From Squalus acanthias (lineage: Eukaryota), in assembly GCA_030390025.1 (NCBI GenBank), contig CM059431.1, forward strand, positions 97,776,001 to 97,840,000: DNA of 64,000 nucleotides, written 5' to 3'. Below, piece after piece: positions 1-64,000 of the stretch. The stretch's first letter is position 1. Each line of letters opens with the position of its first letter. The notes under the pieces were generated by a model. The model did not search any database, was not told where the DNA came from, and saw only the letters and a program-made list of their open reading frames with translations. A program made the translations under genes and the position numbers.

Positions 1-3000
1 GACTGCAGAGGTTTAAGGAGAAGGGCCATCAGTAGTGATGGGCAATAACCCACATCCCAACAACAAACTACATCCCCCTCCTGCTGCTGAAGCTGACACT
101 ATATCTCGCACATCTTTAACCCATTCCTGCCTGCCCCACTCGTACCCCGTCCTACTTTCTCCTCACACTGGTCCAACTCCCACTCCTTGCCCCAGCCTCC
201 ATCCGTAACACTCACCTCCCAATGACTGCTCCTCTCTCATCTCCAACGAGCACATCCCTCTCGGCATCGCAGACCTCTGCCATCTTTACCTGCCCTATTA
301 TCACTCTCCCCATGCAAGTCAAAATTTAAACCTTACACGTCAACAACTCTGATACCACCAACAGTCATCGCAACACAAAAAAGAGAGACAAGCATAAAAT
401 GAATAAACAAAGCACTATAACAAAGCACCACAGTTATCTCTTCACCCATAAATACATGCACCTGTACGTCACCATCATATTATTACATTCTCCATTGCCT
501 CATATTGCATCCCTCTTTTAAAACATCTTGTACTCTGACTAGTTATGATTAATGCCATAGGAGATCTGCTAGTATTATGCTGCACTCTTCCTGTTGTCAT
601 GGTTTTGATAACACTTTTATGTAAACTTTTTTCCCATTCTAATTTTGGTATGTCAACATGTCCCAGTTAATTTTGCTACATAACTGTCATTGGCCACTAG
701 GAGCCCCATTGGGCAAAGTCTTTCTCCAACTCTGCCATCTTATTCTTACATTTCATTCTTAAAATTTTGAGTTGCAGGCAAGTTGTAACCTTTTATAAAA
801 ATATTTAAACTTTTAATTTCTCTGGTCTTCTCCTATTCCTTCCATATCCCGACATTCCTAACGCCCATCTGGCTGGAGCCGGTTACGTCCTAAATGCCGG
901 CCAACATCCTCGGCCTTCCCCAAACAGCCCTTTGCCTCCATGTTTTGAATTTTGTGTTCCTGTCCGCTATTTCCCATCCTGAACCTTCCTCTCTCCTCTC
1001 TGGCCCATTCTTCCCATCTCCCTGTATACTTTGCCTTCCCCAAGCAGCCCCGTGCTCCCCTCTTTTCTGTTACCGCTCCCTGCTCTAAACTCTGCCTCTG
1101 TCACTTCTGGGACCCTCAGCTGTTTGTGCCGCACCAGCCGGCTGACCTTGGACCTGCCAGCCCTTGTAGGGGGTGGTGTGGTAGGGGTCAGCCTCACCTC
1201 TGACTCAGTGAGCGGTTCGAATCGCTCCCACGCCCCTGGTTCTAGACCTTGGACTTATTTAGGGGTCGTGAAAAAAGGTGCAGTGGACAACAGGTTTTGA
1301 TGAAAGAACTTTGACTTTTATTCAAGGAAGTAAAACACAACACAAACACTCTTATCACGCTAAAGGTGGGGAACACTTCGGTACAAGCGAGGGAAATAAC
1401 ATTAGAAGAATACTTCACCCCTCCCAATCCCACTTCACTAGCTAGGTTGAACTCTGGAGAACCGGGGATAATGCTCACCAAACGAATCCTTGACAGTTTA
1501 GAGTTAGGGTTTAGAGTCTTTTGAGTAAGAGGTTTCGTACGGCCCTTGTTGCCGCGAGGTGTCCGATGGTCACTGAGGCAGTCGCTCTGGTTTCTTCTTG
1601 CGTGTCGGTCTGCTTGTGAAGCTGTTGGCCTTCTTTGTTTAACTTCTTGCTGTAACTCTGCCTCTGTTTAAACTGTCTTCTTCCGAGCTGTGGAACTGCC
1701 TTCTTGCAGAACTGTGGAAACTGCCTTCTGCCTGCTTCTGTAACTGCAGCCCTGACTTCTGTTCAACACAGGCTTTTAAAATTGAACTGCAGAACTGACT
1801 TCTGTTGAACTTGTAACTGTTTTACTGGAGAACTGTAACTCCCTTCTTACTGAACTGTTGTAACTGCTTGATGGGCCTTCAATTATACTAAATTGAAGTG
1901 GCCTTGTCGAAACCAAATCAAATCCTGGTCATTGTAAGACCTCGTTAACAGTAACTACTTTACTAAGTGTCAAATGGCTTGCGTCCTGTCGATCTCTTCG
2001 GTTGATTACAGGTGATTGGTTTCGTGTTTTGAGTTTCTAGGCTGGACTCGGGTTTTTCTATAGAATGGTCCTGAGCGATTTGAATTATGCATGGTTTTGA
2101 TGGGTCTGTGATAGGTTTTAATGGGGCCTGTGTTTTGGGTGGGGCTGCCTTCTCCCAGGGTCTATTGTCCAAATGTTAATGCTTGCTGGGGCTTGAGTGA
2201 GGTCATCCCGATTCCCCAGACAATGCAATTTAACTGCAATACCCAAAACTGCTTTTACAGAGGTCTACCCCACCTCCTGTGCAGCCTTTTCTCCCTTACA
2301 GGTCCAGACATGTCTTTTAAAATGCCAAAACTTGGTTTTTGGTCTTAAATTCCTTGTTAGGCCCAAATGCATTTTTATCACTCTGGGGTAGTTCCAAAGT
2401 CCTTTTTCCTTAGGTTTTGGGGATCTGCAAATTTTGGAAACCTTACACCCTCCCTAAAACCCCTTCACCCCCACTGCCTTCCACTCGGGGAGAAACTCCT
2501 GCCATGCAGTAACTCTCTTTTATAGTTGCCATGAAAAGACCCTGTTTTCTTTCATGCCCCCCTGATCTTTCGCCCTTAACTCAGGGTCCCTCCGGTACTA
2601 TGATTTTAATGCTCATTGCACACACGTTGTATTTTGTGGGTATTTTTTTTGAAGACTTAGTCCCCATTGTTTTCTTTTTTAGAAGGTTTGTTTCCGGGTA
2701 TGTGCTTTTGGCCTGAATTTTGTTTGAAGTTCCCTTCCCCGTGAACTATTCTCCACTCGTTTCTCTTTCCCAATCCACTGACCTACAATCCACTATCCCA
2801 TTCTGCAGACCCCAACTCTTCACTACTCCAGTTTCCCCAAATACTCGCTCCCCCATTACTTCCATCACTCCTCAACTACTCCTACCCCTTTCAGTACGGT
2901 GCTCACCCCTCACTGCGCCCCCCAAATATCTTCACCTCCCCACTCCACTTAACCACACTCGTGCCCATCGAAGCGCCTCCAAAAACAAAATAACTTTCTC

Positions 3001-3300
3001 CCACAGACAACATTCTCTGACCCACTATATCCTTGCTGCAACACATTCACTTCTTTATTAATGGACAAAATCCTCGGGCTCCCTACCAGCAGCACCATGG
3101 GGGTGGCACCAACACGTTCTAAAGTATTACATATATTTCACAGCTCATTTGAACTGCCATTCCCTTTAGTTCTAAATTTCACCTACTGCTCCCTTGGCTT
3201 TATGATCCTTCCTTCATTTTTAACCAGCGTTTGTTCTGTTCGTAACATATAAAATATACCATTACATTAATACATTCTCAGTTACACCGTGTGGTGCTCT
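1..3300 (-). mobile_element. Degenerate retrovirus/LTR-element-like remnant hosting the solo LTR
   Basis: Minus-strand ATG at 2667 reads MGTKSSK (Gag-like myristoylation motif); broken Trp/charged-rich frames on both sides of the LTR; purine-skewed minus strand. Boundaries approximate. Confidence 0.35.
1165..2447 (-). mobile_element. Solo LTR (1283 bp) with 4-bp TSD CCCT
   Basis: Ends TGTAGG...CCTTACA; CCCT at 1161-1164 and 2448-2451; AATAAA on the minus strand near 1317-1322; no coding capacity. Confidence 0.75.
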
Positions 3301-3589
3301 CCCTATTAAAGAGCACATTATGTGAAAATATACACGCAATCATGGAATTAGAGTCTGCAATCTTCACTAACAGTGCCACGGTAATCTATAATAAAAACAC
3401 AGTTTGATTTATTCCATCGCTGTCTAAAGCAGCATAGGAGATGCTGCTACAATTGCATGTAATCATTAGAGTACTTGAAATCCTAATCAAAACACTGGAA
3501 GGGAATTCATAAGACGAAAGCTTTTTTATTAAATGTATATTTGTTTCTATTTTGAAGGGATTGGAAGATGATTGTACTTCACGGCATTT

Positions 3590-3880
3590 CAATCATCATC
3601 AGTCCAAAAATGTGTGGGTTAGGTTGATTTGGCTATGATAAATTGACCCTTAGTGTTAGGGGGGGATTAAATATGTGGGGTTATGGGGATAGGATGGGAT
3701 ATGTTAGGGGAATTAAATACGTGGGGTTACAGGGGTAGGGTGGGATATGTGTACTGTGGGGATTAAAGCAGGGACAGGGTACTGGATTTGGATGATCAGC
3801 CATGATCGTATTGAATGGTGGAGCAGGCTCGACGGGCCGAATGGCCTACTCCTGCTCCTAGATTCTATGTTTCTATGTTT
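3590..3880 (+). mobile_element. HE1-like V-SINE fragment followed by a CR1-type 3' tail
   Basis: gggttaggttgatttggctatgataaattgacccttagtg resembles the shark V-SINE body; ends in gggccgaatggcct...(ttctatg)n. Confidence 0.6.
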
Positions 3881-4044
3881 TTATCTTCATGTATCAGTAA
3901 TGGGGAGAGGGAGGGCACAAATGCAGCAAGACAGTACTAGAAATATAAAGGGGGAGGTTAGTAGGAATGATTTTACGCAAAGGGTTATCGGGATATGCTA
4001 CCCTTTAAGTGGCTACTGGATTCGTGACAAACATGATATTTAAG

Positions 4045-4235
4045 AAAGAACTTGCATTTCTATAGCACCTTTCACAACCCAAGGAAGCCTCAAAGCGCTT
4101 CACAGCCAATTAACTACTTTTGAAGTGTAATGCAGGAAACGCAGCAGCCAATTTGCGCACAGCAAGCTCCCACAAACAGCAATGAGATAAATTACCACAT
4201 CATCTGTTCTGGGTGTCGGTTGAGGGGATCAATAA
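4045..4235 (-). mobile_element. DeuSINE 3' fragment
   Basis: Matches the 3' half of the full copy at 33040-33505. Confidence 0.75.
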
Positions 4236-4251
4236 ATGCTTGAGTGTACCC

Positions 4252-4522
4252 TGGAGCCAGACCGAGACCCCGGAGCCAGACCGAGACCCCGTACCCGGAG
4301 CCAGACCGAGACCCCGTACCCGGAGCCAGACCGAGACCCCGTACCCGGAGCCAGACCGAGACCCCGTACCCGGAGCCAGACCGAGACCCCGTACCCGGAG
4401 CCAGACCGAGACCCCGTACCCGGAGCCAGACCGAGACCCCGTACCCGGAGCCAGACCGAGACCCCGTACCCGGAGCCAGACCGAGACCCCGTACCCGGAG
4501 CCAGACCGAGACCCCGTACCCA
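4252..4522. repeat. 25-bp minisatellite (ccggagccagaccgagaccccgtac), about 11 copies
   Basis: Direct reading; 25-aa periodicity in the ORFs. Confidence 0.95.
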
Positions 4523-4615
4523 GAGCTGAATCGTGGAATATTTACTCCGCGCACATCTTAAAATGGAACCACTAGGAGCAACCTTTTCACTAATGCCTTT
4601 TCTTTTGTTTTTTAG

Positions 4616-4733
4616 TTCCTATGTTAGATTTGACATCATAAGAAGAATATTGACCAAGATTTTTGGTATCGATGTCATCATGGTGATGGTTATCACGGAT
4701 ATTGATGACAAAATAATTCAAAGAGCCGCTGAG
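4616..4733 (+). CDS. CARS2: CARS2 exon, 118 bp ([39 protein letters not shown])
   Basis: Polypyrimidine tract and tttag acceptor; gag|gtaagt donor; CysRS Rossmann-fold motif. Confidence 0.96.
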
Positions 4734-4817
4734 GTAAGTTACAAGAACTGCTCTCGGGAAGCATTTGCATTTAAAACCATGACATTTGAGGACTGACTAT
4801 TATTTTCCCGATTGCAG

Positions 4818-4889
4818 TTGAATATTTCCCCTGCAGTACTTGCTCGCATTTACGAAGAGGATTTCAAGCAGGATATGACATGCTTAAAG
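4818..4889 (+). CDS. CARS2: CARS2 exon, 72 bp (LNISPAVLARIYEEDFKQDMTCLK)
   Basis: ttgcag acceptor; aag|gtacag donor; follows an 84-bp intron; YEEDFKQDM motif. Confidence 0.95.
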
Positions 4890-4979
4890 GTACAGCTAAC
4901 ATTTCATTGCAAATACAGCACAGAACGCATGTTTGTGTAGCTGCTAACTGTTTATAAGCACTTTTAATTTCAGCTTCAG

Positions 4980-5400
4980 TTATGTGGAGACTGAAGAAGC
5001 TGCGATTGTTCTCCTTCGAGGAGAGTAGGTTAAGGGGAGATTTAATAGAGGTGTTGAAAATTATGAATGGTTCTGATAGAGTAAATAAGGAGAAACTGTT
5101 TCCAATGGCAGAAGGACTCAGATTTAAGGTAATTGGTAAAAGAACCAGAGACGACATGAGAAAACATTTTTTTTTACACAGCGAGTTGTTGTGATCTGGA
5201 ATGCGCTGCCTGAAAGGGCGGTGGAAGCAGATTCAATAGTAACTTTCAAAAAGAAATTGGATACATACTTTAAGGGGAAAAATTTGCTGGGCTATGGGGA
5301 AAGAGCAGGGGGAGTGGGACTAATTGGAGAGCTCTACCACAGAGCCGGCACAGGCACTATGGGCCGAATGGCCTCCTTCTGTGCTGTAAGATTCTATGAA
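4980..5400 (+). mobile_element. CR1 LINE 3' fragment
   Basis: LFSFEESRLRGDLIEVLKIM...WNALPERAVEA is the CR1 ORF2 C-terminus; gggccgaatggcctcct 3' end. Confidence 0.9.
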
Positions 5401-5879
5401 TCTACTTTGCATGGTTAAAATTTATAATTGGGTGACAAACGTTTCTTGGTTGGTGGAGTAGTCACATTGAAATGATTGCCTGTGATTTTATTTTATCAAA
5501 TAGAACAACCCAGCAATGGTAATTGCAGCCTGGGACTGGGGGAGAGGAAGGGGAGAGGGTGACCACCAGCAAGGGGAAGAGGAGGAACCGTAGAATCCTA
5601 CAACACAGAAGGAGGCCATTTGGCCCATCGAGCTGTTCTGCCAGTCAATGAGATCATGGCTGCTCTGTGTCTCAACTCCATTTACCCGCCTTAGTTCCGT
5701 AACCCTTAACTCAGTCTTGAAATTTTCAATTGACCTTCAATCGCAACAGCTTAGCAGCTGGGACAACTTCTGAAAAGGGAGGGAAACCAACCAAGCTTGT
5801 TTCAGATGGGAACCAGTGACAGAGGAAAGAGTCGGAAGGAGGGCTTGCTAAGAAAGTTTAGAAGAGTTGGATTCTAAAG

Positions 5880-6230
5880 AAAGAAAACACTTGTCTTTCT
5901 ATAGCGCCTTTCACGACCTCCAGACGTCCCAAAGTGCTTCACAGCCAATGAAGTACTTTTAAAGTGTAGTCACTGTTGTAATTGGGAAACGTGGCAGCCA
6001 ATTTGCGCACAGCAAGCTCCCACAAACAGCAATGTGACGATGACCAGATAATTTGAAGGATAAATATTGGCCAGAACTGGGTAAGGGACCCCCCTGCTCT
6101 TCTTCGAAATAGTGGCCGTGGGATTTTTAACATCTACCTGAGTGGGCAGACGGGGCCTCGGTTTAACGTCTTTTCTGAAAGACTGCACCTCCGACAGCAC
6201 AGCACTCCCTCAGTACTGCCCCTCCGACAG
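5880..6230 (-). mobile_element. DeuSINE fragment with 1-2 copies of the 33-bp unit
   Basis: Colinear with 33040-33505. Confidence 0.85.
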
Positions 6231-7007
6231 TTCAATTCCAGTGCCACTTGTTGCTTTTACTGACGGCCATGGATTTCAAACTAGGCAGAGTCAAATGTTC
6301 TAACCGTGCAGGAACTGTTTTAATCCGCTCGTGCTGGAAAATTAGAAATCAAAATCGAAAGTAAGTGCTGATAATTACTGTCCGCAGAAAGGTGTGGGAG
6401 GAATAGCCATAGCTGTCTGCAGCACCTGAACTTTTACAGTCACATTTTAGAGTTTTTATTCTCTAATGGATTCTTGTTTTCTTCAAAACCTTGTTTTCTC
6501 ATCGAGCGTTCTATCTTGGAGAGTTTTTAAACCCTCTGACAGCCGAGATACTCTAGCCGGTGCTTATGAGCATTGGGTCTGCCCTGGTATGTTGTACTGA
6601 GGACACAAGCTTCGTATCCTCCGCACGGAGTGTAGATCATGGCTTTGTACAATGGTGTAGAATGGGCAACAGCGAATTGGCAGCCCCCCTTTACATATCT
6701 CCTCATTTTTATTTCCATTGCCGATTCGCTATCACCCGGTTCACACTATCGCACAAAGTCAAAATCTACCCCGGGGAGTTCAACCGTTATTTTTTATTTA
6801 AAAAAACGCTTGCTGCACTTTTAAATTCAGAGCTAATAGAACAGGTCTTGCCATGTGCAATTGTAAACTTTTTTAAATGGGGGATTGATGTAATCTGGTC
6901 CAATTTTGTGTTGTTTCCAGCTCCAGTACCTGTAATATTGAAATACACACCCTGCGCTTCTGTCGTGTAGGCAGGACATAAGAGAGGGCAGTAATTTATT
7001 GTACAAT

Positions 7008-7926
7008 AATGAGAAGTCGCACAACACCAGGTTATAGTCCAACAGTTTTATTTGAAATCACAAGCTTTCGGAGCTTACGTGGCCCCTTCCTCAGGTGAAG
7101 TAAAGAAATACAGAATCGACAAAGCATATATAGATAGAGAACAATGCATGTGTAACTTACAATGGCAGACGACTAAATTTAATCATCCTGACTGTTTATC
7201 TGCCGAGGTGTGACAAAAGGCAATCAGGTCAGCCAGGAAGGTACCACATCAAAGACATAGCAAGATACAACTGAGACAATGAGGTGGAGTTACAGGGGGT
7301 CTAATGTGTCAAAAGCTGCAGTCGGTATGTAAAACGATAAACTTTAAAATTTTTACTTTTTTACTGGGAATCACATCTGTGAACAAGCCAACGACGACTC
7401 GAGTCTGGATCACATCATGTATCGTGACATAAACCCAAGATCCCGGTTGAGGCCGTCCTCATGAGTGCGGAACTTGGCTATCAGTTTCTGCTCGATGATT
7501 TTGCGTTGTCGTGTGTTTCTAAGGCCGCCTTGGAGAACGCTTACCCGCAGATCCGAGGCTGAATGTCCTTGACTGCTGAAGTGTTCCCCGACTGGGAGGG
7601 AACACTCCTGCCTGGTGATTGTTGCGCGGTGTCCGTTCATACGTTGTCTCAGTGTCTGCATGGTCTCGCCGATGTACCATGCCGCGGTGCATTCTTTCCT
7701 GCAACGTATGAGGTAGACAACGTTGGCCGAGTCACATGAGTATGTACCATGTACCTGGTGGGTAGTGTCCTCACGTGTGATGAAGGTATCTGTGTTGATG
7801 ATCTGGCATGTCTTGCAGAGGTTGCCGTGGCAGGGTTGTGTGGTGTCGTGGTTGCTGTTATCCTGAAAGCTGGGTAATTTGCTGCGAACGATGGTACTTC
7901 TGAGGTTAGGCGGCTGTTTGAAGGCA
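7008..7926 (-). mobile_element. 5'-truncated Penelope-like element: GIY-YIG endonuclease, 3' region and hammerhead; 12-bp TSD
   Basis: ORF 7410-7943 reads C..C...NVVYLIRC...WYIGET...LRQRMNGHR...VGEHF...GLN; TTATTGTACAAT at 6996-7007 and 7927-7938. Confidence 0.92.
7058..7098 (-). ncRNA. Minimal type I hammerhead ribozyme motif (PLE family A)
   Basis: UCAC-CUGAGGA-A-GGGGC-cacguaa-GCUCC-GAAA-GC-UU-GUGA: conserved core, stem II, stem I UCAC/GUGA, palindromic AAGCUU stem III. Confidence 0.75.
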
Positions 7927-8140
7927 TTATTGTACAATGGCATAGAAATATTACTGCATCGATGATTTTGAACCTACCCCTGCTTAAACTGTTAAAATCT
8001 CTAGAAAAGTTCATCTTAGGTTTGAATGCTCCTTTGACATCTAACTCTTCCCCCAAGACATTATAGTTCTGTTTGTGAGAAGCCCGTAGGAAGCTGGTTT
8101 CATCAAATCCTGAACCATATTTTCAATGTTATTCTTGTAG

Positions 8141-8246
8141 GTTCTGCCACCTACGGTTTACATGCGAGTGACCGATAACATTCCCCAGATCGTGGAATTC
8201 ATAGAGCGAATCATTCACAATGGCCATGCCTATTCTACCTCCACAG
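8141..8246 (+). CDS. CARS2: CARS2 exon, 106 bp ([35 protein letters not shown])
   Basis: ttgtag acceptor; g|gtgagt donor; in frame with neighbouring exons. Confidence 0.96.
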
Positions 8247-8689
8247 GTGAGTTTGTGCAATGGTAGCTGTTCCATCAGTGAGTTTCAGCCGTGCTTTTAT
8301 TAATGAAAGGAATTCCTAATCTTGTACAGGCAAAATATTAATTTTAGTCCGTAGGTGCATAACTCCAGTAAATCCACAGCCTGTCTTTAAATTAATCCTA
8401 GACCCTTTAGACTGACTGTCAATCATATTTCATATGTGTATTATAATAAAACTTTACATGTGACACGCTGGTGTGTGTGTGGTTTACGAGAAGGGGTGCG
8501 GGGAAACTTGATTCAAGTCCATTTCATCGTGTTGAGAGGAGTCTGATTTGAAAATAAGTCCCATTCAAGACTTCTTATTGGGAGAATATGATGTTACAAA
8601 GAGAGTTGAGGCCCAGTGGGCTGGCAACAGTCATGGGTTTCATTTGTTCCAAATAATGTCGTGGCAAATAGTAACAGTAACTTGCTCTC

Positions 8690-9082
8690 ATTTTTGAGGG
8701 TGATTTAATAGATGTGTTCAAAATAATGAGGGGTTTTGATAGAGTAGATAGGGAGAAAGTGTTTCCAGTGGCAGGGGGGTCGGTAACCAGAGGAGACAGA
8801 TTTAAGAGAATTGACAAAAAATCCAGGGAGGAAATTAGAAATTTTTTTACGCAGCGAGTGGTTGTGATCGGGAACGCGCTGCCTGAAAGGGCGGTGGGAG
8901 CAGATTCAACAGTAAATTTCAAAAGGGAATTGGATAAATACTTGAAAAGGAAAAAATTTGCAGGGCTGTGGGGAAAGAGCAGGGGGGGAGAGTCGGGACT
9001 AATTGGAGAGCTCTTTCAAAGAGCCGGCACAGGCACGATGGGCCGAATAGCCGCCTCCTGTGCTGTATCGTTCTATGATTCA
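8690..9082 (+). mobile_element. CR1 LINE 3' fragment
   Basis: ORF 8714-9094 FKIMRGFDRVDREK...FFTQRVV. Confidence 0.9.
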
Positions 9083-9245
9083 AGGTCATTTTAACAATTG
9101 TATGCAGCTCAGTATCATTTTGTCCTAGTATAAATGAGGTACTAATCTTGCGGTATACAGAGAAATTCTTATCCAAGCCTGTCATGATTTGAGAACACAG
9201 TTTTTGTTTACTTAGCGAAACACTTTCTTTTGTTTTAAATCTCAG

Positions 9246-9329
9246 GAAATGTGTATTTTGATATCCAGTCTACTGGTGCTCAGTATGGGAAGTTAGTCGG
9301 GGTGTATGCTGACACTGCTGGAGAAACAA
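9246..9329 (+). CDS. CARS2: CARS2 exon, 84 bp (GNVYFDIQSTGAQYGKLVGVYADTAGET)
   Basis: ctcag acceptor; a|gtatgt donor; GNVYFD and YGKL motifs. Confidence 0.95.
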
Positions 9330-9928
9330 GTATGTATTTACAGTTCTGTTATTGATGTTACTGTTTGAGTTTTTACCTTTAACATCTTTCTGGTGTTCGT
9401 GGCCAGAGTTTCCATGATTAGACTGGGTCTCACGGACTGAAAGCTGTGCCGTTACTCCCTGACATGCAAGGGTCAGTGTCGCCCAGGTTAACGGTTGTCC
9501 CTGAATCGCAGTAATGTGAGGGATGTCCCCGTGCTCCCGTCACCTCAGAAAACAGCAAAATAACACGTGGCTAAACTACCGAACAGGCTTATTTAAAATA
9601 TAAATAATACACGGATCTAACGTATCAGTAGTACAGGAATCTAACTCGCACTTTACACGACTGTTTAAAAAGACAGTACATAATTCTAGCAGCACCTCTC
9701 AGTATGTTCTTAGAAAGACAGTCTCTGATAAGACTTATTCTGGTGTTGCTAGCTCGGTTCCTTAGTGGAAGAGGCTAGAAGACTGGAGTCCCCGAGGGAA
9801 TCTTTTCCCTTGAAACAGACTTTAAAGAGTATCTGACCTGACAGCCATCAGAGTAAACAAGTTCTGTGGTCTAGGAAACCTGTCTCTTTGAGAGATTCAC
9901 ACCTGCCCAGTTAGACTGATTCTTGACA

Positions 9929-10135
9929 ATAACAACATCTTGCATTTATATAGTGCCTTTGACATTATGAAACGTTTAAAGAGAAAATGTGACACTGAGC
10001 CACATGAAATATTAGGGCAGGTGACCAAAAACTTGGTCAAAGAGGTAGGTTTTAAGGAGCATCTTAAAGGAGTAGGGAGAGGTAGAGAGGCGGAGAGGTT
10101 TAGGGAGGGAATTCCAGAGCTTAGGGCCTAGGCAG
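9929..10135 (-). mobile_element. L2-like LINE 3' fragment
   Basis: Minus strand: cctttaagatgctccttaaaacctacctctttgaccaag...ataaatgcaag tail; same family as 12677-13082. Confidence 0.7.
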
Positions 10136-10424
10136 AAATTGTGTGAAAAAATCCAGTTCAATTTCCATGCTGTGTGTATGACATTTAAACAAAACTCCCT
10201 TCTGAATTACTAAATAAGAATTTATATAATGGAAAATAATTGGTGCATGGCTCCCTTCATTTGTTGCTTCCATCCTATACTAGTAGCAAATTCTCTTGCA
10301 CTTAATTTCGCACAGCAGCTTCTTTGTGATGAATGTGTTGATGCTTTCATGCTTATTTGATAACATGCTTAAAGTGGGTCAGAATGGTCCAGTCTGCTGT
10401 CCTGGCTCGGATTCTCGTTTGTCC

Positions 10425-10690
10425 CCCTCCTCCTCGTGCCTCCGCCTCCCCCTCCTCGTGCCTCTGCCTCCCCCTCCTCGTGCCTCTGCCTCCCCCTCCT
10501 CGTGCCTCTGCCTCCCCCTCCTCGTGCCTCTGCCTCCCCCTCCTCGTGCCTCCGCCTCCCCCTCCTCGTGCCTCCGCCTCCCCCTCCTCGTGCCTCTGCC
10601 TCCCCCTCCTCGTGCCTCTGCCTCCCCCTCCTCGTGCCTCCGCCTCCCCCTCCTCGTGCCTCCGCCTCCCCCTCCTCGTGCCTCCGCCGC
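10425..10690. repeat. 22-bp C-rich minisatellite (cctcYgcctccccctcctcgtg)
   Basis: Direct reading; about 12 copies. Confidence 0.95.
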
Positions 10691-11029
10691 CTCCTTGTGC
10701 GGCTGCAGCGGTGTGTTTCCTGGGGCCGTGCCCCCAATATTCTGTTGCTGCCAGAGCACCGTTGCAAAACTCCGACCTGCTGATTTAAATAATCCCCTCC
10801 TTGTTCAAGATATTTTTCTTGGGTTCAGCTCCTCAGACCACTCTCGGAGAGAGCACCCTTTCTCTCCGTGACCCAGAGTAGCCTTTACCTGCCCAATAAC
10901 TCGATGAGTGGTAGTGAGCTCAGGGCCGAACCGAATGCCTTTGCAGGGGTTTGTTAACGCACGGGCTTCGAGGACCCCAGTAAAACACAGAAAAACTGCA
11001 CACAATCACTGGTTGAGTTTCATTTATTA

Positions 11030-11335
11030 CATAGAACGTACAGCACAGAAACAGGCCATTCGGCCCAACTGGTCCGTGCCGGTGTTTATGCTCCACACGA
11101 GCCTCCTCCCACCCCTCTTCATCTCACCCCATCAGCATATCCCTCTCTTCCTTTCTCCCTCATGTGTTTATCGAGCTTCCCCTTAAATCATCTTTGCTAT
11201 TCGCCTCAACCACTCCCTGTGGTAGCGAGTTCCACATTCTCACCACTCTCTGGGTAAAGAAGTTTCTCCTGAATTCCCTATTGGATTTATTAGTGACTAT
11301 CTTATATTGATGGCCCCTAGTTCTGGTCTCCCCCT
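11030..11335 (-). mobile_element. CR1 LINE 3' fragment
   Basis: ETRTRGHQYKIV...FFTQRVVRMWNSLPQ. Confidence 0.88.
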
Positions 11336-11497
11336 TCATCTCCTCTTGCACGTGGCGGGGGCAGGGGAGGGGGGGATCGCAGAGGAGAATTCCCTCTTTT
11401 AGTGTGTTGATGTGTTAATAAAAATTGATGTTCTGAAAACACAGAAGTATTTTAAAGACCTATTGTATTATATTATTTGTTAATCATTTATTTCCAG

Positions 11498-11627
11498 GTG
11501 CCGGTGATAAAAGGCACGTCAGAGACTTTGCCCTGTGGAAAGCAGCGAAACCACAGGAGCCATCTTGGGCATCCCCGTGGGGTAAGGGCAGACCTGGCTG
11601 GCATATTGAGTGTTCAACAGTTGCGAG
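11498..11627 (+). CDS. CARS2: CARS2 exon, 130 bp ([44 protein letters not shown])
   Basis: ttccag acceptor; ag|gttagc donor; CysRS signature with the Zn-ligand Cys in HIECS. Confidence 0.97.
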
Positions 11628-11678
11628 GTTAGCATGGCTCGTGTTTCTTGTTGAATCTTACCTTGACATAAGAACATA

Positions 11679-11812
11679 AATGTGAGAAGTCGCACAACAC
11701 CAGGTTATAGTCCAACAGCTTTATTTGAAATCACAAGCTTTCGGAGCGCTGCTCCTTCGTCAGCTGAAGTGAAGAATTTGTCCACCCCAGTCCAACACCG
11801 GCATCTCCACAT
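11679..11812 (-). mobile_element. Short PLE family A insert with hammerhead motif (11731-11767)
   Basis: Near-identical to 7010-7100; flanked by cataagaacata at 11667-11678 and 11813-11824. Confidence 0.8.
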
Positions 11813-11814
11813 CA

Positions 11815-12365
11815 TAAGAACATAGAATTAGGAGCAGGAGTCGGCCGTATGGCCCCTCGAGCCTGCTCCGCCATTCAATAAGATCATGGCTGATCATCTA
11901 CCTCAACTCCACTTTCCTGCCCTATCCCCATACCCCTTGATTCCTTAGAGTCCAAAAATCTATCGATCTCAGCCTTGAATATACTCAACGACTCCACATC
12001 CACAGCCCTCTGAGGTAGAGAATTCCAAAGATTCACCACCCTCTTGAGTGAAGAAATTTCTCCTCATCTTAGTCCTAAATGGCTGACCCCTTATTCTGAG
12101 ACTGTGACCCCTAGTTCCAGACTCTCCAGCCAGGGGAAACCGCTTCTAAGCCCTCTAAGAATTTTATATGTTTCAATGAGATCACCTCTCATTATTCTAA
12201 ACTCCAGAGAGTATAGGCCTAGTCTACTCGATCTCTCCTCATAGGACAATCCCCCCATCCCAGGAATTAGTCTGGTGAACCTTCGTTGCACTCCCTCTAA
12301 GGCAAGTATATTCTTCCTTGGGTACGGAGACCAAAACTGGACACAGTACTCCAGGTGTGGTCTCG
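11815..12365 (-). mobile_element. CR1 LINE 3' fragment
   Basis: [14 protein letters not shown]...RGDLIETYKIL. Confidence 0.92.
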
Positions 12366-12676
12366 CAGAAGCTGACCAGGGAGTCGCGCTGCTCACAAAG
12401 CAGAAGCACATTAACGAGGACCCGTCTAACTATATTGCTCATTTTCCGATCTGGTCACGACGATATTATCTCTAACAGTTCTGTTACAATGTCTATGTTG
12501 GTATTTTTAATGATCCAGTGACCATGCATCAACTGCAGAGTCTCCTGGTGCTAGAATTAAAAAAAGTGAAAATAGAATAATACTGCCGTTGGTGAGTACA
12601 GGGTTGATTTCCAGGCCGTAATCACTCCCGTGTTCATTTTCCGTCTCTCCCCACCCATGCTTTCGCACGCTCTCGC

Positions 12677-13082
12677 TCAACAACAACAACTTGCATTTAT
12701 ACAGCACCTTTAACGTATTAAAACGTCCCAAGGCGCTTCACAGGAGCGTTATCAAACAAAATTTGATACCGAGTCACATAAGGAGATATTAGGACAGGTG
12801 GCCAAAAAGCTTGGTCAAAGAGGTAGGTTTTAAGGAGCATCTTAAAGGAGGGTGGAGAGGTTTAGGGAGGGAATTCTAGAGCTTAGGGCCTAGGCATCTG
12901 AAGGCACGGCCACCGATGGTGGAGCAATTAAAATCGGGGATGCGCAAGGGGCCAGGATTGGAGGAGTGCAGAGATCTCGGAGGGTTGTAGGACTAGAGGA
13001 GATTACAGAGATAGGGAGGGGTGAGGCCATGGAGGGATTTGAAAACAAGGATGAGAATTTTAAAATTGAGGTGTTGCCAGGC
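12677..13082 (-). mobile_element. L2-like LINE 3' fragment with (GTT)n tail
   Basis: Minus strand ends ataaatgcaagttgttgttgttg; L2-type C-terminal region. Confidence 0.75.
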
Positions 13083-13274
13083 CCGGGAGCTAATGTCTCA
13101 TACATTTTTAGTTATTACGTATTTTATTTTTAGTTGACTCCCTGGTAGACACCAGCAGTGCTCAATCATGGGCATGTCCAAGCTCCTTTATATTGCAGTG
13201 CGCCGATGTGGCTGAGAATAGTTTTGCACTTCGCGGTATAATAAATGGCGAACTTAACTGTCTGGCATTTTCAG

Positions 13275-13408
13275 CTCTGTGTTCGGAAATAAACTGGACA
13301 TCCATTCGGGTGGAATAGACCTGGCCTTTCCCCATCACGAGAACGAGATTGCCCAGTGTGAAGCCTACCACCAGTGTGAACAATGGGGCAACTACTTTTT
13401 ACACTCTG
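13275..13408 (+). CDS. CARS2: CARS2 exon, 134 bp ([44 protein letters not shown])
   Basis: tttcag acceptor; g|gtatgt donor; GGIDLxFPHHENE motif. Confidence 0.97.
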
Positions 13409-14560
13409 GTATGTATCTGCTGTGCATCGGAGAAAGGGCAGACATGATTCAAAGACGGCATTTGTTGCTAAATAGCTGTCATGCATTTTTTGATACTTGA
13501 GTAAGTAGTAGTGAAATATCGGGCAAGTTTTCCAATTGCACATGGGAGTGTATATCTGGCAATCTGTGTGTAATTTTCTGGCCATTAGTTTAAAGATGGG
13601 CTACAAGCGATTTCTTAATGTGACCTCCCGGTGAGCAAGATTCCGTGCTGGGAGCATGCAATCAGAAAACTTATCCTTTGTTTCTAAAGGGTTCACAAAC
13701 AGAGACACCACCAACAGTTTCAACTTTCAATCTGGATCACAATCCTGAGGAGTTTGGATGTTCGGGTTTTCAGTTTTTCTCCAAGTCTCTTAGTAAAGGA
13801 TGAAATATACACACTGGTGATTTGTTAATTGGGCTCTTTGGGCAGCAAGCATGCAGCCTTGTGATAAGTGGGATTGTTTTGTGGTTTAATAGTGAACAGA
13901 ATGAATGTAATCAACTTATTAAGCCCTGCAGCAGTGCATCGTAACAGCTGTTGAGATGGTGTTATGCTTTTGAGAGCATTTCATCCAACAACAGTGAATT
14001 ATTTGCTGACGGAAGGATCTCTGATTTTATTTAGGTGCTTAAGTTGTTTACTTGTTGAGTCCCTTGATCTGAAATTTCCCGAATTTCCATGAAGAGGCCA
14101 ACAATCCAAGCTCTTTTGTTTTTGATTCAGTGAAATTGCAATTCTTCAGGTCTAAGGTTCTTGGTCCCAGGAGTTCTGCTAACTCGTTGCTCACTAGTGG
14201 AATTATTTAATACGAAGCTTTAAAACACTTCCTTTGCTTACCCTGTTTTACACCACTACTGTCAGGTATTTGTATTTAACCTGGAAACCCAGACATTTTT
14301 AACCTGTTTGTTCCTTCTCACCTGTGCTGAACTTTGGTCCCTTGGGAGCTGATATTGCACAGTTCCATTTCCCTGCTTTCTCTCCACACCTTTCGTTCTA
14401 CTTTTCTTTAAGTAATTATCCAGTATCTTTGTTGGATACAGTCATTGATTTCGCACCAGTCACCATCTGTGGCATTCCACATCCAGATAACTTTGCCTGA
14501 AAGTGTTTCTTCTAATCTTCCCTGTTTTGTATCGAATGATTACAATGAGATCAGGACCTC

Positions 14561-14709
14561 GGGGGTGAAATTGGTCTTTGGCAGGAGCAAGAAACGGGCG
14601 ATACGGCATCGGCCGCCCCTTTTACACCTGCCTGATCTGCGGTGTAAAATGTGCGGCGGATTTGCCAACACACGCTTCACGCTACCGCCCCAAGACCAAT
14701 TTCAGCCCC
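14561..14709. mobile_element. Palindromic MITE-like element (about 150-bp hairpin)
   Basis: Termini gggggtgaaattggtctt / aagaccaatttcagcccc; inner arms ccgccccttttacacc / ggtgtaaaatgtgcgg. Confidence 0.7.
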
Positions 14710-14776
14710 TCTTGACTTCAGTTACCTACCAATGGAAAGAACCCATCTTTATCTTGTGTGCATTCCTTTTGTTTAG

Positions 14777-14844
14777 GCCATTTGCATTTGAAGGGAAGTG
14801 AAGAAAAGATGTCAAAATCATTGAAAAATTACATCACAATCAAG
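14777..14844 (+). CDS. CARS2: CARS2 exon, 68 bp ([23 protein letters not shown])
   Basis: gtttag acceptor; aag|gtaacg donor; class I aaRS KMSKS motif. Confidence 0.97.
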
Positions 14845-15725
14845 GTAACGATCCACTTGTATCCCACCAGTTTACCCTTTCCCTGCTTTCTTTATGTCCC
14901 TTTAAAAAAACAACAAAATGAGGGGCGAGTTGGCTAAGGTAGATTGGGAAACTACATTAAAAGGTATGACAGTGGACAAGCAATGGCTAGCATTTAAAGA
15001 ATTAATACATAATTTACAACAAATATACATTCCTTTAAGGCACAAAAACCCCACAGGAAAAGTGGTCCAACCGTGGCTAACGAGAGAAGTTAAAGATAGT
15101 ATTAGATCACAGGAAGAGGCTGATAATGCTGCTAAAAAGAGCAGTAAGCCTGAGGATTGGGAGGATTTTAGAATTCAGCAAAGGAGGTCCAAGAAATTGA
15201 TAAAGAAAGGGAAAATAGAATGAGATGTAAATTCAGACTGTAAAAGCTTCTATAGGTATGTAAAAAGGAAAAGATTAGTGCAAGTAAATGTGGGTCCCTT
15301 ACAGGCTGAGACAGGAGAAATTATAATGGGGAATAAGGAAATGGCAGAGAAACTAAACAAGTACTTTGTGTCTGTTTTCACGGAAGAAGGCACAAAAAAC
15401 TTCCTGGAAATAGTGGAGAACCAAGGGTCTAGCGAGAATGAGGAAATGGGAGAAATTAGTATTAGTAAAAAGTAGTACTGGAGAAATTAATGGGATTGAA
15501 AGCCGATAAATCTCCTGGACCTGATGGCCTACATACTAGGGTTTTGAAAGAGTTTGCTATAGAGATAGTGAATTCATTGGTTGGAATTTTCCAAAATTCC
15601 ATAGATTCTAGAACGATTACCACAGATTGGAAGGTAGCAAATGGTAATCCTGCTATTTAAGAAAGTAGGGAGAGAGTAGGGAGTTAGCTTGACATCAGTA
15701 GTATGGAAAATGCTAGAACCAATTA

Positions 15726-16119
15726 CAGGAAACTCTTTGGTATCTGGCACCGACGGGACCGGCGTGGTGCCGGTTGATCAAAAGTTCCGGATAACGGAGA
15801 GTTATATCTACCGAGGCTATTTTTAACAAACAAAAATCAGACTCCTGTTACTGCCGTGTTCGGACTTCCGACAGTGCCAGGAGGCCGAGTAGTGGCACTT
15901 TGGAGAACTACCCCCACTGACTAACTCGGCGTTCGCGGGAGACTCGGACTCGGCAACATTGCCGGTTATTTGAGAGGAGTTTTCGGAGTACTCGGCGTTC
16001 GCGGGAGACTCGGACTCGGCAACATTGCCGGTTATTTGAGAGGAGTTTTCGGAGTATGATTTTTGCCGGTTAAGAGAGAATTCCGGATATTTAGGTGCCG
16101 GTTAAACGAGAGTTTCCTG
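15726..16119. mobile_element. pogo/Tigger-like MITE, copy 1 (394 bp, TA TSD)
   Basis: TA|CAGGAAACTC...GAGTTTCCTG|TA; imperfect TIR of about 26 bp; interrupts the CR1. Confidence 0.88.
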
Positions 16120-16537
16120 TATTAAGGACATGGTAACAGGGCACTTAGAAAATAATAAGAGGATTGGGCAGAGTCAACATGGATTTATGAAAGGGAAATC
16201 ATGTTTGACAAATCTATTAGAATTTTTTGCGGTTGTAACTAGCAGAATCGATAAGGGGGAACCAGTGGATGTGGTGTATTTGGATTTTCAGAAGGCAGTC
16301 GTTAAGGTGCCACACGAGGTTATTAAACAAAATTAAGACACATGGGATTGGGGGTAATATACTAGCATGGATTGAGGATTGGTTAACGGACAGAAAACAG
16401 AGAGTAGGAATAAACGGGTCATTTTCGGGTTGGCAGGCTGTAACTAATGGGGTACCACAAGGATCAGTGTTTGGGCCTCAGCTATTCACAATCTACATCA
16501 ATGATTTGGATGAGGGGACCAAATGTAATATATCCAA

Positions 16538-16670
16538 TACGATAGCAAAATACTGCGGATGCTGGAAATCCGAAATAACAACAGAAAACGCTGGAAAAAC
16601 TCAGCAGGCCAGGCAGCATCCGTGGAGAGAGAAAGAGAGTTAACGTTTCAGGTCGATGACCTTTCATCAG
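16538..16670 (-). mobile_element. Short PLE family B insert (133 bp) starting at a hammerhead core; 11-bp TSD
   Basis: AATATATCCAA at 16527-16537 and 16671-16681; minus strand CTGATGA-A-AGGTC-atc-GACCT-GAAA-CG-TT-AAC; matches the 3' end of the PLE at 22676-23829. Confidence 0.85.
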
Positions 16671-17988
16671 AATATATCCAAGTTTGCTGATGATACAAAG
16701 CTGGGTGGATATGTAAGTTGTGAGGAGGATGCAATGAGTCTTCAAGGATATATAGACAGGCTAAGTGAGTGGGCAAGAACATGGCAAATGGAATATAATG
16801 TGGAGAAATGTGAAGTTACCCACTTTGGTAGGAAAAATAGAAAAGCAGAGTATTTTTTAAATGGTGAGAGATTGGGAAATGGTGTTCAGAGGGACCTGGG
16901 TGTCCTTGTACATGGATCACTGAAAGTACAGCAAGCAATTAGGAAAGCAAATGGTATGTTGGCCTTTATTACAAGAGGATTTGAGTATAAGAGTAAAGAC
17001 GTCTTACTGCAATTATATCGGGCCCTGGTGAGACCACACCTGGAGTATTGTGTACAGTTTTGGTCTCCTTACCTAAGGAAGGATATACTTGCCATAGAGG
17101 GAGTGCAACGAAGGTTCACCAGACTGGTTCCTGGGAACGGGGGGGATTGTCCTATGAGGAGAGATTGAGTAGACTGGGCCTATATTCTCTAGAGTTTAGA
17201 AGAATGAGAGGTGATCTTATTGAAACATACAAAATTCTTACAGGACTTGACAGGGTAGATGCAGGGAGGATGTTTCCCCTGGCTGGGGAGTCTAGAACCA
17301 GGGGTCACAGTCTCGGAATAAGGGGTCGGCCATTTAGGACTAAGATGAGGAGAAATTTCTTCACTCAGAGGGTGGTGAATCTTTGGAATTCTCTACCCCA
17401 GAGGGCTGTGGCGGCTCAGTCGTTGAGTATATTCAAGACAGAGATCGATAGATTTTTGGACACTAAGGGAATCGAGGGATATGGGGATAGTGCAGGAAAG
17501 TGGAGTTGAGGCAGAAGATCAGCCATGATCTTATTGAATGGCGGAGCAGGCTCGAATGGCCTACTCCTGCTCCCTATTTCTTATGTTAATATAATAAATG
17601 TTGACTGCACTTGTAGAATCACCCTGAGGGTCCCAGCAGTGATAAAGTACACAAAAATTCCCAAAGCTCAGGGCATCATTGTGTAAAATAAATTCTGTGA
17701 TCTCAGGCGATAGTTACTGCTCGGGTCTTTAATAGCTGTTCCGACAGTCAGTATTGTATAATAACAGGGAGTTTTGCTGCTGAGAACTGGCAAATGTGCT
17801 CTGTTCTTCCTCCACTGGAAGGAAGGAATAAATGCGGAAAGACTGAACAGGCTGGGGCTCTTTTCTCTAGAAAAGAGAAGGCTGAGGGCTGGCCCAATAG
17901 AAGTCTTTAAAATTATGAAAGGGTTTGATAGGGTAGATGTAGAGAAGATGTTTCCACTTAGGGAGACCAGAACTAGAGGCCAAAAATA

Positions 17989-20328
17989 CAGTGAAACCTG
18001 TACAAATGGAAAGCCCCAAAAAACAGACATTTATTGACGGTCCCAAATAACTTGCATTATAATAGATACAAACTGCCCCTTGAAAGCACGGACACTCGCA
18101 AATTTTGAAGTATGGACAGCCTTCAGTTCACCAATTGAAAACATGGGACACGCAGGTGAGTGCGAGGCAGCAACGGGTGAAAGAAAAGACTTTTGTGTAA
18201 TGGAGATTGCTTACCCAGTATCCACAGCATCAGAGAAACCGCTCTGTCTATGAGATTGAATGCTCGCATGGCTTTGTCCTGGGGATAGAGTGGTTTCTCT
18301 GCAGCTGTGCATGCTGGGTAAGGAAATTCCATTTCACAAAAGCCGGGAACTGCACCCAAATGACCAGTACCGTCGCAAAATATCTCCAGGGTGCTCCCTC
18401 TAGATTATTTACATGGCTTATCATCGGATTAAATTTCCTATTGCAGTGCCCCGCCCCATGCTTCGTGACGTCACCTGACCCTCGCCACAGAGAGCTGTGA
18501 CCATGTGGAGCACAGTTGGGAGGAGGCTGGAGAGTCGGGAATCATGGGTGTCGACATTCCGGAGGGGATTTGATATGTGGTGGTCTCAGAATTCAGGGGG
18601 GGGCTCTGAAATCTCGGGGGTTGGGGGGGCGCTGAAATCGGGGGCAGGAAGAGATGGAGACTGGGGAATGGGGGTCTCGGAGAAAAGTAGAAAGGGAAGG
18701 GAACTGGAGAAAGAAGGGGACTAGGAGTCGGGAAATTGGGGCTTAAGTGTGATGTTTGGGGGTGGGGTGGGGGGGATGGAGAGAGAGTGTTGTGGGGTGG
18801 GCACCAGCAGTGTTTGCAGAGCCAGGACCAGCAGCACAGAGAGGAGCAGCCAGTAAAGTGGAAGAACCAAGGGGGAATGAAGGTTCGTAAACTGAGGGTA
18901 TTCGACTGTGGGATCCTTCACCACAAGTGGCGATTGAGGTAGAGACTAATGAAAGAAACGGGGATAAATATCTGTAAAGGAGGAATATGAAAGGGTCTGG
19001 GGGTTACAGGAGACAGTGCAATCACCGGGGGCTGAAGGTCTGCTCCCGTGCTCTAATTTCTCAGTCTCCGCAATCCTCCTGCTCGCGGGAGGTCTCCTGG
19101 TTCTCGGAACCTCTTGCACAACAGCTGCTGGCATGAAACCACGAGCAAAAATACTCAACTTCAGGGGACCCAACCTTTATATGGTAAATAACATTTGTAA
19201 TAGTCATGTGACCAGAAGTCATGTCATGTGGCCAAAACATCACGTGATCAAATCTCAGGAGCACAGGTACAGAGTATGGAAGCGACCGCACAGGAGGAGA
19301 GCTCTGGTCAGACGGCAAGCAACGGCCGTAACACGCGATCCGTACACACAAAACACAACCCAAAATGCGAGCCGAGCACAAACACAACCGAAAACACGAG
19401 CGCAGCATTCAAAACACAACCCAAAACGCGAGCCAAGCACAAAACACAACCCAAAACGCGAGCCAAGCACAAAACACAACCCAAAACGCGAGCCAAGCAC
19501 AAAACACAACCCAAAACGCGAGCCAAGCACAAAACACAACCCAAAACGCGAGCCAAGCACAAACACAACCCAAAACGCGAGCCAAGCACAAAACACAACC
19601 CAAAACGCGAGCCAAGCACAAAACACAACCCAAAATGCGAGCCAAGCACAAACACAACCCAAAATGCGAGCCGAGCACAAACACAGCTCAAAATGCGAGC
19701 CGAGCACAAACACAGCTCAAAACGCGAGCCGAGCACAAAACACAACCCAAAACGCGAGCCAAGCACAAACACAGCTCAAAACACGAGCCGAGCACAAAAC
19801 ACAGCTCAAAACACGAGCCGAGCACAAAACACAGCTCAAAACACGAGCCGAGCACAAACACAACCCAAAACACACGAGCGGCTGGAGAAATCAGGAAGAA
19901 GTACAGCTGCGATTGGAGGATATCATCTTGCTCTACCAGTACGTCAGGTGCCAATGAACTGCTAACAGCCCCCTGCTCACCTCCCCCCCACCCCACAGCA
20001 GTTCAAATATTAACAGCCGCGGTACACAGAGGGAGGGGGTCCCGGACAGGGGTCTGCAGGACAATTAAACCCCACTCCCCCAAAAAATCCCAGGATCGCC
20101 ACAACCCTCACTCAATGGAAAAGGACCGTGGGATGGCGATGAACTGGGAAACCCAACTAACAGAAAATAGAACTGAAATCACATCTTGCTGGCGGGGCTG
20201 CAGAATTAGGACACCGCCAATCCCGGGATATTTGGCTCATCCGGTTTACTGTACTTACAATGACCATTTTGAAAATAAGGACACCTGATGCAAGTCCCTT
20301 AGGCATCCCTAATTTACAGGTTTCACTG
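17989..20328. mobile_element. Non-autonomous pogo/Tigger-like DNA transposon (2340 bp)
   Basis: TIR CAGTGAAACCTGTA / TACAGGTTTCACTG; left flank TA, right flank GA (presumably a mutated TSD); no transposase ORF recognised. Confidence 0.8.
19345..19880. repeat. 29/30-bp A/C-rich minisatellite (caaaacacaacccaaaacgcgagccaagca)
   Basis: Direct reading; lies inside the DNA transposon. Confidence 0.95.
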
Positions 20329-20840
20329 GATAAGTTAGTCACTAATAAATCCAGTAGGGAATTCAGGAGAAACTACTTTACCCAGAGAGTGGTGAGAATG
20401 TGGAACTCGCTACCACAGGGAGTGGTTGAGGCGAAGAGCAGAGAGACATTTCAGGGGAAACTAGATAAACACATGAGGGAGAAAGGAATAGAAGGTTATG
20501 CTGGTAGGGTGAGATGAAGAGGGGTGGGAGGCGGCTGGTGTGGAGCAGAAACACTGGCACGCACCAGTTGGGCCGAATGGCCTGTTTCTGTGCTGGGCTT
20601 TCTATGTAATATGTGCAGTTGCGGAATTTCCCTTCAGCCGTGCTCGATTCTAGCCGTGTAGGGAAACCAATGCATTTCCTGGTCATTACAGCCGAGTACT
20701 CATGTCACATGGATAGATGAATTCCTCGAATGAGGACTGCTGGGCCTCAGAGTCACACCATATTTTTAGTGCTTCTAGTTGTTGCTTTGTACTTGTAATG
20801 CACAGATGATAACATTTCAATTCCTCTGATTGTTAACCAG

Positions 20841-20907
20841 AACCTCTTGGAAAAATTCTCTGCAAATCAATTTCGAATGTTCTGTCTTCTATCAAAATAC
20901 AGATCAG
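20841..20907 (+). CDS. CARS2: CARS2 exon, 67 bp (NLLEKFSANQFRMFCLLSKYRS)
   Basis: aaccag acceptor; g|gtatga donor; FRxFCLxxxYRS motif. Confidence 0.93.
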
Positions 20908-20988
20908 GTATGAACTTTAAAAGTTTGAACAAAGAGGTGATGTGCGACGGGAGGACCTTGCTAAGTCTGTATTGTGTTTGAATTGTAG

Positions 20989-21127
20989 CAGTGGAATACA
21001 GTGATACGAGCATGACGGAAGCCAAAAACCTTCTCCACTCCATCTCGGCTTTTATCAATGATGCATCTGCTTACATGAGAGGACAGTTGGTCTGCCCGGC
21101 AGTCGATGAAACGTCGTTATGGGAAAG
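20989..21127 (+). CDS. CARS2: CARS2 exon, 139 bp (AVEYSDTSMTEAKNLLHSISAFINDASAYMRGQLVCPAVDETSLWER)
   Basis: Follows an 81-bp intron; ttgtag acceptor within TAGCAG; ag|gtatgg donor. Confidence 0.94.
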
Positions 21128-21137
21128 GTATGGTAGC

Positions 21138-21985
21138 CTCTCAGTACTGCCCCTCCGACAGTGCGGCGCTCCCTCAGTACTGCCCCTCCGACAGTGCAGC
21201 GCTCCCTCAGTACTGCCCCTCCGACAGTGCGGCACTCCCTCAGTACTGCCCCTCCGACAGTGCAGCGCTCCCTCAGTACTGCCCCTCCGACAGTGCGGCA
21301 CTCCCTCAGTACTGCCCCTCCGACAGTGCAGCGCTCCCTCAGTACTGCCCCTCCGACAGTGCAGCGCTCCCTCAGTACTGCCCCTCCGACAGTGCAGCGC
21401 TCCCTCAGTACTGACCCTCTGACAGTGCAGCACTCCCTCAATCCTGCCCCTCCGACAGTGTGGCGCTCCCTCAGTACTGCCCCTCCGACAATGCGGCGCT
21501 CCCTCAGTACTGTCCCTACAACAGTGCAGCCCTCCGACAGTGCAGCGCTCTCTCAGTACTGCCCCTCCGACAGTGCAGCTCTCCCTCAGTACTGCCCTTC
21601 CGACAGTGCAGCGCTCCCTCAGTACTGCCCCTCTGACAGTGCAGCGCTCCCTCAGTACTGCCCCTCCGACAGTGCAGCGCTCTCAGTACTGCCCCTCCGA
21701 CAGTGCAGCTCTCCCTCAGTACTGCCCTTCCGACAGTGCAGCGCTCCCTCAGTACTGCCCCTCCGACAGTGTAGCGCTCCCTTAGTACTGTTCCTCCGAC
21801 AGCGCAGGGCTCCCTCAGTACTGCCCCTCCGACAATGCAGCGCTCACTCAGTACTGCCACTCCGACAGTGCAGCACTCCCTCAGTACTGCACAGGAGTGT
21901 CATCCTCTTAGTGAGCTCAAGTTCCTGGGCTTGAACCCACGACTCTCGAGGCGAGAGAGCTACCCACTGAGCCATGGCTGACACT
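21138..21985 (-). repeat. DeuSINE head plus 33-bp minisatellite array 1 (cagtactgcccctccgacagtgcagcgctccct)
   Basis: Array 21138-21890; tRNA-like head with A box TGGCTCAGTGG and B box GGTTCAAGCCC on the minus strand at 21925-21985. Confidence 0.92.
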
Positions 21986-22675
21986 AGCTGGGTAACTTGC
22001 TGAACTAATCCAGTATAGGGAATTAAACCCAAATTATATACAAGAGAATAGTTTAAAAATTCTCTTAAGTGCTGTCTTGTTTTGATGTTTTTTTGGTGTG
22101 GAGCTTTTAACCCTTGAGGATTAATTTACAGTTCATTGGTTGAAATGTGTTAGTCGAAGCCTCTGAAATGAGAGCTTCCTAGCAAAAAATAGGAAGGTGT
22201 TTAGTAACTGATGTGTAGTTTAGACCCTATCACTAAATAGAAACAAACCACCATAAAGATGAAAGTGTACTTCTCTCCAATTAATGAAATAAAGTTGATG
22301 ATTCCTCAATCAATTATCGCTGCCTAAATTGTAGAATTAAGCACCTGTTCACCTGTTTACTTGAAGTTGTTCTTAGTTGGGAAGCAGGAACTTGCTGTGT
22401 GTCTGCCCTCTGTGGGTGTATTGCTTCCACATTATTTGACATATCAATTATACCCTTTGTCTCTCTGGTTTCTCTTTGTCAAGGGAATTAGAGCAGATTG
22501 ACTGAAGGGCCAGGTGACTTGAGCTGTCATCTCTCTCCTGTTTATGGAACAATTGGCATTAATTCTAGTGAATAATTTGAACTACACTCGTAGTTCCCTG
22601 TTGCATTCTGTGGTACCTGTAGTGAGGTTCTGCTTTGTGGTGTCTCTCCTGGCTGTCCCATCCTCCGTAAACTTC

Positions 22676-23829
22676 TTTTTTCCTCAACCGAGGATTCCCC
22701 TCCACCGTGGTTGACACGGCCCTCAACCGTGTCCGTTCTATTTCCCGTACTTCTGCTCTCGCCCCTTCCCCTCCCTCCAAGAACCTTTCACCCCACCAGC
22801 CTCCACATTCAACGGATCATTTTCCGCCACCTCCAGCGTGATCCCACCACCAAAGACATCTTCCCCTCCCCTTTCAGCATTCTGAAGGGACCGCTCCCTC
22901 CGCGACACCCTGGTCCACTCCGCTCTCACCCCCAACACCCCTTCACCTTCCCACAGCACCTTCCCATGCAAGCGCAGGAGATGCTACACCTGCCCTTTTA
23001 CCTCCTCCCTTCCCACTGTCCAGGGCCCCAAACACTCCTTCCAGGTGAAACAGCGATTTACTTTTACGTCTTGCAATTTAGTATACTGTATTCGCTGCTC
23101 ATGATGCGGTCTTCTCTTCATTGGGGAGACCAAACTCAGATTGGGTGACCACTTTGCGGAACACCTCCGTTCAGTCCGTAAGCGTGACCCCGAGCTTCCG
23201 GTCGCCTGTCATTTTAATTCTCCGCTCCACTCCCACTCTGAGCTCTCTGTCCTCGGCCTCTTACACTGTTCCAATGAAGCTCAACGTAAGCTCAAGGAGC
23301 AGCACCTCATCTTTCGATTAGGCACTTTACAGCCTTCTGGACTCAACATAGATTTCAACAATTTCAGACTATAACCTTGGCCCCTATTTTTCTTTTCTTA
23401 TTTTTTCTTTTTTTTTCTCACATGGCAGCTGTTGATGTTTCTGCCATTGCCATTTACACCTCATCTGGAGTCATCTTTTGTTTCGAAAAATAGGAGCAGA
23501 AGTAGGTCATTCGGCCCTTCGAGCCTGCTCCGCCATTCAATATGATCATGGCCGATCTTAACTTGTCCAATTGCCATCTCCTTTTGCCTTGCACCATCAT
23601 CCCTTTTGTCTTTTAATCTCTCCTGCCTTCCACCCTATCACACACCTTCCCTTTTGTTCTTTCCTCCCCACCTCCCTTTCCCTGCCCCTACACTTGCTTA
23701 AAAATCTATTACATCTCTAACTTTTTCCAGTTCTGACAAAGGGTCATCAACCTGAAACGTTAACTCTGTTTCTCTCTCTCTACAGATGCTGCCTGACCTG
23801 CTGAGTATTTCCAGCATTTTCTGTTCTTA
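22676..23829 (+). mobile_element. 5'-truncated Penelope-like element (family B) with GIY-YIG remnant, inserted in an L2 fragment
   Basis: IGETKLRLGDHFAEHL...VACHFNS...EQHLIFRLGTLQPSGLN; TSD ctccRtaaacttc at 22663-22675 and 23830-23842; degenerate hammerhead (CTGACAA) at 23729-23765. Confidence 0.88.
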
Positions 23830-24659
23830 CTCCATAAACTTCACCTCATCCAAAACTCTGCTGCCCGTATCTTATGCCGCACCAAGTCCCGTTCGCCCAT
23901 CAACCCTGTGCTCGCTGACCTACATTTACTCCCGATCCCCAATTGCCTCAAATATAAAATTCTCATCCTTTTGATTTAGTACCCTTGATCACCTCCTCTT
24001 CCCTATCTCTCACATCCTCCAGCCCTGCATTCCCTCCGTCTCCCCTCTTCCCCCCCACTGCCCCCCCCCCCCCCCCCCCCCCCAAACTCTTTTTTTTGTT
24101 TCCTGCCTCTTGTGCATTCCCCACCCCTTTCGCCGAACCATTAGCGTCTATGTGATCAGCTGCCTCGGGATTCCCTGAGCGCCTCTGTCGTGTTCTCCCG
24201 CTGACAGCATTCTACGCACATCAGGACACCTGGCTGACCAAACAAACATTGGGGTTTGGGTCTTGGTGCCTGTTACATGGCATATCACACGTTTAGATGA
24301 AAAAAAAATTTTTTAATTATTGAGTTAAGAATCCTGATTAGGGCTTATCTCGCCTCCTGTGATGGCACCTTACAATGGGTCATGATGGTGAGGGGCATTG
24401 TTGGTGCCATCACAGTGAGGGGCATACGGGTCCATGCATTACGGGGAAAGTGTTTGTATGTCAATCTTTTGGGTTAAGGTGATGCACTTGCCAAGGGCTC
24501 TGGTTGGTATTTGCCTCTCTGAGACATGTATTGATTGTGCCAACAACCCTTCCATGTCAAAGGGACAGAGCCATAGAATAAACCTTGGGTTTGGCCTTGC
24601 TAGTGGAAGGGGAAGCGTGGTCCACATGCCCCCTGGTCATCGGGATATGCCTCTGCTCA

Positions 24660-25765
24660 AAAAAGAAAAAAATGTCTTACGCCTTTCACGACTTCAGGAT
24701 GTCCCAAAGCACTTTCCAGCCAATGAAGTGTTTTTGAAGTGTACACACTGTTGTAATTCAGGAAGCACGGAAGCCAACTTCCCACAAACAGCATTGTGAT
24801 AATGACCAGATAATCTGTTTTAGTGATATTGGTTGAGGTATTAAAATGGCCAGGACACCGGGGCAGAACTCCCCTGCTCCTCTTCGAATAGTGGCCATGG
24901 GATCTTTTATGCCCACCTGAGAGGGCAGATGGGGCCTCGGTTTAATGTCTCATCCGAAAGACGGCACCTCCGACAGTGCGGCGCTCCCTCAGTACTGCCC
25001 CTCCGACAGTGCGGCGCTCCCTCAGTACTGCCCCTCCGACAGTGCGGCACTTCCTCAGTACTACCCCTCTGATAGTGCAGCGCTCCTTGAGTACTGCCCC
25101 TCCGACAGTGCAGCGCTCCTCGAGTACTGCCCCTCCGACAGTGCAGCGCTCCTCGAGTACTGCCCCTCCGACAGTGCGGCGCTCCCTCAGTACTGCCCCT
25201 CCGACAGTGCGGCGCTCCCTCAGTACTGCCCCCCCCCTCCGACAGTGCGGCGCTCCTCAGTACTGCCCCTCCGACAGTGCAGCGCTCCCTCAGTACTGCC
25301 CCTCCGACAGTGCGGCGCTCCCTCAGTACTGCCCCTCCGACAGTGCGGCGCTCCCTCAGTACTGCCCCTCCGACAGTGCGGCGCTCCCTCAGTACTGCCC
25401 CTCCGACAGTGCGGCGCTCCCTGAGTACTGCCCCTCCGACAGTGCGGCGCTCCCTGAGTACTGCCCCTCCGACAGTGCGGCGCTCCCTGAGTACTGCCCC
25501 TCCGACAGTGCGGCGCTCCCTGAGTACTGCCCCTCCGACAGTGCGGCGCTCCCTGAGTACTGCCCCTCCGACAGTGCGGCGCTCCCTCAGTACTGCCCCT
25601 CCGACAGTGCGGCGCTCCCTGAGTACTACCCCTTCGACAGTGCGGCGCTCCCTCAGTACTGCATTGGCGTGTCGAGATTTTGTGCTTAAGTCTCTGGAGT
25701 GGGACTTGAACCCACAACTTTCTGACTGGGCGGCGAGAGTGCTACCCACTGAGCCACAGCTGACA
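24660..25765 (-). mobile_element. Near full-length DeuSINE with internal 33-bp array 2 (24968-25662)
   Basis: tRNA-like head at 25690-25765, then the array, then the Deu-like body and 3' part, colinear with 33040-33505. Confidence 0.92.
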
Positions 25766-26360
25766 TATGTGTGACCTGCAATTGCTGTTGTGTGCTACTC
25801 TCAAAGCGTGACCCCCTTAGTCTGTTCTCTGGTGTTGTTTTAAGAAATAGGCTCATTAAATGACCGGCACTTCAACGTGCCACTATGTTACTATATGTTG
25901 TACCTTGTCTCACAAAGCAGAGATAATCCAGCAGGTAGAAAAATGTCCTAAAAATAATCATCTTTCTGCGATGTACTGATGCCTTATTCCGTAATGGCTG
26001 GCCAGGATAGATTGGCTGGCATTTGCATCAATAACTCGCAGTGGTGAGGGGGTTGATCGCGTGATCCAGTGCTCCCAGTGCATGTTCTCTGGAGCGCCTG
26101 CGATTTTCCATTTAAATCGACACAAAACCCCTGGCTTCAGTCCCAGGCTTTCCCTAGAGTGTTGTTCCCTGCTGGGAGTGCCGGATCACACAATTATCCC
26201 AGTGGTTTCGTTCTTTGAGCCACAGTCGCATCAGGTGCTTTCATTAACAATCTTTTCATTTTTTTTATGGTGCCTTTATTGTCGTGATGCAAAAAGAAAT
26301 ATAGATTTTTCTCTCTCTATTTTGAAACTTTAAATTGCATGCTCTCTGTTTTGTATTCAG

Positions 26361-26484
26361 GTTAAATGCAACTAAAGTCAACGTGCAGGCTGCCTTTGCT
26401 GATGATTTTGACACGCCAGGGGCTACTGATTCAATTATGCACCTCATTCACCATGGCAACAGACAGCTTCAAGCAGTTACCAAG
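26361..26484 (+). CDS. CARS2: CARS2 exon, 124 bp ([41 protein letters not shown])
   Basis: attcag acceptor; aag|gtaacc donor; ADDFDTP motif. Confidence 0.96.
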
Positions 26485-26829
26485 GTAACCCATTAGGATT
26501 TTGCAATCCCCATGAAGGTTGTACATTGGTAGTGCATTATTCAGAGTAACGCCAGGATGAGTGGATTACATTTTTCGAAACCATCATTAGGTTTGTTGAG
26601 GTGAGGCGGGGGCTTGTACTGTGCTTTGATAGTTAGTGTAACAGCTCCCCTGGGAAGAGCTGGGAAAGATGAGAGACTCACAGACGTTAAGCCTCGTTAT
26701 GTGCCCCAACCAGAAACTAGCAGTTGTTTTTCAGCATAGGAACTCATTCAGTGCAAACCGTGACTTCGCTAAGCTGCTGGGAGGGATTGCAAGTTGCAGC
26801 ACTGGTCTTCTAAGAACTTTTTTTGAAGC

Positions 26830-27025
26830 TACAACATGGAGTGGTTGAAGTGAATAGAATAGATGCATTTAAGGGGAAGCTGGATAAACACACGAGAGAA
26901 AGAGAAAAAGGAATAGAAGGTTATGCTAGTAGGGTGAGATGAAGAGGAGTTGGAGGTGGCTCGTGTGGAGCAGAAACACTGGCAGTTGGGCCGAAGGGCC
27001 TGTTTCTGTGCATGTAATTCTATTT
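26830..27025 (+). mobile_element. CR1 3' end fragment
   Basis: Same family as 20329-20610. Confidence 0.8.
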
Positions 27026-27509
27026 TGAAGCTGTGTAATCCACTATGGCTTATATTTACATCTGAGGTACTACTCGGCATAACCCCGGCCACTGATCGCA
27101 GAGTCCCTGCTGAGTCCCTGGTCAATGCTGAGTGGTACTGGGGAAGGAGGCTATAGAGAGGGGGGAGACGAATAAAGGAAGTGGAGGGAGGGAAGATTGT
27201 GGAGATATACGTGCCAAACTACTCAATCACTTTGTACTAGATTAGATATAAAGTTAGCAGGAAACATTGGAGGAAGTGAATCTGCCTGTTTCCCAGGAAA
27301 CCTGTGGCATCTGTTAACCTGGATGGACAGGAGCTGGTTGGCAGTGTACTGTAAGTGGCGACAGATTTAATTTCTCCTTAAGCCACTGTTTAGTGATGTG
27401 GGTGGCTGCACATTCACTGGATTCAAAATGGGCAGCAAGGAATCTTCCACTAACGCTTGAACAAGTTTGTTCAAACTGTGTATAAAATTCAAAGTGAACA
27501 TCAGTTGAT

Positions 27510-28040
27510 TGAATCTTAGAATGATGCAGCACAGGAGGAGGCCGTTCGGCCCATCGTGCCTGTGCCAGCTCTCTGAAAGAGCTCTCCAATTGGTCCCCAT
27601 TCCCCTGCCTTTTTTTCCCCATCCAACGTTTTTAAAAATTTTTGTTTTGAAATATTTATCTACTTTCCCTTTTGAAGCTATTTACCACTGTTTCTGGCAA
27701 GGCGTTCACGTCCTAATAACCCACTGCATTAAAAAAAAAACACATTCTCCTGCCTCTTCCTTTGTTCTTTTCTTGATAATCTAGTAGCCAACTCAGCGAC
27801 TGGTGGAAATAGATTTTTCCCCATGTACCTTATCAAAACCTTTCATAATCTTGTACCGCACTATCAGATATCCTTTTAACCTTCTATTTATTAGTGAAAA
27901 GGTCCTCAGTTTCTCTAACCTCCCCTCACAACTGAGGCTTCCCACGCCTGGTATTCTCCTGATCTCTTTTGTGGACTCCCCAAGATGTTCCTACAGTAGA
28001 GCAGCCAAAACTGGGCACAGTATTCTAGCTATGTTTTAAT
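27510..28040 (-). mobile_element. Old CR1 3' fragment
   Basis: Diverged reverse complement of the CR1 C-terminus and tail. Confidence 0.75.
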
Positions 28041-28124
28041 CAATGATTTGTGTAGGATTACCATTACCCCAGCTTTATGCTCTATCCGCCATTAAAATAT
28101 AGGCTCCCAATAGCATTTTTGAGC

Positions 28125-29025
28125 GAGTGCTGCACTGTCGACGGGTCAGTACTGAGGGAGCGCCGCACTGTCGGAGGGGCAGTACTGAGGGAGTGCCGCA
28201 CTGTCGGAGGGGCAGTACTGAGGGAGCGCTGCACTGTCGCAGGGACAGTACTGAGGGAGCACTGCACTGTCGGAGGGGCAGTACTGAGGGAGTGCCGCAC
28301 TGTCGGAGGGGCAGTACTGAGGGAGTGCCGCACTGTCGGAGGGGCAGTACTGAGGGAGCGCCGCACTGTCGGAGGGGCAGTACTGAGGGAGCGCGGGGCA
28401 GTACTGAGGGAGCGCTGCACTGTCGGAGGGGCAGTACTGAGGGAGCGCTGCACTGTCTCAGGGACAGTGCTGAGCGAGAGCTGCACTGTCGGAGGGGCAG
28501 TACTGAGGGAGCGCGGCACTGTCGGAGGGGCAGTACTGAGGGAGCGCTGCAATTTTGGAGGGGCAGTACTGAGGGAGTGCCGTACTGTCGGAGGGGCAGT
28601 ACTGAGGGAGCGCTGTACTGTCGGAGGGGCAGTACTGAGGGAGCGCCACACTGTCGGAGGGGCAGTACTGAGGGAGCGCCGCACTGTCGGAGGGGCAGTA
28701 CTGAGGGAGCGCCGCACTGTTGGAGAGGCAGTACTGAGGGAGCGCTGCACTGTCGGAGGGGCAGTACTGAGGGAGCGCTGCACTGTCTCAGGGACAGTGC
28801 TGAGGGAGCGCTGCACTGTCGCAGGGGCAGTGCTGAGGGAGCGCTGCACTGTCGGAGGGGCAGTACTGAGGGAGCGCTGCACTGTCGGAGGGGCAGTACT
28901 GAGGGAGCGCTGCAACTTTGGAGGGGCAGTACTGAGGGAGCGCTGCACTGTCGGAGATGCCGTCTTTCAGATAAGACTTTAAACCGAGGTCCCGTCTGCG
29001 TTCTCAGGTGGCTGTAAAAGATGCT
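28125..29025 (+). repeat. 33-bp array 3 (opposite orientation) plus DeuSINE body remnant
   Basis: Array 28125-28955 followed by gccgtctttcagataagactttaaaccgaggtcccgtctg. Confidence 0.92.
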
Positions 29026-29169
29026 TTTTCATAATTCAAGTAGGGTGATTTCAGGGTCTGAGCGAATTGGGCTAGTTCTGGGGTCAGTGAGCACTGAGAA
29101 TGCAAGTTCTGTGGCTGACATTTTAGAAATCCAGTATACCTAATGGTCAGCTTTTTATATTTATGGCAG

Positions 29170-29268
29170 GAGGGAGACTACCCCAGGAGCCCTGCTGTGT
29201 TTGGAGCGATAATCTCTTATATAGAGCGATTCCTGGACATTGTTGGTATTTCTCTTGGGGAAAGTCAG
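29170..29268 (+). CDS. CARS2: CARS2 exon, 99 bp ([33 protein letters not shown])
   Basis: tggcag acceptor; cag|gtgagt donor; [12 protein letters not shown] as in vertebrate CARS2. Confidence 0.95.
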
Positions 29269-29999
29269 GTGAGTAACTGCTTTGGAGAAACCCTTACACG
29301 GTTCCCACGTGTTGCAGAGTTGATTTAGTCTTTGCACAATATCAGTTATAGTAAAAGTCAACCAAGGCGATCACTTCTCGAGCTCTGCGTGTTGGTTCAC
29401 AGGAGAATGGTACTCCAGCAATAGCTGCTCCAAGGTATATCTGGGGTAGCCTCAATTTTCATTTCTTTTTGAGCTAATTAGGTTTCTAAATGTCATTCAC
29501 AGGTGATCTTCAGTGCCGTGTATTCTGCCTATTAGTGGAGTGGAGTGAATCCACTGGGGTGATGAATATCCTCACTGCAAGTCCACTTCTTAATCTTGAT
29601 GTCAGTGTGCTCCACTCTCATTACTTACGATTTGCTCGTGTGGAGGGTAAATGCTGGCACTGACTAGATGGGCCGAGTGGCGTATTTCCATGTTGTAGGT
29701 TCTGTGTATAAGGTGGTTTGTTTGACTGTGGACCAACAGGAGGAGAGTGATGGAGGAATTAGTGGCACTCAATGATGGGGTGTTGGAACAAGCGATGCCT
29801 TGAACAGTTTCCGACATTACAACAGTGACTACACTTGAAAAAGATTTAATTGGCTGTAAAGTGCATTGGGACGTCCTGAGGTCGTGAAAGGCGCTATAGA
29901 AATGCAAAATTTTCTTTTTGATCACAAAGGACATCTGAAATTATTGAAGCCAATGGAAATTTATGGGATTTTTTTCATCCACGTAAACATCTGTAACCT

Positions 30000-30740
30000 T
30001 TGATAATGCAGCGCTCCCTCAGTACTGCCCCTCCGACAGTGCAGCGCTCCCTCAGTACTGCCCCTCTGATAGTGCAGCGCTCCCTCAGTACTACCCCTCC
30101 GACAGTACAGCGCTCCCTCAGTACTGCCCCTCCGACAGTGCAGCGCTCCCTCAGTACTGCCCCTCCGACAGTGCAGCGCTCCCTCAGCACTGCCCCTCCG
30201 ACAGTGCGGCACTCCCTCAGCACTGCCCCTCCGACAGTGCCCCGCTCCCTCAGTACTGCCCCTCCGACAGTGCAGCGCTCCCTCAGTACTGCCCCTCCGA
30301 CAGTGCAGCGCTCCCTCAGTACTGCTCCTCCGACAGTGCAGCGCTCCCTCAGTACTGCCCCTCCGACAGTGCGGCGCTCCCTCAGTACTGCTCCTCCGAC
30401 AGTGCAGCTCTCCCTCAGTACTGTCCCTCCGACAGTGCAGCTCTCCCTCAGTACTGCCCCTCCGACAGTGCAGCTCTCCCTCAGTACTGCCCCTCCGACA
30501 GTGCGGCGCTCCCTCAGTACTGCTCCTCCGACAGTGCAGCTCTCCCTCAGTACTGTCCCTCCGACAGTGCAGCTCTCCCTCAGTACTGTCCCTCCGACAG
30601 TGCAGCTCTCCCTCAGTACTGCCCCTCCGACAGTGCAGCTCTCCCTCAGTACTGCCCCTCCGACAGTGCAGCACTCCCTCAGTACTGCCCCTCCGACAGT
30701 GCAGCACTCCCTCAGTACTGCACTGGGAGTGTCAGCCTCA
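30000..30740 (-). repeat. 33-bp DeuSINE-derived array 4
   Basis: About 22 units ending in cagtactgcactgggagtgtcagcct, which is SINE sequence. Confidence 0.92.
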
Positions 30741-31029
30741 ATAATGGGCTTAATTCCTGGAGCAAGGCTGCAACCCGCAATCGAGGCAGTTATTTATTTT
30801 GTTTGGTAACAAAGCTTTAGCTAGACGCATTCTGGAGCAGGATTTAACTAATGGGATAATAGAATGCTACTCCAAGGTTACTCTACCTGTGCTACAGTGC
30901 TTTCTCAGCCCAGTACCCACAGAATTTTGGCATAATTTGCAGCGGTATAATTGACACCCTTTTCAAAGCATCATTGTCTTCATTTAACAACTGAAGATAC
31001 ACGTGCTATGCTGCAAGGTGGCCTCAAAA

Positions 31030-31325
31030 AGGAAGACTTGCATCTCTACAGCGCCTTTCAAGATCTCAGGACATCCCAAAGCGTTTTACTGCCAATGAAG
31101 TACTTTTTGAAGTGTAGTCACCATTGTAATGTAGCAGCCAATGTACGCACAGCAAGATCCTACAAACAGCACTGTGACAATGACCAGATAACCTGTTTTA
31201 GTGATGTTGTTTGAGGGATACATATTGGCCCAGGTCACCGGAGATGACTCCCCTGCGCTGCTTCTAATGCTGTGGGATATTTTACGTCCACCTGAGGGGG
31301 CAGATGGGGCCTTGGTTTAACATCT
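31030..31325 (-). mobile_element. DeuSINE 3' fragment
   Basis: Colinear with 33050-33355. Confidence 0.8.
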
Positions 31326-31444
31326 AAAGGCATTGTTTCCTGTTTCTACTTTGGCAACAAGTCGTTTGTAGGTGGAAGTTGAATGAATAAGGAGGAAGAT
31401 TTGATTTCCTACTGTACATGTTGTCTTCATTCTTTGAATGGCCT

Positions 31445-31775
31445 GCATAAGGTGAAACTGTTTGCAGTGGCAGAAGGGTCAGTAACCAGAGGACACAGTT
31501 TTAAGGTGATTGGCAAAAGAACCAGAGGGGAGATGAGAAAACATAATTTTACGCAGCGAGTTGTTGTGATCTGGAACGCGCTGCCTAAAAGGGCGGTGGA
31601 AGCAAATTCAATAGTAACTTTCAAAAGGGAATTGGATAAATACTTGTAAAGGAGAAATTTTGCAGGACTATGGGGAAAGAGCAGGGGTGTGGGACTAATT
31701 GGAGAGCTCTTTCAAAGAGCCGGCACAGGCACGATGGGCCGAGTGGCGGCCTCCTGTGGTGTATGATTCTATAGA
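31445..31775 (+). mobile_element. CR1 3' fragment
   Basis: KLFAVAEGSVTRGHSFKV...FTQRVVVIWNALP. Confidence 0.88.
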
Positions 31776-32564
31776 AAGACCCTCACCTGCCTGCTCCTCA
31801 GTTTTCTAGTTTTCTTTTTTCTCCCTCTTCCTCTCCCTCTCTCCAATCCTCTGTCGTGGTTTTTAATTTCCTTGCTCAGTTTAGCTAGCAGAGGGACTAC
31901 CTTCTGCTTTCAGAATGAGCAAGAGTGACCTGGCCGCAAGCTCTTAATGATCCAGCGTTTCTTCCTAGTGTGGACAGCGGTCCTATTGGTTTTGTAGGGG
32001 GAAGCTGGACGAAGATCATACACCGTGCCGGTAATCTAACTCTACCCCCAGCAGAAGCTTTAAACTTTCTTCAGTGCTCGCAGTGTATTTCTTGTTTGGT
32101 TTTGAACTGTTTGTGAATGGTTAAATAGACTATAGTACAAACATTTCAAAATTGTTTAATTTGCGGAGTATAGAAATTGCAGTCCAAGTCTTTCATTGCT
32201 TGCCGTGTTGTATGCTGGGATTCTGGTCTGTATTTCTCTCAATTTTCTTGACTAGTTGAACTGAGAACAAGCTAAATATATCTTGGTCTTGTGTTTACAA
32301 GCAGACTTGTTAAACTCAGAACATGTGGGCGGATTCCTATTATTTTATCTGTTTTTACGCTGGGTAAACCGTCCCACTCTGGTGCTAAAAGCCGATTTCT
32401 GTTTCTTTTTCATCCTGCGCCATAAAATCAGTCATGTACTGGACAGCACCAACCTCCAGATAGCCCTATCTCCACCAGATCCCTAATAAGAATGGATCTA
32501 CTGTTGAGACCAATGCCTCAGGTGGAGAACACAAGGTGTAATGCGAATGAAGCAAAGTGTTAAT

Positions 32565-33755
32565 GGCCTGGGATTTGCGGTCAGCGGCAAAGGCATTCGC
32601 TGCTGGCCCCGAAGTACGCTCCGCATAAGGATCTCGCGATCCCTGTGTTGGGAACTTCGGGTTATTCCGACCTTCAATTCAGATCAACGGAAGTTAATGT
32701 CTAAACAGCCAATCAAAAGGCAGAATTCTCACAGACAGCGAACAAGGAAGTGAGTAAGCTCTTAAAATTCAAACTTTTAAATAGTTAGCGAGAGCAAAAC
32801 AAAGATTAGGGCTGTCACATGGGGAAAAGGCAAACCTGAAATAAAGATGGACTAACTTTAAAAAAAAATTAAAACAATTGTTTTTGAAAAGTTTCTTAAT
32901 TTTAAATAAAATGGACAAATTTCACACTGCACAAAGTTAAAATTAGTTTTCCAGGCCCTTAACATTTGTTTAGCAGTAATAACACTATCAAAACCCCAGT
33001 TACACCGAATCCCTTTGGGTCTAACTTGTAGTGGGGAATTTGAGAGAGAGAGACTTGCATTTATAAAAATGCGCCTTTCATGACCACCGAACGTCCCAAA
33101 GCGCTTTACAGCCAAGGAAGTACTTTTTGGAGTGTAGTCACTGTTGTAATGTAGGAAATGCGGCAGCCAATTTGCACACTGCAAGCTCCCACAAACAGCA
33201 ATGTGATAATGACCAGATAATCTGTTTTTGTGATGTTGATTGAGGGATAAATATTGGTCAGGACACCGGGGAGAACATCCCAGCTCTTCTTCGAAATATT
33301 GCCATGGGATCTCTACGTCCGCCTGAGAGAGCAGACGGGGCCTCGGTTTAACATCTCATCCGAAAGACGGCACCTCTGACAGTGCAGCACTCCCTCACCA
33401 CTGCACTGGAGTGTCAGCCTAGATTTTTGTGCTGAAGTGGGACTTGAACCCACAACCTTCTGACTCGGAGACGAGAGTGCGACCCACTGAGCCACAGCTG
33501 ACACCTAACAGCGTCCGCACTGCGGAAGAGCCAAAGTTTTTGTCCGTTTCAGTGATTTGGCTGATTGCACAGATTGCCGGCTCTGTGGGGTGGGGGTGGG
33601 GGGGCCACAACGCAGCCTGTTTCGGAGCTGTCAGTGACAAACCACAACTCTGGGAATTCCGTATGCGCCAAATCCCGAAGTTGCGGTCAGTTTCAAAGGC
33701 AGAATGATGGCGAATGATGCCAGTTTGCCCTCATCCCGACTGCAAATTCCGGGCC
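32565..33755. mobile_element. Non-autonomous DNA transposon (possibly PIF/Harbinger-like) interrupted by a DeuSINE
   Basis: Imperfect TIR ggcctgggatttgcggtcag / ccgactgcaaattccgggcc; AAT on both flanks. Confidence 0.6.
33040..33505 (-). mobile_element. Full-length tRNA-derived DeuSINE (SacSINE1-like) with a single copy of the 33-bp unit
   Basis: A box TGGCTCAGTGG, B box GGTTCAAGTCC, Deu-like gtgccgtctttcggatgagatgttaaaccgaggccccgtctg, tail ataaatgcaagt(ct)n. Confidence 0.88.
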
Positions 33756-35137
33756 AATATCTCCTTCGGCTTGAACTGTAGTAAAAACGGAATGTGCCGG
33801 AAATATGCAGCAGAATCAGTTCACTGTCTTCCGTTCTCATGAAAGGCCCCTCCCTCCCACCCACCATGTGGACCTGTCGTTCTCCTTCCAGCGTTGAGCT
33901 ATCTGCTGTGTACTTCCAGCAGTTTCTGCTTCTGCTTCACATTTCCAGCATTCACCTTTTATTATTTCTCTTTTGCCGTCATTTTGAAAGTGGTTGCTCA
34001 AATTCTAAGGCAGCCCCTTGCATTTGGTCTCCTGCTCTCACAAGGAGGCCAGTTGAGATGCAGTGAAGCCCGAGGCTGTCTTGCTGCAGTAGGATGGACT
34101 GGTGAGTTTCTGAGATTTCCTGTGTCTCGAGGAGCCCGAGCTCCTTCAGTGAGTGGAGTCCGAGGCTTGTTGAGGCCAGAAATACCATCAGATCAGCTGC
34201 GTGGTTTGCTGTTCCATTGCTACAGGTCTTGCTGGCGAGAGCTTTCAACTGGATAAGCTGGCTGCTGGAGCTCCTGATTTGGCAAATCTGACTGACAGGA
34301 TCACATGGGGTTCTGCCTGGGAGCAGGCACAGCTGAAATATATTTTATCAAAATATTAGTTTCTACATGTTTTATGTTGCGTTGTGTGGCGGCATTTGAT
34401 TGGTTCGCTTTCTCTTTAGTTGCTAACTGCTACTTTATTCATTGTCTTCGCACATCCTCCTCATTGGCAGTTTTCTAAACTTTCTGTGCTTTTGAACCAT
34501 ACGTTGCCCGAAGTGCAGATATATTGTTTTATAAATGTGAAATTTTAAATTGGGGTGTGTGCTGCTTTAGAAGAGGAGCACCATGTATTATTCTGTTGCT
34601 AAGAGGGAGCTTTGTTTACGCTGACCTGTTCCTTTTAAAGCCACAGAGTCTGTAGATAAAGATATGCTGGATGCAGGTCTTTGAAGAGATTTTGCAGATG
34701 ATGCACTTTTTTTTCCAGGTTAGAAGGAGTCACGGTGTGCCAATTGCCTTTCTTTCTCTTTTGTTTGTGCGTTTAAGACATTCGAATGTGATGTCTACAT
34801 GTGTACTGTCAGTGGGTCGTGGTGAGTTGGAGGTTATGCTGTTGCAGGGAAATAGTGGGGGGGTGGGTGGGTAGGGGTGTTGGAATGTGGCAGGACGGCA
34901 GAGGGGCATACGTCCCGTGACAGAATTTGTAAATAAGTTCTGTCCAGAGATAGTGTTGCAACTGGGTTTTTGATTAGCTCGAGGAAGAGTAACTAGGATG
35001 TCCTTTATCCACTGCCATTGGAAAAAGAAATATTTAGCAAAAATAAATCTTTCTGTAAACAATCATTTTTTGAATTCTCAGTATAAAGAAAATAACAGAC
35101 AAGTGTTGGAATCACCCCCTCGGTCTCTGGTTGTTGG

Positions 35138-35138
<1 letters not shown>

Positions 35139-35173
<35 letters not shown>

Positions 35174-35212
35174 CCGGCAGCGCTGCCTCTCTCTCTCTCT
35201 CTGCCGGCAGCG

Positions 35213-35254
<42 letters not shown>

Positions 35255-35265
35255 TGGCAGCGCTG

Positions 35266-35299
<34 letters not shown>

Positions 35300-35309
35300 G
35301 GCAGCGCTG

Positions 35310-35347
<38 letters not shown>

Positions 35348-35561
35348 GGCAGCGCTGCCTCTCTCTCTCTCTCTCTGCCGGCAGCGCTGTCTCTCTCTCT
35401 CTCTCTGCCGGCAGCGCTGCCTGTCTCTCTCTCTCTCTCTCTCTGCCGGCAGCGCTGTCTCTCTCTCTCTCTGCCGGCAGCGCTGTCTCTCTCTCTCTCT
35501 CTCTCTCTCTGCCGGCAGCGCTGTCTCTCTCTCTCTCTCTCTCTCTCTCTGCCGGCAGCGC

Positions 35562-35605
<44 letters not shown>

Positions 35606-35680
35606 GGCAGCGCTGTCTCTCTCTCTCTGCCGGCAGCGCTGTCTCTCTCTCTCTCTCTCTCTCTGCCGGCAGCGCTGTCT
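35139..35680. repeat. Compound repeat: (CT)n tracts separated by gccggcagcgctg, about 14 units
   Basis: Direct reading. Confidence 0.95.
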
Positions 35681-36316
35681 GGTGAAAAATAAGTTTTAAC
35701 TCAAAATTTTAGAAGCATATCCTCCAGCTTGTTTTTAAATCATTTGGAAAAATAAACTCTTTAATACTATTGTCGCTCAAGGGACGATACTGAGAAGAAT
35801 AAATAAATCTTTAAACAAGGATTGTTTTTGAATTAATTAAGCAAAGTAAAGCATGTGTGCTCTAATTCTCATATTGAGTTTTTTCTTAGGAAAACTATTT
35901 TGCTAATTTTTTTTTAATGAAAAGGTTCTGAAATTTATGGTCCAGTTTGTTTTACAGTTATTTGAAACTAAATAAGTGTAAAACTGTTCTAGCCTGAGGA
36001 AAGACAGGTAGCGAACTGAGCGAATCCCATTGATGTATGCTGGCAATTCTCCCAGCTTCAGACTCGTTAATGAAGCAGGTATTCACAGAAAGGATGATCA
36101 TCTAGGTATTCTTGTTATTGTGAATTTTTAATCTCTCATAGTATGTTAGAAGTCTTACTTTGAGCCCGGGATATTTGGGTTTGTGCGACTGAAAAGGTAG
36201 AAGAAAGGTTTTACGAAAGAAAAAGTTTTGAGGAATTTTTCTGTTTTGGGATAAATCTTCATTACTTCTCATAGTTAGAGTTCCAATTTATTATAGAGTA
36301 TTTAATCCAGCAGTTG

Positions 36317-39300
36317 CACCAGGATTGTGTGCAATATAGTGACACCAGGTTTATGTGCAATATAATGTGAAACTAGGATTGTGTGCAATATAGTGACACC
36401 AGGATTGTGTGCAATATAGTGACACCAGGTTTATGTGCAATATAATGTGAAACTAGGATTGTGTGCAATATAGTGACACCAGGATTGTGTGCAATATAGT
36501 GACACCGGGATTGTGTGCAATATAGTGAGACACCAGGGTTGTGTGCAATATAGTGACACCAGGATTGTGTGCAATATAGTGACACCAGGATTGTGTGCAA
36601 TATAGTGACACCAGGATTGTGTGCAATATAGTGACACCAGGATTGTGTGCAATATAGTGACACCAGGATTGTGTGCAATATAGTGACACCAGGATTGTGT
36701 GCAATATAGTGACACCAGGATTGTGTGCAATATAGTGAGACACCAGGTTCGTGTGCAATATAGTGACACCAGGATCGTGTGCAATATATTGAGACACCAG
36801 GATTGTGTGCAATATAGTGACACCAGGATTGTGTGCAATATAGTGACACCAGGATTGTGTGCAATATAGTGACACCAGGATTGTGTGCAATATAGTGACA
36901 CCAGGATTGTGTGCAATATAGTGACACCAGGATTGTGTGCAATATAGTGAGACACCAGGTTCGTGTGCAATATAGTGACACCAGGATCGTGTGCAATATA
37001 TTGAGACACCAGGATTGTGTGCAATATATTGAGACACCAGGATTGTGTGCAATAGTGTCACCAGGATTGTGTGCAATATAGTGAGACACCAGGATTGTGT
37101 GCAATATAGTGACACACCAGGATTGTGTGCAATATAGTGACACCAGGATTGTGTGCTATATAGTGACACCAGGTTTGTGTGCAATAGAGTGAGACACCAG
37201 GATTGTGTGCAATATAGTGACACCAGGATTGTGTGCAATATAGTGACACCAGGATTGTGTGCAATATAGTGACACCAGGGTTGTGTGCAATATAGTGACA
37301 CCAGGATTGTGTGCAATATAGTGACACCAGGATTGTGTGCAATATAGTGACACCAGGATTGTGTGCAATATCGTGTCACACCAGGATTGTGTGCAATATA
37401 GTGAGACACCAGGATTGTGTGCAATATCGTGTCACACCAGGATTGTGTGCAATATAGTGAGACACCAGGATTGTGTGCAATATCGTGTCACACCAGGATT
37501 GTGTGCAATATAGTGAGACACCAGGATTGTGTGCAATATAGTGAGACACCAGGATTGTGTGCAATATAGTGACACCAGGTTTGTGTGCAATATCGTGTCA
37601 CACCAGGATTGTGTGCAATAGAGTGAGACACCAGGATTGTGTGCAATAGTGTCACCAGGATTGTGTGCAATATAGTGACACACCAGGATTGTGTGCAATA
37701 TAGTGACACACCAGGATTGTGTGCAATATAGTGACACCAGGATTGTGTGCAATATAGTGAGACACCAGGATTGTGTGCAATAGTGTCACCAGGATTGTGT
37801 GCAATATAGTGAGACACCAGGATTGTGTGCTATATAGTGAGACACCAGGATTGTGTGCAATAGTGTCACCAGGATTGTGTGCAATATAGTGAGACACCAG
37901 GATTGTGTGCAATATAGTGAGACACCAGGATTGTGTGCAATATAGTGAGACACCAGGATTGTGTGCAATATAGTGACACCAGGATTGTGTGCAATATAGT
38001 GACACCAGGATTGTGTGCAATATAGTGAGACACCAGGATTGTGTGCAATATAGTGACACCAGGATTGTGTGCAATATAGTGAGACACCAGGTTCGTGTGC
38101 AATATAGTGACACCAGGATCGTGTGCAATATATTGACACCAGGATCGTGTGCAATATAGTGAGACACCAGGATTGTGTGCAATATAGTGAGACACCAGGA
38201 TTGTGTGCAATATTGTGACACCAGGATTGTGTGCAATATCGTGTCACACCAGGATTGTGTGCTATATAGTGACACCAGGATTGTGTGCAATATAGTGACA
38301 CCAGGATTGTGTGCAATATAGTGACACCAGGATTGTGTGCAATAGTGTCACCAGGATTGTGTGCAATATAGTGACACCAGGATTGTGTGCAATATAGTGA
38401 GACACCAGGATTGTGTGCAATATAGTGAGACACCAGGATTGTGTGCAATATCGTGTCACACCAGGATTGTGTGCAATATAGTGACACACCAGGATTGTGT
38501 GCAATATAGTGACACCAGGATTGTGTGCAATATAGTGACACCAGGATTGTGTGCAATATAGTGACACCAGGATTGTGTGCAATATAGTGACACCAGGATT
38601 GTGTGCAATATAGTGAGACACCAGGATTGTGTGCAATATAGTGAGACACCAGGATTGTGTGCAATATAGTGACACCAGGTTTGTGTGCAATATCGTGTCA
38701 CACCAGGATTGTGTGCAATATAGTGACACCAGGATTGTGTGCAATACAGTGTCACCAGGTTTGTGTGCAATATAGTGACACACCAGGATTGTGTGCAATA
38801 TAGTGACACCAGGATTGTGTGCTATATAGTGACACCAGGTTTGTGTGCAATAGAGTGAGACACCAGGATTGTGTGCAATATAGTGACACCAGGATTGTGT
38901 GCAATATAGTGACACCAGGATTGTGTGCAATATAGTGACACCAGGATTGTGTGCAATATAGTGAGACACCAGGATTGTGTGCAATATAGTGAGACACCAG
39001 GATTGTGTGCAATATAGTGAGACACCAGGATTGTGTGCAATATAGTGAGACACCAGGATTGTGTGCAATATAGTGAGACACCAGGATTGTGTGCAATATA
39101 GTGAGACACCAGGATTGTGTGCAATATAGTGAGACACCAGGATTGTGTGCAATATAGTGAGACACCAGGATTGTGTGCAATATAGTGAGACACCAGGATT
39201 GTGTGCAATATCGTGTCACACCAGGATTGTGTGCAATATAGTGAGACACCAGGATTGTGTGCAATATCGTGTCACACCAGGATTGTGTGCAATATAGTGA

Positions 39301-39916
39301 GACACCAGGATTGTGTGCAATATAGTGAGACACCAGGATTGTGTGCAATATAGTGACACCAGGATTGTGTGCAATATAGTGAGACACCAGGATTGTGCGC
39401 AATATAGTGACACCAGGTTTGTGTGCAATATCGTGTCACACCAGGATTGTGTGCAATATAGTGACACACCAGGATTGTGTGCAATATAGTGACACACCAG
39501 GATTGTGTGCAATATAGTGACACACCAGGATTGTGTGCAATATAGTGACACCAGGATTGTGTGCTATATAGTGACACCAGGTTTGTGTGCAATAGAGTGA
39601 GACACCAGGATTGTGTGCAATATAGTGACACCAGGATTGTGTGCAATATAGTGACACCAGGATTGTGTGCAATATAGTGACACCAGGATTGTGTGCAATA
39701 TAGTGAGACACCAGGTTCGTGTGCAATATAGTGACACCAGGATCGTGTGCAATATATTGAGACACCAGGATCGTGTGCAATATAGTGAGACACCAGGATC
39801 GTGTGCAATATAGTGAGACACCAGGATTGTGTGCAATATAGTGACACCAGGATTGTGTGCAATATAGTGAGACACCAGGATTGTGTGCAATATAGTGAGA
39901 CACCAGGATTGTGTGA
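36317..39916. repeat. 3.6-kb minisatellite with 24/26/28-bp units (gacaccaggattgtgtgcaatatagt)
   Basis: Direct reading; source of all the HYIAHNPG ORFs. Confidence 0.97.
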
Positions 39917-41254
39917 CATTAGAATATGATGAGAACGCGGACTGAAATACCGTTTATAATTAATTGATATTTAGTGTACAGTATTTACTCTCCTGTAGCA
40001 GGACAATAAATAGGGAAAAATCTCCATTCCTTTAATACACTCAACTCGTCCACCCTCGGATATCTTTCTGCTTCTTTCAGTCATATTTTCTTTTTCTTTT
40101 TCTTTCTCTCACATTTGCCTCTTATCTCGGAGAATATTTCAGACTCTCTTACACTCGCCCTTTTGTGCAGGTCTCTCTCTCGACTTTCTTTGTTTCCTGC
40201 TCCCTCTGTAAGGCTATCCTCCAATTTCTATCTGTCTTGCTGTATTTTTCTTCCTGTATGTCTTTCTTTTGTTGTTTCTGTGCCTCTGTTATTTCCACTT
40301 GTACACTTTATATACATAATCAAACCAGTAGGCTACAGATGGTGACAAACGGTGCAGTGTTTTGTTCAGAGCACGTTGCGGACGCTGTGTTCCGTTCTGG
40401 TCCCTGCGGCATTCGGGCTTTGATCAAAGTGAGCAATTTGATTGGATGTTAATTGGTATCTTTTTGTTGGGTAAGGGTATTAAGGGTTACAGAACAAAGG
40501 TGGGTAGATGGAGTTAAGATACAGATCAGCCGTGATCTCATTGAATGGCGGGACTGGCTCGAGGGGCTGAATGGTCTCCCCCCTGCTCCTATGTTTCTAA
40601 CTTTTGTCCAGTGAATTGAATGAGGTAGTGATTGACAAAACTTGAGCCAGTCAGTATGGTTAACGTAACAGATGACTTGTTTAACCACGTCAGTGTTTTA
40701 TCCTATGGCGCATCAAGTTAAAAAAGTCTTTTTAAATGTCCCACAATCACATTCAGCAAAGCTTTGAATCAATTGTGCTCCAATATGTTTCCAATTTACT
40801 ACTGGACAGTACTCTCAGACATCTGTAATCTTATCAATTCATGTTTTTTATAGAAAAACTAGATTCGTTGAGTGTTTCTCATTTTCATTATTAAATGAAG
40901 TCAAAATAAATAGAAAATTAGTCAACATTGAATACAGACTTCTACAAGTGATTATTTTTAAATAGAAAGTTGAGTTGCCACCTTAAAATTGAGGTCAGAA
41001 ATAGCATTGATGAGGTTAGATGAGGAAGGCTGGGAGGAGGAGTGTGAACCAGATGGCCTGTTTCTGTGCTGCGAATACTATGTAACTCCGAGCCCGCCTC
41101 ATCTCTCTCTGCTCCCTGTACCGTCGTCCTTCCACTGCCGCCTTACTCACGCTCGTTGTCCAAGTCTCCTCCCGCTTGCTTTGTGAGCTGCGTCTCCCTG
41201 CACTGCCCTAAAGAAAGCGGGTGGTGGTGATTATTTGTCATCTTCAACATGTCA

Positions 41255-41389
41255 TGTGTACTGTGGGGATTAAAGTAGGGACAGGGTACTGGATTTGGAT
41301 GATCAGCCATGATCGTATTGAATGGCGGAGCAGGCTCGACGGGCCGAATGGCCTACTCCTGCTCCTAGATTCTATGTTTCTATGTTTCT
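41255..41389 (+). mobile_element. Short CR1-tail retroelement copy, possible TSD ATGTCA
   Basis: Two mismatches relative to 3747-3880; ends in (ttctatgt)n. Confidence 0.75.
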
Positions 41390-42145
41390 ATGTCAGAAAC
41401 CGAGTTTTAAAAAATCCACTAAATTAGTTTGCAATTTTCCTTCCAATTAATTCTCCATAACTCTGCACTGTGATGTTGGAGGTTTTGACTTTCTTAAGTC
41501 TGTCACTTGAAAAGCCAACTGGTTAGTTTATGGGCTGGATATTGCAGCCACAGTGAAGGCTCACTCGGATGATCTCAGGGACAAGAGGTTGTAGTTGGGA
41601 AGAAAGGTTGGACAGTCGGGGCTTTTCACTGGTTAAGAGAGAATCTAATAGAAGATCCAAACTTTTGAGAGGGTAAATAGTGAAAGATGTTTTCTGCACA
41701 GACAGAGGATTCTCACTAGAAAAAAACGCAGGGAAGTTAGAAGAAATATTTTTGCTCCGAGGGTTCCTAGAACATGGAATATTTGACTGGGAGGAGCAAT
41801 TCAGAGACTGACATCATTTACGGGGGGATTGGATCAGTATCTGAAAAGGAAGAATATTAAAGGATACGGGGGGTAATAGAGTTGACAGACCCAGTTGATG
41901 AGCTAGCTCCAGCATAGGCATGATGGACCGAATGGCCGCCTCCTATAGATTCTATGCTCAGTTTTGGTTTTTCCCTTTACCTCCACTAGCAGTCACAGCT
42001 AATTAATCCCTGTGTTTATTAATGGCAGCAGTGATCAGAAGGTAAGCTAGCCCTGTGCGGAGTGTCTAGAGCATTGGGTAGCCTCGCTATTGCTTGCCTC
42101 GCTCTGACGTTTTGTTCAGCTTGTTACATTTTGTTCTTTTCCCAG

Positions 42146-42403
42146 ATCCCAGCAGCAGACGGATCGTCAGCGGCCCTTCGCAGTGTTGCTGAGCAGCTGG
42201 TTAGTTTTCGGCAGGAAGTAAGGAACTATGCCCTGGCAGTGAATGACCGGGAGCTGGGGTCAAGTGAAGGCCGAGAGATGTCCAAGGAGGAGAAACAGGA
42301 GCTGAGGGAGAGGCGGAGGCTGCTGATGATTGAGCGGCAGCCTCTCCTGCAGGCCTGCGACTCGCTGCGGCAGGATCTCAGTGCTCTCGGAATAAATATA
42401 AAG
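42146..42403 (+). CDS. CARS2: CARS2 exon, 258 bp (IPAADGSSAALRSVAEQLVSFRQEVRNYAL...ERQPLLQACDSLRQDLSALGINIK)
   Basis: ttcccag acceptor; aag|gttagt donor; anticodon-binding-domain pattern ACDxLR..L...GINIK. Confidence 0.95.
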
Positions 42404-42609
42404 GTTAGTGGGAGACCAGCGATCACAGCAGAGAAACATACGGAAAAGAACAGGGAAAGGCACCTGCTGGGCCATTGGGCCTGTCGTATACGGTCCTGGT
42501 GTAACTTCCACACACCACTGCCCCCACCTGCTTGCCACGTTTCCCATCAATGACATCCCTTGAGGAGAGAATGAAACCAGAGAGAAAAAAATCATCCTAT
42601 AACTTGAAT

Positions 42610-43150
42610 AATGACAAAAGGGTTAAATTATGAGGACAGGTTGCACAGACTAGGCCTGTATTCCCTCGAGTATAGAAGATTAAGGGGTGATCTGATCGAG
42701 GTGTTTAAGATGATTAAAGGATTTGATGGGGTCGAGAGAGAGAAACTATTTCCTCTGGTGGGGGGAGTCCAGAACAAGGGGGCACAACCTTAAAATTAGA
42801 GCTAGGCCGTTCAGGGGTGATGTCAGGAAGCACTTCTTCACTCAAAGGGTAATGGAAATCTGGAAAACTCTCCCCAAAAAAGCTGTTGAGGCTGGGAGTC
42901 AACTGAAAATTTCAAAACTGAGATGGATAGATTTTTATTGGTTAAGGGTATTTTTTACCTGACGAAGGAGCAGCGCTCCGAAAGCTCGTGATTTCAAATA
43001 AAACTGTTGGACTATAACCTGGTGTTGTGCGACTTCTCAAGGGTATTAAGGGTTAAGGAACCAAAGCGAGTAGACGGAGTTAAGATACAGATCAGCCATG
43101 ATCTAATTGAAAGGCGGAACAGGATCGAGGGGCCTGTCCCTATGTTCTAA
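42610..43150 (+). mobile_element. CR1 3' fragment with a nested PLE insert
   Basis: YEDRLHRLGLYSLEYRRLRGDLIEVFK. Confidence 0.9.
42953..43038 (+). ncRNA. 86-bp PLE family A insert consisting of a minimal hammerhead (42955-42991) plus tail; 9-bp TSD
   Basis: TTAC-CTGACGA-A-GGAGC-agc-GCTCC-GAAA-GC-TC-GTGA; AAGGGTATT at 42944-42952 and 43039-43047. Confidence 0.8.
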
Positions 43151-43351
43151 CGACAATTTGCTTTATAATAGTTCCTTAATTGTACCAAAATGACAAAGTC
43201 CTTCACACAGGAGGAAGATGGTTGGGCGTTAGAGGATTTAGGAGAGAGAGAGACAGGCCAAATGGTAGAGGATTTAATTGCGGTACACTGCATGACATTC
43301 TGCGTGCAGTATAACGTACAAAGCCTTCATGGTGTTTGGTGATTAACGGGC

Positions 43352-44830
43352 CACAATGCACAATAATACACAATGCAAATAATACACAATGTACTATAAT
43401 ACACAATGCAAATAATACACAATGTACTATAATACACAATGCAAATAATACACAATGTACTATAATACACAATGCAAATTATACACAATGCACTATAATA
43501 CACAATGCAAATAATACACAATGCACTATAATACACAATGCAAATTATACACAATGCACTATAATACACAATGCACTATAATACACAATGCAAATAATAC
43601 ACAATGCACTATAATACACAATGCACTATAATACACAATGCAAATAATACACAATGCACTATAATACACAATGCAAATAATACACAATGTACTATAATAC
43701 ACAATGCAAATAATACACAATGCACTATAATAGTGCAAATTATACACAATGCACTATAATACACAATGCAAATAATACACAATGCGCTATAATACACAAT
43801 GCAAATTATACACAATGCACTATAATACACAATGCAAATAATACACACTACTATAATACACAATGCAAATAATACACAATGTACAGGAAACTTTCGTTTA
43901 TCCGGCACCCAAATATCCGGAATTCTCGCTTAACCGGCAAAAATCATCCTCCGAAAACTCCTCTCAAATAACCGGCAATGTTGCCGAGTCGCAGTCGAGT
44001 CTCCGCGAACGCCGAGTGCTCCGAAAAATCCTCTCAAATAACCGGCAATGTTGCCGATCCCGAGTCCGAGTCCGAGAACGCCGATTTAGTCAGATGGGGT
44101 ACTTTTCAAAAGTGCCACTACTCGGCCTCCTGGCGCAAGTCCGAAACATTGCAGTAGCAGGAGTAGATTCTCCTGTGCTGCTTGGAGTCTCTTTGTTAAA
44201 AATAGACTCGGTAGATATAACTCTCTGTTATCCGGTACTTTCGATAAACCGGCACCCCGTCGATGCCGGATAAACGAAAGTTTCCTGTACTATAATACAC
44301 AATGCAAATAATACACAATGCACTATAATACACAATGCAAATAATACACAATGCACTATAATACACAATGCAAATAATACACAATGTACTATAATACACA
44401 ATGCACTATAATACACAATGCAAATAATACACAATGCACAATAATACACAATGTACTATAATACACAATGCAAATTATACACAATGCACTATAATACACA
44501 ATGCAAATAATACACAATGCACTATAATACACAATGCACTATAATACACAATGTACTATAATACACAATGCAAATAATACACAATGCACTATAATACACA
44601 GTGCAAATTATACACAATGCACTATAATACACAATGCAAATAATACACAATGTACTATAATACACAATGCAAATTATACACAATGCAAATTATACACAAT
44701 GCACTATAATACACAATGCACTATAATACACAATGCAAATAATACACACTACTATAATACACAATGCAAATAATACACAATGTACTATAATACACAATGC
44801 AAATAATACACAATGCACTATAATACACAA
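43352..44830. repeat. AT-rich minisatellite of alternating 16/17-bp subunits (aatacacaatgcaaat / aatacacaatgcactat)
   Basis: Direct reading; interrupted by a MITE. Confidence 0.95.
43884..44287. mobile_element. pogo/Tigger-like MITE, copy 2 (404 bp, perfect 24-bp TIR, TA TSD), opposite orientation to copy 1
   Basis: TA|CAGGAAACTTTCGTTTATCCGGCA ... TGCCGGATAAACGAAAGTTTCCTG|TA. Confidence 0.92.
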
Positions 44831-45834
44831 TGGATAGGCACTTACAGCAAGGGACCAACACTCTATGTTGCACACTGTTTTCGTACGACACCATACTTTA
44901 CATTTCTTCCAACTCTTTGTCCCAGAAACGTTCAATTATTGTGGCCTTGCACTGAATTTACTCGTGTGCCGAGCAGGCTTTGTCTGCCCTCTGCTCCCCA
45001 AAGTAGGGATTGCACCACTGAGATGCTGCGTTGCAACCTGCAGTGCCACTATTCACCAACAGAATGTCCTTATTGAAACGGGGATTTCCAGGACGACATT
45101 CAGTCTTTCTGTGGGTTTCTTAGCCGTGACTAGGCCAGGGGAGTAAATGCTTAGATTTGTTTGACTTCAGTGTGACTGGGAAAACTGATCCCTTTCAGAA
45201 AGGCTTTATTATTCAGAGAAAATTGCATTAATTTTGAGAAGCAAGTGTCTTTCTATCTTGTACATTGTTTCCCTTTAATAATCACGAACATAATGAAGAA
45301 TAACTTCATAAAAATTAATTTGCACACAGTTTAGAGAATGCATAAGTTAACTCATTTTTTAAAAAAAACAGGGCCACTGAAAGCAGCTTTAAACAACTAG
45401 TGACTTATGATTGCTATTCTAAAGTTCACTAATCAAACAGAACATCAAACTAAATGTTTAATCTTGCACAGAACCACTTAACGTTTTTTAATATAATGCT
45501 GTGAAATTTAATATTTGAATCTACTGTATGCAAGTTAGTCACTTTGTCCCCATGTTAAACCATTCTGTTTTAAACGCCCAGTGTACTTCAGGTTGATGTT
45601 AGGGCGGTTGCACAGATACGAAGATAGAAAATGCTAATTCCTCAAAATTGGCAGGCGAGAGTTTTCCAGAGGTGCACAGGTATAGAGCAGTTTCTCTGGT
45701 GCTGAGGATCATGGGTAGGAAGCACTGCCATTTAAAGATTATATGTAACTATAAAAAGTATCAGTAATGGAGACAATATGGTATATTCAATCAATATTGT
45801 TCATAAAATATGTATTTGTATTAAGAACATTAAT

Positions 45835-46570
45835 CAGCTAAAAACAGTGGAGGTCCAAAGAGACTTGAGGGTCCAGGTACATAGATCATTAAAATGTCAT
45901 GAACAGGTACAGAAAATAATCAAAAAGGCTAATGGGATGCTGTCCTTTATATCTAGAGGACTAGAATACAAGGGGGTAGAAGTTATGCTGCAGCTGTACA
46001 AAGCCCTGGTTAGACCACACCTCGAGTACTGTGTTCAGTTCTGGGCACCACACCTTAAGAAGGATATATTGGCCTTGGAGGGAGTGCAGCGTAGGTTTAC
46101 CAGAATGATACCCGGACTCCAGGAGTTAAAATACGAGGAGAGATTACACAAACTAGGGTTGTATTCCCTGGAAGTTAGAAGGTTAAGGGGTGATTTGATC
46201 GAGGTTTTCAAGATATTAAGGGGAACAGATAGGGTCGATAGAGAGAAACTATTTCTGCTGGTTGGGGAGTCTAGGACTAGGGGGGGGCATAGTCTAAAAA
46301 TTAGAGCCAGACCTTTCAGGAGTGAAGTTAGGAAACACTTCTACACACAAAAGGGTGGTAGAAGTTTGGAACTCTTCCGCAAGCGGCAATTGATGCTGGG
46401 TCAATTGTTAATTTTAAATCTGAGATTAGTAGATTTTTGTTAACTGAAGATATTAAGGGATATGGGCCAAAGGTGGGTATATGGAGTAAGGTCACAGATC
46501 AGCCATGATCTCATTGAATGGTGAAGCAGGCTCGAGGGGCTAAATGGCCTCCTCCTGTTCCTATGCTCCT
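45835..46570 (+). mobile_element. CR1 3' fragment
   Basis: ORF 45778-46443 [21 protein letters not shown]. Confidence 0.93.
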
Positions 46571-46729
46571 AATGAAATTGGAATAAAGGCCATCAAATAG
46601 GCTGTGTTTTGTTGCCCGATCTACACTCCCTATGGTTCATTATAGGGCAACGATGCATCAGACACCCTTACTCACAAACCGAAATCCATCCTTACTAAAT
46701 GTCATTACTGCCTTCAAAATTAAAAACTA

Positions 46730-47512
46730 TTTACTGCACAGAAACAGGCCATTCGGCCCAACTGGTCCGTGCCGGTGTTTGTGCTCCACACCAGCCTCCT
46801 CCCTCCCCTCTTCATCTCACCCTATCAGTATATCCTTCTATTCCTTTCTCCCTCATGTGTTTATCTAGCTTCCCCTTAATTGCATCTATACTATTCGCCT
46901 CAACCACTCCCTGTGGTAATGAGTTCCACATTCTCGCCACTCTGAGTGGAAGTTTCTCCTGAATTCCTTTTGGATTTATTAGTGACTATTTTATATTTAT
47001 GGCCCCTAGTTCTGGTCTTGTCTGCAAGTGGAAACATTTCATCTACGTCTACCCTATCAAAGCCCTTCATAATTTTAAAGAACTCTTATCAGGTCACCCG
47101 TCAGTCTTCTCTTTTCTAGAGAAGAGAATCACAGCCTGTTCAATATTTCCTGATGGGTATAACCTCTCAGTTCTGGTATCATTCTAGTAAAAAAAAAAAT
47201 TGCACACCTTCAGTGCCTCAATATCCTTTTTATAATATGGAGACCAGAACTTTCCACAGTACTCCAATATGGTCTAACATAACTTCTCTGCTATTCTATC
47301 CCTCTAGAAATGAACCCCAGTGCTTTGTTTGCTTTTTTAATGGCCTTATTAACCTGCGTTGCTTCTTTTAATGATTTGTGTATCTGTACCCCCGGATCAC
47401 TCTGTTCCTCTACCCCATTTAGACACTTATTTTCTAAGGAGTGTGTGCCTTCATTATTCTTCCTACCAAAATGTACCACCTTGCCTTTATCTATATTGAA
47501 GTTCATTTGCCA
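46730..47512 (-). mobile_element. CR1 3' fragment
   Basis: FNIDKGKVVHFGRKN...KKANKALGFISRGIE; CR1 tail near 46740. Confidence 0.88.
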
Positions 47513-48789
47513 AATCAGGTTACAATTCTAATTGTTCACATTCAACTCTATTCTCTCACATGAAATGGCTCACTAATAACATTACCGTTCTGAGGAGCTT
47601 CTTGCTTTAGATAATTCTGTTTGATGCAACAGTGTTCGTCACACCATAAGTGACCTGAGTATCTTACATTTATGGCACTATATCTAACTGTGCAGTCATG
47701 CAACCCCGGGGTGTAATAATAGTGCTCCCCTGTGATCTAACCCGGATATTTGTGTCTTTCGCATGTGGCTATATGTGTGCTATTTGAAGACAGACCGTGA
47801 AAACACTTTGTAAAAGGAAGCTGCTTTATTTCGGTCATCAGTTATGAAGAGATTCACTTAGTTCAATCAGTACAACTTGTGTTTACAGCATAATACAAAA
47901 TAATGACAATGCTGCACTTCCCCAGATCGGTAGGTCGTGTTACTTAAATGAAATAACTCCTAGTTACCATCCTGCATTCCTCAATGGATCCTGGCCAAAG
48001 CTTGCCCTTGCAGCTTTCTGTTTCCTGACCTGACTGATTGCTGTGGCTCTGTCTCTGTTTCTTTTTACACCCAATGTTCACAGGTAGAAGGGAAGGCCCG
48101 TCAGACCATCCCTTCTGAGCACCTGGGACCAGAGACTTCCCACCACAATGGGTGTGAGACGTTTACCGATTACTGAGACAGGCTAACAAATTCTCATTGT
48201 TTATGGTCTTTGGAGAAACCGTGTCAAAGCTTAGCTCATTAGCATTGAACCACCTTTCACCTTAATTCCTTTTTTAACTTGCTTTATAAACATAACATTG
48301 AAAAGCAACTCCTTGGCACATCCCTGCTGTTTCATTGGCTGTAAAGCACTTTGGGATGACCTGAGGTTGTGAAAGGTGCTATGGAAATACAATTCTTTCT
48401 TTCTCTAACTACTCAAGTCTCTTGCTCTCTGGATTAAGCAAACACACTCTCCAATCATCTGGAACTGCTTCAGAAACTGTTCCCTTAACATTAGTTGCCG
48501 TAATCCCTTCTAATCCATCGCATTTTCTCCAGCTACCCATAACCTCCACATATCTTCCAGCTCTGTGACTAATGCTTTATTGGTTCCACACAGCATCTTC
48601 TGTTGCTGGTTAAATGTTTGCCTGTGTGCTTCTGGCATTGAGTTACAAGCAATAAAGCTTTACAATGAGTTTGTACTATCTATTGAGTCCATGCGTGAAA
48701 ATACCTGGAGCTAAGGGGATGTTACAAGTAGTTCCAGCCAATCTGTTTGTTCCACTTATCACAACTGGCCAATAACATGGACGCATCTT

Positions 48790-49120
48790 TTTTAAAATTT
48801 GTTTATGGGATGTGGGGGTCGCTGGCAAGGCCAGCATTTATTACCCATCCCTAATTGCCCCTTGAGAAGGTGGTGGTGAGCCGCCTTCTTGAACCGCTGC
48901 AGTCCGTGTGGTGAAGGTGCTCCCACAGTGCTGTTAGGGAGGGAGTTCCAGGATTTTGACCCAGCGACGATGAAGGATCAGCGATATATTTCCAAGTCAG
49001 GATGGTGTGTGACTTGGAGGGAAACTTGGAGGTGGTGGTGTTCCCATGCGCCTGCTGCCCTTGTCCTCTAGGTAGAAGAGGTCACGGGTTTGGGAGGTGC
49101 TGCTGAAGAAACCTTGGCTA
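48790..49120 (-). mobile_element. 3' end of a second non-LTR retrotransposon family
   Basis: Nearly colinear with 54200-54520. Confidence 0.8.
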
Positions 49121-49245
49121 AATCTCCACCCTGTGAATGTTTGGTTCCAGACTGGCTTTAACAAAATTCTCCTGTGCCAAGTTACAGACTAGATGAGCTC
49201 TTTCTCCCCCCCCCCCCCCCCCCCCCAACCCCGTTCACCATCCGC

Positions 49246-49996
49246 CTTTCTCCGCCAGTCCCTGCTCCTCTTTCTCCCCCGGTCCCTGCTCCTCTTTCTC
49301 CCCCGGTCCCTGCTCCTCTTTCTCCCCCGGTCCCTGCTCCTCTTTCTCCCCCCGGTCCCTGCTCCTCTTTCTCCCCCCGGTCCCTGCTCCTCTTTCTCCC
49401 CCCGGTCCCTGCTCCTCTTTCTCCCCCCGGTCCCTGCTCCTCTTTCTCCCCCCGGTCCCTGCTCCTCTTTCTCCCCCCGGTCCCTGCTCCTCTTTCTCCC
49501 CCCGGTCCCTGCTCCTCTTTCTCCCCCCGGTCCCTGCTCCTCTTTCTCCCCCCGGTCCCTGCTCCTCTTTCTCCCCCCGGTCCCTGCTCCTCTTTCTCCC
49601 CCCGGTCCCTGCTCCTCTTTCTCCCCCCGGTCCCTGCTCCTCTTTCTCCCCCCGGTCCCTGCTCCTCTTTCTCCCCCCGGTCCCTGCTCCTCTTTCTCCC
49701 CCCGGTCCCTGCTCCTCTTTCTCCCCCCGGTCCCTGCTCCTCTTTCTCCCCCCGGTCCCTGCTCCTCTTTCTCCCCCCGGTCCCTGCTCCTCTTTCTCCC
49801 CCCGGTCCCTGCTCCTCTTTCTCCCCCCGGTCCCTGCTCCTCTTTCTCCCCCCGGTCCCTGCTCCTCTTTCTCCCCCGGTCCCTGCTCCTCTTTCTCCCC
49901 CGGTCCCTGCTCCTCTTTCTCCCCCGGTCCCTGCTCCTCTTTCTCCCCCCGGTCCCTGCTCCTCTTTCTCCCCCCGGTCCCTGCTCCTCTTTCTCC
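49246..49996. repeat. 24/25-bp pyrimidine-rich minisatellite (ggtccctgctcctctttctcccccc)
   Basis: About 30 almost identical units. Confidence 0.96.
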
Positions 49997-50464
49997 TGTC
50001 TTGTGATGTCATTGCTTCTCCCATTTCTCCGTTGCCAACTCGCACCGTCTGACGATCCTTCTCATCCGCTACCAATTTCTGACGCTGCCTCCTACATATT
50101 TTAGTTATTATGCTGAATTCAGTATCAATGACTGCTACCATAGTGGGCTTCCAGTGTGTGTGTCTTTACCCAATATCCAGGTAAATGTAGTGAGACCCCA
50201 GGATTGAATGCTACCAAAGTTAGAGCTAGCTCAGGCTCTGCTCGCCTCAGACTGACTCGGATACACCATTCAACATCCTTTTGAAGGTATACTGAAACAA
50301 AGAGCCGTCGATATCTGCATCTGTCATAACAATGTTAGATCCGGAGCCATTCACAGCTCAATTACACTGGACGTCGGTCTGCACTAATAAGTTTGCCATT
50401 ACAGCGGTTTAACCTGGCGTCTCCCAGAATTAAAGATTAATCTTATTGTCACTGCTGCGAACAA

Positions 50465-51085
50465 CCCTGCAAGTTATGCTAAACCTTTATAAAGCACTGG
50501 TTAGGCCTCAGCTGGAGTACTGTGTTCAATTCTGGGCACCACACTTCAGGAAGGATGTTAAGCCCTTGGAGAGACTGAGGAAAAGAGATTTACCAGAATG
50601 GTACCAGGGATGGGGTACTTCAGTTATGTCGAGAGACTAGAGAAGCTGGGGTTGTTCTCCTTAGAGCAGAGAAGGTTCGCCCCCCTCTCTCTTTCTCTCC
50701 CCCCCCCCCCCCACCCCCAACCGGAATTCCACCCCCCCAAATCAAGATTCCACCCCCCCCCCCTCCCCTCCCCGTGATTTATTACATTCTGGAATGCATT
50801 GCATGATAAGGTGGTGGAGGCAGATTCAATATTAACTTTCTATGTCACCCCCCCACCCCCCCCCCCCCCCCCCCCCCCCCCCGAGTTAAATTAAGGCTAC
50901 TGCCTGAAAACATGGATAATAGTATGGAGCTGGAGGGCTGCTAGTGTTCACGGAATGCCATGGATGGGCTGAAAGGGGAAAGGGCGGGGGAGTGGGACTA
51001 ACTGAGGTGCTCTTGCAGAGAGCCGGGACTGGGCTTGACAGGCCAAATGGCCGTCTTCCGTGCTGTAACCATTCTATGGTTCTGA
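50465..51085 (+). mobile_element. CR1 3' fragment broken by C-rich tracts
   Basis: [23 protein letters not shown]1 tail near 51040-51080. Confidence 0.8.
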
Positions 51086-51137
51086 AAGACATCTCAATGG
51101 TTACTCCTATAAACAGACTCCACCTGTCTTACCTTCA

Positions 51138-51363
51138 GCAACAACAACTTGCATTTATATAGCCCCTTTAACGTAGTAAAACGTCCCAGGGCGCCTCATG
51201 AGCGTAATCAGACAAAATTTGGCACCGAGCCACATGAGATACCGGGACAGATGACCAAAAGCTTGGTCATAGAGGTAGGTTTTAAGGAGCGTCTTAAAGG
51301 ACGAAAGAGAGGTGGAGAGATTTAGGGAGGGAACTCCAGAGCTTAGGGCCCAGGCAGCTGAAG
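51138..51363 (-). mobile_element. L2-like 3' fragment
   Basis: Colinear with 12677-12905. Confidence 0.75.
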
Positions 51364-51983
51364 ATTGGAATTTGAGAGTTTGCCTGTACTGTCCAATACA
51401 CATTTGTTTAATGTGGGCAGTAACAAGGGGACTCCCTTGTGACCCGAACAGGATATTGCGACTTCCACATGAGGCCTCACTGCACTGGTGCACTGTTTAA
51501 GTAGATGGACTGCTTGAGCGAGACGAGGCCAGATACGAATCGTTAAGCTGTTTTGTTTAACAGACAAATGAATTTACAGAGTAACAGATGTAATCAAATA
51601 TCACTGTACTTAACCGCAAACCCTTCCTCTTGAATTAGAACAAATAATGTGCCACGCTCTACCCTGCCCGGGGTTAGCGGGATGGCTAATCGACATGGTA
51701 CATCCTGTGCAAAGTGGTCATAAATGGTGACGTTTTCCATTGTCTGAATTGACGGGACACAGTAGTGGCTATATATCACCATCAGGTCAAGGGTTAGACC
51801 TGGTTCTACCCAGGGCAGCAGAGAATGAAGATGTGGGTTGAGTGTTGGAGAAAGCACTGAAGAGATTTAGAGTGAAGAGTTTGAAACAATGGTTTCTGCA
51901 GGGTACAGGATTAATTTTGCTTCATTTGATGTTGCATTTCCCCAGAATCCATGTGCAAACCTCTTATTTTTTGCTTTTTACAG

Positions 51984-52052
51984 GATCGAGGGGCAACTTC
52001 ATCTTGGGAGCTGACGGAACAACTTACCAATGGAAACGAGAGGGAAACCTGA
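51984..52052 (+). CDS. CARS2: CARS2 last coding exon (DRGATSSWELTEQLTNGNERET*)
   Basis: Long pyrimidine tract and tacag acceptor; DR..TSxWEL terminal CysRS motif; TGA at 52050-52052. Confidence 0.92.
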   Translation, partial: DRGATSSWELTEQLTNGNERET

Positions 52053-52549
52053 TCACTCACATCAACCTCACGGACAGTATTGGGCAACCCATTGATGGTC
52101 ATGGAGAGGTAGATGTTATCTTTGGGTTAAAGTGTTCATTGATATTTCAAACTCAAGGAGTCCAGCATTGGCTACAGCGGTAATGCTGGACTGTGAGCCA
52201 GAGGCCTCAAGTTCAAACTTCAAGTCCCAGCCTGGACCAGCACAGCTGACCTCTCTGCATTGAGTTTTGCTGGTCCCTGGCCAGACTATTGGTGATGTGC
52301 AGAACTCTGCTGCCTCTCCCATGGATCGGATCTGCCAGTCTCAGCTCCTAGCAGGGAGCACATCTCCTGTTGATCACAGGCACACCAAGGAGAGGTGAGA
52401 AAAACTGTGACCGAGACCATTCCAGCCAAAAGATGAATCATGATCTCCAGCACAGAGTTAAAAAATCATAGTAATCTAAGTGGATTGTAGTTAGCTTGTG
52501 AATACCTTGTTCCCTGATCATGTTGTGTATTTCTTTCTTGTATGTCATC

Positions 52550-52555
52550 AATAAA
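52550..52555 (+). terminator. Candidate CARS2 polyadenylation signal AATAAA
   Basis: AATAAA about 500 nt after the stop codon, with UG-rich sequence nearby. Confidence 0.6.
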
Positions 52556-53139
52556 AACAAAAATGATTCTTGATGTATTCAACAAGTTGTGAAAAGTTTT
52601 GAAGATTAATAATTTGCATCTATATAAAGTAACAGCTCATCACATCTCAGACTGTCTCTCAATTTACCCGCTGGCTGCATTTCAAGATCCTGCAACCAGC
52701 AATGACCGGTTAATCTGTTTCTGATGGTGGAGGGAGGAGAGGGAGGGAGGGTGAGTGGGGAGAGGGAGGAGGGGAAGGGTGAGTGGGGAGGAGAGGGAAG
52801 ATGGTGGGGAGCCTGGGCTCAGACACCAGGAGAACTTCCCCCTCTTAAAAAAAATACCATCCTGTGGGATGCACTGACCTTTGCACCTGGTTTCCCCAAA
52901 TATGCACCGTGTGCAAAATTCCACGACGAGTGCAAGTTCGCAGAGAGAGAGAAAATAAACTTTTTTGTGTTTTAAGCAGTTTAAAGATATATTGAGCTGT
53001 AGCTGTGTTTGGGATGAAGTAACTAATTGTGCCATATTTTGGTCACATTCTAAAGCGATGCACTGACTGCCCCCACAGCATGTGCGTCTGATCATTCCTT
53101 ACTCATGATGCCACTGTGTAGTTTGCCAGGTGATAATCA

Positions 53140-53236
53140 TTCTGATGGAAGATCATCGACCTGAAACGTTAACTGTTTCTCTCCCCACAGATGCTGCCTG
53201 ACCTGCTGAGTGTTTTCAGCATTTTCTGTTTATATT
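53140..53236 (+). mobile_element. Short PLE family B fragment with degenerate hammerhead (CTGATGG core)
   Basis: Colinear with 23731-23829. Confidence 0.75.
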
Positions 53237-53254
53237 GCTGGGCGATACTAGATT

Positions 53255-53676
53255 GATCCCCGGGATGAGAGGACTGTCCTATGAGGAGAGATTGAGTAGA
53301 TTGGGCCGATACTCTCTGGCGTTTAGAAGAATGAGAGGTGATCTCATTGAAACATATAAGATACTGAGGGGATTGACAAGGTAGATGTTGAGAGGCTGTT
53401 TCCCGTGGCTGGAGAGTCTAGAACTAGGGGGCATAGTCTCAGGATAAGGGGTCGGCCATTTAGGATTGAGATGAGAAATTTCTTCACTCGGAGGGTTGTG
53501 GATGCTGAGTCGTTGAGTATATTCAAGACTGAGATCGCTAGATTTTTGGACACTAAGGGAATCAAGGGATATGGGGATCGGGCGGGAAAGGTGGAGTTGA
53601 GGTCGAAGATCAGCCATGATCTTATTGAATATCGGAGCAGGCTCGAAGGGCCGACTCCAGCTCCTATTTCTTATGA
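53255..53676 (+). mobile_element. CR1 3' fragment
   Basis: Colinear with 17130-17587. Confidence 0.9.
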
Positions 53677-54199
53677 TACCTGTGTTTGAAAAGCAGTTCC
53701 AGGCTGAATGTAACCCTTTATTCACTCATCTGTTTAAAGGCGCTGTGTGCTTCTAATTTAGCATTACTAGTGCAAATCCTTCCTCGCACGCAGCTCGATC
53801 CTGTTTCCCTGGCAACATGCGGCATCGCAACAGCTGCACTGGGTTACAGACATTCCTGCTTGCTGGGACATTGAGACTGAACTGAACTTATCCCAGCATT
53901 ATTTTAAAATAACTTGTAGATGTCCCATGGTAGCTCAGGACCTCGAGTGTGGATTCTGATATTTATCCCAGCCCATCGCCGGAACACAGCTACTTTAGTT
54001 CAGCGTGAGGTCATCCACTTTAGACCGAAGATAGGCCAGAGTATTTTCTAAATGACGAGATTCTAGGAACTGGAGAATCAGAGATTTAGGGGTCCATGTA
54101 CAGAAAACACAGGTACAAAAAATAATTAAAAAGGCTACTGGAATGTTGGCCTTTATCTCAAGGGAGCTGCTCCTTGCTACTCGTCCTAGGGGGTGGAAT

Positions 54200-55155
54200 T
54201 TTTTTAAATCTTCGTTTACGGGATGTGGGCATTGCTGGCAAGGCCAGCATTTATTGCCCATCCTTAATTGCCCTCGAAGGTGGTGGTGAGTTGATTTCTT
54301 GAACCGCTGCAGTCTGTGTGGTGAAGGTACTCCCACAGTGCTGTTAGGGAGGGAGTTCCAGGATTTTGACCCAGCGACGATGAAGGATCGGCCGATATAT
54401 TTCCAGGTCAGGATGGTGTGTGACTTGGAGGTGGCGGTGTTCCCATGCGCCTGCTGCCCTTGTCCTTCTAGGTGGTAGAGGTTGTGGGTTTGGGAGGTGC
54501 TGCTGAAGAAGCCTTGGCAAGTTGCTGCAGTGCATCTTGTAGATGGTACACACTGCAGCCACGGTGCGCCGGTGGTGGAGGGAGTGAATGATTAAGGTGG
54601 TGGATGAGGTGCCAATCAAGTGGGCTGCTTTGTCCTGTACGGTGTCGAGCTTCTTGAGTGTTGTTAGAGTTGCACTCATCCAGGCAAGTGGAGAGTATTC
54701 CATCACACTCCTTACTTGTGCCTTGTAGATAGTGGAAAGGCTTTGGGGAGTCGGGAGGTGAGACACCCGCTGCAGAATACCTAGCCTCTGACCTCTTGTT
54801 GCCACAGTTTTTATGTAGCTGGTCCAGTTAAGTTTCTGGTCAATGGTGACGGAGGGGGATTCGGCGATGGGAATGTCAAGGGGCGGTGGTTAGACTCTCG
54901 CTTGTTGGAGATAGTCATTGCCTGGCACGAATGTTACCTGCCACTTATCAGCCCAAGCCTGAACATCGTCCAGGTCTTGTTGCATGTGGGCATGGACTGC
55001 TTCATTATCTGAGGAGTTGTGAATGGCGATGAACACTGTGCAGTCATCAGCGAACATCCCCATTTCTGACGATGGTTGGGCCTAGGACACTGCCCTGAGG
55101 AACTCCTGCAGCGATGGCCTGGGGCTGTGATGATTGACCTTCAACCACCACAACA
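54200..55155 (-). mobile_element. Non-LTR retrotransposon RT C-terminal fragment (CR1/L2-group family distinct from the main CR1)
   Basis: AGVPQGSVLGP, FADD (ttcgctgatgac), TIYKAQVRSVMEYSPLAW. Confidence 0.88.
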
Positions 55156-55179
55156 GCTTTGCTGAGAGCACAACATTTA

Positions 55180-55510
55180 ATTGTGAAGGATTTTGATAGA
55201 GCAGATAGGGAGAAACAGTTTCCAGTGGCAGGAGGGTCAGTAACCAGAGGACACAGATTGAAGATAATTGGCAAAAGAACCAGAGGGGGGAGATGAGATT
55301 TTTTTATGCAGTGAGTTATGATGATCTGGAATGAGCTGCCTGAAAGGGCGGTGGAAGCAGATTCAGTAGTAACTTTTAAAAGGGAAATGGATATAGTTGA
55401 AAAGAGAGAATTTGCAGGGCTATGGGGAAGAGGGGCTAATTGGATAGCTCTTTAAAAGAGCCAGCACAGGGACAATGGGCCGAATGGCCTCCTGTGCTAT
55501 GAGATTCTAA
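55180..55510 (+). mobile_element. CR1 3' fragment
   Basis: Same family as 8690-9082. Confidence 0.88.
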
Positions 55511-56109
55511 GGGCAGGATCAGTGGGACCTGGGATGTGAGGTAGCTGCTGTGCACGAGAAGGATTACTAGTTCAGAGCAGCACAAAACTATCCCAGGGCA
55601 GGAACTCCCTGTGCCTGACTAACTGGCTGAGAAGAGAGGATGCATCCAGGTGCTAATTCTGGTCATTGTCGAAAGCCCAGTCATTCGACTGTATAGATTA
55701 CTTGCTGGATCACCTTAATGTCGGAGACCCATCAGGGACCTCTAACTCACCAGTACTGCGGACACTGGTGCCCAGTAACTAGTGACAGGCAACTAGTCAG
55801 GACCCTGGGACAGGTTGAAAATAACACCCCGAGAATGAAAGCAGAGGAGTTGTTGGTAGCAGGGCTCAATTGCTCAGTGAAAACACACATCCTTCAGATC
55901 CTTGGCCACTAGCCAGTCTCCAGCATTGTATTAAAAACCAGCTCGGCCTCTGGTTTCTGTCATTGATTCTAATTCCCCCCCCACAAGCCATCCAATTACT
56001 TGGGTGTGATAGTCAGGAGTGAAACCCGGTGTACACTGGGGGTCACACTGACTGATACCCTAAATTAGGAACTTTCTCACTCGGACACCATTTTGCTCTA
56101 TTTAAAAAA

Positions 56110-56905
56110 AGACAGACTTGTATTTCTATAGCGCCTTTCACGACCTCAGGACTTCCCAAAGCTCTTTACAGCCAATGAAGTATAGAAACATAGGAGCAGG
56201 AGTCGGCCCTTCGAGCCTGCTCCGCCATTCAATATGATCATGGCTGATCCTCTATCTCAATACCATATTCCCGCTCTCGCCCCATACCCCTTGATGCCTT
56301 TTGTGTCTAGAAATCTATCTATCTCAACTATATTCAGTGCCTTGGCCTCCACAGCCCTCTGGTAGAGAATTCCACAGATTCACCACCCTCGGTGAAGAAA
56401 TTTCTCCTCATCTCAGTCCTAAATGTCCTACCCCGTATCCTGAGACTGTGACCACTCGTTCTCGACCCCCCAGCCAGGGGAAACATCCTCCCTGCATCCA
56501 GTCTGTCTAGCCCTGTCAGAATTTTATACGTATTTTTGAAGTGTAGTCACTTGTTATGTAGGAAACGTGACAGCCAATTTGCACACAGCAAGCTCCCACA
56601 ACCAGCAATGTGATAATGACCAGATCATCTGTTTTTTAGTGATGTTGGTTGAGGGATAAATATTGGCCGCAGGACGCCAGGGAGAACTCCCCCTGCCCAC
56701 TCTTCTTCGAAATAGTGCCGTGGGATATTTTACCTGAGAGCAGACAGGGCCTCGGTTTAACATCTCAACTGAAAGACAGCACCTCCAACAGTACTGCACT
56801 GGAGTGTCAGCCTGGATTTTTGTGCTCAAGTCTCTTGTGGGACTTGAACCCACAACCTTGTGACTCAGAGGCAAGTGTGCTGCCCCCTGAGCCACGGCTG
56901 ACACT
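56110..56905 (-). mobile_element. DeuSINE interrupted by a CR1 3' fragment (about 56182-56529)
   Basis: SINE halves rejoin at aatgaagta|tttttgaagtgtagtcac; tRNA-like head at 56835-56905. Confidence 0.82.
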
Positions 56906-57202
56906 CAACTAATTAAACAGACCGTGTGCCTTCTAATCCCCACTGAGGTGTCATGTCCAGGTGACCAGCAATGATCCCGATTCTTGTTCTGCGAGCTGGA
57001 TTTATCATCTCACGCCAACCAACCACTCTTCACAACGATATCACGGCGCAGATCAGAGGTTTACAGACTAAGGCAAATAATACCTGTCTGCACTAGCTGC
57101 AAATTTGTAAACCTTGCTGTTTAAAGCAAGGAGATTTATACGCCATTATTGAAAAAGCCATCCAATTATCACAGCATGAACGTGAGCTACATTTGTAAAG
57201 TT

Positions 57203-57393
57203 TTTATTTAGTCCACATATTGAAATTAACTTCAATCAACACTTCACCAACTCGTCCAACATTATAAAAGGGCCAAGGCACGGTAACTTTTAGCAGTGGG
57301 GTTGATAACATTGGACTCTCTCCTCCCCCATACCAGCACTGCCAGCCCCACTTACATGCCTCAAAATATTTCCATTACTTTGATGTGTTTATT
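57203..57393 (-). terminator. Two candidate NAXD poly(A) signals (AATAAA at 57388-57393 and 57203-57208)
   Basis: TTTATT on the + strand about 220 and 410 nt downstream of the NAXD stop. Confidence 0.5.
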
Positions 57394-57614
57394 CATAAGG
57401 TTGGAATCATAGAAATTCAGCCCATCATAAATGCTGGTTCCAGCTCTTTAACCGCAGCTGTCTGGCTGGACTTTTTGAAAAGAAAACAAATCAGAAACAC
57501 TGCCCAGCTACTTCCTGGGAACTGCCTGCAGAGCGCCAGCACAGACCTCATTAACGCTGGCATTGCGTTACAATAGTCATCACCCATTCCCCTTCCAACA
57601 GCTGATCCTCCGCT

Positions 57615-57765
57615 TTAGCTCTCAAAGAGTTTGTGAAAAGCCATGCTGATCTCTGCAATCATGTCCGAAGTCGTCATTGAACGCTGATGTTTCTGGAAAG
57701 CCTGGAAGTTGCACTGCCTCGTCAAGGCACAGGCTCCAAATGCAGCCACAAGAGTGGGGTTTAAC
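57615..57765 (-). CDS. NAXD: NAXD last coding exon ([49 protein letters not shown])
   Basis: Minus strand: tttccccccccag acceptor; phase matches the previous exon; TAA stop; C-terminus matches vertebrate NAXD as I recall it. Confidence 0.95.
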
Positions 57766-57839
57766 CTGGGGGGGAAACGGAGAGAGCGATGAGCTGCTGT
57801 GAAAGGCTCAGACACCCGTGACGCAAACTCAAATGCATC

Positions 57840-58188
57840 TTAGAATTTGTACAGCACAGGAGGCCATTCGGCCCATCGTGCCTGCTCTTTGAAAGAGCTA
57901 TCCAATTAGTCCCACAGCCCTGCACATTTCTCCTTTTCAAGTATTTATCCAATTCCCTTTTGAAAGTTACTATTGAATCTGCTTCCACCGCCGTTTCAGG
58001 CAGCGCGTTCCAGATCACAACAACTCGCTGCGTAAAAAATATTCTCATCTCCCCTCTGGTTCTTTTGCCAATTATCTTCAATCTGTGTCCTCTGGTTACC
58101 GAACCTCCTGCCACTGGAAACAGTTTCTCCTTATTTACTCTATCAAAACCCCTCATGATTTTGAACACCTCTATTGAATCTCCCCTCA
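57840..58188 (-). mobile_element. CR1 3' fragment in the last NAXD intron
   Basis: ORF 57761-58192 RGDSIEVFKIMRGFDRV. Confidence 0.9.
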
Positions 58189-58829
58189 ACATGAATCAGG
58201 AAAGAAATAAACTCCCTCCAAGCAGAGCGCGTTAGCGCTTTGCATCTCTGATTCACGCCGGATGTGGTTAATGGATTGCACGGAGTGCGAAAATGCTCCC
58301 GATTTCCCACACGCGTTCTCTATTTCAGCCACAGAGGGGCAGTAGAAGCCTAGCCGGGACGTGAAACACAGCGAGGGCGAGAACAGCTCATTGTAGCCCG
58401 GCCTCACGGCCAGTTATACACAACCAGTGACAGAGGAGCAGGGAGGCGCTGTTGCTGGGGCTGGGGCAGTGCAAGCGGGAGAAATAAAAATAAATACGTT
58501 TCTAAAAGTCACTTCTTGGTAATAATGCTGAGGTGCTGGGTGTTTAGGTTAGTGTTAGATTTACCCTCGACTGGAAACAAACACATCCACATTCTAACTG
58601 TAATCATTCCATGTAACCACGGTGTAGCTTTTGTATCTTCCCTTGGGGAACAGCGTGAGGCAGTGGAAGGATACGCAGGCCGATTAACAGTCTGCCGTGA
58701 ACGCTCCTTCCATGGCCGTAACCACCTTCACACCATCGGGGTGGGGGGGGGCGGTCAGTCCTATATGGCGGGAGAGTTTTATGGGCTCCCACAACTCTCC
58801 CGAGTTGAGAATCCCACCGTCTGGAGCTC

Positions 58830-59599
58830 TCGTCTCCCCGGGACCGTCTGGAGCTCCCGTCTCCCCGGGGCGCCCGTCTCCCCGGGACCGCCCGGGGCGC
58901 CCGTCTCCCCGGGGCGCCCGTCTCCCCGGGACCGCCCGCCCGGGGCGCCCGCCTCCCCGGGACCGCCCGCCCGGGGCGCCCGCCTCCCCGGGACCGCCCG
59001 CCCGGGGCGCCCGCCTCCCCGGGGCGCCCGCCTCCCCGGGACCGCCCGCCTCCCCGGGGCGCCCGCCTCCCCGGGACCCGCCCGGGGCGCCCGCCTCCCC
59101 GGGACCGCCCGGGGCGCCCGCCTCCCCGGGACCGCCCGGGGCGCCCGCCTCCCCGGGACCGCCCGGGGCGCCCGCCTCCCCGGGACCGCCCGGGGCGCCC
59201 GCCTCCCCGGGACCGCCCGGGGCGCCCGCCTCCCCGGGACCGCCCGGGGCGCCCGCCTTCCCGGGGCGCCCGCCTCCCCGGGACCGCCCGTCTCCCCGGG
59301 GCGCCCGTCTCCCCGGGACGCCCGTCTCCCCGGGACCGCCCGGGGCGCCCGTCTCCCCGGGACCCGCCCGGGGCGCCCGTCTCCCCGGGACCGCCCGGGG
59401 CGCCCGTCTCCCCGGGACCGCCCGGGGCGCCCGTCTCCCCGGGACCCGCCCGGGGCGCCCGTCTCCCCGGGACCCGCCCGGGGCGCCCGTCTCCCCGGGA
59501 CCGCCCGGGGCGCCCGTCTCCCCGGGACCGCCCGGGGCGCCCGTCTCCCCGGGACCGCCCGGGGCGCCCGTCTCCCCGGGGGCGCCCGTCTCCCCGGGA
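58830..59599. repeat. GC-rich VNTR with about 27-bp unit (cccggggcgcccgYctccccgggaccg) next to a tRNA-SINE head (59600-59665)
   Basis: Direct reading; minus-strand head with GGTTCGAACC B box. Confidence 0.93.
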
Positions 59600-59772
59600 C
59601 TGTCTGGGGTGGGGTTCGAACCCTGCACCTTCTGACGCAGAGGCGGGAGCGCTAGCACTAATCCAAACAAGGCTGGCTCCTGTGTTAGCAGGTACGAGCT
59701 CGTTACAGTCAGAAATAACACGGCTCTAAACTAGTTTCCGTTGATCCAAGAGACAGTGTTGGCTGGTCTTAC

Positions 59773-59893
59773 CCGTCTATTTTCTCCTTCCCAGCGACGA
59801 AAGCCCAGTGAGCCAGCACCCCGAGGGCTCCAGAAAGCAGGTCTCCTTGACCCCCACACCTCCGCCCACTGCCTTCCTGTGAGCACACCAGCA
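59773..59893 (-). CDS. NAXD: NAXD (ATP-dependent NAD(P)HX dehydratase, CARKD) penultimate exon, 121 bp ([40 protein letters not shown])
   Basis: Minus strand: ctctgtgtgtag acceptor and gg|gtaaga donor; [12 protein letters not shown] is the YjeF-C/ribokinase-like motif. Confidence 0.95.
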
Positions 59894-60225
59894 CTACACA
59901 CAGAGAAACACAAATCACTCAGCAGTAGTCTCATCACGAAACACTCGTTAAATTATCTGCTTACAAATGAACTTTATGCAGATTAAAAACCTATCTCCAT
60001 TCTCATCATTCCAAAGAACTTGGAGCACACGATGCTGTTATTAATTATTTGTATTAAGCTCGTTACGTTACATCAGTGTCTGAAACATTGTTTAAATGTT
60101 ACATTGGCCAATCACAAAAACATTTGTTAAATGTGAGTGTAAATAAGTGAATGCAGAAACATCACTTTGAATTTCAGCATAATTCAATTATTTGAATTTT
60201 CACATTTTTCTGTGCAAAAGCTCCC

Positions 60226-63200
60226 AGTAAATATTCACACTCCCGGGGACCCCCCTGTAAATATTCACACTCCAGGGGACCCCCCTGTAAATATTCACAC
60301 TCCCGGGACCCCCCTGTAAATATTCACACTCCAGGGGACCCCCCTGTAAATATTCACACTCCCGGGACCCCCCTGTAAATATTCACACTCCAGGGGACCC
60401 CCCTGTAAATATTCACACTCCCGGGACCCCCCTGTAAATATTCACACTCCCGGAGACCCCCCTGTAAATATTCACACTCCCGGAGACCCCCCTGTAAATA
60501 TTCACACTCCCGGGGACCCCCCCTGTAAATATTCACACTCCCGGAGACCCCCCCTGTAAATATTCACACTCCCGGGGACCCCCTGTAAATATTCACACAC
60601 TCCCGGAGGACCCCCTGTAAATATTCACACTCCACGGGACCCCCCTGTAAATATTCACACTCCAGGGGACCCCCCTGTAAATATTCACACTCCCGGAGAC
60701 CCCCCTGTAAATATTCACACTCCCGGAGACCCCCCTGTAAATATTCACACTCCCGGAGACCCCCCTGTAAATATTCACACTCCCGGGGACCCCCCTGTAA
60801 ATATTCACACTCCCGGAGACCCCCCCTGTAAATATTCACACTCCCGGGGACTCCCTGTAAATATTCACACACTCCCGGAGACCCCCCTGTAAATATTCAC
60901 ACTCCACGGGACCCCCCTGTAAATATTCACACTCCCGGGGACCCCCTGTAAATATTCACTCCCGGGGACCCCCTGTAAATATTCACACACTCCCGGGGAC
61001 CCCCCTGTAAATATTCACACTCCACGGGACCCCCCTGTAAATATTCACACTCCCGGGGACCCCCTGTAAATATTCACTCCCGGGGACCCCCTGTAAATAT
61101 TCACACACTCCCGGGGACCCCCTGTAAATATTCACACACTCCCGGAGACCCCCCTGTAAATATTCACACTCCCGGAGACCCCCTGTAAATATTCACACAC
61201 TCCCGGGGACCCCTTGTAAATATTCACACACTCCCGGGGACCCCCTGTGAATATTCACACACTCCCGGAGACCCCCCTGTAAATATTCACACTCCCGGAG
61301 ACCCCCCTGTAAATATTCACACTCCCGGAGACCCCCCTGTAAATATTCACACTCCACGGGACCCCCCTGTAAATATTCACACTCCCGGGGACCCCCTGTA
61401 AATATTCACTCCCGGGGACCCCCTGTAAATATTCACACACTCCCGGGGACCCCCTGTAAATATTCACACACTCCCGGAGACCCCCCTGTAAATATTCACA
61501 CTCCCGGAGACCCCCTGTAAATATTCACACACTCCCGGGGACCCCTTGTAAATATTCACACACTCCCGGGGACCCCCTGTGAATATTCACACACTCCCGG
61601 AGACCCCCCTGTAAATATTCACACTCCCGGAGACCCCCCTGTAAATATTCACACTCCCGGAGACCCCCCTGTAAATATTCACACTCCAGGGGACCCCCCT
61701 GTAAATATTCACACTCCCGGAGACCCCCCTGTAAATATTCAAACTCCACGGGACCCCCCTGTAAATATTCACACACTCCCGGGGACCCCCTGTAAATATT
61801 CACACTCCCGGGGACCCCCCTGTAAATATTCACACTCCCGGAGACCCCCCTGTAAATATTCACACTCCACGGGACCCCCCTGTAAATATTCACACACATT
61901 CCCGGGGACCCCCTGTAAATATTCACACTCCCGGGGACCCCCTGTAAATATTCACTCCCGGGGACCCCCTGTAAATATTCACACACTCCCGGGGACCCCC
62001 TGTAAATATTCACACACTCCCGGGGACCCCCTGTAAATATTCACACTCCCGGAGACCCCCTGTAAATATTCACACTCCCGGGGACCCCCTGTAAATATTC
62101 ACACACTCCCGGGGACCCCCTGTAAATATTCACACACTCCCGGGAACCCCCTGTAAATATTCACACACTGCCGGGGACCCCCTGTAAATATTCACACACT
62201 GCCGGGGACCCCCTGTAAATATTCACACTCCCGGGGACCCCCTGTGAATATTCACACACTCCCGGAGACCCCCTGTAAATATTCACACACTGCCGGGGAC
62301 CCCCTGTAAATATTCACACTCCCGGGGACCCCCTGTGAATATTCACACACACCCGGGGCCCCCTGTAAATATTCACACACTCCCGGGGACCCCCAGTAAA
62401 TATTCACACACTCCCGGAGACCCCCTGTAAATATTCACACACTCCCGGAGACCCCCAGTACATATTCACACACTCCCGGAGACCCCCCTGTAAATATTTA
62501 CACACTCCCGGGGACCCCCTGTAAATATTCACACACTCCCGGAGACCCCCCTGTAAATATTCACACACTCCCGGAGACCCCCCTGTAAATATTCACACAC
62601 TCCCAGGGACCCCCTGTAAATATTCACACTCCCCGGGACCCCCTGTAAATATTCACACACTCCCGGGACCCCCTGTAAATATTCACACACTCCCGGGACC
62701 CCCTGTAAATATTCACACACTCCCGGGACCCCCTGTAAATATTCACACACTCCCGGAGACCCCCTGTAAATATTCACACACTCCCGGAGACCCCCTGTAA
62801 ATATTCACACACTCCCGGGGACCCCCTGTAAATATTCACACACTCCCGGAGACCCCCTGTAAATATTCACACACTCCCGGGGACCCCCCCTGTAAATATT
62901 CACACAGTCCCGGAGACCCCCTGTAAATATTCACACACTCCCGGAGACCCCCCTGTAAATATTCACACTCCCGGAGACCCCCCTGTAAATATTCACACAC
63001 TCCCGGAGACCCCCTGTAAATATTCACACACTCCCGGGGACCCCCTGTAAATATTCACACTCCCGGGGACCCCCTGTAAATTTTCACACTCCCGGAGACC
63101 CCCTGTAAATATTCACACACTCCCGGAGACCCCCTGTAAATATTCACACACTCCCGGAGACCCCCTGTAAATATTCACAGACTCCCGGGGACCCACTGTA

Positions 63201-64000
63201 AATATTCACACTCCCGGGGTCCCCCTGTAAATATTCACACTCGCGGAGACCCCCTGTAAATATTCACACACTCCCGGGGACCCCCCTGTAAATATTCACA
63301 CACTTCCGGGGTCCCCCCCTGCAAATATTCACACACTCCCGGAGACCCCCTGTAAATATTCACACTCCCGGAGACCCCCTGTAAATATTCACACACTTCC
63401 GGGGTCCCCCCCTGTAAATATTCACACAGTCCCGGGGACCCACTGTAAATATTCACACACTCCCGGAGACCCCCCTGTAAATATTCACACTCCCGGAGAC
63501 CCCCTGTAAATATTCACACACTCCCGGAGACCCCCTGTAAATATTCACACATTCCCGGCACCCCCCCTGTAAATATTCACACTCCCGGAGACCCCCTGTA
63601 AATATTCACACACTCCCGGGAACCCCCTGTAAATATTCACACATTCCCGGCACCCCCCCTGTAAATATTCCCACACTCCCGGGGACCCCCTGTAAATATT
63701 CACACTCCCGGGGACCCCTTGTAAATATTCACACACTCCCGGAGACCCCCTGTAAATATTCACACTCCCGGAGACCCCCTGTAAATATTCACACTCCCGG
63801 GGACCCCCTGTAAATATTCACACACTCCCGGAGACCCCCTGTAAATATTCACACTCCCGGAGACCCCCTGTAAATATTCACACTCCCGGGGACCCTCTGT
63901 AAATATTCACACTCCCGGAGACCCCCTGTAAATATTCACACTCCCGGAGACCCCCTGTAAATATTCACACTCCCGGAGACCGCCCTGTATATATTCACAC
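60226..64000. repeat. Minisatellite of at least 3.7 kb with about 27-33-bp units (ccccctgtaaatattcacactcccggRgac), runs off the window
   Basis: Direct reading; presumably within an NAXD intron. Confidence 0.97.

Follow-up and report, generated by a model that had tools for sequence, protein, structure and literature searches.

We have found that a 64,000-nucleotide stretch of the Squalus acanthias genome (hereafter the window) carries six motifs that are, very probably, minimal type I hammerhead sequences (min-HHRs) situated in 3' ends derived from pseudo-LTRs, in insertions that are dead and 5'-truncated and belong to two families of Penelope-like elements (PLEs), referred to here as families A and B. 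The hammerheads of PLEs are type I motifs without a stable helix III that are thought to act as dimers by means of a palindrome, and the processing of tandem transcripts, and possibly the production of circular RNA, have been proposed as their roles (PMC4209133; review PMC6765202). By analogy, two hammerheads in transcripts made from tandem master copies would pair through the helix III palindrome (AGCU in family A and ACGU in family B), and each of the paired hammerheads would then cut 3' of U/C17, with the release of unit-length RNA.

A preliminary description of the window had placed the six motifs, and all of its positions were borne out when each site was read directly in the letters. On the RNA strand the family A sites consist of the 5' strand of stem I, CUGA(G/C)GA, an unpaired A, GG(G/A)GC, a loop 3 or 7 nt long, GCUCC, GAAA, GCU(U/C) and GUGA; the family B sites follow the layout AGUU, CUGAYGA, A, AGGUC, AUC, GACCU, GAAA, CGUU and AACU. 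Two of the family A motifs have every feature intact. The one at 7098-7058 (-) has a stem I of UCAC/GUGA and the loop CACGUAA, and its predicted cut site falls between 7062 and 7061, while the one at 42955-42991 (+) has a stem I of UUAC/GUGA with a U-G wobble and GCUC before the cut site. The third family A motif, at 11767-11731 (-), retains its core and stem II with the core-adjacent closing pair of stem I broken (UCAG vs GUGA). Among the family B motifs, the one at 16670-16638 (-) likewise has an intact core and stem II and keeps just two stem I pairs because the insertion begins at the CUGA box. The core mutations that had been remarked upon in the other two were correctly identified: the motif at 23729-23765 (+) reads CUGACAA (G8 to A) and has one stem II mismatch, and the motif at 53140-53175 (+) reads CUGAUGG (A9 to G), with one stem II mismatch and two stem I pairs. 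Of the six, two thus have an undamaged sequence and the other four do not; the core boxes CUGANGA and GAAA are exact in four. All six lie in 5'-truncated insertions, and nothing suggests that any of these sites has a present function.

The elements that carry the motifs can be recognised from longer copies. At the family A locus L021, one minus-strand and two plus-strand motifs lie close together, and the plus-strand hammerheads (L021 3595-3627 and 6731-6763; the one same-strand pair examined, 3.1 kb apart) flank an ORF of 872 aa (P0001). This ORF matches the Pfam model RVT_1 at 37.9 bits (E 2e-9) and, at its C-terminus, GIY-YIG at 23.0 bits (cut-off 22.6). It contains a DKG motif (PADKGG) and a CX4CxxC linker, and the stretch from its GIY-like to its YIG motif holds two Cys, the Cys half of the nuclease CCHH motif. 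A PDB sequence search with the ORF returned only matches to generic reverse transcriptases (E 0.45 and 0.98). In the full-length unit the hammerhead is present ~90 nt upstream of the ATG of the ORF and again ~465 nt downstream of its stop; a full-length template RNA had a hammerhead at its extreme 5' end and a second one close to its 3' end. The full-length arm begins 17 nt before CUGA, and the ATG, ~90 nt past the cut site, lies where a ~40-nt tail ends, a tail that is found on the right arm only. To the left is an inverted copy truncated at residue 96, and a target duplication of 12 bp encloses the unit as a whole.

Insertions end ~60 nt past the cut site, or ~90 nt past it when they bear the tail (in the full-length unit, at the ATG). 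Fold-backs are frequent; in these one arm is inverted and truncated, the tail is confined to a single arm, and there is a target duplication. By hand count, the first 100 places listed for the family A terminal-region anchor include 31 head-to-head pairs, and in 9 of 9 anchored pairs one arm has the tail and the other lacks it. The published signatures of PLEs, which these elements match, include the DKG motif, a pseudo-LTR or partial tandem arrangement, an inverted 5'-truncated copy, a one-sided tail of 30-40 bp and a target duplication of variable length (PMC8557442; see also PMC11167929 and PMC4209133).

Family B is related to family A and clearly separate from it. Its reverse transcriptase shows 34-41% identity to that of family A at locus L016 (tblastn), and its nuclease at locus L018 scores 21.1 bits against GIY-YIG (cut-off 22.6) and has a linker and Cys pattern like those of family A; overall, the two families share about 31-41% amino-acid identity (tblastn). 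The claim that the window holds motifs from two distinct Penelope-like families therefore stands, with ORFs that encode a reverse transcriptase plus a GIY-YIG nuclease at the C-terminus lying upstream of the motif. Both families have the CX4CxxC linker between the reverse transcriptase and the endonuclease. A CX2-5CxxC linker is present in Neptune and Nematis elements and absent from Penelope/Poseidon elements (PMC8557442), so that families A and B, whose linker is C-x4-C-x2-C, resemble the former and differ from the latter and, judged by this motif, may be expected to be of a Neptune or Nematis type.

The six insertions in the window fit this pattern. The first motif lies in a 927-bp 5'-truncated family A copy at 7000..7926 (-), which comprises the C-terminus of the nuclease, the 3' UTR, the hammerhead and the terminal region; this copy is 92.5% identical to the full-length L021 element over 951 columns (blastn) and is flanked by a target duplication of 11-12 bp (TTGTACAATAA). 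Its ORF remnant, at 7544..7925 (-), has the CX4CxxC linker and a GIY-YIG core that bears two Cys in the interval from GIY to YIG, matches residues 746-872 of P0001 at 96% and 87% (tblastn; the 96% segment is residues 746-848), and scores 20.3 bits against the Pfam GIY-YIG model, under the cut-off of 22.6. The two other family A copies are short. One, of 96 bp at 11678..11773 (-), consists of the hammerhead and the terminal region and faces an inverted arm at 11777..11815 (+) that is the ~40-nt PLE tail alone (97% to the L021 tail by blastn), the fold-back 11678..11815 being flanked by an 11-bp duplication (ATGTTCTTATG) at 11667-11677 and 11813-11823. The other, of 86 bp at 42953..43038 (+), begins 6 nt before CUGA and has a 9-bp target duplication (AAGGGTATT) at 42944-42952 and 43039-43047. 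Family B is represented by a tail-bearing short copy of 133 bp at 16538..16670 (-), which begins at the CUGA box and has an 11-bp target duplication (TTGGATATATT) at 16671-16681 and 16527-16537; by a 5'-truncated copy of ~1 kb at about 22838..23831 (+), with the hammerhead and a nuclease remnant (22862-23185, +) that has two in-frame stops, retains the linker and Cys motifs and matches residues 741-851 of P0001 at 32% (tblastn); and by a short copy of ~100 bp at 53139..53240 (+), which holds the hammerhead at 53140-53175. Target duplications of 9-12 bp are thus found at four of the six copies.

We present further evidence from copies that were collected through an anchor outside the motif. For each family, the first 30 places listed for an anchor in the terminal region, and not in the hammerhead, were combined with the window copies to give 33; 31 of these could be parsed in family A (L039 and L047 were left out as truncated) and 27 in family B (L057, L060, L066, L067, L069 and L074 were left out as truncated or deleted). 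CUGANGA is exact in 30/31 family A and 19/27 family B copies, GAAA in 30/31 and 25/27, and stem II is fully paired in 30/31 and 22/27. Of the eight family B core mutants, five read CUGACAA, the expected product of CpG decay of CUGACGA. The helix III palindrome is AGCU in every one of the 31 family A copies and of the ACGU type in 25 of the 27 family B copies. Position 17, which follows U16.1, is occupied by U in 25 of the parsed family A copies and by C in the other 6, never by G, and across both families it is U or C, never G, in 58/58. At least three contiguous stem I pairs are present in 28/31 family A copies, and in family A 11 loop variants of 3-8 nt sit upon a single conserved stem. All features are intact in 27/31 family A and 14/27 family B copies. 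Taken with the reading of the individual sites, these samples support the full minimal type I hammerhead layout that the preliminary description had proposed.

Two positions in these samples deserve comment. All 58 parsed copies, 31/31 in family A and 27/27 in family B, have the extra A after A9. For this base a precedent had been sought in the hammerhead of chrysanthemum chlorotic mottle viroid, in which an extra core nucleotide was reportedly described by De la Pena and Flores in 2001. The viroid hammerhead is a canonical type III motif with full helices and loop-loop contacts, neither minimal nor part of a retroelement. The observation of the extra A stands, but the viroid precedent is unneeded, as an extra base after A9 is already a hallmark of the min-HHRs of PLEs (PMC4209133). 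The second position is the pair 10.1-11.1. Published hallmarks of PLE min-HHRs are a highly conserved G10.1-C11.1 pair, a helix III that is absent or limited to 1 bp, and palindromic positions 15.2-16.2 that permit a dimer (PMC4209133). In family A the pair is G-C in 31/31 copies, whereas in family B it is A-U in 18, G-U in 9 and G-C in none of 27. That family B has A-U or G-U and never G-C here is new relative to the published hallmarks.

The helices of the motif also covary. A combined MAFFT alignment of all copies of both families was rejected since it placed the 3' half of family B one column off register, and two alignments replaced it: one of family A alone, and an ungapped one that joins the 27 family B copies to those 8/31 family A copies whose loop is 3 nt long. 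Of the cells in the first, 96.0% pair, while sliding the partners lowers this to 28-50%, and the stem I pair 6-45 occurs as CG in 13, UA in 7 and UG in 3 copies. In the ungapped alignment of both families 94.5% of cells pair, against 15-43% when slid; 8 of 11 pairs, involving 59 cells, differ on both sides between the families, and the covariation score of 0.489 compares with no more than 0.090 when slid. The helix III palindrome also differs between the families, with GC in one set against CG in the other. These figures should be read with the knowledge that the structure was taken from the very sequences aligned, that family A by itself contributes just one compensatory pair, and that the contrast across families is in effect one between two lineages. 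An absence of covariation had been raised as grounds for abandoning the hammerhead interpretation; because the two alignments show covariation of helices I and II as well as of the palindrome at helix III, the objection fails. Folding two copies together with RNAcofold gave results dominated by trivial strand-swapped duplexes and uninformative on helix III.

The motif arrangement that we describe is already described for the PLEs of other animals, and leaves the known picture unchanged. The min-HHRs reported by Cervera and de la Pena in 2014 share with the present ones an additional base following A9, a palindrome at helix III, the UH cut site and the location in a terminal repeat, and they too occur mostly as solitary motifs from truncated copies, as pairs on opposite strands 100-700 bp apart, and as families with a consensus in each genome (PMC4209133). 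The differences from that set are the A-U or G-U that family B has in place of G10.1-C11.1, a helix II of 5 bp here as against 7-8 bp in the Schistosoma families, and the number of matches, since our patterns find 93,711, about ten times the largest figure given there (~9,000, in Xenopus; PMC4209133). Judging from the available portion of the report on PAc, a Poseidon element of Anolis carolinensis, that element likewise has a hammerhead by the start of its ORF, an optional tail of 30-40 bp that marks two adjacent start sites of reverse transcription, and an uncleaved RNA as its main template, in keeping with the uncut or rejoined templates discussed below; the ORF of PAc, however, starts inside stem II of the hammerhead, whereas the ATG here is ~90 nt beyond the cut site (PMC11167929). 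We found no description of these motifs in sharks in the literature, although the supplements of a 2026 preprint on retrozymes may bear on this: its available text reports the sampling of one chondrichthyan, for retrozymes (10.64898/2026.07.22.740005). The main text of PMC4209133 contains none of the strings 'shark', 'Callorhinchus', 'chondrichth' or 'cartilaginous'.

The ends of the copies bear upon cleavage. In nearly every sampled copy, the hammerhead and the sequence beyond it are still continuous across the cut site. By eye, the only copies that begin at or near the cut site are L089 of 73 in family B and L047 of 33 in family A. Because almost all copies thus run unbroken from the hammerhead into the 3' terminal region, the RNA templates were either uncut or rejoined, and only rarely was a cleaved RNA used. 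We mapped the 5' ends of 73 anchored family B copies (the 33 and 40 more) by gapped extension against 23 hand-picked long copies, earlier mappings by ungapped extension and by blastn among the copies having been dropped since fold-back partners and shared flanks confound them. Relative to CUGA, 36 copies extend beyond -65, 4 end at -17 to -65, 18 at -16 to +2, 12 inside the motif and 3 in the 16-nt spacer; four ends at -17 to -32 are over-extensions by eye. Among the truncated copies, 18 of 37 ends thus fall within 19 of 110 nt (binomial P ~1e-5, with bins chosen post hoc). Family A is less sharp, with 9 of 33 ends at -16 to +2, 8 at -17 to -65, 2 downstream and 14 beyond -65. This clustering of copy 5' ends at the hammerhead is a new observation.

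We considered the possibility that the cluster reflects a reverse transcriptase blocked by the folded motif and rejected it, because the enzyme would reach the 3' side of the motif first, whereas the ends lie at its 5' edge. The simplest reading of the cluster is that RNAs start at helix I, and the cluster, together with the beginning of the full-length L021 arm 17 nt before CUGA, suggests that the RNA starts with the motif. In Drosophila virilis the start site of Penelope lies within the pseudo-LTR, upstream of the hammerhead (PMC4209133). A fuller proposal, which we put forward tentatively and regard as rather unlikely, is that the element RNA begins at helix I or a few bases before it, so that the hammerhead would be the 5' leader of every transcript, including those from a solo or 3' pseudo-LTR, and that cutting would serve as a switch between template and message, not as a processor of unit-length RNA. 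In favour of this proposal, the bases at the 5'-end cluster resemble, by eye, an initiator, which makes them a candidate for one. With respect to the upstream context, an 8-nt consensus is present in 17,130 of 44,359 family B cores, a figure that is confounded by differences between subfamilies and given no weight here.

The most serious alternative to a cleaving hammerhead is that the motif has been kept for some role other than cleavage, as a structured 5' leader, a dimerisation site, a site of protein recognition or a part of the pseudo-LTR promoter, with cutting weak or incidental; we consider this unlikely, albeit the strongest of the rival accounts. The state of the templates, uncut or rejoined in almost all sampled copies, is in line with it, as are the position of the cluster and of the L021 start at the motif's 5' edge and the want in family B of the G10.1-C11.1 pair that has been called highly conserved. 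Published activity is also low: the min-HHRs assayed cleaved poorly in vitro even as dimers (PMC4209133), and, in the available portion of the study of the Anolis element, its hammerhead cut only with protein, insertion in vitro did not depend on it, and RNA-seq showed no ends at the cut site (PMC11167929). Nevertheless, CUGANGA, GAAA, U16.1 and a base other than G at 17 are identical across families that share just about 31-41% of their protein sequence, and G is absent from position 17 in all 58 parsed copies. A plain hairpin or a dimerisation site is disfavoured because neither would need every position of the catalytic core to be kept. In addition, the PLEs of plants, fungi and protists have canonical hammerheads, and the one fungal example assayed was active (PMC4209133).

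It could instead be supposed that the copies of ~90-135 bp constitute a non-autonomous element in their own right, of a SINE-like or retrozyme-like kind, which would start transcription immediately ahead of the hammerhead and be mobilised in trans by the PLE protein. The abundance of the terminal regions, and the many copies that start within a few nt of the motif, might suggest as much: in the 3.71-Gb assembly the family A terminal-region 24-mer occurs 98,558 times (49,232 forward and 49,326 reverse) and the family B 26-mer 55,021 times (27,469 and 27,552), with 0 matches to the reversed control of either. Moreover, the available text of the retrozyme preprint derives the non-LTR retrozymes of animals from PLE pseudo-LTRs (10.64898/2026.07.22.740005), and these retrozymes, together with the Sm-alpha-type repeats of Schistosoma, are short, non-coding, PLE-linked repeats that have type I hammerheads with a weak helix III, as is the case here (PMC7229834; 10.64898/2026.07.22.740005, available text). 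Retrozymes, however, form head-to-tail arrays, give circular RNAs and have canonical loop contacts, as far as these sources go (PMC7229834; 10.64898/2026.07.22.740005, available text), whereas the present copies are dispersed, either fold-back or solitary, and of the minimal form. We saw no tandem arrays of the retrozyme type in the window, where the six copies are dispersed, or among the first 100 places listed for motif and anchor, where close neighbours are on opposite strands. Short and long copies have the same terminal sequence, tail and fold-back architecture, and there are intermediate lengths, of 927 bp and ~1 kb in the window and with arms of 0.1-2.7 kb among the matches listed. An ordinary PLE start within the 3' pseudo-LTR would, furthermore, yield identical short copies. 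A separate short element thus appears improbable, and the short copies are better viewed as truncated members of families A and B.

Lastly, we asked how readily such motifs are found by pattern and by model. A strict descriptor (the core, 0-1 extra base, a 4-8-bp stem II, GAAA, a palindrome at helix III, UH and no fewer than three stem I pairs) has two matches in the window, which are the two intact copies, and a looser one without stems I and III has four. Over the whole genome, a family A pattern made up of the core, the extra A, stem II, GAAA and the first bases of helix III has 68,063 matches (34,146 forward and 33,917 reverse), and a family B pattern has 25,648 (12,738 and 12,910); the reversed control of each has 0. 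There are therefore at least 93,711 near-intact motif pattern matches in 3.7 Gb. The outcome was otherwise with the covariance-model search that had been suggested as a check, since the Rfam hammerhead models gave no match to the window at the gathering score or at E<=10, nor to 7030-7130 alone. The Rfam families (types I, II and III, HH9 and HH10) have catalytic core boxes in common with the window motifs, but their models expect a real helix III, which these motifs lack. The absence of an Rfam match is the one point in favour of a chance resemblance to a hammerhead within a repeat, an explanation that is for practical purposes refuted, given that none of 200 dinucleotide shuffles of the window contains any match to the strict descriptor, that two divergent families keep the 11-pair layout and the core at an equal position in the element, with compensatory changes, and that every published hallmark of min-HHRs is matched, bar one in family B (PMC4209133).

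These findings add one more vertebrate genome to the hosts of PLE minimal hammerheads, at a very high copy number, and show that annotation by the Rfam models misses such motifs entirely. With respect to mechanism, one abundant family manages without the G10.1-C11.1 pair, and the copies constitute a large natural sample in which nearly all insertions were made from RNA that was not cut at the hammerhead, or was rejoined. If the hammerhead does form the 5' leader of every element RNA, then hammerhead-headed RNAs of ~100-135 nt would be the commonest templates, which would account for the very many short copies, and cutting would deprive the coding RNA of its leader together with any cap.

The 5' ends of truncated copies of family B, one of the two Penelope-like element (PLE) families with minimal hammerheads, cluster around the hammerhead's 5' boundary. 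Counted from the CUGA box of the core, 18 of the 73 anchored copies begin between -16 and +2, 12 within the motif, 3 in the spacer, 4 between -17 and -65, and 36 farther upstream. The copies at the cluster include those with hammerheads at 16670 and 53140 of the window and, at other loci of the genome, L058, L068, L072, L079, L087, L088, L097, L098, L111-L115 and L123, among others. Family A exhibits a weaker cluster (9/33 between -16 and +2), and the full-length arm of L021, a complete family A unit with a fold-back arm, has its first base at -17. These 5'-end positions suggest helix I as the start of the RNA.

Immediately 5' of helix I, family B copies generally carry CTAAC followed by a pyrimidine run and CAG (for example at 23709-23732 of the window, + strand). 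Judged by its sequence, this stretch looks like a branch point and 3' splice site, and it also looks initiator-like (CCAGTTC). In the Penelope element of D. virilis the 3' end of an intron lies exactly at helix I (PMC4209133).

Summed contig word depth along L021:3400-7000, taken from contigs X1, X3 and X18, which may derive from DNA or RNA, is approximately 250-fold higher over the hammerhead and terminal region than in the 5' part of the ORF; it is about 200 in the latter and reaches 51,000-69,000 in the former in X1 and X3. A rise of this kind would follow if 3' fragments make up most of the copies.

The G-C pair at 10.1-11.1 is termed highly conserved in both PLE and canonical hammerheads (PMC4209133). 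Family B, in contrast, lacks it: among 27 hammerheads (window 16670-16638, 23729-23765 and 53140-53175; L054-L083) the pair is A-U in 18, G-U in 9 and G-C in none. The bases could also be read in another register, in which two A's stay unpaired, the stem has 4 bp and a U bulges out ahead of G12, but this is probably not the better reading.

Two family B insertions, at 16527-16681 (-) of the window and at L060 (G000:C1:794809-797834), occupy the same position in two copies of another, older repeat, yet belong to different subfamilies and differ in their 5' ends. Their target duplications are nearly alike (TTGGATATATT and TAGATATATT), which hints at a preferred target site. An 86-bp family A copy is nested in another repeat (flanks 42900-42952 and 43039-43080, +), whose reading frame runs across the site and ends in an FKTEMDRFL-like peptide that we take to resemble the C-terminus of LINE ORF2 proteins.

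Elsewhere in the window, an AT-rich tandem array at 43420-44830 (-) gives repeated weak matches to microRNA models (mir-4703 and mir-471; E 0.6-7, far under the gathering score) and is most likely a satellite, not microRNA genes. A G-rich tandem repeat at 60270-60437 (-), built of units such as GGGGGTCCCGGGAGTGTGAATATTTACAG, matches a bacterial sRNA model no better than chance would allow (E 0.71).

Two stretches of the family A terminal region, 3' of the cut site (window 7004-7045, -), namely GTTGGACT and GGTGTTG, are complementary to AGTCCAACACC, which lies in the optional tail; L021 3645-3722 is an example of the region together with its tail. By virtue of this complementarity, the two regions at which reverse transcription of family A would start could pair together.
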